IMG/VR virus record: IMGVR_UViG_3300025035_000066
Coordinates: 1 to 34,313 of that record
Source: a virus
Lineage: Duplodnaviria; Caudoviricetes
Length of the DNA stretch: 34,313 nucleotides
Reading direction: 5' to 3' (one strand)
Part shown: piece after piece, positions 1 through 34,313 of the stretch
Numbering within the stretch: position 1 is the first letter of the stretch
How the letters are laid out: every line of letters starts with the position of its first letter
The notes under the pieces: generated by a model
What the model saw: the letters and a program-made list of their open reading frames with translations, nothing else
Database searches by the model: none
What the model was told of the DNA's origin: nothing
Program-made: the position numbers and the translations under genes

Positions 1-276
1 TGGCGGGACAAGCAGAGTGTGGCCCACGCCTACTACCACAAGCGGCGGGCCATGTACGCAGCCGGGGAGTGGGAACCGGGGGCGGGACGGGACATGGGAC
101 TGGACACAATGCCGGACATGCACACGGACGTGGACTTCTCCCAGGCGGACATCCAGGACCTCCAGGACATGCTGGCCGAGAACGGGCTGGACACGGACAT
201 GGGGCGGGAAGTGTGGGCGGAACTGAGACGGCGCAAGGCAGTGAACATGCCGAAGCCGAAGGGGGATGAACTGTGA
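1..276 (+). CDS. Hypothetical protein, 3' part (5'-truncated by the window)
   Basis: Frame open from base 1 (WRDKQSVAHAYYH...) to TGA at 274-276; GC3-rich codons; acidic helical sequence. Confidence 0.6.
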   Translation, partial: WRDKQSVAHAYYHKRRAMYAAGEWEPGAGRDMGLDTMPDMHTDVDFSQADIQDLQDMLAENGLDTDMGREVWAELRRRKAVNMPKPKGDEL

Positions 277-484
277 GTCGGGAGGCAGGCGCATGAGCAT
301 CGTTGAGCAATCATAACCAGAAGCGCACCTAGAGCGGCCTTGCACCGGGGCGGGATGGTCGCCGCCATACATTCCGCAATTGCGTTGTTCACACGTGTTC
401 CTCCTTTGGTGGGACCGGGGCGGGGTTTCCATTATCCTGCCCCGGAAAGGACATTTTGACGGACATATACAAGGACACGCACCC

Positions 485-1000
485 GTGACCCTCACCGACT
501 ACCTCGCAGCCGAGGCCACGAACTACCGTGTGCGACGCAAGCTCACGGAGGCGGAAGCGTGGCAGATGATTGCCGAGTATCAGGCGGGCGCAAACGTCCA
601 GGCGCTGAACCGCAAGTGGGGCATACCCCAGGAGCGTTTCCGCAAAATCCTGGCGGCGGCGGGCGTGCAACCTAGGCGCATGGCCGAGTCCATCGCCCTG
701 TGGCACGAGGCCAACGGCAGGGGCAGCCCCAGCGCCGGGAGCGAAGCGCAGCAGAATGCAGGCTTTGTCTCCACCACGCCGGCCACGGTCAAGCCGCCGA
801 CCCATCGCCAGGTGGAGGACGTGCCATGCGGCTGGGATGGAGTGGAGCGAGTCGTGGTCAAGGTGGGGGCGGAGGAACAATGGTGCGCCAAATGCGGGGA
901 AACGATTGTCGGCGGCTGGTGCTATCGGTGCGGTGACAACGGGGACACGGTGCGGACTGTGGACGTGTTGCGGGACGGCGAGTTTGCCGTGATTCGGTGA
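485..1000 (+). CDS. HTH plus C-terminal Zn-ribbon protein, possible late regulator
   Basis: GTG at 485 is in frame with ORF 380..1000 and follows AAGGA; HTH-like segment (EYQAGANVQALNRKWGIPQERFRKILAAAGV); CAKC...CYRC motif. Confidence 0.6.
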   Translation: MTLTDYLAAEATNYRVRRKLTEAEAWQMIAEYQAGANVQALNRKWGIPQERFRKILAAAGVQPRRMAESIALWHEANGRGSPSAGSEAQQNAGFVSTTPATVKPPTHRQVEDVPCGWDGVERVVVKVGAEEQWCAKCGETIVGGWCYRCGDNGDTVRTVDVLRDGEFAVIR

Positions 1001-1039
1001 CCCGTTGTAAAAAGAATTGAACCAGTTTCCCCCGTGCCC

Positions 1040-1068
1040 TTGTATCTTACGAACAACCGTGCTAGAAT
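1040..1068 (+). promoter_or_regulatory. Sigma70-type promoter with extended -10
   Basis: TTGTAT (1040-1045), 17 bp, TAGAAT (1063-1068) preceded by TGc; ATG 7 nt downstream at 1076. Confidence 0.7.
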
Positions 1069-1075
1069 CTTGGAC

Positions 1076-1285
1076 ATGAGAACTATGCTTTTGTCAACCG
1101 AAGCGATAGAGGCGATTGAGGAACTGCTGACCCGTGCGGTCCAGGTTTCCCCGGACGGCTTCGCCCAGGTGTGGATGGCCGTCCACCTGGAACCCGTGGC
1201 AGACGGCGGGTCCGTGGTGCGTCAACTGTCCCTGTCGCCAGTACCGGGGATGACGGTCAGGCTGCCAAGGGGCAAGCGGGGATAG
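1076..1285 (+). CDS. Small hypothetical protein, probably leaderless
   Basis: ATG 1076 in frame with ORF 1034..1285, at the predicted TSS; 69 aa. Confidence 0.55.
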   Translation: MRTMLLSTEAIEAIEELLTRAVQVSPDGFAQVWMAVHLEPVADGGSVVRQLSLSPVPGMTVRLPRGKRG

Positions 1286-1330
1286 GGCGGGCGGGTGCTG
1301 CAACTGCATACTCGCCTGACAGATGCCGAA

Positions 1331-1383
1331 AGGCCGGGGCAAGATCGGGGGGATGACCTCCGATGTTGCTCCGGCCTCTTTTT
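1331..1383 (+). terminator. Intrinsic terminator / attenuator hairpin
   Basis: AGGCCGGGGCAA (1331-1342) pairs with TTGCTCCGGCCT (1366-1377); inner stem ATCGGGGG/CCTCCGAT; followed by CTTTTT. Confidence 0.65.
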
Positions 1384-1408
1384 ATGGATTGGACAAGGGG
1401 ACAGGGAC

Positions 1409-2254
1409 ATGGCGGGGAAGGGAAGCAAGGCTGCAAAAGAAACAGGGGACGAATTGCCGGACGCAAAGCCTGACGCCAACCAATGGCGTGACCGGATTGT
1501 GGACGTGCAAAAAATGCGGGCCGGGGACATCCTTCCTCACGTCGGCAACTGGCGGCGGCATGGTAAAGCACAAGCGGACGCAACCCGTGGGGTGCTTGGG
1601 GAGGTGGGCAAAATTTCTGCCCTCCACGCATGGTACTCAGAACGCAACGGAGGCAAGCTAACCTACTTCGACGGGCACCTGCGCCGGGACCTGCGGCCTG
1701 ACGAGGAATGGACCATCCTGATAACGGACCTGACCGACGAAGAGGCAGACTACGCACTGAGTACATTTGACCCGATAGCGGCAATGGCCGACGCCGACGC
1801 CGCAGCCCTGGACGCCTTGCTGCAAAGCGTCAACAGCGGCGAAGAAGCTGTACAGCAGATACTGGCGGATTTGGCGCAAAGTGTGGGACTGTATGAAGAA
1901 GTTGACCAAAACTACAGCCGGAAGATAGAACCGCCGATTTACGAACCACAGGGAGAGAAGCCGTCAATAGATGAACTGTATGACGATTCAAAAACGAAGG
2001 AACTGGTGTCAGGGATAGATGCTGCTGAGGGACTAACAGAGCAAGAAAAGGAGTTTTTGCGGATAGCTGCACAGCGGCATACTGTTTTGAATTTCAGTAG
2101 GATTGCCAATTACTATGCCCATTCTCCGGCTGAGGTTCAATCCGTCATGGAAGATAGCGCCCTGGTGATTATTGATTTCAATAAGGCAATAGAGCAAGGA
2201 TTTATTTCATTTTCTAACGAGATAGCAAAGATTGCCCGTGCAGATGGCTACTAA
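1409..2254 (+). CDS. ParB-like N-terminal domain fused to a glycosyltransferase-associated helical domain
   Basis: ATG 1409 after AGGGAC; ParB-type motifs (PHVGNWRRH, YFDGHLRR, LSTFDPIAAMA); C-terminal YSRKIEPPIYEP...FLRIAAQRH...IANYYAH...MEDSALVIIDFNKAIEQG domain, which I recall next to phage GREB1-like glycosyltransferases. Confidence 0.75.
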   Translation: MAGKGSKAAKETGDELPDAKPDANQWRDRIVDVQKMRAGDILPHVGNWRRHGKAQADATRGVLGEVGKISALHAWYSERNGGKLTYFDGHLRRDLRPDEEWTILITDLTDEEADYALSTFDPIAAMADADAAALDALLQSVNSGEEAVQQILADLAQSVGLYEEVDQNYSRKIEPPIYEPQGEKPSIDELYDDSKTKELVSGIDAAEGLTEQEKEFLRIAAQRHTVLNFSRIANYYAHSPAEVQSVMEDSALVIIDFNKAIEQGFISFSNEIAKIARADGY

Positions 2255-3266
2255 ACACAACTACTTAATTGTAGGTGCTGGGCTGACCGGGGCGGTGTTA
2301 GCCAGGGAGTTGACCAATTCCGGTGCTAGATGTCTGGTGATTGACAAACGCAACCATGTGGGCGGCAATGTCTATGATGAAGTGATAGAAGGTGTTCGGG
2401 TGCATCGGTATGGCCCGCATATCTTCCACACGAACAGTCAGCGCATTTGGGAGTATGTAAACAGGTATTCGGGATGGATGCCTTACGAGCATCGAGTCAA
2501 GGCCCGTTTTGGTGGAAAGACATATAGCTTCCCGCCCAATCTGTTGACCTACGAGCAGCTTGGCATCAAACCTGACGACCCCGCCTTGTCGCAAGTTCTG
2601 TTTGATACCTTCTTTCGGGGATACTCTGCAAAGCAATGGGGACGACCTGCTGATGAAGTGCCGGCAGGAATTATCAAGCGCATTCCCATTCGATATGATT
2701 ATGATGACCGATATTTCAGCGACAAATTCCAGGGGCTTCCTACCGAAGGCTACACGGCTTTGGTGAACAATCTACTTTTGGGCATTTCGGTGGAAACCAG
2801 TATGGACTATTTCAGGGACCGAGAAGCGTTGAACCTGGAAGCTGAGCGAGTTATCTACACGGGGCCGATTGATGCGCTGTATGGGTATGATGCTGGCAGG
2901 CTTGAATACCGTTCCTTGCGGTTTGAAACTGAAACGGTGAAGAGTGAGTCGTACCAGGGCGCAGCCAGTATCAATTACACTGACTTGTCACCAGTTTTCA
3001 CGCGGGTGCATGAATGGCGGTACTTTGGATGGCAAGATGCGAAGTCGGGCATCATTACCAGGGAATACCCCGAAAGCCATAACGAATCAAACGAGCCATA
3101 TTACCCCGTGAATGATGACGCCAACAATGGTCTGTATCGTAGCTATCAGAATCGGGCAGAGGAGGATGGGGTGATTGTGGCGGGACGATTGGGCAGGTAT
3201 TGCTACTACGACATGCATCAGGCTATCGGGGCGGCCCTGCGGCTGGCAGGTGACTTGCTATGCTAG
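2244..3266 (+). CDS. glf: UDP-galactopyranose mutase (FAD-dependent)
   Basis: GAGLTG FAD motif, RNHVGGNVYD, HRYGPHIFHTN, GYSAKQWG, RIPIRYDYDDRYFSDKFQGLP, YRSLRFE, EPYYPV, GRLGRYCYYDM; ATG 2244 overlaps the upstream stop. Confidence 0.95.
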   Translation: MATKHNYLIVGAGLTGAVLARELTNSGARCLVIDKRNHVGGNVYDEVIEGVRVHRYGPHIFHTNSQRIWEYVNRYSGWMPYEHRVKARFGGKTYSFPPNLLTYEQLGIKPDDPALSQVLFDTFFRGYSAKQWGRPADEVPAGIIKRIPIRYDYDDRYFSDKFQGLPTEGYTALVNNLLLGISVETSMDYFRDREALNLEAERVIYTGPIDALYGYDAGRLEYRSLRFETETVKSESYQGAASINYTDLSPVFTRVHEWRYFGWQDAKSGIITREYPESHNESNEPYYPVNDDANNGLYRSYQNRAEEDGVIVAGRLGRYCYYDMHQAIGAALRLAGDLLC

Positions 3267-4114
3267 ATAATTTTGCGGTGTTCATCACTACGCACGGGAG
3301 AGCAAACAAGGTAGCCACCTATGATACTTTGCGAAAGCACGGGTACACGGGGAAAATCTATCTTATATGCGACGATGAAGACAAGACCCTAGACGAATAT
3401 CAACGTAAATATGGCGACGAGGTGATTGTCTTTGACAAAGAAGCGGCGGCACAATACGTAGATGCTGGCGACAATTCCCCCAGTCGAAAGGCTGTAGTCT
3501 ATGCCCGCAATGAATGTTACAGAATCGCCAGGGAGTTGGAGCTGCAATATATTTTGCAGGTGGACGATGACTATAAAGACTTCAATTATACGTTTGATTC
3601 AAAATTCAAGTATCTAAATCGACCCATTAGGAATCTTGATAGAGTCTTTTCTGCAACCCTGAAATACTTTGCCAGTATTCCCGCCTATTGCGTAACTTTT
3701 GCGCAGGGAGGTGACTTCTTTGGTGGAGAGGATGCCGATTATGCAAAAACTGTAATGACAAGACGAAAGATAATGAACACGTTTTTTCTTGATGTTGATC
3801 GACAATTCTCTTTTTTTGGCCGCATGAATGACGATGTAAACGCCTATGTGACGAATGGCTATCAAGGAAAATTGATGCTCTCCTTGATGCAGCTACGCAT
3901 TGAACAACTTCCTACTCAAAGTGCGTCGGGCGGAATGACAGAGGTTTATCAGGATCTCGGAACTTATCAAAAATCCTTCTATTCTGTCATGTATGCCCCG
4001 GCATTTGTGAAGATTGTTATGATGGGGACAAAACATAGAAGGCTGCACCACATGGTGGTTTGGGAAAATGCAGCACCTCGCATTCTTGATGAGAGATGGC
4101 GAAAGGCCAGATAA
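3260..4114 (+). CDS. GREB1-like / TET-associated (TAGT-type) GT-A glycosyltransferase
   Basis: FAVFITTHGRA start, ICDDED, VVYARN, LQVDDDY (DxD-like), RKIMNTFF, GRMNDDVN, Q..TQS.SGGMTEVY...GTYQKSFYSVMYAP..V, HRRLHH.V.W. Confidence 0.8.
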   Translation: MLDNFAVFITTHGRANKVATYDTLRKHGYTGKIYLICDDEDKTLDEYQRKYGDEVIVFDKEAAAQYVDAGDNSPSRKAVVYARNECYRIARELELQYILQVDDDYKDFNYTFDSKFKYLNRPIRNLDRVFSATLKYFASIPAYCVTFAQGGDFFGGEDADYAKTVMTRRKIMNTFFLDVDRQFSFFGRMNDDVNAYVTNGYQGKLMLSLMQLRIEQLPTQSASGGMTEVYQDLGTYQKSFYSVMYAPAFVKIVMMGTKHRRLHHMVVWENAAPRILDERWRKAR

Positions 4115-4333
4115 ATGGAATCGCCCCTTGTGAGGCCAGAAAAAACGTGTAGATTCTGCGGACAACCTTTACCAGACTATCCGAGCAAAACTCGCATATA
4201 TTGCAGTGCTCAATGTGCAATTTTGGATAGCATTCCGGATCGATGTGAGAACTGCACAGAATTTGCAGAACAAGATCCGTGGCTTACTCATACTGAAACA
4301 ATGCCAGTCATATCCCCCTCTCCCGTTCCATAA
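4115..4333 (+). CDS. Small Cys-rich Zn-finger protein
   Basis: CRFCG...YCSAQC...CENC; starts directly after the GT stop. Confidence 0.5.
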   Translation: MESPLVRPEKTCRFCGQPLPDYPSKTRIYCSAQCAILDSIPDRCENCTEFAEQDPWLTHTETMPVISPSPVP

Positions 4334-4351
4334 TTCTAAAAGAAGATATTC

Positions 4352-4741
4352 ATGGCAAAAACCAAGCTCACCCCGGAAACCCAGGAGAAAATCTGCAACG
4401 CACTGCGGGCGGGCAACCATGCGAAGGTGGCCGCCGAGTTCGGGGGTGTGAGCGAGTCCACTTTTTACGGCTGGCTGAACAAAGGCGAAGCGGCAAACCG
4501 GGGCATATACCGAAAGTTTTTGGAGTCTGTTAAAAAGGCCGAGGCCGACGCTGAAACCGTGCGAGTGGCTCGCATCTCCCAGGCGGGACAAAGCGGGGTG
4601 TGGCAGGCCGATGCGTGGTGGCTGGAACGCAAGTTCCCGGAACGGTGGGGGCGGCGGGTGCAGGAGATAACGGGCGCAGGGGGCGGCCCGGTAGAAGTGA
4701 AGTCCGTCGTCATCTACCTGCCAGATAATGGTCGTGATTAA
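4352..4741 (+). CDS. terS: Terminase small subunit
   Basis: N-terminal HTH (KLTPETQEKICNALRAGN...GVSESTFYGWL), WQADAWWLERKFPERW and ITGAGGGPVEV...YLPDNGR tail; directly upstream of TerL. Confidence 0.85.
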   Translation: MAKTKLTPETQEKICNALRAGNHAKVAAEFGGVSESTFYGWLNKGEAANRGIYRKFLESVKKAEADAETVRVARISQAGQSGVWQADAWWLERKFPERWGRRVQEITGAGGGPVEVKSVVIYLPDNGRD

Positions 4742-4756
4742 AAGGATGCCCCATAC

Positions 4757-6155
4757 ATGAGTGTATTGGAGATTCGCCCTCAGCCGGGACCGCAGGTGGC
4801 TTTTCTGTCCTCACCGGCAGATGTGGTCATATACGGCGGCGCGGCTGGGGGCGGTTAGTAAAACTTATGCGCTGCTACTCGAAACATTACGCCATATAGA
4901 CAACAAGAACTTTGGGGCCGTTATCTTCCGGCGCACCTCCCCGCAGATTCGCAACGAGGGGGCGCTGTGGGACCAGAGCGAGCAGGTGTTTGAGGGAACC
5001 GGGGCCATCCCCAGGGAGTCAACGCTGGACTGGACATTTCCCAGCGGGGCGGGCGTCAAGTTTGCCCACATGGAACACGACAAGAACCGGCTGGACTTTC
5101 AGGGCGCACAGATTCCCCTTATCGGCTGGGACGAACTCACCCACTTCACCCGCAGACAGTTTTTTTATATGCTATCCCGGAACCGTTCGACGTGTGGCGT
5201 CAAGCCCTACATGCGGGCAACTTGCAACCCCGTCCCAGACGACGACGAGACGGGCGGCTGGATTCACGAGTTTGTGGATTGGTACATTGGGGAGGACGGT
5301 TACGCAATCCCCGAACGCAGCGGGGTAGTTCGTTGGTTTGTCATGGCGAATGATTCCCTGCGCTGGGCAGATGAACCGCAGGCGTTGGCAGAGCAGTATC
5401 CGAGTAGCACGCCAAAATCGTTTACCTTTATTATGGCATCCGTGTATGACAATCCCAAGCTGCTGGAAGCCGACCCCGGCTATCTTGCCAATCTGCAAGC
5501 CTTGCCGATGGTGGAGCGGGAGCAGTTGCTGGGGGACCAGCGGCGCGGCGGCAACTGGAAGGTAAAGCCCACGGCGGGCAAGGTGTTCAACCGGGAGTGG
5601 TTCGAGATTGTGGACGCCGTGCCGGACGGGGGACGGACCGTGCGCTTTTGGGATTTGGCGGCGACGGAGAAGAAGCTGAAGGGTGATCCCGACTTCACAG
5701 CCGGGGTGAAGATGAAACGGGTGGGCGGGATGTTCTACGTGCTGGACAGTATCGAGGAACGCATGGGGCCGGCCTACGCTGACACGGCCATGCTGAACAC
5801 GGCCAGCCAGGACGGGAGGAGCGTGGCGATTCGCTGGGAAGAAGAAGGCGGCGCAAGTGGCAAGCGGGACAGCCACGCCATTGTGAAGAACCTGCTGGGC
5901 TACGATGCCCGCGGCGTCAAGCCACAGGGTGAGAAGTTGATTCGGGCCAGGGGCCTGTCGGCCCAGGCATTGGCCGGGAACGTCAAGCTGTTGCGGGGCG
6001 GCTGGAACGAGCGGTGGTTGAACCATATGCACGGGCAACCCGACCTGGAGCATGACGACACAATGGATGCCAGTAGCGGGGCCTTCAATGAATTGGCAGA
6101 TCGTCCCCGTCCCCAGGGGACACGCATCCCGCAAGCAACCGGCAAGGGGTGGTGA
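4757..6155 (+). pseudogene. terL: Terminase large subunit split by a 4-bp insertion in Walker A (pseudogene, recoded gene or sequence error)
   Basis: ATG 4757 (AAAGGA upstream) reads MSVLEIRPQPGPQVAFLSSPADVVIYGGAAGGG then TAG TAA; KTYALL... resumes at 4860 in the +1 frame; Walker B IGWDELTHF and nuclease motifs (RFWDLA, EEEGG, HDDTMDA) intact. Confidence 0.9.
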
Positions 6156-6352
6156 TGATGGACGACGACGAGCACATGCAGCACATGCAGCGCATCCGGG
6201 ACGAATTGGACGCCTTGCGTCTGGCCCGGCAGGACGTTACAGGGGTAACGGAACTGATTCGCATTCGCAACCGACAAGGCGAATTGACGCAGGAATACTG
6301 GCGACTGCTACGGCAGCGAGGGGGCGACGATGAGGTTAGGCGAACTGTCTGA
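6149..6352 (+). CDS. Small hypothetical protein
   Basis: 67-aa helical ORF overlapping the TerL stop. Confidence 0.5.
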   Translation: MVMMDDDEHMQHMQRIRDELDALRLARQDVTGVTELIRIRNRQGELTQEYWRLLRQRGGDDEVRRTV

Positions 6353-6587
6353 TGACCCGGAAGGCTTTTTGGAATGGGTGCGGAGGCAAGGGACGGGCGG
6401 TAACTCGGATGGCACGGACGCCACCGGCTCCTGGGAACCCGTCACCGCCCAAGCGCCGGACCCGAACACCTACCGGGACGCCTTCGATTATCTAGTACAC
6501 ACACTGAAGCATCACCACACACGACGACCCGGCATCCGGGAGGCGATTCGCAAGGCTGAGGCCATTGCAGAGCGGGGGCAGACGTGA
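6330..6587 (+). CDS. Small hypothetical protein
   Basis: 85 aa, GAGGGGG upstream, GTGA overlap with the portal start. Confidence 0.55.
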   Translation: MRLGELSDDPEGFLEWVRRQGTGGNSDGTDATGSWEPVTAQAPDPNTYRDAFDYLVHTLKHHHTRRPGIREAIRKAEAIAERGQT

Positions 6588-8872
6588 GCAAGAATCTGAA
6601 AGTTAAGCGGGATGACGTGCGGTCCATAGCGGGGAAGCGGGTCACCTTTGACCGGGACCAGGGCTGGCTGTCCGGCATGTATTCCATTTCTTCGCCCAGC
6701 CAGCCGGAACTCCTGTGGCATCTTTCCCGCCTGGACCTGAACACCGTCTCGGCCTACAGCACGGACAAGCTCATCGACCTGCTGGCCGACCTATCCCCGG
6801 AAGTGGGCAAAGCCCTGTGGGACTTCCTGCGCCTGTGCAATCCTGGGTGGGAGATTGTGGCGTACCGCCCTGGGTCGAGCGAGTCCAGCGAACCGGGGCA
6901 GGCGCTCATCGGGGAATTCTTGAAAACCTTGACCCGTCTCTATGGGACCGTGGACGTTCCCATCAACGCCCTGTTCCTCAACGCTTTCCTGCGCGGCGCA
7001 CTCCTGGCCGAGATCGTGCTGGAGAAGGGCAAGACCTTTGCAGACCTGGCGACGCCGGACCCGTGGGCCGTGCGCTTCCGCAAAGAGGAGGACCCGGTGC
7101 GGGGGCAGGTGTGGCGGCTGGGCCAGTACCAGAACGGCACATGGCACAGCCTGAACTTCGACACCATCCGCTACGTTCCCGTTGACCCCCTCTCCGGCAG
7201 TCCCTACGGGCGCAGCATCGTCTCGCCGGCCCTGTTCTCTAGCCTGTTCCTGATTTCCATGCTGCACGACTTGCGCCGGGTGGTGGAGCAGCAGGGGTAT
7301 CCCCGGCTGGACCTGTCCGTGGACATGGAGAAACTTGTCGCCCTCATGCCCGACGACCTGGCCGATTCTCCCGACGACGCCCAGGAGTGGATCAATGCCG
7401 CCTTTGCTGAGATTCAAAGCGTGTACGGCAGTCTGCAACCGGATGACGCCTACATCCACGGTTCCAGCATCACCGTCAACCGACCCGTGGGGGCTGTGGG
7501 GACGGACAGCCTGGGGGCCATCGACGGGCTGATCCGGGCGCTGGAGCGCATGATCACCCGTGGGCTAAAAAGTATGCCGCTAATGATGGGCAGCAACGAG
7601 GGCAGCAGTGAAACCCACGCCAACCGGCAATGGGAGATCATGGCGGCGGGCATCAAGTCAATTCAGCATCTGGTTGAATCCCTGCTGGGCAACCTGCTGG
7701 AAGTCATGTGCCAGGCCAACGGGGTGCAGGCCACGGTGGAAGTGCGCTTTGCCGAACTGCGGGCGGCGGAAGAGTTGCGGGACTCGCAGGTGGAGGCTAT
7801 GAAGATAGCCAACGCCAAAGCCAAGTACGACGCTGGCTGGATAAGCCAGGAAGAGGCGGCGCTGGAAGTGACGGGCCACGAAGCGGACGCCGAAGAACCC
7901 CGCTTCTCTGACGCCGGACTGGGGGCGCCGGGTAGCCTGCTCATCCCGGAACAGCAGGACGGCACGCAGCGCAGGCGGGGGATACGGTCCCGCAAGACAA
8001 CCATCCCCACGGGGGCGAACAAGCCCTTGCCGCCGACGCCGGAGGAGGAATTGGAAATTGACGAGATCTTGGAAGCCCTGGCTGAGTGGGACCGACTGCA
8101 CGATGACGAGTACGCCGGTCTGCTGGCCGCCACGCCGGAAGGCAGCCAGGGGGATCTGTGGGCGGCCCTGGCTGGGCTTGTCGTCGGCGGCTCCTGGGTC
8201 TACCGTTCCAGTACCCGGCGCTATGTGAACACGGCCACGGGCGTCAGCCTGACCCGTAACCAACTCATCGGACTGCGGGACGCTTTCACCCTGCAAGTGC
8301 GGGCGGAGGCGCGGGCCATCACAGGGGCCATGCTGGACGGTACGACCTCGCTGCAACGCTGGCTGCTGGACATGCAAGGGATGGTCCGCAACACGCACAC
8401 GAATCAATTCATGCTAGGCCGAGGTGGGGTGGGCATGGTCATGGAGGCGGAACTGCCCACGGTCGAAGGTATCATCAACGGGCAGTATACCTACCTGCAA
8501 GGCTTTGCCGACGACATGGCGGCGGGCAACGTCAGCGACGGACAAGCCCTGGCACGGGCGCAGATGTACGCCGACGCCGGGACGCAGAGCTACGAACGGG
8601 GGGTGGCGCTGGCGTATGGGCTGCCGGACCTGCCCGCCTATCCGGGGGACGGGGGAACGGCCTGTAGAAGTAACTGCCGCTGCCATTGGTCGGTAACAGA
8701 AGACGAAGATAATTTTTACTGCTACTGGGTGATCACGCCCGGCGAAAATTGTCCCGACTGCATCGACAACGCCGCCCGCTGGAACCCGCTGATCATCCCC
8801 AAGACGCAAGCCCGCAGCCGGGGGGACCTGGACGGCGTGCTGGCCGGGATGGAGGACGGTCATGTCCACTGA
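6584..8872 (+). CDS. Portal protein fused to a MuF-like minor head protein
   Basis: First ~440 aa portal-like (GALLAEIV, SPYGRSIVSPA, GYPRLD, GWISQEEAA); C-terminal Cys-rich MuF-like motifs (PGDGGTACRSNCRC, CPDC); position after TerL. Confidence 0.8.
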   Translation: MSKNLKVKRDDVRSIAGKRVTFDRDQGWLSGMYSISSPSQPELLWHLSRLDLNTVSAYSTDKLIDLLADLSPEVGKALWDFLRLCNPGWEIVAYRPGSSESSEPGQALIGEFLKTLTRLYGTVDVPINALFLNAFLRGALLAEIVLEKGKTFADLATPDPWAVRFRKEEDPVRGQVWRLGQYQNGTWHSLNFDTIRYVPVDPLSGSPYGRSIVSPALFSSLFLISMLHDLRRVVEQQGYPRLDLSVDMEKLVALMPDDLADSPDDAQEWINAAFAEIQSVYGSLQPDDAYIHGSSITVNRPVGAVGTDSLGAIDGLIRALERMITRGLKSMPLMMGSNEGSSETHANRQWEIMAAGIKSIQHLVESLLGNLLEVMCQANGVQATVEVRFAELRAAEELRDSQVEAMKIANAKAKYDAGWISQEEAALEVTGHEADAEEPRFSDAGLGAPGSLLIPEQQDGTQRRRGIRSRKTTIPTGANKPLPPTPEEELEIDEILEALAEWDRLHDDEYAGLLAATPEGSQGDLWAALAGLVVGGSWVYRSSTRRYVNTATGVSLTRNQLIGLRDAFTLQVRAEARAITGAMLDGTTSLQRWLLDMQGMVRNTHTNQFMLGRGGVGMVMEAELPTVEGIINGQYTYLQGFADDMAAGNVSDGQALARAQMYADAGTQSYERGVALAYGLPDLPAYPGDGGTACRSNCRCHWSVTEDEDNFYCYWVITPGENCPDCIDNAARWNPLIIPKTQARSRGDLDGVLAGMEDGHVH

Positions 8873-9173
8873 GCAGATCCGGGACCTGTTGACGCAAGAG
8901 GCGGCGGGGATGCAGCATCAACGCATCCGCCTTCTGACGCTGATCGGTCTGGTGGAAGCGTACCTAGCCGGGGACACGAACGACGCCGAAGAGCGGGCGC
9001 TGTGGCTGAACAGGCGGCGGGCGTGGCTGATGGAACTGGCCGCCATTGAGATATTCCTGGGGCTACCCCGCAGCATCCCGCCCAAGGCGCTGAGGCGTGA
9101 CAGCCGCATAGCCCACGGGGAGGACAGGCGCAACGGGCGGGGGCCGGATAGACGGGGGGCGGAACCGAGATAG
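8862..9173 (+). CDS. Hypothetical protein
   Basis: 103 aa, GGAGG RBS, overlaps the portal stop. Confidence 0.55.
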   Translation: MSTEQIRDLLTQEAAGMQHQRIRLLTLIGLVEAYLAGDTNDAEERALWLNRRRAWLMELAAIEIFLGLPRSIPPKALRRDSRIAHGEDRRNGRGPDRRGAEPR

Positions 9174-9192
9174 AGGCGTGATTCTGGACCAC

Positions 9193-9222
9193 TTGACAGA
9201 ACCCACAAAGCCGTGCTATGAT
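9193..9222 (+). promoter_or_regulatory. Sigma70-type promoter with extended -10
   Basis: TTGACA (9193-9198), 18 bp, TATGAT (9217-9222) preceded by TGc. Confidence 0.75.
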
Positions 9223-9271
9223 TGTAACGAACACCTAACCAAACACCTGCCCGCTCCCGGTTCAACAACCC

Positions 9272-9313
9272 GCGGCGAGAGACACAGCAATGTGTCACTC
9301 GCCGCTTTTTTTT
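9272..9313 (+). terminator. Strong intrinsic terminator in the head-operon leader
   Basis: GCGGCGAG-A-GACACA [GCAA] TGTGTC-A-CTCGCCGC followed by T8. Confidence 0.85.
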
Positions 9314-9337
9314 GCCCTCCATCCTGGAGACAACGCC

Positions 9338-10576
9338 ATGAATCTTGACAACCAGATTTTTGAACACCCCGCCAAAGTCCTCACCGTCGCAGAGACGGGC
9401 GACCTGCTTGCCCTTGTCAAGCAGAGCCACGCCCTGGACGCCGCAAGTCTTACCGAGTACCCCCCCTTCTTCTTCCGGGCCGAGATTTCCAGCGACCGGT
9501 TGGACAGCTACTTCACCCGTATGCACGAAACCTCTCTCGTCAACTACGCACAGGACGCCGCCACGGGCATCTCCTTCCAAAATAGTCACAACCACCACGA
9601 GATGGGCTTCGGACGTTCCCTGACGGGCTTGTTCGTGCCTGGGGAGGACGTGGACACCGTGCTGGCCGACTTCTACACCGTGCGGGGTCTGACGCTGAAC
9701 GGCATCAACACGGACCACCTCATCACCGGCATCCGCACGGGGCTGGTGAAGGACGTCAGCATCGGCTTCTACGGGGGCGAATACATCTGCTCCATCTGCG
9801 GGCGGGACCTGTGGGATTGGGACTGCACCCACGTTCCCGGATTCAAGTACGCACCCCCTGACGAGAAGGGCAACAAGGGGGAAGAGGAACTGGCCTTCGC
9901 CTGGGTACGGGACGCCCATCTTGCGGAAGTGTCAGCCGTGTATGACGGGGCCACGCCTGGGGCGGCCATCTTGAAGGCGCAGCAGGAATCGGAGGCGGGT
10001 CGGTTATCCCCGGAAAAGGCACGGATATTGGAGAGTCGCTATCGTATCGCTTTGCCCGGCAAGCGCCAGCAGTGGGCCGGGGCCAATCTATCGCAGGAGG
10101 AATCAATGACGAAAGACACGAAGAACGAGAAGGACATGCAGGACCCGCAGGAGGAGGAGCGCTTTGCCGTCCTGCAACGCATGGAGAGCGCCCTGGAGTC
10201 CGTGGCCGGGGCCAACGTGGAGGCGAAGCTGGCTGGTCTGCTGGCCGAACGCACGAGCACCGCCCAGCGGGTCAAGGATCTGGCCGGCGAGGTCGCCACC
10301 CTGAAGCCCCTGGCCGAGGACGGGCACACCTATCGGGCCGATCTGGTTTCCACCGCCCTGGCCGAAGGGGTTCGGGCCTATGGGGGGACCTTTGACGAGG
10401 CCACCTACCGCAAGCTGCTGGAAGCCTCGGATCTGACCGTGGTCAAGCGGCTGCGGGACGACTGGACGCTGATTGCCGAGGGTCGCTTCCCCGGGGGCCG
10501 CCAGACCAAAGACGGCCACGACGCAGGTGCCGTCTCCACTGAGGCCACCATTCCCGCTGCGGCCTATCGGGCCTAG
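9338..10576 (+). CDS. Prohead protease fused to a scaffold domain
   Basis: ATG 9338 after GGAGA; SFQNSHNH, KDVSIGF, CSICG...C.HVPG, AEVSAVYDGA protease motifs; coiled-coil C-terminus. Confidence 0.85.
   Translation: MNLDNQIFEHPAKVLTVAETGDLLALVKQSHALDAASLTEYPPFFFRAEISSDRLDSYFTRMHETSLVNYAQDAATGISFQNSHNHHEMGFGRSLTGLFVPGEDVDTVLADFYTVRGLTLNGINTDHLITGIRTGLVKDVSIGFYGGEYICSICGRDLWDWDCTHVPGFKYAPPDEKGNKGEEELAFAWVRDAHLAEVSAVYDGATPGAAILKAQQESEAGRLSPEKARILESRYRIALPGKRQQWAGANLSQEESMTKDTKNEKDMQDPQEEERFAVLQRMESALESVAGANVEAKLAGLLAERTSTAQRVKDLAGEVATLKPLAEDGHTYRADLVSTALAEGVRAYGGTFDEATYRKLLEASDLTVVKRLRDDWTLIAEGRFPGGRQTKDGHDAGAVSTEATIPAAAYRA
10106..10576 (+). CDS. Nested in-frame scaffolding protein
   Basis: AGGAGG-aatca-ATG at 10106, in frame, at the protease/coiled-coil boundary. 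Confidence 0.6.
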   Translation: MTKDTKNEKDMQDPQEEERFAVLQRMESALESVAGANVEAKLAGLLAERTSTAQRVKDLAGEVATLKPLAEDGHTYRADLVSTALAEGVRAYGGTFDEATYRKLLEASDLTVVKRLRDDWTLIAEGRFPGGRQTKDGHDAGAVSTEATIPAAAYRA

Positions 10577-10579
10577 TTC

Positions 10580-10609
10580 GCACGTATTTGCACGTATGCC
10601 TGCACGTAT
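10580..10609. repeat. Three direct repeats of GCACGTAT
   Basis: Copies at 10580, 10590 and 10602 in the gap before the decoration gene. Confidence 0.8.
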
Positions 10610-10634
10610 TCGCATGAGTTCAAGGAGCTAAACA

Positions 10635-11060
10635 ATGGCAGATCCACGCAACACCATTTCGTTTGAGGGCATCGGGGAGGAGCGAGTCACCTACCTGATC
10701 GACGACGACACCATCACCTACGATGCCACCAAGACCAACGGCAGCGCCCAGGTCGGGCTGGCTGTCACCCTCAGCGCCGCCAGGACCGTGGCCCTGGTCG
10801 CCGACGCCGAAGCTGTGATCGGGAAGCTACTCCGGGTCGAGGCCGACGACAAGGCTGTGGTCCAGGTCGGCGGGTACATGACCCTGCCGGGCGGAACCAG
10901 CGCCACCCTCACCCTGGGTACGCCCATCGTTGGCGATCTGCTGGACACCGCCAAGGGCTACATCCGCAGCGCCGCCAGCGGTGCAGCCGCTGAACTTCTG
11001 GTGGCCAAGGGCGCCATCATGGACGCCAGCGTCACCACGGCTGTGGTCGTCAAGTTCTAG
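10635..11060 (+). CDS. Head decoration / cement protein
   Basis: 141 aa, Ala/Val/Thr/Gly-rich beta protein between scaffold and capsid; AAGGAG RBS. Confidence 0.7.
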   Translation: MADPRNTISFEGIGEERVTYLIDDDTITYDATKTNGSAQVGLAVTLSAARTVALVADAEAVIGKLLRVEADDKAVVQVGGYMTLPGGTSATLTLGTPIVGDLLDTAKGYIRSAASGAAAELLVAKGAIMDASVTTAVVVKF

Positions 11061-11113
11061 GGGCCGGGACTTCCCGTCAACCTTCTCAAGTTCTAGATTC
11101 AAGGAGACAAGCA

Positions 11114-12328
11114 ATGGCAGACATCAGCACTCGACCCGGCCCGCAAGAACTGTTCCGGCAGTTGGGACCGGACATGTATCGTCAGGCGTACAAACGGGGC
11201 ATGTCCCTGTCGGCCTGGCTGGAAACCCAGGACCCGTCTGGTCCCTACAAGGATGGGCTGGACGCCTTTTCCCGTGTGATGATGCAGGCCGGCATCGTCA
11301 CCACCTCTGACCCCAATGTCGGCTATTTCGCTGACAAGTTCGAGCGTTTCTTCGAGACGCCTCAGACCCGGGCCCTGTTGCCCGAGTGGGTGTCCCGGCG
11401 CTGGAAGGAAGCGGCCACCGGGCGACCGGTGATGACCCGTGGGGTCTACGGCAGCGACGACTCCGTGGTGGGCAGCCTGTCCAATTCCTATGTGGACAAC
11501 GCCACGGCGCGCTGGAGCCAGATGATCGCCCCGGCCATCCCCATCGCCAACCTGGTGGCTCTGACCACCCCCATCGACGGCAACACCTACCGCTCTACCT
11601 ACCTGACCAACGATGCCACGGCGCAGCGCATGGTGCGGGTGGGCGAGTCGGCCAGCATCCCGACCGCCAAGCTGACCCAGAGCGACAAGACCATCCAGCT
11701 CTACAAGTTTGGGCGGGGCCTGCTCTCCACCTATGAGGTGCTGCGCCGGATGCGGATCGACCGCATCGCATTGCACATTGCGCAGATGGCGATCCAGGCC
11801 GAGACCGACAAGCTGGCCGCCATCATGGACGTGATCGTGAACGGGGACGGCAACCCCTCCACCGGGGCTACCAACTACAACCTGACCACGTTGGACACCG
11901 CCGCCAGCGCGGGAACCTTGACCCTCAAGGGCTGGCTGGCCTTCAAGATGAAGTTCGCCAACCCCTACAGCATCACGACCGCCCTGGCGACCGAGGCGAC
12001 TGCGTTGCAGATGCTGCTCCTGAACACGGGCAGCGGCAACACGCCCCTGGTCAGCATCCAGGGACAGGCGGGCTTTGGCAGCTTCAACCAGATCAACACG
12101 GGTCTACGGGACGGGGTGGCTATGGGCTGGACCAGTGAAGCGCCCAGCTTGAAAGTCGTCGCCATCGACAATCGGTTCGCCATCGAGCGGGTCTACGAGA
12201 TGGGGGCCAACATCCAGGAGACGGAGCGCTTCATCCAGAATCAGACCGAGCTGATCACCTTCACCGAGGTCGAGGGTTATGCGGTCATCGACCCGAATGC
12301 CCTGAAAACGCTCGATATCAACGCATAA
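11114..12328 (+). CDS. Major capsid protein (HK97 fold)
   Basis: 404 aa; RVGESASIP, KTIQLYKFGRGL..TYEVLRR, VIVNGDGN; strong codon bias and AAGGAG RBS. Confidence 0.88.
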   Translation: MADISTRPGPQELFRQLGPDMYRQAYKRGMSLSAWLETQDPSGPYKDGLDAFSRVMMQAGIVTTSDPNVGYFADKFERFFETPQTRALLPEWVSRRWKEAATGRPVMTRGVYGSDDSVVGSLSNSYVDNATARWSQMIAPAIPIANLVALTTPIDGNTYRSTYLTNDATAQRMVRVGESASIPTAKLTQSDKTIQLYKFGRGLLSTYEVLRRMRIDRIALHIAQMAIQAETDKLAAIMDVIVNGDGNPSTGATNYNLTTLDTAASAGTLTLKGWLAFKMKFANPYSITTALATEATALQMLLLNTGSGNTPLVSIQGQAGFGSFNQINTGLRDGVAMGWTSEAPSLKVVAIDNRFAIERVYEMGANIQETERFIQNQTELITFTEVEGYAVIDPNALKTLDINA

Positions 12329-12338
12329 GGGGGGAGCC

Positions 12339-12761
12339 ATGTCCTACGTGACCGTGCGTAGCGCCACCGGGGACGACCGGGTGGTGCTGTGGGAGCGGGA
12401 TCCCCGTCACCCGGACGGCGAGGTGTTCGTCGCCGGGGACACTCCTGTGCAAGCGGGCCTGACCCAAGCGGTGACCAACCGTATCCGGGACGGGCTGCTC
12501 GATGTGGTGGAAACGGGACAGGCGCAAGCGGAGAGTGAGGCGGGGCCGGAAGTGGGGCCAACCTCGCCTCTCCCCGCCCTGGCCGACGTGGTGGGCGAGA
12601 AAAACGAAGCCCTGCTCAACGGTATCCGCATCTTTTCGGTGGAAGAGTTGGCCGACGCTGACCCGGACCTGTTGGACGGTATCAAGGGCGTGGGCCGGAT
12701 AACCGCCGACGACTGGATCGCCAAGGCTCTGGCTATTCTCAACGACAAGGAGAAACCATGA
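12339..12761 (+). CDS. Helix-hairpin-helix domain protein
   Basis: C-terminal IFSVEELADADPDLLDGIKGVGRITADDWI HhH motif. Confidence 0.7.
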   Translation: MSYVTVRSATGDDRVVLWERDPRHPDGEVFVAGDTPVQAGLTQAVTNRIRDGLLDVVETGQAQAESEAGPEVGPTSPLPALADVVGEKNEALLNGIRIFSVEELADADPDLLDGIKGVGRITADDWIAKALAILNDKEKP

Positions 12762-13357
12762 ATCTCAATAGACAGAAATATGGGCGGGCGGGGGTGATCC
12801 TCGCCCTGATCCTGGCCCTGGCCCTGGCCGGGTGCGTCCAGTCTATCCCGACAGGCGAGGGCAGCCAACCTATTCACGTGGTCATCGACAATGCCGCCGA
12901 GGTGGGCGAGCAGTCGGTCAACTGGACTGCCCAGCCGGAAGAGGGGGGCAGCCGGGCCGTGGCTCCCAGCGGGGCCAGTGAGACCGGGTTCAACAACATG
13001 CAGGTGACCGGCTATGTGGATGTGCAGACGAATCTCTACGTGGGGGACTGGGTGCATATCTTCACGCAGACGCCCATCGCCGTGACGGACGGGGCGGTGA
13101 TCACGCCGACCGGAACCTATCAACCTTTGACCAGCGCCGGAAGCGTGACGGCCACCCTTACGACTTCCTCGGACTTCGTGACTGCCGGGGATGTACTGGT
13201 GCTCATCAACGCCAATAGCACCGTGACCAGTACCGTCAACATCGTGGATAGCGGAACGGCCATGCTTACCGCCGCCGCCGCCCTGGGCCAGTACGACAGC
13301 TTGACCCTATGGTTTGACGGCACGAATTGGATCGAACTCAGCCGGGCAAACAACTAG
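12758..13357 (+). CDS. Predicted lipoprotein with a Thr-rich beta domain
   Basis: Basic N-terminus, hydrophobic core and lipobox LAG-C (Cys26); AAGGAG RBS; ATGA overlap. Confidence 0.65.
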   Translation: MNLNRQKYGRAGVILALILALALAGCVQSIPTGEGSQPIHVVIDNAAEVGEQSVNWTAQPEEGGSRAVAPSGASETGFNNMQVTGYVDVQTNLYVGDWVHIFTQTPIAVTDGAVITPTGTYQPLTSAGSVTATLTTSSDFVTAGDVLVLINANSTVTSTVNIVDSGTAMLTAAAALGQYDSLTLWFDGTNWIELSRANN

Positions 13358-13376
13358 ACCAGCAAGGGGCTGACCC

Positions 13377-13817
13377 GTGGCAATCCTCACCAGCACATCC
13401 TATCCAGCTATCCGGCAGGCTCTCCACGTCTCTCTGACGCCCGAGAGTCTGCCGGATGCCATGATCTCCCTGGACATCTACATGGGTGCGGCGGAGGCCG
13501 AGGTGGTGCGTCGTGACCCGCTTGCTGCCAGCCGGACGGGGGCGGAATTGCTCCACATAAAGAACGCTATCATCTTCTTGGTGGCGGCCTATCTTGCCCC
13601 GGCCATCGAGATGGTGCTGTCTGAATCCATCCCAGGGGGCGGGTACAGATACCAGCGCCCGGAAGTAAACTGGAAAGATCGGGCTGAGTCGCTCATGGCC
13701 CGCTACGAAAGTGAACTGGCGGCGGTGCTTGCCCCGGTCGGATCGGACGAGGCCCGCAGCAGCAGCGCCCGCCCCACCTTCTTCGGGGTAGCATCGAGGG
13801 TGTATACCAATGGCTGA
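13377..13817 (+). CDS. Head-tail connector/adaptor protein
   Basis: 146 aa helical (YPAIRQAL...LPDAMI...AAEAEV...NAIIFLVAAYLAP); position after the capsid genes. Confidence 0.6.
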   Translation: MAILTSTSYPAIRQALHVSLTPESLPDAMISLDIYMGAAEAEVVRRDPLAASRTGAELLHIKNAIIFLVAAYLAPAIEMVLSESIPGGGYRYQRPEVNWKDRAESLMARYESELAAVLAPVGSDEARSSSARPTFFGVASRVYTNG

Positions 13818-14295
13818 GTCGCTTTGGGTGGGGATTGACACCTTTTACAAAACCGCTCTTCTGGCTGACCTGGGCGTGACCAGCGGGTTGACGACTCACG
13901 TGATCACGGAAGTGGTAAACACCGCCGAATGGGAACCCAAACAGTGGACACTGCCGGTCGCCATCGTGAACGGGGAGACGGGCCGGATTGGCCCACGTGG
14001 GCACGCAGACGGCACACAGCACGCCGAGATCGTTTACCCGTATGTCCTGGGGGCGTTGATGCTTTCCAGCACGTATGAGGGGGCCAGAGAAGGGGCCAAG
14101 ACCCTGGGCCATCGACTGATGGGGAGCGCCCTGAAGAACTTTGCCTGTGGGGGCCTGGCCAACGATGCCGGCACCGAACGGGTGCAAAACACACAGCCCG
14201 GCCATGTGGAACATTTCGTGTGGCCGTCCGAGGGCAACCGAAACCATTTTTTCGGCCTGGCCCGGCTTGACATAGACGTACACGCCACGAGGTAG
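13810..14295 (+). CDS. Neck / tail terminator-like protein
   Basis: 161 aa; LPVAIV motif and terminal beta strand; upstream of the tail tube gene. Confidence 0.5.
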   Translation: MAESLWVGIDTFYKTALLADLGVTSGLTTHVITEVVNTAEWEPKQWTLPVAIVNGETGRIGPRGHADGTQHAEIVYPYVLGALMLSSTYEGAREGAKTLGHRLMGSALKNFACGGLANDAGTERVQNTQPGHVEHFVWPSEGNRNHFFGLARLDIDVHATR

Positions 14296-14299
14296 CACC

Positions 14300-14677
14300 A
14301 TGATTGTCTTCTGCGCCGACCCACTCGCCAAAATCTATGACACCTACGCCCAGGCCGTTGCGACGGATCGACTGGTATTTGGCCAGGCATACACCGTGCC
14401 CGACGCCCTGGGCGAGAGACTTCTGGCCACGGGCAAGTGGACCCAGACCCTACCCGGTCCAATCGCTGGGGCGGCCGTCGAGAAGGTGCCGGGGCTGAGA
14501 AAGATCGACGGCATTGGCCCGCGGCGCTTGGAAGCCCTCGCCGCCCTGGGGATCACCACGCTGCAACACCTGATCGACGCCCACGCTGTGACGGTTGACG
14601 AAGGGATGGACGGGTCAAGCCTGGCGCAAGTCCTGGGCTGGCAAAACGAAGCTAAAAAACTCATTTCTGAGATTTAG
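14300..14677 (+). CDS. Second helix-hairpin-helix domain protein
   Basis: LRKIDGIGPRRLEALAALGITTLQHLIDA motif; GAGGT RBS. Confidence 0.7.
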   Translation: MIVFCADPLAKIYDTYAQAVATDRLVFGQAYTVPDALGERLLATGKWTQTLPGPIAGAAVEKVPGLRKIDGIGPRRLEALAALGITTLQHLIDAHAVTVDEGMDGSSLAQVLGWQNEAKKLISEI

Positions 14678-14686
14678 GGAGGAACT

Positions 14687-15955
14687 ATGAACAAAGAGAC
14701 TGCCAGCTTTGCGATGGGCTTTCAGGCCGCCAAGGGGACTGGGGCGGCGACTCTGATCCGGGGCATTGTGGACGATCACAAGATCGCTCCCAGCTACTCC
14801 ACCATCCGGCGTGAGGCAGAACACCGGGGCAAACACCAACGCCCCAGCGCCAACCAGTCCAGCGGCATGCGGGGGGCTGTGATCGTGCCGTGGTCGGTCA
14901 AGTTTGGTCTTCGCCCACGCATGATCGGGCATGTCCTTCTGTCCAACGGCTACCAGATCGACGCCGAGCAGACGACCGTCACCCTAACTCTTTCGGCGAC
15001 CGGGGGCACGTTCACCCTCACGGTCAAGGCGCAGACGACCGCCGCTATTGCCTTTGACGCCACTGCCCTCGCCGTGGAAGCGGCCCTTGAACTCCTGACG
15101 ACCGTCACCGTGGCCACCGTGACCGGGAGCGATGGGGGGCCGTACCTCATCGTGATCGATACGGGCGTAGACAGCACGACCATGACCGCCGATGGTGCGC
15201 TCCTGACCGGTGGAGACGGGACGGCCATTTTTACCGCTTGGATCAACCAGCACAATTTATCGGAAGCCAACGCAGGGTCAACCGGGTATGTCACGCTCAT
15301 GGAGTACCTGGGGGAAGGTGCGGCACGGTACGGACAGCGGGCCGTGGACGGCAAATCAAACAGCCTCTCCTTCAAGGCCACCGCCGAGGAGTTGACCGTA
15401 GACGTGGGGGGCTTTGCCATCACCCCCGGAGACCCGTCCGGCTCTGAGGTTGAGATCGATGAGGTGGACGTGCTCTTCCACCCGGGGACCGGCCTCTTTA
15501 CGGTGGTCTCGTCCGACCTGACTGCCCTGGGCGTCCCGCTGACCCACGATTGGAAACAGGACAACCCCATCGACGACAAGGTGCAACAACTGCACTCCCT
15601 CTATCGTGCCCGTCTCCCTGAGGGGGGACGAAAGCGAAATGGGACGCTGGGCGGCCTTGTCTTCGCCGAAGATCCGTTCCGTGAAATCATGTATGCCGGG
15701 GGGACGGAGCCTTCTGTGGTCATGCCGGAGGCCTCCCTCAGTTGGTCATGGACCAGTCCGGGCGCGTTCGCCGGTTCGCAAAAATATAGCTTTGCGTGGA
15801 CGTACCCGATCTGTGAGTTTGAGATCCAGCCCGTGGATCTGAGCGGGACCGGGGAAGTTGTCTACTCCGCTGACTATGTGGTGAGCGATACCGAAACCAC
15901 TTCCCCTTCTTCCGTGGTCCTGATCAACGACGTGGCCAGCTACGCCGGGACGTAA
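14687..15955 (+). CDS. Major tail (tube) protein with an inserted surface domain
   Basis: 422 aa beta-rich; GGAGGA RBS; upstream of the tail chaperone; ends VVLINDVASY; insert SATGGTFTLTV... Confidence 0.75.
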   Translation: MNKETASFAMGFQAAKGTGAATLIRGIVDDHKIAPSYSTIRREAEHRGKHQRPSANQSSGMRGAVIVPWSVKFGLRPRMIGHVLLSNGYQIDAEQTTVTLTLSATGGTFTLTVKAQTTAAIAFDATALAVEAALELLTTVTVATVTGSDGGPYLIVIDTGVDSTTMTADGALLTGGDGTAIFTAWINQHNLSEANAGSTGYVTLMEYLGEGAARYGQRAVDGKSNSLSFKATAEELTVDVGGFAITPGDPSGSEVEIDEVDVLFHPGTGLFTVVSSDLTALGVPLTHDWKQDNPIDDKVQQLHSLYRARLPEGGRKRNGTLGGLVFAEDPFREIMYAGGTEPSVVMPEASLSWSWTSPGAFAGSQKYSFAWTYPICEFEIQPVDLSGTGEVVYSADYVVSDTETTSPSSVVLINDVASYAGT

Positions 15956-16109
15956 GCCCGTAGGACGGCCCTAGCGGACTTGGCGGGTCAATCCGCACAA
16001 GTGTTCGCATGGAGCGAGAAGTCGCCAGGGCGGGGCAGGGGCGTAGCGGAGCGGGCAGATAAGCCCGACTTGGGCAAGGGCAAGAAAAACAGGATCGGAA
16101 CTTTCAACC

Positions 16110-16883
16110 GTGGGCAAAAAGAACAGGAAACAGAAACCCATGACCATGCAGCTTTACTTCCGAATGCCCGCCGAGGATGACGGGGGGGTGCAATTCCAAA
16201 TGCTCTCCGCCATCGACCAGGCGCTGAAGGTGGGATTTGATGACCAGGACATCATGGCGCGGATTGAGGAAGCCGAGGCCGAGGCCAAGACCTACCCGGA
16301 CAACATGGAGCTTCTCGCCCATGTCGCCGAGCTTCGGGCAGAGCATGAGGCCATGAAAGTTGCCTTTGAGAACCTGCCGGCAGAGCGTGAAAAGATTCTC
16401 GCCGGACTGCCTGAATTGGAGTGGATACAGATCACATGCCACGAGCTGGCCCGCATGGACTTTGCCCACTATGAGTCTTTGTGGAATGAGGCTCGTGACT
16501 ACTTTGAGGCCGAGACTGGGCTGAAGATTGACGCCAAGGTTGATCAGGAGTCAGAGGTGGGCCGGTTCCGCCGTTCGCTGTTGCTCCGGGCCGGGATGTT
16601 GGCCAGCGTGAAACACAAGACCAACTTTCGGGAGGGGACCACTGCCTATTACGCAGACACATGCACCCTCGTCGCCGGCCAGACGCCTAACGATGACACG
16701 GTATGGAGTCACACGCAGATCCCCGCCGATTGGACCACGCCCGATGGGATGCTCAATGAAATGCCGTGGATCTTGTTCAATCATTGGGCAGAGTTAGCCC
16801 ATACGGTCAACGCCGGGATCTTGCCTCTTGCACCGGATTTTTTAGCCGGGGAGCGCGTAGCGATCCCGTCCCTGAAGAGATAG
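16110..16883 (+). CDS. Tail assembly chaperone (G-like)
   Basis: Between tail tube and tape measure; slippery site near the 3' end; alternative start ATG 16140. Confidence 0.7.
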   Translation: MGKKNRKQKPMTMQLYFRMPAEDDGGVQFQMLSAIDQALKVGFDDQDIMARIEEAEAEAKTYPDNMELLAHVAELRAEHEAMKVAFENLPAEREKILAGLPELEWIQITCHELARMDFAHYESLWNEARDYFEAETGLKIDAKVDQESEVGRFRRSLLLRAGMLASVKHKTNFREGTTAYYADTCTLVAGQTPNDDTVWSHTQIPADWTTPDGMLNEMPWILFNHWAELAHTVNAGILPLAPDFLAGERVAIPSLKR

Positions 16884-17218
16884 CCCGGCAGATTGACGCC
16901 GAGCGGGAAGCGATGGACGCCGCGCTAGCGACGCTGATTCTGCCAGACAAGGAAGCGACCGAGAAGCCGCCCACCCTGGCAGAGATTGAGGCCGAGGCGG
17001 GAAAATGGCACTTGGCCAGGCCGGAACATTTGGATCTATTCATCCTGTACCGGTCGATGGGCGGGGGCGGTGAATCCCTGTATGACCTGTGGAAGCTGAT
17101 GCAGGAACCAGGGAGCGCCGCCCTTTTGCACGATTTCGCCATCCTGGGCCAGCGGCTGAAACGGCTAAAGGCGAGGGATAAGGCAAGGAAAGCCAAGGAA
17201 AAGGGGAAGGGCAAATGA
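16838..17218 (+). CDS. Tail chaperone -1 frameshift extension (GT-like)
   Basis: T TTT TTA heptamer at 16838-16844 in the correct phase; -1 frame open to TGA at 17218. Confidence 0.75.
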   Translation, partial: FFSRGARSDPVPEEIARQIDAEREAMDAALATLILPDKEATEKPPTLAEIEAEAGKWHLARPEHLDLFILYRSMGGGGESLYDLWKLMQEPGSAALLHDFAILGQRLKRLKARDKARKAKEKGKGK

Positions 17219-17706
17219 TCCAACTTCAGGCGACAGAGGAAACCAAGGCCCATCACAGAGATTTCCTGGCTCTCTTGGCCCGGATTCAACAGCCATCAAC
17301 TATCGTGCGCAGGGATGTGGGCCGGGCTGTTCGCCGAGGGATCGCAGAAAACTTTGTCCGGGAGCGGGCTGGAGATGGGCCAGCCTGGGCACCTCTCGCC
17401 CCTCTGACCATCCGCACACGGATTCGGCGGGGCTTTGGGGCGGGGCCGAAGCTGTTTAACACGGGGCGGTTATTGCGCTCTTACACTGAGGAATTTGACC
17501 GGGACCATGACCAGCGCTTTCGGTCCACGGCCACGGGCTATGAGATGGAGTATGGCAGTACCGACTATCGGGCGGCGTGGCATGAGGGGGGAACCTCTCG
17601 GATGCCGGCTCGCCCGGTTTTGTTTTTGTCTAGCCGGTCCGAGACGGATCTGAGTTATAGCCTGGCGAATGTCCACACCCGCATCTTTGCCTCAGCAGGA
17701 TTTTAA
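17215..17706 (+). CDS. Phage virion morphogenesis protein (Mu gpG / P2 S-like)
   Basis: WAPLAPLTIRTR, LFNTGRLLRS, YGST..RAAWHEGGTSRMPARPVL motifs. Confidence 0.8.
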   Translation: MIQLQATEETKAHHRDFLALLARIQQPSTIVRRDVGRAVRRGIAENFVRERAGDGPAWAPLAPLTIRTRIRRGFGAGPKLFNTGRLLRSYTEEFDRDHDQRFRSTATGYEMEYGSTDYRAAWHEGGTSRMPARPVLFLSSRSETDLSYSLANVHTRIFASAGF

Positions 17707-17726
17707 GAATCTGAGAGTCTAGAATT

Positions 17727-19955
17727 ATGAGTAGGGAATTTCACTACAGGGTCACAGTCGATACCGAGCAGATCCGCGGCGCTGCCGTGGTGATGCGCCG
17801 CGCCTTTGAGCAAGAAATGGGGCGCATGAATATCACGCCCGGCGCGGCGGGTGGCTCGTCGGTAACACAGTCCGTGTCACGTGCCGTCGCCGGTGGTAAA
17901 AGTGGCGGGGGCATCCTCGATAGTCTCCGGGGCATGGGAGGGTTGGGTAACCTGGTGGCGGGTGGTGTGGCCGGGTACATGGGGATCGCCGGGGCCAAAC
18001 AGTTACTCGCCGGGGCCAATGAGTTGGCCAGCTACTCAACCGAGCTTCGCCGGACCTCGACCGCCTTTGAGCTTTTGTCCGGCTCTTCCGACAACGCCGC
18101 CGCCAAGCTCATGGCGGTGCAACGGGCGTCCGGGGGATCGATAGATAAGCTCTCGGCGATGACAATTTCTAACCGTGCCGCTGCCCTGGGCATGGCAGAC
18201 ACGGCCAAGGAATTGGAGCGGGTCACAAAGTTTGCCACGATCTCAGGCCGGGTGCTGGGGCTGGACACGACCGCCGCCCTTGACAACATGGCCTTGGCCG
18301 CGTCTAATTTGTCCTTTGCCCGGCTGGACCAGTTGGGTCTATCGTCGTCCATGGTGCGGAAGCGATTCCAGGAGCTCCGCGGCACGATGTCCGACAATAA
18401 GGCTTTCCTGGAAGCCATGCTCGTCACAGGGGAAGAAACGTTCTCTTCTCTCAACACCGGTGCGCTCTTGGCTGCTTCCGGCCAGGAACGATTTAGCAAG
18501 GCACTGACCGAGAGCAAAGAAAGGCTCTCCTTCCTCGGGGAGGCGTGGGATAAGTTCCTGCTGACCGTGGCCAGAGACTGGATGGGCGACCGTACCGTAG
18601 ACGAACAGATCGCCCGATTCCAGGACCGGATAGACGAGATCCGAACCGCAAACCCGGCCCGCCAAGCCCTGAGCGACCCGGCTTTTAACGACATTCCCAA
18701 CATCGGCCTGGCCCGGGCGGATATTATGGGCTTCAAAGAGGCTATGACCTTTGGCGTTGAGATTGGCCAGATTGAAAAGGTGATCGCCAGCTTCAAGGGC
18801 ATGAGTGACGCCGTGTTGGATGGGGTGCCGGGCATTCAGGCCAACCGGGACGAAATGATCTCCTTGGGAGAAGCGGCCATGTTGGGGCCGCTCTCTGACG
18901 AACAGTTAGCCCGCCTGAAGGTGTTGACGGAGTGGTGGGGCCGGGCCGCTTACCAAATAGGCACGGCTGGGGCCAATATGCTACAGGTTGCATCGATGCC
19001 GTCTGTAGTGTCCAGGGTTTTCGATGGGACCGTTTTTACCTCAACCGGTGGAGCCAACTGGATCAACCGGGGGCCAATGGTAGGCCCACAGGAGCAGCCG
19101 TCAGGGTGGACAAAGCCGGGGACCGTCCCACCGACAGGGGCATGGTCCGTTGATGGGATACAGGACGCCTTGGCAGATGGAGCTTCTGAACGCAAGGCCC
19201 TTGACAAGAGAGCGGCTGAGGATGCCAAGAATGCTTGGATCTCTGCCGGCAAGGACACGGCCAGCGCCTGGAAGTCTGCTATCTCTGGCATCCCTGGCCT
19301 ACCCGGAACGGGGCGATCCTCCGTGACTCAGGGGGATATGGACGCCGCGGCTGCGGGTGCATCGATGCGCTACGCCGATAGCTTTATCCGAGAGGCGCAA
19401 GATGAGCTCTTGAATGGGGTGGACCGGCCCAACATTGACCGGGACTTTATTGAGAAGCTGACGCAGACTTCCGGCCTCTCCAACGAACAACTGTTCGCCC
19501 AACTTGATAAGCAGTACCAGAGCGGTCAACTTTTCGCCAACCCATTTGCTCAGGAAAACGTTGACAAAATCATCGACTTTGACGCCGTGGGCAAGGGCTT
19601 GCAGGACCAGAAGGACGCCACGACCGGCCTCGATTTCGTTGAGAAGGAAATGGCCAAGCGCTTTGGGGGCATGGACTTCTCCAGCATGGGCCAGACGTTG
19701 GCATCCGGGGTCTCCGATGTGATCTCCGATGGGACCGTGGACTTTGCCGGCGCAGCCACCAGCGCCATTGGGGGCCAGTTTGCCAGCAAAGCGAGCATGG
19801 CCGCTTTCTACGACATGGGCGTCGATTCCAGCAACATGATGTGGCTGGGGTTCAGCGGGGATAACGGGATCGGGGCGAACGGCTATGCCGCTGCCTTTGC
19901 TGCCGTGATTAAAGACGACATCAAGGCTTATATCGACGCAAGGCTGGGGGTGTAA
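17727..19955 (+). CDS. Tape measure protein
   Basis: 742 aa, Ala/Gly-rich, helical (RLDQLGL); downstream of the frameshifted chaperone. Confidence 0.85.
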   Translation: MSREFHYRVTVDTEQIRGAAVVMRRAFEQEMGRMNITPGAAGGSSVTQSVSRAVAGGKSGGGILDSLRGMGGLGNLVAGGVAGYMGIAGAKQLLAGANELASYSTELRRTSTAFELLSGSSDNAAAKLMAVQRASGGSIDKLSAMTISNRAAALGMADTAKELERVTKFATISGRVLGLDTTAALDNMALAASNLSFARLDQLGLSSSMVRKRFQELRGTMSDNKAFLEAMLVTGEETFSSLNTGALLAASGQERFSKALTESKERLSFLGEAWDKFLLTVARDWMGDRTVDEQIARFQDRIDEIRTANPARQALSDPAFNDIPNIGLARADIMGFKEAMTFGVEIGQIEKVIASFKGMSDAVLDGVPGIQANRDEMISLGEAAMLGPLSDEQLARLKVLTEWWGRAAYQIGTAGANMLQVASMPSVVSRVFDGTVFTSTGGANWINRGPMVGPQEQPSGWTKPGTVPPTGAWSVDGIQDALADGASERKALDKRAAEDAKNAWISAGKDTASAWKSAISGIPGLPGTGRSSVTQGDMDAAAAGASMRYADSFIREAQDELLNGVDRPNIDRDFIEKLTQTSGLSNEQLFAQLDKQYQSGQLFANPFAQENVDKIIDFDAVGKGLQDQKDATTGLDFVEKEMAKRFGGMDFSSMGQTLASGVSDVISDGTVDFAGAATSAIGGQFASKASMAAFYDMGVDSSNMMWLGFSGDNGIGANGYAAAFAAVIKDDIKAYIDARLGV

Positions 19956-19956
19956 A

Positions 19957-20331
19957 GTGCCGGTTCCGACGATCAACTCAGTACCCATCCCCACCAGCAT
20001 GGCCTATGAAGGGGTCTTCGACTTTCAGCCCCAATCCATCGGGACCAAGAACGGAGAGGGGGACGCCGTTCTTGCCGGTCCCCAGCGGGCGTTTTGGCAC
20101 TTTGATGTACTGACGCCGGACGAATGGACCTGGTGGACCACGACAATCATGGGGGGCACTCGCAAGGCCTCGATTGACATCACCTCGGCCATTCTGTGGG
20201 ATGACGTGATGGGATGGCTGACCTTTACCGATGGCAAGCTGTACATGCCGACGAAAAAGGCATACACAGCCGGGCAGTTTTGGGACATCACCATTGAATT
20301 TGGACACTTGTTGCCGTTGGTTCTGAGTTAA
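19957..20331 (+). CDS. Distal tail-like protein
   Basis: 124 aa immediately after the TMP; beta-rich, ends WDITIEF. Confidence 0.55.
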   Translation: MPVPTINSVPIPTSMAYEGVFDFQPQSIGTKNGEGDAVLAGPQRAFWHFDVLTPDEWTWWTTTIMGGTRKASIDITSAILWDDVMGWLTFTDGKLYMPTKKAYTAGQFWDITIEFGHLLPLVLS

Positions 20332-20345
20332 GGGGATTTATAACC

Positions 20346-21407
20346 ATGTCTGATTTTGTACCTATCTTTGTGGATGGATTTGACATCAACTTTGCGGACG
20401 GCAGCGCGGGGCTGTGGGACTCAGCCGTGGGGGGTGGGGATCTACTTTACACAAACACCAGAACCAGGTCGGGGTTTGGGGCTTTGGAGATCCAAGGTAA
20501 TCGGTTCGCTAGGACGGAATTGACCAGAGCTTTCCCCTCGGCCACTGAGATGTATTTTGGCTTCTCACTGGATCTGAACTCGGACACGGCCATCAACCCA
20601 TACAACGGGGACGACTTGATATTTTTGAGGCTGTACGATTCGTCTGGCGGTGTGCAGATGGCTTTTGGCATCAACAAAACGACCCATACTCTGCGCGTCT
20701 TCAGGGGCATGGGCACCCTACTGGACGCATCGAGCGGGGCTTATCCTGAAGACGCCAGCGGGTACTTGGAGATTCACGTAGTGGTGTCTGACACCGTGGG
20801 GGTCATACAGGTAAAGCTGAACGGCGCTTTGGTGGTAGATTACTCAGGTGACACCAAGGACACGTCAGTGGCGAACATTGCCACGATTGGCATCGCCAAC
20901 CAAAATACGGGAACTCTGTACTATTGTACTGCCCACTTCCACGTTGACGATTTCGTGATGGGGACCACGGACTGGCCGGGCCAGCCCGTGGTCATCCCTG
21001 TCTTTCCCGACGCGGACGGGACTCACTCGGACTGGACAAGTACGGACGGGGACCAGCACAGCGCCATCGATGAGCTGGGGACATACGGTAACGCCCCGGA
21101 TACGGCCACGAAGTTGACCGGCGCAGTCGTGGCCGAAAGTTCTAGCGTAGGGCTGTCGGCAGTGGGCCGAAGTGGAGAGGTGTTGGGTTTCCAGCTTGCC
21201 ACCTACATGCAGAAAAGCGATACGGGCGCAGCATCGGCTGAGGAGTTTTTGCGAATCGGTGGAACGGAATACAACATAGCCACCCTGTCGCCAGGGGCCG
21301 CATGGGGCTGGTTGATTGAGGCCGTTGCGACAAGCCCTGACACGGCCGAAAAGTTCACTGTGACCGAGATTGACAGCATGGAGATTGGTTGGACTAAAGC
21401 AACATGA
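20346..21407 (+). CDS. Minor tail protein with lectin-like beta-sandwich domains
   Basis: FVDGFD start, YLEIHV...QVKLNGALVV, HVDDF, PDADG...W, IDSMEIG motifs. Confidence 0.6.
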   Translation: MSDFVPIFVDGFDINFADGSAGLWDSAVGGGDLLYTNTRTRSGFGALEIQGNRFARTELTRAFPSATEMYFGFSLDLNSDTAINPYNGDDLIFLRLYDSSGGVQMAFGINKTTHTLRVFRGMGTLLDASSGAYPEDASGYLEIHVVVSDTVGVIQVKLNGALVVDYSGDTKDTSVANIATIGIANQNTGTLYYCTAHFHVDDFVMGTTDWPGQPVVIPVFPDADGTHSDWTSTDGDQHSAIDELGTYGNAPDTATKLTGAVVAESSSVGLSAVGRSGEVLGFQLATYMQKSDTGAASAEEFLRIGGTEYNIATLSPGAAWGWLIEAVATSPDTAEKFTVTEIDSMEIGWTKAT

Positions 21408-24400
21408 CCAGTGTCAGCGTAGCCTCAGTAATGGGATATGCAGCCGTAGCCGAGCAGTCGAGCGTTGAAATTGCCTCGGTCATCGGCTATGTCGCCGTGG
21501 GCGCGGTGACGAGCGTCGAGGTTGCTTCAGTCGTCGGATACGTGGCCATGATTGAGGCAATTCCCACGGGTGGGGCCCATGTCTCTTCCGGGGTTGTGGG
21601 GGCAGGGGGAGGGCCATCCAGCAAACGGCCCACGCCTTCAGACATCCAACCCCCTGCCCCACTGACCAGCCAACACGCTCCCGATGGCCGGGCCGGGTAC
21701 TCCAAGATGAGGATCTTTGTCGGTCCTCCCTGGCGTAAATCTGATGAGTCGGATTTTTGGGACTTCTCTTCGTTGGCTCTTACTGCCTACGCGCCTCACG
21801 CCGGGACAACGGTCGCCGCCAACGTAGGGGCAAGTGACACGTCCCTGACCGTGACAGATGCCACCGGCTGGCCGACTGCCGGGTCGGTATGGCTGGGGCC
21901 AGGGGCAAGCGGGCAGAGTTGGGGGCTGGCCAGCTACACCGGGCGCACGGGCAACCTGCTCACCGGGCTTGTCCGGGACGCGGTGGACGCAGAGTACAAT
22001 GGCCTCCACACAGCCGGGGCGGTGGCCGCTTTCTGGTATCCGCTTACGGAAAACGATGGCTCCCTGGGCTTCCGGGAATACTCAGACGCTGATCAATCGG
22101 CCATCACATGGGATCTGAGTCTCGCTGGCGTCAATGCGCCCGTGGGCATACTCCGATCCGGGGCGCTGGTGCTGGTGCAAACCCGCGAGATAAGCGGAGG
22201 GGCTTGGGGATCATGGACCAATTGGGCAATCGGCTGGCTGGCCGGGTCAAATCCCCAGGATGACGAGAACCGGGTGGGCCAGTGGTCGGCCACCGTGGGC
22301 ACCCTATCCGATGTTCCCTTGTCGGCCAGCGTGACCGGCCTGCACGTTGGGGAGAGGGATGTAGCCGACGAAGCGGGAACCAGCGCATCCGGTAGCCTCT
22401 CGCCGGTCTACAAGGCGATTGGCAACGGGTCCGGGGAGATCATCAGCGAGAATGAGACCGTCACACCCGGCCAGGCCATCGATGGGGCGCTGGCCACGGC
22501 CTGGGTCTCCGACCGCTACTATGGGGAGGATAACCCGCACCATACGCCGGGCACGGAGACCCTGGACGGCATCCGGGAGACGCATGGGGTCACACAGGCC
22601 CACCTCACCCGCTACACCGGCCAGAGCGATGGGTACAGGTGGATTGAGATCACCTTCTTCCAGGACTTCAACGCCTCGGATTGGCTGATCGCCGGGGTGG
22701 ATTGGATGGTCCCCTTTGAGAATGATGATTCGCTCGACTACTCAGCCGGGCAGCGGGTGATCCTGGCAGAGAACCCGGAACTATTTCAGGCCGAGAATCC
22801 AGAGAACGAGGCCGACGCCGTTCTCGACCTGGCTGATTACTTGTTGTGGAATATGTACAATCAGAAATACACCGTGGAGAACGATGCAACCGGGGGCACA
22901 TTCACGCTCACCGTGGACAGCCAGGCCACCGGGGCCATTGCCTACAACGCCACAGCCGCTACGGTTCAGGCCGCCCTCGTGGGCCTGTCCAGCGTAGGGG
23001 CCGACAGCGCCATTGTGACCGGATCTGCCGGCGCGCTGGTGGTCACGTTCTGCAATGGCCTGGGGTCCGGCGACGGGCCAGGCCTGTCCGGGGATGGGGG
23101 CAGCCTGACCGGGGGCACCCTGACCGTCACGCAGACCCAGGCCGGGGGCTTCCCCTTCGCCACATCCAGCGATGGGACGGCCATCTTTGATCACCTCGAT
23201 CCGGCTCAGGGAGTGATCCGGCTGTATTGGGGCGTCTCAGGCCAGGGGCAAAGCATCTTGGCGTGGGGCGGAGGTGATCCGATCACCCGATGGGGTACGT
23301 TCTGGACCGGGGACGCTCTGCCCGTCCTGGGCACGGCGCAGACCGCCCGCATGAAATTCAACCCGACCACGCCCACGGCCACGGCTGACTTTTGGGAGGT
23401 GGGCCGGGTTGCCACGCCGGGCTATAACATTCTGGCCGCAGACAAGGCTTGGATCTTGCTCGACCTGCCCTCGATGGGGCTGAAGCTGGCAGAGGACATC
23501 ACGGACACCGTGCCGGGCATCGGGGACGAGTTGAGCATAGAGAACGTGGCCGGGGCCAGCGTCGAGGGGCTTCCGGCTTCCGGGCCTTTGCAGGTGGGCG
23601 ACGAACAGATCACTTACTCGGCCAGGGACACCGTGGCCGGGTCGGTCACGGTGTCGGCGAGAGGGGCAAACGGCACAACGCCGGTCGCCCACGACGCCGG
23701 GGATCCGGTCTACTTTGTGGACGGCGCAGGGGTGGCCACGGACGCCTACCCCATCGACACGATCCGGGTGCGCCGCCCTGCTGGGCTTGCCGTGCCAGAA
23801 GACTTTGTGATCCGGGGGTCCGCCCTCTCTTCGGCCAGAGACCCAAACCAGACCAACTACACGACCGACTATGTGACCCTGGCCACCGTGACCGGGAATG
23901 TCCTTGAATCCTACAGTTTGGATTTATCCGGGGCACCGCCCCGCATCCGTTACCTGCTGGTGGAAGTGACGGCTATGTCTGATGGACCGTCACGGGTGTG
24001 GGTGAACGAGTTGGACGCCGTGGTCGATCCTGACGTGTTGACGCCGGGGGCAAACCTGGCCAGTGGGACCGTGGCTGACGCCATCGCCGCCTTGCTTGCC
24101 CAGGCGGGCTTACCTGCCGGGTGTTTGGTGGACGCCGGGGACACCATCAGCCTGTCCAACTACACGACAGCCGGGGGGTCTTTGTGGCCCATCCTCTCGG
24201 ACCTGGCCAACTTCTCCGGGACTCGTATCCGAGTGGGCCGGGATAGCAAGCTCTATGTCCGCAAAGATCCGTTCTGGACCGGGACGCCCACGCCGGACGG
24301 GGAATGGTCTCGCACGGAGGTGCGCCACGTCTCGCCGTCCAGGGCGGTCAACCAGAAGGTGGGGCAAATCTCGTTGACCTGGCGCAGCGCAGATGACCCA

Positions 24401-24730
24401 GGGGAGAGTACGGTCAATCAGCCATCGACCCGGGCGCGCACGGGGGATGTGGTGAGCGTGGGGCCGTACATCTTCGCCGATGAGACCGCCGCCACGGTCG
24501 CCGCTCTCAAACGGTACTGGCAGGCCCGGCGTCCTTACACCACGCTCATGGAGTTGGCCTTCCCTGGCCAGGCCCTGGAAGTGGGACAGGTGTATGAGGT
24601 GACATGGGCCTTTACCGGGCGCACGGAGGTTCGTACCTACTCCCTGGCCACGTTAAATCTCGACTTTCGCAAATCCTCTTGGCAGACGGTTGTGGCCGGT
24701 GTCCAGATCGATCGGGAGGACGAACGCTAA
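21404..24730 (+). CDS. Large multidomain tail tip / baseplate hub protein
   Basis: 1108 aa; discoidin-like motifs, repeated beta domains, hub-like C-terminus (LWPILSDLANFSG.RIRVGRDSKLYV). Confidence 0.7.
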   Translation: MTSVSVASVMGYAAVAEQSSVEIASVIGYVAVGAVTSVEVASVVGYVAMIEAIPTGGAHVSSGVVGAGGGPSSKRPTPSDIQPPAPLTSQHAPDGRAGYSKMRIFVGPPWRKSDESDFWDFSSLALTAYAPHAGTTVAANVGASDTSLTVTDATGWPTAGSVWLGPGASGQSWGLASYTGRTGNLLTGLVRDAVDAEYNGLHTAGAVAAFWYPLTENDGSLGFREYSDADQSAITWDLSLAGVNAPVGILRSGALVLVQTREISGGAWGSWTNWAIGWLAGSNPQDDENRVGQWSATVGTLSDVPLSASVTGLHVGERDVADEAGTSASGSLSPVYKAIGNGSGEIISENETVTPGQAIDGALATAWVSDRYYGEDNPHHTPGTETLDGIRETHGVTQAHLTRYTGQSDGYRWIEITFFQDFNASDWLIAGVDWMVPFENDDSLDYSAGQRVILAENPELFQAENPENEADAVLDLADYLLWNMYNQKYTVENDATGGTFTLTVDSQATGAIAYNATAATVQAALVGLSSVGADSAIVTGSAGALVVTFCNGLGSGDGPGLSGDGGSLTGGTLTVTQTQAGGFPFATSSDGTAIFDHLDPAQGVIRLYWGVSGQGQSILAWGGGDPITRWGTFWTGDALPVLGTAQTARMKFNPTTPTATADFWEVGRVATPGYNILAADKAWILLDLPSMGLKLAEDITDTVPGIGDELSIENVAGASVEGLPASGPLQVGDEQITYSARDTVAGSVTVSARGANGTTPVAHDAGDPVYFVDGAGVATDAYPIDTIRVRRPAGLAVPEDFVIRGSALSSARDPNQTNYTTDYVTLATVTGNVLESYSLDLSGAPPRIRYLLVEVTAMSDGPSRVWVNELDAVVDPDVLTPGANLASGTVADAIAALLAQAGLPAGCLVDAGDTISLSNYTTAGGSLWPILSDLANFSGTRIRVGRDSKLYVRKDPFWTGTPTPDGEWSRTEVRHVSPSRAVNQKVGQISLTWRSADDPGESTVNQPSTRARTGDVVSVGPYIFADETAATVAALKRYWQARRPYTTLMELAFPGQALEVGQVYEVTWAFTGRTEVRTYSLATLNLDFRKSSWQTVVAGVQIDREDER

Positions 24731-25218
24731 TGGCCAGCCGACTTTACTACGAGGCGCTGAATCAGCAATCCACCGAGGGGCTGGGGGATTCCCTGCTCCG
24801 GGCCTTTGAGGGCAAAAAGCGAAAACACATGGGCGTCTACCTGGGGCGCAATCAGATCCAGGTGAATGGCCAGCGTTACCGGTTCCGCAATGAGAGCGGG
24901 CTGGATGTGGCCGAGGGGGAAGCTCTGGCGGTGGTGAACGTGGGACGACTCGCCGCGGCTGAGTATGCGCCGGCGAGTGGGGCCGGGTCCGTGGCAACCG
25001 GGGGAGGATCGTCCGGGGGAAGCTCTACCAGTCTGGCCGATCACAACCATTCCGGGGCGGCGGGGAGCGGTGGGGCATTGGCCGGGTATGCGCCCGTTAT
25101 CCATACCCACGTCGAGGCAGGCATCACAGATCTAGACCACACCCAGGCCCTGGGGTGGATTGTCTGCACCAATGACGCAATCGTGATCAACGCAGGGGAG
25201 GTAGTATGGCAGCGTTAA
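24730..25218 (+). CDS. Tail fibre/spike-like protein
   Basis: ATG 24730 overlaps the TAA; Gly/Ser linker then HxH motifs (DHNHSG, IHTHVEAGITDLDH). Confidence 0.55.
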   Translation: MASRLYYEALNQQSTEGLGDSLLRAFEGKKRKHMGVYLGRNQIQVNGQRYRFRNESGLDVAEGEALAVVNVGRLAAAEYAPASGAGSVATGGGSSGGSSTSLADHNHSGAAGSGGALAGYAPVIHTHVEAGITDLDHTQALGWIVCTNDAIVINAGEVVWQR

Positions 25219-25595
25219 ACCAAAACGCCATTTCGTTACTGGCGACTGTGACCGGGATCGACGCCAAGACCGTGGCCGCCACCACGCTCTATACTGTGCC
25301 GGTCGGCAAGTCTTTGATCGTGGATCATTTGGTGATCCGAGTGACGGTTTTCACGGTGGGAGCTAAGTCGGTTCAGGCTGTGGCCTCCTTCGGCGGCAAC
25401 TCTGCCACCTGGGACGACTATCTCGACACCATCGCCTATACCGTGGCGGCAGCAGATGTGGCGATTCAGGATAGTGTGGAAGATGCCGCATTCCCCGTCT
25501 ATGCGGATGGGGATCTGTTCAAATTGAGCGTTGAAACCGGCAGCGATGCCACCGCGGAGACGTGGGCGGTTGACCTATTCGGATACCTGATTTGA
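25206..25595 (+). CDS. Small structural beta-sandwich protein
   Basis: TTLYTVPVGKSLIV motif; GGGAGG RBS. Confidence 0.55.
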   Translation: MAALNQNAISLLATVTGIDAKTVAATTLYTVPVGKSLIVDHLVIRVTVFTVGAKSVQAVASFGGNSATWDDYLDTIAYTVAAADVAIQDSVEDAAFPVYADGDLFKLSVETGSDATAETWAVDLFGYLI

Positions 25596-25627
25596 TTTCT
25601 AATCACAAGAAAGCAGAGGAAAAGACT

Positions 25628-25918
25628 ATGGAAGACGTAAAGAAACCGGGCCTGACGCTCTCGCTGGCGTTTGCGGTCCTCATGTGGGTCGTGGACTTTG
25701 TGGACAAACGCTGGCTGCACTTTCAGTTTGCCGAGTGGTTCCCGTCCTTCCTGGCCAGCCTTCAGGTGTTGGCCGGCGTGGTGGGGCTGGTGGTCGCGGC
25801 CCTGGCCTCCGCTTGGGTTTCGTTTATGGGGGAAGCCGCCAAGCAACAGCAGACCAACCCGAACACTCGCGGGGCTGAACCGGTAAAGCGCAAATCGTTC
25901 TGGCGTTACGCCCTGTAG
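25628..25918 (+). CDS. Membrane protein A, holin-like (2 TM)
   Basis: ATG 25628 after GAGGA; two hydrophobic segments and a basic C-terminus. Confidence 0.6.
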   Translation: MEDVKKPGLTLSLAFAVLMWVVDFVDKRWLHFQFAEWFPSFLASLQVLAGVVGLVVAALASAWVSFMGEAAKQQQTNPNTRGAEPVKRKSFWRYAL

Positions 25919-25931
25919 AGGCCCCAAAAAA

Positions 25932-26231
25932 ATGAGAATTAAGACACAGGGAACAGTCTGGACAGTTCTGTTGTCCGCGGCGATGCTCATCGGCCAGTGG
26001 CTGGACGATACCTACTTCCACACCGGGATACGGGAATGGTTGCCGAAGTTCCTGAACAGTGCGCAGATGATCCTTGGGCTGGGTGCAGCGGCCGTTGGTC
26101 TAGCCTACACGATCTATATGGAGACCTTGGCAAAGCAGGCGCACAATTTTGGCCCAGACCACCTCCCCGACACGCGCTCAGTCAACTGGACGAGAGAGCC
26201 GGAAAAATCCCTACTGCGAAGGATTCTATGA
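25932..26231 (+). CDS. Membrane protein B, holin-like (2 TM), paralogue of A
   Basis: Shares EW.P.FL.S.Q...G and C-terminal TR...KS..R..L with protein A. Confidence 0.6.
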   Translation: MRIKTQGTVWTVLLSAAMLIGQWLDDTYFHTGIREWLPKFLNSAQMILGLGAAAVGLAYTIYMETLAKQAHNFGPDHLPDTRSVNWTREPEKSLLRRIL

Positions 26232-26617
26232 CCGTGAAAATTCTAATCGTGGAGGACGACGAGGGGCAGGCCCATCTTTACCGCAAAGCGTTGGAAAGGA
26301 TGTCTCTTGTCGAAGCGGTAAAATCCTGTCATTCTGGCCGTGAGGCGTTGGAGGTGGACTGGACAAACTACGATGTGGTGGTCGTGGATCTGTTCATGCC
26401 GGGCATGTCGGGCGACCAGGTGATCGCCCATGCCTATGAGAAGTGGGGCGAACTTTTGCCGCCCGTCCTCATTTTTACGGCCAGTCCAATGGTGCTGATT
26501 GATAAGATCTCGCTACCTATGCCACCCACCCCGATCTATCAGAAGATCGGGGGCCCGGAAAGTATCCTCCACATTTTAAGATCGGCTGTTCATGAAGCTT
26601 TTAATCGTCGCGCCTAA
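26228..26617 (+). CDS. Stand-alone response regulator receiver (CheY-like)
   Basis: ATGA overlap; KILIVEDD, phosphoacceptor D54 (VVDLFMPGMSG), T84, K106. Confidence 0.9.
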   Translation: MTVKILIVEDDEGQAHLYRKALERMSLVEAVKSCHSGREALEVDWTNYDVVVVDLFMPGMSGDQVIAHAYEKWGELLPPVLIFTASPMVLIDKISLPMPPTPIYQKIGGPESILHILRSAVHEAFNRRA

Positions 26618-27227
26618 ATCAAATTTGAACACGTTCAGCGAGATCTTGGATGCCACTGGACCGGGGGAAACCAGGGTTTTGCACGGCACGGTAACGGTGC
26701 GTGAGGTGATGACCGAGATCCGAACCGGACAGTTTACCCACATTTATTTCGCCGGACACGGGGACGATCAGTCTCTGATGTTTTCAGACGGTCTTCTGAA
26801 CAAAGCGCTGCTGGCTGATTCCATCCAGGCGGCGGGGGCCATTATTCTGGTCCTGTTCAATTCGTGTCAGAGTTTGGGGCCGGCCTTGGCTGCGTACGGA
26901 GCGGGCGTCCATTATGTGATCGGCTGGCAAGGAAATGTTTCAGATTCCGCCGCAATCAACTACGCCTACGCCTTCTGGGCCACCTACCGGCTGAGCAATG
27001 ATGTGCATGTGGCTCACCGCACGGGCCGGGAGGCTGTGATCTTCGGCAACCCGGGCCACGAGACCCCGGACCTGATCAACGGACGCAACAGCGGCTATCA
27101 GCAACGGGTCGAGTCGCTACAGGTGCAAGTGAGCCGACAGCGCCAATGGCTGTTTGTCCTGATGGTGACAACGGTGGCTTCGCTGGTTATCGAGACGATC
27201 ACTCTGTTTTTGATGTGGGGGACGTGA
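26592..27227 (+). CDS. CHAT (caspase/HetF-like) cysteine protease with C-terminal coiled coil and TM anchor
   Basis: HIYFAGHG (H56) and LVLFNSCQS (C92) dyad; GVHYVIGW..NVSDSAA..YAYAFW; terminal hydrophobic helix. Confidence 0.85.
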   Translation: MKLLIVAPKSNLNTFSEILDATGPGETRVLHGTVTVREVMTEIRTGQFTHIYFAGHGDDQSLMFSDGLLNKALLADSIQAAGAIILVLFNSCQSLGPALAAYGAGVHYVIGWQGNVSDSAAINYAYAFWATYRLSNDVHVAHRTGREAVIFGNPGHETPDLINGRNSGYQQRVESLQVQVSRQRQWLFVLMVTTVASLVIETITLFLMWGT

Positions 27228-27246
27228 CCACCCCCACGGTTCCAAT

Positions 27247-27290
27247 AAAAAAGCCCCGGCCAGTGTTGCGCCGGGGCTTCGCTTATTCTT
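27247..27290. terminator. Bidirectional terminator between the convergent arms
   Basis: AAGCCCCGGC (27251-27260) / GCCGGGGCTT (27270-27279); A-tract on the left, T-rich on the right. Confidence 0.8.
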
Positions 27291-27472
27291 CACTTTTTAG
27301 ATTCAGCAATATTTTCTTGGGGTGCGATTCGTTTGAGTCTTGCCGCCCAGTATCCACCGGGGCAAGGTATCATCTTGCACTTGCGCGGCTTCCCAGCTAG
27401 ACACCCTTTGCAGGGTATCCATTCTTTATCCCAAACCAGCAAGTCAAAACTCATCTGCTTACTCTCCATCAA
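27290..27472 (-). CDS. Small hypothetical protein
   Basis: 60 aa, CxxC motif, GAGGGG RBS. Confidence 0.45.
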   Translation of the reverse strand: MMESKQMSFDLLVWDKEWIPCKGCLAGKPRKCKMIPCPGGYWAARLKRIAPQENIAESKK

Positions 27473-27926
27473 TCCCCTCCCTCAACCACGCTCCAAGCTC
27501 ATCTTCCACGAACCACATCCCAGCATCGCCCCAGGGCACCCGGATCACCTGCCCGGTCAATGGGTCAACATGATCGGCCACGATTGACGGTGCGACGTGT
27601 GCCCCCGCCCAGCGCCAGGATACCCGATAACCCTCGCCGGCCATCTTCTCGGCGGTGACGTCGAGGGTGTGGCTGTCGTACTTCTGCGGCTTCCACCCCT
27701 CCCCCAATGACCAGCGACGGGCGAAGGATTTGGCAGCGTACTCTGTGCGCCAGGCCAGGGTCATCCCGCCGCTTCCGGGCTGACCCGGGTGATCCTCGCA
27801 GAAGGTGATATTGCGCCCCAGGTGGATCAGCACCCAAAGGACTTGTCCCCCATGCCGGCGGGCTGACTGCTCGGCCAGGGCTTGGGACTGTCTGCGGGTT
27901 GTGTTGAAGGCGGTGAGTCGGGGCAT
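27459..27926 (-). CDS. Hypothetical protein
   Basis: 155 aa, AAGGA RBS, co-oriented in the operon. Confidence 0.6.
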   Translation of the reverse strand: MPRLTAFNTTRRQSQALAEQSARRHGGQVLWVLIHLGRNITFCEDHPGQPGSGGMTLAWRTEYAAKSFARRWSLGEGWKPQKYDSHTLDVTAEKMAGEGYRVSWRWAGAHVAPSIVADHVDPLTGQVIRVPWGDAGMWFVEDELGAWLREGIDGE

Positions 27927-27939
27927 GGGTTTACGGTCC

Positions 27940-29091
27940 TTAAACCAGCAGGGGTTGGTGTATTAGGTTGCCATCGTCCGAGATCATGATGGCAGGATGG
28001 GGGTCTGTGGCGTCGGCGTCGGCGGCTGACCATTTGCGGGGCCAGATGTCCTGTTCCCACATTTGCCTGATTCGGGTTTCCTCTTCGGCATTGATCAGAT
28101 CGATACCGGCCCGGCGCTGGATGTCCAGGATCGTGTCCAGGCCATAGGCCCGGCCCTCCATTGTCAGCGGCCCCATGCGCTGCACGTTGCGGGACCATTG
28201 TCCATCCTGGCGCATTTCCGGCTCAATTTTGCGCTTGCGCCATGCCGGGAGTTTAAGATCCCGGTACAGGGGCTTGAGCTCGAGCAGCGGCGCATAGCGG
28301 CTATATTCGGTGTGGGTGGCCAGTAGCCTCTCCAGGGCCGTGTCTCGGCTGGCCAGGGGGCAACCTACGCAGCCGGTGCGCACGTCGTCCTCCCCATAAA
28401 TGACGGCGATGCTATCGGCCTGATAGCCGTGTCGATCCTGCTCAAAGTAAAGCCAATCGTAGACATGACACAATCTCCAATGCAGCAAGGGTGATAATGT
28501 GTCGGCGAGACTGTCGGGCGTGGAAACCTGAAACCAACCCTGGCCACATTCCCCACTGTCTTTGCTGCACGAAATGGCAATGCGCTGATCTCGTGCAGCG
28601 CTTTCCCCCAAGCGAACACCCGTCAGCATGAGAAGCTTTTCCCCAGCGTCTTGTCTGAGTTGCCCCAGAGCCAGGTGCATTGGCTCGATCTTGATCTGGG
28701 GCGTACACCAGCGAAATGTGTTCGACGGCGGAGGGACGCCACGACCCAGCATGTAGACAAAATATCTATCATCCAGCTTGGGCAGCACGATCTTTGTTTG
28801 GATGCCATTGGCGGCCAACTGATCGAGGAGAACGGTTGCCCCATCCCGAAGGGGCGGCAACTCCATGCGGGTGTCCGCGTACATCACGGTTAGGCTGGCC
28901 GGGGCCGGGATCAGCCCGGATTGGACGGCCCAGGCCACAAAGATCACGGTGGCGGTGCTGTCCTTGCCTCCAGAATAAGCAATCGTCCAGTGGTTGTACT
29001 TTTCGCCATAGGCGGCAAGACTGGCGAGAGATTGCTCGATTGAGGAATCTAGGCTTGTGCGCTTGTCGTCGAAAAGGCTATTTTGTCTCAT
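27940..29091 (-). CDS. PAPS reductase-family PP-loop protein, DndC-like
   Basis: YSGGKDST, YADTRMELP, RWCT..IKIEPM, LTGVRLGESAARD, RTGCVGCPL, GPLT..GR, LINAEEE..IRQMW. Confidence 0.85.
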   Translation of the reverse strand: MRQNSLFDDKRTSLDSSIEQSLASLAAYGEKYNHWTIAYSGGKDSTATVIFVAWAVQSGLIPAPASLTVMYADTRMELPPLRDGATVLLDQLAANGIQTKIVLPKLDDRYFVYMLGRGVPPPSNTFRWCTPQIKIEPMHLALGQLRQDAGEKLLMLTGVRLGESAARDQRIAISCSKDSGECGQGWFQVSTPDSLADTLSPLLHWRLCHVYDWLYFEQDRHGYQADSIAVIYGEDDVRTGCVGCPLASRDTALERLLATHTEYSRYAPLLELKPLYRDLKLPAWRKRKIEPEMRQDGQWSRNVQRMGPLTMEGRAYGLDTILDIQRRAGIDLINAEEETRIRQMWEQDIWPRKWSAADADATDPHPAIMISDDGNLIHQPLLV

Positions 29092-29122
29092 GGGTCTACG
29101 GTCCTCATACGGGGTGCGTTGG

Positions 29123-29338
29123 CTAGGACGGGTCAGTCCAGAAGTTGATGAGCTTGGCCGGGGTGGGCAACTGTTTGCGCTTGCGGACTTCGTCCAGCCA
29201 CACTTTGTACGGATGATACTTTCGCTCTCCGAAGGGGTAGGCGTCCCGGAGCAGCTTGGTCATCTGCTCCGGGGTGGCCGTAGGGTTGTCGCGATACACT
29301 TGATCGATGACTGAGCGGGCCTTCTCTCGCCAGTTCAC
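29123..29338 (-). CDS. Small hypothetical phage protein
   Basis: 71 aa with YPFGERKYHPYKVW; GGAGG RBS; GTGA overlap. Confidence 0.65.
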   Translation of the reverse strand: MNWREKARSVIDQVYRDNPTATPEQMTKLLRDAYPFGERKYHPYKVWLDEVRKRKQLPTPAKLINFWTDPS

Positions 29339-29553
29339 TCCTCACCTCCCGGAAATAACTCCCGATAACATTTGTCACAGATCCCCACGTCGCCGGCCAC
29401 GCTGTGTTTGGCCATGTGGAAGGTGCCGGTTGCGCTCCACTTATGGCAGACCGGACAGAGGGCGGGCAGGCTATCAGTCACCCAATAGCGGAGGCGATAC
29501 CACGCACCCCGGATCTTGTATTGGATTCGCTTGATGTTGAGTTTTGTGGACAT
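29335..29553 (-). CDS. Small Zn-finger protein
   Basis: ATG 29553 after GGAGG; CPVC...CDKC. Confidence 0.6.
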   Translation of the reverse strand: MSTKLNIKRIQYKIRGAWYRLRYWVTDSLPALCPVCHKWSATGTFHMAKHSVAGDVGICDKCYRELFPGGEE

Positions 29554-29573
29554 CGATCTTCCTCCATGTTCCC

Positions 29574-30203
29574 TTAGCTGGCCTGGGCTATTTCCAAGAC
29601 GACCCGCCCACACTCTGGACAGGCCCACAGTTGCCGTACCTCGTCCCTAACTCGCTGATGGGCATCTCCAATCCAATCGCACCCGAAACAGGCGTAACGT
29701 TGTGGTGCCAGGACCGGGGCGAACCGTAAATCGACCTCGTGCAATTCTAGTTCAACCTCTTGGCCAAGGTTCTCCACTTCCAATTCTTCCCGCACGGCCT
29801 TGAGCAGATCCGACACTCTGACACAGCCAAAGAAATTCCCATCAAGCAGGCTCACGTCCGAACCGTTGATGCTGGCGACCAGATGTAGCGCCGGGGGCGG
29901 GGGCGCGTCCATGCGGAAATACTTTTCAGTCGGTTCACCTTCCGGCGTGAGTTTTTCGCCCCAATGCTGCCCGTCCTCATCCATGCCATCGTAGCGGAAT
30001 GCCGGCGTGGACGTGGGCTTGGCTTCCATCGCCTTCTGAACACAGAGCAGCTCGTACATCGCCAGTTTCAGATCGGTGATCTCATAATCGGCGCTCATGT
30101 CGCCGGCTTCCAGGCGGGCGTAGGCGTCGGTCAGGTCGGCCTGGGTCTGGTGGTAGACGACCAGGTCTTCATCGGCGAGCGGGATCAGTAGGGCTTTCGT
30201 CAT
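29574..30203 (-). CDS. Hypothetical protein with C-terminal Zn ribbon
   Basis: ATG 30203 after GGAGGA; CFGC...CPECG. Confidence 0.65.
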   Translation of the reverse strand: MTKALLIPLADEDLVVYHQTQADLTDAYARLEAGDMSADYEITDLKLAMYELLCVQKAMEAKPTSTPAFRYDGMDEDGQHWGEKLTPEGEPTEKYFRMDAPPPPALHLVASINGSDVSLLDGNFFGCVRVSDLLKAVREELEVENLGQEVELELHEVDLRFAPVLAPQRYACFGCDWIGDAHQRVRDEVRQLWACPECGRVVLEIAQAS

Positions 30204-30418
30204 TGTGCTAGTTCCTCCAACTGGATAGTATTCGCCTGCCCGGTATCCACCCCGGCCACGGTGCATTCGTAGCAGCGGGGTAGCCCGTCCAGGCTGCGGA
30301 CGGCTTGGTGATGGGGCTTGGGCAGCGGTCGCCGCGGGCCGATGGTCGGGATATGGTCTCTGCATCGGGTGCGGGTCACACTGTCCCAACAGATATAGGT
30401 ATAGGTTGGGATAGGCAT
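30200..30418 (-). CDS. Small hypothetical protein
   Basis: AGGAGAG RBS; ATGA overlap with the next gene. Confidence 0.55.
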   Translation of the reverse strand: MPIPTYTYICWDSVTRTRCRDHIPTIGPRRPLPKPHHQAVRSLDGLPRCYECTVAGVDTGQANTIQLEELAQ

Positions 30419-30535
30419 TTGGTTCTCTCCTGTCTTTTCCAGGACCGCCCCGGTGCGCCGTTTTGCCTGTCACCGGTCAATGTGTGCGGAGGGTCCGGCT
30501 GGGGCTTGTGGCGGGCTGGGTAGCCGCCCTAGACC

Positions 30536-30651
30536 TGTTTGGCTGTTCGCTGTTCGGCTGTTCGCTGTTCGCTCCCCTGTTCTGTCCAGAAAGACTTAAA
30601 TCTGACCTTTCAGATCCATACAGAACAGGGGAACACCCGAACACCTAAACA
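30536..30651. repeat. Convergent TGTTY / RAACA repeat array with a 13-bp inverted repeat
   Basis: TGTTY at 30536, 30544, 30551, 30559, 30566, 30578; RAACA at 30623, 30631, 30639, 30647; TCCCCTGTTCTGT (30573-30585) / ACAGAACAGGGGA (30620-30632). Confidence 0.85.
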
Positions 30652-30654
30652 AAA

Positions 30655-31203
30655 TCAATGCACCTTGGCTCTGCTTGGGTGGCCGATGGCTTTGATTAGT
30701 TGGTAGGATTTCCAGAACGTGGCGAGCAGGTAGTTGTGCAGCACGTTGTCGCTACCCGGATTGTGATACGTACGACGCACCTGTCCGGGCACGATGCCGT
30801 TCCGCCTGTCCCGTCCGATCTGGACGGTTGCCATATTGGTTCGTCCGTCGCCAGCGAACCCGTTGATGGCGATGATCTCCCGACGATCTTTGGCGAGGCT
30901 TGGCTGAGTAGTCTGATCGTTGCTCAACCAGGCCTCGGTGGCCATGAAGACGGCCAAGAGCGTGGCGGTCGGGAATCTCTTGACGAATGTGTTAGCTATC
31001 GCAGCCATGAACGCTTCCTTCTCTTGTGGAATCCCGTCCATCAACATGAGTGCTTCGGCCTTGACTGCCCGCGGGGTGCAAGTCGGGTCTGCGTAGATGC
31101 AAAGGATATGGGGCAGTAACTCGGTTGGGTTGGCCTGGATCATAGCCAAGGTGCTCTCCACCTCCCTGTCTAGCATGTCGTTGAAGTCTTGGTTACTGAT
31201 CAT
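30655..31203 (-). CDS. Hypothetical protein
   Basis: ATG 31203 after AAGGAGAG; VFMATEAW...RREII motif. Confidence 0.65.
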   Translation of the reverse strand: MISNQDFNDMLDREVESTLAMIQANPTELLPHILCIYADPTCTPRAVKAEALMLMDGIPQEKEAFMAAIANTFVKRFPTATLLAVFMATEAWLSNDQTTQPSLAKDRREIIAINGFAGDGRTNMATVQIGRDRRNGIVPGQVRRTYHNPGSDNVLHNYLLATFWKSYQLIKAIGHPSRAKVH

Positions 31204-31717
31204 CGGTCTCTCCTTCTTCGTCTTGGAGCTCGTCCAGATCGTCATCATCGGCGGGGATTGCACAGGTCCACCCCGTTGCGGCGTAGAGGGTGGGCGCCCG
31301 GCCTGGCCGGGTGGTGGGGGCCGGGCCGACTGCAACGGCCCGGCCCTCTTCGACCAGACGCCCCAGGTTGACAGTTATGGTCTGATAGGCGATGCCGGTC
31401 TCGTTGGCGATCATGGCGGCGGTCTTGGCCGTAGGGACGATGGCCAGCCAGATTTGCTCCTTGGTCCCCACTACGTCTTTCAAGGCGGCCAGGGCTGCCA
31501 GCCTGCGGCTTGCCGGCTGGTCAAGGGAGCGGCTGTCAAGGAATTGGCGTACATGGGGCTGGTTGGCGTAGGCGGCGACTTCATTGAGCCGTTCGGCAAT
31601 GGACAGCATGTCGTCCATAAGCCGTATCTGCACGCCAGGCACATGGGCCAGGGCTGCACAGATCTCGGCGGTGATGTCGCTGAGCACGACGCCCAAGGTG
31701 AAGGGAGAGGCCATCAC
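31193..31717 (-). CDS. Winged-HTH DNA-binding protein
   Basis: KTAAMIANETGIAYQTITVNLGRLVEEG...GRAPTLY; acidic tail; GGGGAGG RBS. Confidence 0.7.
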   Translation of the reverse strand: MMASPFTLGVVLSDITAEICAALAHVPGVQIRLMDDMLSIAERLNEVAAYANQPHVRQFLDSRSLDQPASRRLAALAALKDVVGTKEQIWLAIVPTAKTAAMIANETGIAYQTITVNLGRLVEEGRAVAVGPAPTTRPGRAPTLYAATGWTCAIPADDDDLDELQDEEGETDDQ

Positions 31718-33114
31718 TGCACCTCCCCGTCTGCAGTGGCGGCCACCCAGCGGATGGAGCGATCCATGATCAGGGTGGGTTCAAAGGTATCATTGTCCAG
31801 ATTCAAGGTGCGGCGGGCCATGTCGATACCGGACACGCTGGGCGTGTCGGAAAGGCCCAGGCTGCGAATGCTGGCGGGCCGGTCGCCCAGGCTGACCAGG
31901 GACTGGCGGGTAAGGGTGACGATAGCGGAAAGTTGGCTTTGGATTTCTGCTATGTCCCGGCTGGCAGCGTCCGGGAGCAAGATTTTCTCCCGTAGCTGAC
32001 GGATCATGGCGTCGGCGTCGGCGTCCCCGAAGAAGTTGAGCTTGCCGATCTGCTCAACCATCTTGGAAAGTTGTACAATGCTGCGGGCATGGAGACTCTC
32101 CTTGCCCTGGAGCTTGCCCAACACGTCTCGGCACGTGTCGAAGATGAGTCCGGTGAATTGACCCCGGATGTCGGCCATGAAGCCGGTGACGAGCTGCTCC
32201 TTCTGTTTGCGGGCCGCCTCTACGATGTCCCGGTTCATGGCTTCCATCATTTCCGCTTTGACTTGGGCGGCGCTGCGGGCGGCCAGGGTCTCGGCCCGGA
32301 GCTTCTCTTCTGTAGCCCATTCCTGTTCCCGCTCCAGATGGCGTCGGGCCTGCATGCGGTCGATGTCCAGGTCGGTCTGGATGCGAATGCCCTGGGCCCG
32401 AGCGGCGTCTTCGGCCAAGAGGCTGGGTAGAGGGATATAGAGGAGTTCCAATTCAAAACCGAAGCTGGTATAAATCTCATTCTTGGACGGTATGCGGGCC
32501 AAGATATTGGTGACGAAGGTGACCACGAAAGTTTCTTCGTCCTGGTCCTTGAGGGCGGCCGGGGAGATCTGGGCGAGGCGACGGTAAGCCATGTGAGCGG
32601 CCTGGCGATACTCGGTGCGCATCTGGGCAACCCAACCGTCATATCCGGCCAGCATCTTGTCTCGAAGAGCGAAATACTCGGCTTCCAGAGCGGTCATGTC
32701 GTCCTTGAGCTCTTGATAGGCAGTGACCGGGACGAATTGGCCCCAATAGGTCTGAAAACTGGCGTTACCCAGCCGGGTTCGGGCCTTGCTGTCCAGGTTA
32801 TCCAGTTGGCGGATGGTCGCTTTGGGCATGAGCATCTTTTCGCCCAGGTGCATGAGATCGTCCAGGGATTTGCTGTGTTCGCTGTCGATGCCCAAATCCT
32901 GACTGTCCAGCCGGGTCTTGCCCCGCCAGCGGCGGATGTGCAACCGGGCGATGACGCCGGCCCGCATGTGCTTGAGCCAGTCGGCGTCCAGGAGCCGGAC
33001 ACTGCTACCGGTCTCGGCCTCGATGCGTTCGATGTCTGCCTGTATGAGACTGCTTTGAGTGTCTTGCGCCACGATCCACTCCTGTGCTAGAATGATGCTT
33101 GATTGTGACTTCAT
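31714..33114 (-). CDS. DUF3150-like coiled-coil protein
   Basis: ATG 33114 after AAAGGA; LHIRRWRGKTRL...DLGI...LGEKMLMP...FVPV motifs recalled for this family. Confidence 0.55.
   Translation of the reverse strand: MKSQSSIILAQEWIVAQDTQSSLIQADIERIEAETGSSVRLLDADWLKHMRAGVIARLHIRRWRGKTRLDSQDLGIDSEHSKSLDDLMHLGEKMLMPKATIRQLDNLDSKARTRLGNASFQTYWGQFVPVTAYQELKDDMTALEAEYFALRDKMLAGYDGWVAQMRTEYRQAAHMAYRRLAQISPAALKDQDEETFVVTFVTNILARIPSKNEIYTSFGFELELLYIPLPSLLAEDAARAQGIRIQTDLDIDRMQARRHLEREQEWATEEKLRAETLAARSAAQVKAEMMEAMNRDIVEAARKQKEQLVTGFMADIRGQFTGLIFDTCRDVLGKLQGKESLHARSIVQLSKMVEQIGKLNFFGDADADAMIRQLREKILLPDAASRDIAEIQSQLSAIVTLTRQSLVSLGDRPASIRSLGLSDTPSVSGIDMARRTLNLDNDTFEPTLIMDRSIRWVAATADGEVQ
33064..33093 (+). 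promoter_or_regulatory. Antisense promoter inside the DUF3150-like gene 5' end
   Basis: TTGCGC (33064-33069), 18 bp, TAGAAT (33088-33093) preceded by TGc; GTGCTAGAAT is identical to the promoter at 1059-1068. Confidence 0.55.
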
Positions 33115-33174
33115 GGCTGATGTCCTTTCGCTAGGCCCGGTCGGTGCTCCTAACACCGACCGGGCTTTTCGTTT
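33100..33174 (+). ncRNA. Predicted ~70-nt antisense RNA
   Basis: Bounded by the + strand promoter and a + strand terminator; complementary to the start codon and RBS of the gene starting at 33114. Confidence 0.5.
33135..33174 (+). terminator. Intrinsic terminator, + strand
   Basis: Perfect 12-bp stem GCCCGGTCGGTG / CACCGACCGGGC followed by TTTTCGTTT. Confidence 0.8.
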
Positions 33175-33198
33175 GCGGGTTGACGGAAGGGGGTTACT

Positions 33199-33432
33199 TC
33201 AAATTCTCGACAATGTACCGGGCCGCCGTGGTCGGACTGTCCGTCTCAGCTTCCTCGCCATTGTCCATGACGGAGTAGGTGTCGGTTTGGCAAAGTAGGC
33301 AGTGACATCGTCAAAAGCCTCATTGCGAGTTTTTCTAGCGTCTCCCACGGTTAGCCATTGCGCCCGTTGCTTCACTTGGGCAATGAACCCCTCTGTTGTT
33401 TTCCGTAATCTGTGTGCTGGCAATGTTTTCAC
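33199..33432 (-). CDS. Small basic hypothetical protein
   Basis: GTG 33432 after AAGGAG; 77 aa. Confidence 0.55.
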   Translation of the reverse strand: MKTLPAHRLRKTTEGFIAQVKQRAQWLTVGDARKTRNEAFDDVTAYFAKPTPTPSWTMARKLRRTVRPRRPGTLSRI

Positions 33433-33476
33433 GATTTTATCTCCTTGTGTGGGTGGTGGGGACGGGGGAATGTAGC

Positions 33477-33674
33477 TTAGTCGGTCTTGATGCGCCAGCC
33501 GTTGCGCACTCGCTTGCCCTGCCAGACCGAGTTTGTCGGCCAAAGTTGGGGACATGCGGCCTGGGCCTCGGCCTTGGTGGGGTATTTGTACCCCTCTTGC
33601 ACGGGGGTCCCTGTGCTGTCAGTGAGAAACCATGTGCCGTCGTAGTCCGGTGTTGCGAAAATCGTTTTGTACAT
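33477..33674 (-). CDS. Small hypothetical protein
   Basis: ATG 33674 after AAGGA; 65 aa. Confidence 0.6.
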   Translation of the reverse strand: MYKTIFATPDYDGTWFLTDSTGTPVQEGYKYPTKAEAQAACPQLWPTNSVWQGKRVRNGWRIKTD

Positions 33675-33730
33675 TTTCCGTTTCCTTGGTTGATTATGCC
33701 GGGTTCGGGGGATGCCCTGGCGGGTGGTGG

Positions 33731-33937
33731 CTACTCGGCCAGCCATTCCTCGATTTCGTTCAGGCTGTCAAAGCGGCAGATGTCTGTCTGGTGCGGGTAG
33801 CTGGCGTTGGGGTGGACGTGGTAGGTGGGCTTGGCTCCGAAGTCATCGTTTGGGTCGATAAATTTGTCGGTGCGCACCGCCCAGGCCCGGCCTTGCTCCT
33901 GCAATTTCTTGGTGATGCGGTCGTGTTGCTTGCTCAT
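33731..33937 (-). CDS. Small hypothetical early protein
   Basis: AAGGAG RBS; first gene after the consensus promoter. Confidence 0.65.
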   Translation of the reverse strand: MSKQHDRITKKLQEQGRAWAVRTDKFIDPNDDFGAKPTYHVHPNASYPHQTDICRFDSLNEIEEWLAE

Positions 33938-33993
33938 CTGTCGTCTCCTTGTGCGTGGGTGGTGGGGCCTCCCCGTTGGATTCCCCTATGAAT

Positions 33994-34022
33994 ATTATAA
34001 TCCCATTCTGTCTAAATGTCAA
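33994..34022 (-). promoter_or_regulatory. Perfect consensus sigma70 promoter (early)
   Basis: Minus strand TTGACA (34022-34017), 17 bp, TATAAT (33999-33994). Confidence 0.9.
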
Positions 34023-34120
34023 GTTTAAGTTTCAACAAACATGCAATTGACTTTTAATCCGTGGGGGAAGTAGCTTTGATTCCCCCTCCCCAGGGGTAAA
34101 CCTGGGAAGGGGACGGCGGC

Positions 34121-34312
34121 TCACAGCAGGTTGAGGGTGCGCCCCCCGTCCTTGCTGGTCTGGATGGCTTTGTCCAGCGTGCCCCGGTCGGCCAGGAGCT
34201 TGCGGTACTTGGCCGGGAGCAGGTCGGTGTCGTTGCATTCTTTGATGGCAATCAGCGTCATAAACTGGATGTCGGCGGTGCTGGGGGACAGGCGGGAGAA
34301 GGCGGCGGCCAG
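34121..34312 (-). CDS. 3' end of a CDS truncated by the window, possibly an AAA ATPase
   Basis: Open minus frame ...LAAAFSRLSPSTADIQFMTLIAIKECNDTDLLPAKYRKLL...LNLL*; resemblance to AAA ATPase C-termini is from memory only. Confidence 0.45.
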   Translation of the reverse strand: MAAAFSRLSPSTADIQFMTLIAIKECNDTDLLPAKYRKLLADRGTLDKAIQTSKDGGRTLNLL

Positions 34313-34313
34313 G

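What the first reader, a model, noticed from the sequence alone, without database searches (positions are those of the whole stretch)
1409..4741. Candidate packaging-linked galactofuranosylation system: ParB fusion + UDP-galactopyranose mutase + GREB1/TAGT-type glycosyltransferase directly upstream of TerS
Seen: three overlapping genes (1409-2254, 2244-3266, 3260-4114) at the head of the packaging operon. Known: Glf makes UDP-galactofuranose, normally for cell-envelope glycans; phage GREB1-like GT-A enzymes glycosylate hydroxymethyl-pyrimidines in DNA; ParB-like genes next to terminase commonly accompany phage DNA-modifying enzymes. Inference: the phage makes its own UDP-Galf donor and puts a furanose sugar on DNA during packaging, with the ParB fusion as adaptor, giving protection against restriction/CRISPR. 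I know of no described Galf-modified DNA base. No TET or hydroxymethylase is in this window, so the acceptor is unknown; virion protein glycosylation is the main alternative.
Basis: partly seen in the sequence, partly recalled or inferred. Interest (0 to 1): 0.9.

Follow-up and report, generated by a model that had tools for sequence, protein, structure and literature searches.

The report
Clamp-tethered phage galactofuranose transferase cassette
Just before its DNA-packaging genes this uncultured phage carries a swappable three-gene cassette (a ParB-like protein predicted to dock a sugar transferase, the transferase itself, and a member of the enzyme family that makes the five-membered-ring sugar galactofuranose) that likely decorates the phage's own DNA with this sugar, although no enzyme known to prepare DNA bases for sugars was found in the phage.

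Summary
The three overlapping genes are real: a ParB-fold fusion, a UDP-galactopyranose mutase with its catalytic residues, and a TAGT (GT-A) glycosyltransferase. The core unit is not Glf but an unnamed ~115-residue adaptor domain plus TAGT, found in 87 of 87 sequence clusters examined and predicted to form a complex (0.88 versus 0.00 for controls). The adaptor is either fused to ParB beside terminase or stands alone among replication genes with a sliding-clamp-type motif; both point to DNA as acceptor. Glf is one of several swappable sugar-supply genes (3 of 87 other clusters). No TET, thymidylate-synthase homologue or C5-methylase was found in about 52 kb of this phage, nor TET in five complete cultured carriers, so the hydroxymethyl-pyrimidine route looks excluded and the acceptor atom is unknown. 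Against: the Glf's nearest relatives with context lie in capsid-gene glycosylation clusters; related TAGTs lack Glf. A sister variant lacks the whole cassette. A phage Glf feeding DNA galactosylation is already proposed for Pootjesviridae, and arabinofuranosyl DNA is known. Verdict: new variant of a known kind, chemistry untested. In passing: terL has a conserved stop-led 4-base gap, likely a ribosome hop.

The parts
293..6115 (.). Exchangeable block: replaced in a sister variant by about 2.3 kb holding only terS and a gpA-type terL
   Evidence: L281 matches window 1-292 (96.9%) and 6116-6302 (95.2%) only; its ORFs; contigs of public runs branch at 289 and 6116
1409..1885 (+). ParB/sulfiredoxin-fold N-terminal domain of the fusion (about residues 25-158), backbone-like GC
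   Evidence: VIA-align Z 11.5 to PadC, 10.0 to pNOB8 ParB-N, 9.9 to KorB; GxxR motif at G89-R92; GC 0.594 for 1409-1903
1886..2254 (+). Unnamed adaptor domain (residues about 160-281), predicted to bind TAGT
   Evidence: 1158 clusters at 50% identity; predicted complex 0.88 vs best control 0.00; GC 0.444 for 1904-2254
2244..3266 (+). UDP-galactopyranose mutase (Glf), short clade lacking about 25-30 residues of domain 2
   Evidence: GC 0.512
3260..4114 (+). TAGT/GREB1-type GT-A glycosyltransferase
   Evidence: GC 0.436
4115..4333 (+). 72-aa cysteine-containing ORF of unknown role, part of the low-GC block
   Evidence: no Pfam or PHROG hit; GC 0.457
4352..4741 (+). Terminase small subunit
   Evidence: phrog_4102 E 9.5e-34
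4757..6155 (+). Terminase large subunit in two frames, with a stop-led 4-base gap (4856-4859) in Walker A; likely decoded by a ribosome hop
   Evidence: 5' piece matches phrog_979 151-178, 3' piece 178-612; same layout in 33 distinct terL genes including this one

Best explanation
The cassette likely attaches galactofuranose to the phage's own DNA after replication: the ParB-fold domain would ride on DNA, its C-terminal adaptor is predicted to hold the TAGT transferase there, and the mutase likely supplies UDP-galactofuranose from host UDP-galactose. Shown: gene identities, conserved catalytic residues, constant adaptor-TAGT pairing, absence of known base-priming enzymes, exchangeability of the block. 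Predicted: adaptor-TAGT binding. Inferred: DNA loading by ParB, DNA as acceptor, Galf as donor, late expression with the terminase genes. Because no hydroxymethyl or hydroxy base can be made by any detected enzyme, the sugar most likely goes on an unprimed position (an exocyclic base nitrogen, or a phosphate or DNA end) at limited sites; the likely benefit is evasion of some host defence, not blanket protection.
For: Adaptor domain present with TAGT in 87 of 87 cluster representatives, directly adjacent in 80; 28 of 28 cultured-phage records with the adaptor also have TAGT. Predicted complex: score 0.88, best of 3 controls 0.00, runs agree in at least 98% of contacts, partner pLDDT at least 88; the mark was reached by 116 of 157 solved complexes and 2 of 215 mismatched pairs, counts only roughly valid with my alignments. 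Stand-alone adaptors carry an N-terminal Q-x-x-L/M-F motif, like the beta-clamp-binding motif (consensus recalled), in 6 of 13, against 8 of 1157 background ORF starts and 1 of 63 fusion linkers, and in 3 of 3 stand-alone proteins of a second set; four such loci encode DNA polymerase A and a clamp homologue next door. The last 120 residues of TAGT are net basic in 87 of 87. The slot beside adaptor-TAGT holds varying sugar-supply or tailoring genes: Glf, RGP-like, epimerase, UDP-glucose dehydrogenase, nucleotidyl- and cytidylyltransferases, sulfotransferase, second TAGT. The window's TAGT is sister (94/76, under the star threshold) to the clade holding all five other Glf-linked TAGTs. Glf keeps H59, H62, W132, R146, Y157, N244, R254, Y287, R315, Y321, invariant in 51 short-clade proteins. 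ParB proteins without a DNA-binding domain activate phage DNA-modifying enzymes (PMC13229309).
Against: No known acceptor chemistry: no TET, thymidylate-synthase homologue or C5-methylase found. The Glf's nearest relatives with context lie between capsid and head-tail genes with GT2/GT4 and methyltransferase genes and no TAGT; none of 160 Glf-query loci carried TAGT. Four TAGTs inside the same clade have no Glf beside them, and none of 5 records or host genomes searched, including Frischella japonica, has glf. Human GREB1 of the same family glycosylates a protein (PMC7968844). The basic charge may partly serve to bind the acidic adaptor (net -11). Several clamp-motif carriers are relatives, so the counts are not independent. 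The backbone avoids palindromic sites (GTCGAC 0 vs 18.5 expected, CGCG 84 vs 329).
Confidence: 0.5

Rival explanations
1. TAGT puts galactofuranose on virion (or other phage) proteins; the cassette is a late-expressed protein glycosylation unit.
For: Nearest Glf relatives with context sit in capsid/head-tail glycosyltransferase clusters, resembling the Cluster O mycobacteriophage genes proposed to modify capsid (PMC4351075 passages); GREB1 is a protein O-GlcNAc transferase; no DNA handle is made.
Against: Those clusters use other transferase families and lack adaptor and TAGT; adaptor is tied to ParB or to a clamp-type motif among replication genes; TAGTs are basic (median pI 8.7) while 9 of 9 proteins sampled from the capsid-side clusters are acidic (pI 4.8-6.5).
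Confidence: 0.2
2. Adaptor-TAGT modifies DNA, but with an ordinary host sugar; Glf is a passenger or acts on another nucleotide sugar.
For: 80 of 87 clusters have adaptor and TAGT adjacent, most with no sugar gene; related TAGTs and hosts lack glf; Glf has its own GC level (0.51 vs 0.44), suggesting separate insertion; its domain-2 deletion could alter specificity.
Against: Glf is inserted with overlaps on both sides between two partner genes and recurs beside related TAGTs in 3 other clusters; catalytic residues intact.
Confidence: 0.15
3. The acceptor is a hydroxylated base made by an undetected enzyme (divergent oxygenase, host activity, the PAPS-reductase-like gene at 27940-29091, or a gene in the unsequenced gap).
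For: All characterised phage TAGT-like DNA enzymes I read about use 5hmC (bioRxiv 2023.12.21.572611); many phage 5mYOX escape PF12851 (PMC13229309); the control TET scored only 28 bits; contigs do not close the genome.
Against: Phage c5 (31.8 kb, complete) has adaptor and TAGT but no annotated or Pfam-detected oxygenase, thymidylate synthase or methylase; none of 133 neighbouring proteins is a TET or thymidylate synthase.
Confidence: 0.08
4. The cassette alters host surface glycans (receptor masking or serotype conversion).
For: Glf normally serves envelope glycans (established knowledge); best Foldseek hit of TAGT is prophage TarP (E 1.5e-5).
Against: The fold hits are generic GT-A (TM 0.4-0.5, Z up to 13.3 with many ties); verified DNA-acting GT-A enzymes also hit TarP first; position in the late operon and ParB/clamp tethering fit badly.
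Confidence: 0.07

Closest known systems
Phage 5mYOX (TET/JBP)-ParB-glycosyltransferase hypermodification clusters (PMC13229309; bioRxiv 10.1101/2023.12.21.572611)
   Same: ParB-fold helper without a classical DNA-binding domain, GT-A transferase with R...DDD...E/D-D motif, terminase neighbourhood, extra sugar enzymes
   Different: No dioxygenase or C5-methylase; the ParB C-terminal part is an unnamed domain predicted to bind the transferase itself; donor predicted to be a furanose
Pootjesviridae (Rhizobium phage RL38J1) galactosyl-5-hydroxycytosine pathway (PMC13326640)
   Same: Phage-encoded UDP-galactopyranose mutase proposed to make UDP-Galf for the first sugar on DNA
   Different: There the base is made by a thymidylate-synthase homologue and the listed transferases match GT-B-type structures; here neither, and the Glf belongs to another lineage
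RB69/DLP3 arabinofuranosyl-5-hydroxycytosine (PMC13326640)
   Same: Furanose sugar on phage DNA from a phage-made UDP-furanose
   Different: Pre-replicative full substitution in T4-like phages; different enzymes
TAGT family PF20691 / phrog_842 (named after beta-glucosyl-HMC-alpha-glucosyltransferase), JGT and GREB1
   Same: Family membership above cut-off, GT-A fold
   Different: This subfamily is adaptor-linked and TET-free; no member of it is characterised in the papers I could search
Cluster O mycobacteriophage glycosyltransferase/O-methyltransferase genes (PMC4351075; virion glycosylation shown later, recalled)
   Same: Sugar genes in the late region; the sister clade of this Glf sits in such clusters
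   Different: Different transferase families and position; no adaptor or ParB fusion in the cluster

Membership tests
UDP-galactopyranose mutase (TIGR00031, PF03275) | Profile score above curated cut-off | tested here: met
   327.6 vs 303.75 bits; 229 vs 26.3
UDP-galactopyranose mutase (TIGR00031, PF03275) | FAD-binding motif and substrate/catalytic residues (E. coli H56, H59, W156, R170, Y181, N268, R278, Y311, R340, Y346; roles recalled) | tested here: met
   Aligned one to one with 1i8t; invariant in 51 short-clade proteins; N80 position is His
UDP-galactopyranose mutase (TIGR00031, PF03275) | Complete helical domain 2 | tested here: not met
   About 25-30 residues missing, shared with the short clade
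UDP-galactopyranose mutase (TIGR00031, PF03275) | Interconverts UDP-Galp and UDP-Galf | not testable with these tools
   Needs an enzyme assay
TAGT (PF20691) | Profile score, GT-A fold and R...DDD...acidic motif | tested here: met
   123.7 vs 27.5 bits; GT-A matches; R83, D103-D104, N190-D192 invariant in 23 sequences
TAGT (PF20691) | Transfers sugar to a hydroxymethyl-pyrimidine in DNA | not testable with these tools
   No priming enzyme found to supply such a base
ParB/sulfiredoxin nucleotide-binding fold | ParB N-terminal fold with GxxR motif | tested here: met
   Z 11.5, rmsd 3.3 A, 122 residues to PadC; 23 of 45 family members match PF02195, the window protein does not
Chromosome-partition ParB | Helix-turn-helix parS-binding domain after the N-domain | tested here: inconclusive
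   C-terminal domain has no match above Z 3.0 in a whole-model search; not folded alone
5mYOX-ParB-GT hypermodification clusters | TET/JBP dioxygenase in the phage | tested here: not met
   0 of 1, 0 of 4 overlapping contigs, 0 of 38 viral records, 0 of 5 cultured carriers and 0 of 10 host genomes with the Cooper gp2 control positive; genome not closed
Pootjesviridae/RB69-type glycosyl-5-hydroxycytosine pathways | Thymidylate-synthase homologue making the modified nucleotide | tested here: not met
   Absent from window and overlapping contigs; found in 1 of 21 records, a 196-kb Vibrio phage
Virion-glycosylation clusters (Cluster O type) | GT2/GT4-type transferases and O-methyltransferase among capsid genes | tested here: not met
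   Only TAGT, upstream of terS; no such genes among window proteins scanned
Virion-glycosylation clusters (Cluster O type) | Glycans on capsid or tail proteins | not testable with these tools
   Needs virion glycoproteomics

The most novel reading that the evidence does not exclude
Adaptor-TAGT is a widespread, uncharacterised two-subunit DNA glycosyltransferase that is carried along DNA by a clamp (ParB at packaging, beta-clamp at replication) and glycosylates canonical, unprimed DNA (base nitrogen or backbone); this phage's version writes galactofuranose, a new DNA modification by a new route, and its donor can be changed by swapping one gene.
Probability: 0.33. Interest if true: 0.88.

Novelty: new variant of a known kind. 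Interest (0 to 1): 0.62.

Why it matters
Every phage DNA glycosylation route in the papers I read needs a hydroxylated base first. A family of more than a thousand sequence clusters, present in cultured phages (Lactobacillus c5, halovirus HHTV-2, Rac-like E. coli prophages), appears to do without one, so its product would be new DNA chemistry and is testable now with cultured phages. The Glf version names a specific donor, which makes the assay sharp, and a natural sister variant without the cassette gives a comparison. If the acceptor is protein, it is a new route to virion glycosylation.

Tried and rejected
Two independent recruitments of Glf into the cassette: the window's Glf and the L015-type Glfs fall apart in the tree, but the AU test does not reject one origin (p 0.46), so not claimed. 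A strictly Galf-specific TAGT clade: rejected, since four members lack Glf and 0 of 5 records/hosts have glf. terL as a dead pseudogene or assembly error: rejected; the gap is in L003 and in all 7 of 8 laid runs that cover it (3 not marked as possible source) and recurs in diverged terL genes. Special RNA structure at the gap: none (z 0.30). Promoter/terminator scan: at chance level. Contexts of the closest Glf relatives (P0002-P0006, 60-81%) could not be obtained; the metagenome scan covered 4 of 64 parts and returned only more distant ones. No RNA holder listed. Known fold for the adaptor domain: none above Z 3.0, but it was not folded alone; Atlas gave only unnamed viral clusters. The first Glf tree fell back to the quick method. 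One search had no positive control; one search supplied one. Of 73 loci first chosen for the TET search, 38 viral loci and 10 genome loci were searched. The paper that defined TAGT (Iyer et al. 2013, recalled) was not held and may discuss TET-free ParB-TAGT operons. Paper searches found no characterisation of a TET-free adaptor-TAGT unit.
Full report
Observation. The window is a 34,313-base virus record, 62% complete by CheckV, of a tailed phage (terminase, portal, capsid, tail). The three genes lie where stated and overlap by 11 and 7 nt. Glf passes the curated cut-off of TIGR00031, aligns with E. coli UGM at all residues I recall as catalytic or substrate-binding, and lacks about 25-30 residues of domain 2, a deletion shared by a clade of short proteins in which those residues stay invariant (51 sequences). 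The transferase is TAGT (PF20691) with a generic GT-A fold. The first gene has a ParB-fold N-domain and an unnamed C-domain; the PHROG 'ParB-like' hit is to the C-domain. A 72-aa ORF separates TAGT from terS. GC falls from 0.59 to 0.44 inside the ParB gene, is 0.51 in Glf, 0.44 in TAGT and returns to 0.61 in terS: the phage's own ParB domain appears fused to an imported adaptor-TAGT block, with Glf likely added separately (inference).

The core unit. I fetched 39 viral and the best 80 of 119 genomic TAGT loci. Leaving out L003 (this phage), 118 loci form 87 clusters at 85% identity. All 87 representatives have the C-domain upstream, directly adjacent in 80; most are followed by terS and terL. 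In cultured phages 28 of 28 records with the domain also have TAGT, among them Lactobacillus phage c5, Rac-like coliphages, HHTV-2 and Nocardia phage NTR1. The domain has 1158 relatives at the 50% level. It is predicted to bind TAGT: score 0.88, best control 0.00, at least 98% agreement of contacts, partner pLDDT at least 88; the mark was reached by 116 of 157 solved complexes and 2 of 215 mismatches, roughly valid here. The interface includes invariant residues Y178, R223, A233, Y236 and D256. This supports, but does not show, the adaptor role.

DNA or protein. In 13 distinct loci the adaptor stands alone. The script listed 19 rows; I dropped two mis-sorted fusions, two duplicate rows and two unclear ORFs. 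Six of 13 start with Q-x-x-L/M-F, which resembles the beta-clamp-binding motif (recalled), against 8 of 1157 background starts and 1 of 63 fusion linkers; some carriers are relatives. Among 21 hits of at most 200 aa in a second set, 18 looked like truncated fusions and all 3 true stand-alone proteins had the motif. Four stand-alone loci encode DNA polymerase A and a clamp homologue next door. So the transferase is tied either to ParB near terminase or to a clamp motif near the replisome. TAGT C-terminal halves are basic in 87 of 87, though the acidic adaptor may account for part of this. Against: the Glf's nearest relatives with context sit between capsid and head-tail genes with GT2, GT4 and methyltransferase genes, none of 160 Glf-query loci had TAGT, and GREB1 glycosylates a protein (PMC7968844, passages). 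I put DNA at about two in three.

Donor. The slot beside adaptor-TAGT holds different sugar genes in different phages, and they track TAGT subclades. Glf occurs in 7 of 38 other viral loci and 1 of 80 genomic loci, 3 of 87 clusters, always after TAGT; only here does it lie between the partners. The window's TAGT is sister, with moderate support (94/76), to the clade with all five other Glf-linked TAGTs, but four members of that clade lack Glf and 0 of 5 records or hosts searched have glf. A single origin of the TAGT-linked Glfs is not rejected. UDP-Galf as donor is likely, not shown.

Acceptor. Contigs overlapping both ends (L281, 96.9%; G056, 99.2%) add about 2.3 and 15.9 kb, giving about 52.5 of an estimated 55 kb; they do not close the circle and may come from the sister variant. 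No TET/JBP, thymidylate-synthase homologue, C5-methylase or N6/N4-methylase was found, and the 29 added ORFs scanned are replication and recombination genes or unknown. TET was absent from 38 viral records, 7 of them at least 90% complete, and from 5 cultured carriers and 10 host genomes while the Cooper gp2 control was found; 0 of 133 neighbouring proteins is a TET or thymidylate synthase. Divergent oxygenases can escape PF12851 (PMC13229309, section 12). I infer an unprimed acceptor.

Function. A sister variant has the same flanks but only terS and a gpA-type terL in place of the 5.8-kb block; both occur in the same runs (branches at 289 and 6116). The cassette is therefore accessory and inherited with its terminase. 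The backbone strongly avoids palindromic sites, which fits restriction pressure not relieved by blanket modification, or a recent acquisition.

terL. The Walker A codons are interrupted by a stop and one more base. The gap is in all 7 of 8 laid runs that cover it. Five of 120 TerL homologues (four distinct starts, besides this phage's own record) are called with the same out-of-frame start. Of 100 pattern matches 47 were terL, 39 distinct; 33 have a stop-led gap of 4-9 bases ending in an NGN codon before Lys, with G in the middle in 28 of 28 cases where it is not forced, and 6 have one extra base. This is the layout of translational bypassing, as supported for Streptomyces phage Hau3 terminase (PMC10732093, abstract and passages); terL is likely functional.

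Comparison with what is known. PMC13326640 (abstract, sections 25, 26, 28, 29, supplement passages; the supplement was cut when stored) shows arabinofuranosyl bases and proposes UDP-Galf from a phage mutase for RL38J1 DNA. PMC13229309 (abstract, sections 9, 12, 13) shows ParB activation of T-dioxygenases. bioRxiv 2023.12.21.572611 (abstract, passages, sections 8, 13; supplements not seen) shows GT-A enzymes on 5hmC. PMC4351075 (passages) proposes capsid glycosylation. The cassette works like the post-replicative ParB-GT systems but fails their defining test, the dioxygenase. Ten searches found no study of the TET-free unit; the paper defining TAGT was not available. This scan has noted the same module in at least 69 genomes, some with Glf, which lowers the rarity of this instance and is not independent support.

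Verdict. Real; new variant of a known kind; best explanation 0.5; interest 0.62.

Noticed in passing
window 4757-6155, gap at 4856-4859: terL Walker A is split by a stop-led 4-base gap; 33 distinct terL genes show 4-9-base gaps at the same codon ending in an NGN landing codon, a likely ribosome hop.
   Followed up: yes
L281 (2636-4935) versus window 293-6115: Sister variant with a different terminase type (gpA-like) and no cassette, sharing portal and flanks, in the same runs.
   Followed up: yes
L232, L233, L248, L249, L250, L261; P0165, P0211, P0222: Stand-alone adaptors with an N-terminal clamp-type motif, set among DNA polymerase, clamp and helicase genes.
   Followed up: yes
L042-L054, L080, L121, L122, L128: A phage family with short Glf, GT4, GT2, methyltransferases and an unnamed ~243-aa protein between capsid and head-tail genes: candidate furanose virion glycosylation.
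   Followed up: partly
L275 2979-3710: RGP-like gene (PF03214, E 3.7e-9) directly after adaptor-TAGT: possibly an unrelated pyranose-furanose mutase in the same slot, or a second transferase.
   Followed up: partly
L019 1811-2662, L027 8122-9000: Sulfotransferase between TAGT and Glf: possible sulfated furanose.
   Followed up: no
L014, L024, L033, L037, L038, L041: One TAGT clade always has a cytidylyltransferase, with or without a histidine phosphatase, between adaptor and TAGT: a CDP-linked donor.
   Followed up: partly
L283 19217-20837: Rac-like E. coli prophages carry ParB fusion and TAGT right after trkG, where K-12 keeps a short ParB-like remnant (ynaK, recalled).
   Followed up: no
window 27940-29091 (-): PAPS-reductase/DndC-like gene (phrog_12882; TIGR03183 below cut-off), possibly another DNA-modifying enzyme.
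   Followed up: no
window 25997-27227: Response-regulator receiver and CHAT-like domain proteins after the tail genes.
   Followed up: no
whole window: Strong avoidance of CGCG and of several palindromic hexamers.
   Followed up: partly

Follow-up and report, generated by a model that had tools for sequence, protein, structure and literature searches.

A caspase-fold protease of the CHAT type, predicted to be membrane-anchored, closes the late gene arm of this phage, and it belongs to a widespread family, built from a CHAT domain, a helix and a membrane anchor, that sequence conservation indicates is under selection for its catalytic His-Cys dyad. In the phage studied here, the protease gene is preceded by a stand-alone receiver domain and by two small, related proteins, and this four-gene block of 1.6 kb, with which the late arm finishes, is likely the lysis cassette. 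We tentatively propose, with confidence a little short of even, that the late, membrane-tethered protease is a lysis accessory that times permeabilisation, with the receiver adding phospho-control by the host in this lineage. The window, meaning the whole stretch of 34,313 nucleotides that was analysed, is a linear phage record with a completeness rating of 62%.

The late-arm block and its CHAT protease

On the plus strand of the window, genes for terminase, portal, capsid and tail run as far as 25595; the arm that converges on them starts at 27459. The last tail genes, encoding a large tail protein, a 162-aa product and a 129-aa product (21404-25595, plus strand), are followed on the same strand by gene A (25628-25918; 96 aa, two predicted membrane segments and a basic C-terminal tail), gene B (25932-26231; 99 aa, a less hydrophobic paralogue of A), REC (26228-26617; 129 aa, a stand-alone receiver domain, PF00072) and CHAT (26592-27227; 211 aa, a minimal caspase-fold protease over residues 1-165 with H56/C92). 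B and REC share an ATGA overlap at 26228, and REC and CHAT overlap by 26 bp at 26592. Rechecking of the open reading frames and translations reproduced the genes, coordinates, overlaps and named residues of a preliminary description of this DNA. Counterparts of the large tail protein and the 162-aa gene stand in the same order in the phage record G011.

Between the converging late and early arms, fold and sequence reveal a G+C-rich hairpin (about 27247-27279, no strand assigned), which is absent from the output of a consensus terminator scan. It had been taken for a bidirectional terminator. The A6 run on its left flank makes it a good terminator for the minus strand, whereas the plus-strand T tail is broken, and we therefore retain the hairpin as a terminator-like element that is strongest on the minus strand.

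Several other genes of the window merit mention in their own right. Just before the terminase, a UDP-galactopyranose mutase gene adjoins a TET-associated glycosyltransferase gene (2232-4114), a pair that suggests galactofuranose-type modification of DNA or virion. Among the head genes, a lipoprotein-like gene (12758-13357), with an LAGC motif that we take to be a lipobox, has a weak PHROG match to an Rz-like spanin (E 5.5e-4), and in the record G003 a membrane-anchored gene (L069:12887-13369) occupies a similar position.

The CHAT protein of the window reaches E 1e-4 and 22 bits against PF12770, below the 24-bit cut-off, while 73 of 75 aligned family members match the same profile at E<=0.05 and several relatives pass its cut-off. 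Its structural model (pLDDT 95) consists of a compact domain and then a single helix (residues 167-210) that ends in a predicted membrane segment at about 187-205. The best Foldseek match of the model is SAVED-CHAT (8tl0, E 2.5e-11, TM 0.67), followed by caspases and Csx29. Both the caspase-like alpha/beta fold and the His-Cys dyad (H56/C92) are thus present, and model, fold match and residues agree with the earlier description of a minimal CHAT protease with a C-terminal membrane helix.

Searching 1.84 billion representatives yielded 333 matches at E<=0.001, of which 150 were listed. We aligned 75 proteins of about 200-255 residues with the match near the N-terminus, namely 73 of the listed matches, the CHAT protein of the window and P0006. 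In this alignment, drawn from the matches listed, C92 is present in 75/75 and H56 in 69/75 proteins; six members (P0010, P0012, P0028, P0032, P0037 and P0038) keep the Cys and have the catalytic His replaced, by Asp in five and by Gln in one. A C-terminal hydrophobic segment falls within the last 70 residues of 73 of the 75 aligned proteins, and without the selection for an N-terminal match it is found in 93 of 114 proteins of 190-300 residues among the matches listed. More Lys and Arg residues lie before than after the segment in 67 of the 73 members that have it, and the median tail is 5 residues long. Under the positive-inside rule a basic flank stays on the cytoplasmic side, which predicts a cytoplasmic position for the catalytic domain. 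Viral labels predominate in the nearest Atlas clusters (75-95%), on the basis of the few members with a record.

None of the 75 family members matches XhlA (PF10779). Cultured phage records held no CHAT relative beyond one chance match, sequence comparison with the PDB found none, and a motif scan of a genome collection returned nine loci, none of which is a full-length family member or comes from Chloroflexota. The phage G007, which also has a small CHAT protein with a membrane segment, encodes a second CHAT open reading frame of 1228 aa on the opposite strand of its head region (L013:617-4303).

By fold and dyad the protein is a CHAT protease, but it is neither a SAVED-CHAT nor a TPR-CHAT effector. 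SAVED-CHAT of type III-B CRISPR/CBASS is a signal-gated protease with a His-Cys caspase fold (10.1101/2023.06.23.546230), and the window protein resembles it in fold and in the gating that we propose. Unlike SAVED-CHAT, it is encoded in the late arm of a phage, lacks the SAVED sensor and consists of a minimal domain, a helix and a tail anchor; where SAVED-CHAT senses cyclic oligoadenylate, it has a receiver as its neighbour. Neither a fused SAVED or TPR sensor in the 211-aa protein nor CRISPR or CBASS genes in the window were found. A second likeness is to DdvA (8rw5, among the fold matches), which is also membrane-anchored, has a His-Cys dyad and is proposed to be signal-activated. DdvA is described as a transmembrane anti-sigma factor with TPR-CHAT, in which the CHAT domain is periplasmic, follows the TPR repeats and controls a sigma factor (PMC11506125). 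In contrast, the CHAT domain of the window protein is N-terminal and predicted to be cytoplasmic, and it has neither TPR repeats nor a sigma gene alongside.

The receiver and its pairing with CHAT

REC matches PF00072 with E 6e-11 (42.9 bits against a cut-off of 30.2) and has no output domain. With D10, D11, D54, T84 and K106 all present, it has the acidic pocket, Asp, Thr/Ser and Lys of single-domain response regulators, and the CheY-like receiver with intact D54/T84/K106 that was first described is borne out by profile and residues alike.

Among viral records, a motif scan found 17 loci, of which 11 have a CHAT family member (L006 and L018 encode an identical protein). A receiver is found in three of these 11 (L010, L012, L019), always directly upstream of CHAT; with the upstream DNA cut off in L015 and L017, this amounts to three of the nine in which it could be seen. 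A metagenome scan returned 30 loci, of which two are this phage, 27 are partial or weaker matches and one, L032, was read for context and is the fourth other phage with REC directly upstream of CHAT. A second viral scan (alignment A10) produced no records beyond those already found. Counting the present phage, the arrangement thus occurs in five phages, a count that covers the 11 motif loci, L032 and six lysin-linked loci considered below. The other four are divergent: their CHAT-linked receivers have 21-30% identity to REC of the window, with D10, D11, D54 and K106 invariant, as is W45. The view of REC and CHAT as a conserved pair therefore held. A closer pair, P0006 and P0007, is 77% and 67% identical to that of the window, and each comes from a contig of 9551 bases, probably the same one.

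The pairing is not shared by the whole family. REC is missing from eight of the 11 motif-scan records and from five of the six lysin-linked loci (only G011 has it), and hence gating is not general. In a tree of 87 rows, 74 of them without known context, a single 97/80 branch separates six REC-linked from seven REC-free proteases, a split equalled by none of 500 label shuffles; L017 was labelled REC-free despite its truncated upstream region and P0006 REC-linked although its adjacency to P0007 is only indirect. The split may reflect kinship only. On these sequences, REC-CHAT pairing looks heritable in one lineage and dispensable for the CHAT family.

No kinase was matched in the window or in the scanned open reading frames of G013 and G017, two near-identical records that extend it, which is why the kinase in our proposal is one of the host. 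A complex prediction with two CHAT copies (residues 1-190) and REC, run without controls, scored 0.00 against a mark of 0.32 and is neutral on binding. A further receiver, in L063, was dropped from consideration, as it belongs to a different large phage and has no CHAT adjoining. In that unrelated phage, the receiver (L063:5567-6270) overlaps an upstream membrane-plus-helix gene, without a protease; at a distance of 4 kb there is a sensor-like gene of 1051 aa. Another phage-encoded receiver is that of gene G48 of Alteromonas phage R8W, a response-regulator gene annotated as PhoB-like and metabolic, for which the available portion of the report states no link to lysis or to a protease (PMC8228385).

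Membrane genes, lysis neighbourhoods and the endolysin

Genes A and B encode related proteins, with 29% identity over 93 residues (E 5e-10) and an alignment score of 91 that none of 2000 shuffles matched (shuffled score 25+/-4.5). A has two clear membrane segments (hydropathy 1.85 and 2.36). In B, the best segment reaches 1.51 and the first stays under 1.4, and of the two related 2-TM proteins first described, the relatedness and the two segments of A are upheld while B is only marginally hydrophobic. As small membrane proteins with a charged C-terminus at a lysis-cassette site, the two fit the profile of holins, B with its marginal hydrophobicity, and we infer that A is likely a holin or holin regulator. 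Neither protein has a family in Pfam, PHROGs or PADLOC; NCBIfam matches are weak (E 0.067 or worse), and no described holin family was matched in Pfam, PHROGs, NCBIfam or Atlas. Searches by tblastn and with a two-sequence profile found A/B in no other phage among the loci examined, nor were they found in the 25 further viral loci of the lysin-module set, and we no longer regard the pair as a fixed part of the module. Other small membrane genes adjoin CHAT where A/B are missing (L003, L004, L113, L128), while in L010 and L032 REC-CHAT closes the tail genes with no called membrane gene just upstream.

Holin-endolysin cassettes, including those of the XhlA type, commonly close the tail arm or precede HNH/terminase and contain small membrane genes. 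The present block resembles them in its position, its small membrane genes and the helix-plus-membrane C-terminus of CHAT; to our knowledge, however, known lysis cassettes hold neither a cysteine protease nor a receiver.

The neighbourhoods of CHAT genes in other phages bear directly on this likeness. G011, whose tail arm corresponds gene by gene to that of the window, carries a lysin-associated gene after its fibre gene and before REC-CHAT, spread over two overlapping frames. This copy has no Pfam match; longer homologues of the module (65 matches) mostly have M23, Amidase_2, GH108 or muramidase domains. In six of 25 viral loci with the lysin-associated module, a small CHAT gene lies no more than about 1 kb away on the same strand; in the other 19 CHAT was not found within the available flank. 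Four of the six adjoin an enzyme that Pfam assigns to GH108 or M23, L116 has just the module, and the sixth is G011. The order is GH108+SH3 endolysin, CHAT with a membrane segment and a 44-aa membrane gene in L113; CHAT with a membrane segment, a membrane gene, a 2-TM gene and a GH108 endolysin in L128; and lysin module, M23 peptidase and CHAT in both L110 and L114. The tail anchor is present in three of these six CHAT proteins. An anchor-less sub-type with a long helix directly follows lysin genes at L110:6638-7423, L114:8669-9415 and L116:8762-9475. With CHAT close to the lysin module and to GH108 or M23 enzymes in several loci, we conclude that this is a family of lysis-gene neighbours that occurs alongside endolysins. 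The lysis-cassette position first assigned to the block is accordingly strengthened by relatives in which CHAT repeatedly lies near an endolysin and small membrane genes, and by the synteny of G011.

Two features of these phages are of separate interest. A conserved module of about 300 aa (L019:9104-10221; P0172-P0236), with invariant NEP and HEY motifs and at best a weak Pfam match, is fused in phage lysins to interchangeable M23, Amidase_2, GH108 or muramidase domains; we take it to be glycoside-hydrolase-like, and it possibly represents a catalytic domain, so far undescribed, that acts on the host envelope. The late arm of G008, a CHAT-carrying phage, holds an FGE-sulfatase-like gene, bAvd and a reverse transcriptase in a row (L078:4503-6982), which is a diversity-generating retroelement-like block.

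Five CHAT loci lie away from recognised lysis genes: L005, L013 and L015, where CHAT stands among head-tail genes, and L006 and L018 (identical proteins), where it comes right after the terminase. This variable position along the late arm, together with the optional REC and with closest folds that are bacterial immune signalling proteins, would also suit counter-defence or host control. On that view, the target of CHAT late in infection would be a host protein of defence or signalling, REC would serve as a decoy or phosphate sink, and lysis genes would be nearby only because they, too, are late. Yet in unrelated phages the gene is packed tightly against endolysin and small membrane genes, often with overlaps, which is difficult to reconcile with this explanation, and we consider it unlikely.

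Late-arm ends are common sites for added cargo, and the block sits at one, with a G+C content (0.53-0.61) slightly below that of the large tail gene (0.64). It is thus conceivable that the block serves prophage defence or superinfection exclusion, with REC sensing stress and CHAT opening an A/B pore that aborts infection. CHAT proteases are reported to act in abortive defence (10.1101/2023.06.23.546230). Several results nevertheless make this role quite improbable: PADLOC (library of 2023) returns nothing for CHAT, A or B and, for REC, just weak, generic receiver matches; a sigma-70 scan, whose consensus may not suit the host, finds no promoter of the block's own; the genes are co-oriented and overlapping with late genes in the loci read; and no integrase was matched in the scanned open reading frames of this phage.

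The preliminary description went further and envisaged that REC-gated proteolysis of A/B alone releases the phage, with no endolysin. In the window, a 62%-complete linear fragment, no wall hydrolase was matched in 46 open reading frames by Pfam or PHROGs. G013 overlaps the right end of the window (99.2% over 1452 bases) and is in turn overlapped by G017 (99.8% over 15.3 kb), and the three separate, near-identical records together cover about 53.5 kb, where the completeness rating would lead one to expect roughly 55 kb. No wall hydrolase was found in 27 open reading frames of G013 by Pfam (26 of its 32 called genes, six short ones being omitted, and one uncalled frame) or in three of G017 by NCBIfam. 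None of G012, G013 and G017 reaches the left end of the window to close a circle; contigs extend at least 1552 bases beyond that end. The 65 lysin-module proteins match nothing in the window, G013, G001, G003, G005 or G007. G001 (67 kb, rated 100% complete) likewise has no Pfam wall hydrolase among the called genes scanned, three long uncalled open reading frames lying outside that scan, and its CHAT adjoins a small membrane gene; some members of the family may thus have an endolysin-free exit.

Against such an exit stand the GH108 and M23 enzymes that adjoin the same protease family in other phages and, in G011, the closest syntenic REC-CHAT phage, a lysin-associated gene within the same cassette; the module does not appear to stand in for an endolysin. 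Pfam also misses divergent hydrolases: a 115-aa SleB-like gene right after the portal of G007 (L072:17304-17651) has no Pfam match and was recognised by profile comparison (85% over 32 columns), so that in these phages little can be concluded when Pfam matches nothing. In the present phage, a weak candidate is P0237 (L094:15622-16131 of G013, plus strand), a 169-aa protein of the replication/middle arm that begins with a membrane segment at its N-terminus and has SleB-like motif residues. The Glu and several motif residues of Hydrolase_2 align with it, at an hhalign probability of 6% and E 0.006, and it is the best non-training match among 4850 segments, with an E of 0.69. It has no PF07486 match, its single-sequence model has a pLDDT of 43, and a wide fold search found nothing at Z 5 or above. 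By these motifs P0237 is a possible signal-anchored wall hydrolase, and the wall is probably cut by a separate, divergent hydrolase, either P0237 or a gene in the unseen gap of at least 1.5 kb to the left of the window. The lack of a recognisable endolysin is thus confirmed for the late arm of the window and for about 53.5 kb of near-identical records, its extension to relatives fails, and we judge release by proteolysis of A/B alone to be decidedly improbable.

The likely host agrees with the need for a hydrolase. One Caldilineaceae-named homologue of the lysin-module gene of G011, together with synteny, weakly indicates that the host is probably a member of the Caldilineaceae (Chloroflexota). 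For Litorilinea aerophila, of the class Caldilineae, one report describes a peptidoglycan-like layer and an intact pathway (PMC13319060). The atypical envelope that had been invoked therefore gains little support, as the likely host family has such a layer.

Least probable of all is a role in virion assembly, with CHAT processing a structural protein at the membrane, since the loci with CHAT among head-tail genes (L005, L013, L015) or after the terminase (L006/L018) are set against most others, which put CHAT with lysis genes, against a candidate head protease already present in the window (9290-10576, weak PHROG match), and against a receiver partner that such a role would hardly explain.

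Proposed role in lysis

As a lysis accessory, the protease would act as follows. The block would be co-expressed late in infection, and CHAT would hang from the inner face of the membrane, where it would cut a membrane lysis protein (a holin or an antiholin). SAVED-CHAT is activated when it forms filaments, and by analogy the activating step may be oligomerisation through the long helix. A and B, as a holin or a holin/antiholin pair, would be candidate substrates of the protease, and phosphorylation of REC by a host kinase would gate CHAT. Relatives keep CHAT beside wall-cutting enzymes, which suggests that the protease helps to time the bursting of the host and does not replace those enzymes. 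A bolder version, which we think rather unlikely, is a eukaryote-like death switch in phages probably of Chloroflexota, in which a host kinase phosphorylates the phage REC, REC in turn frees or switches on CHAT, and CHAT then cuts A/B as a holin pair so that the membrane opens, in this phage perhaps without a conventional endolysin.

A literature search, with most subscription papers outside its scope, found no paper that describes phage lysis cassettes with a CHAT protease or with REC and CHAT as a pair. The one match that combined CHAT with endolysin was a mycobacteriophage gene annotated as CHAT-containing (10.1101/2023.05.30.542743). With four genes in 1.6 kb, the module is small enough to be testable in laboratory strains. 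The timing of lysis is usually explained by holin accumulation and antiholins. If the proposed role is true, proteolysis and host two-component signalling would become inputs to the lysis decision, and phages would be using for their own exit a caspase-fold enzyme that has so far been studied as a bacterial immune effector.
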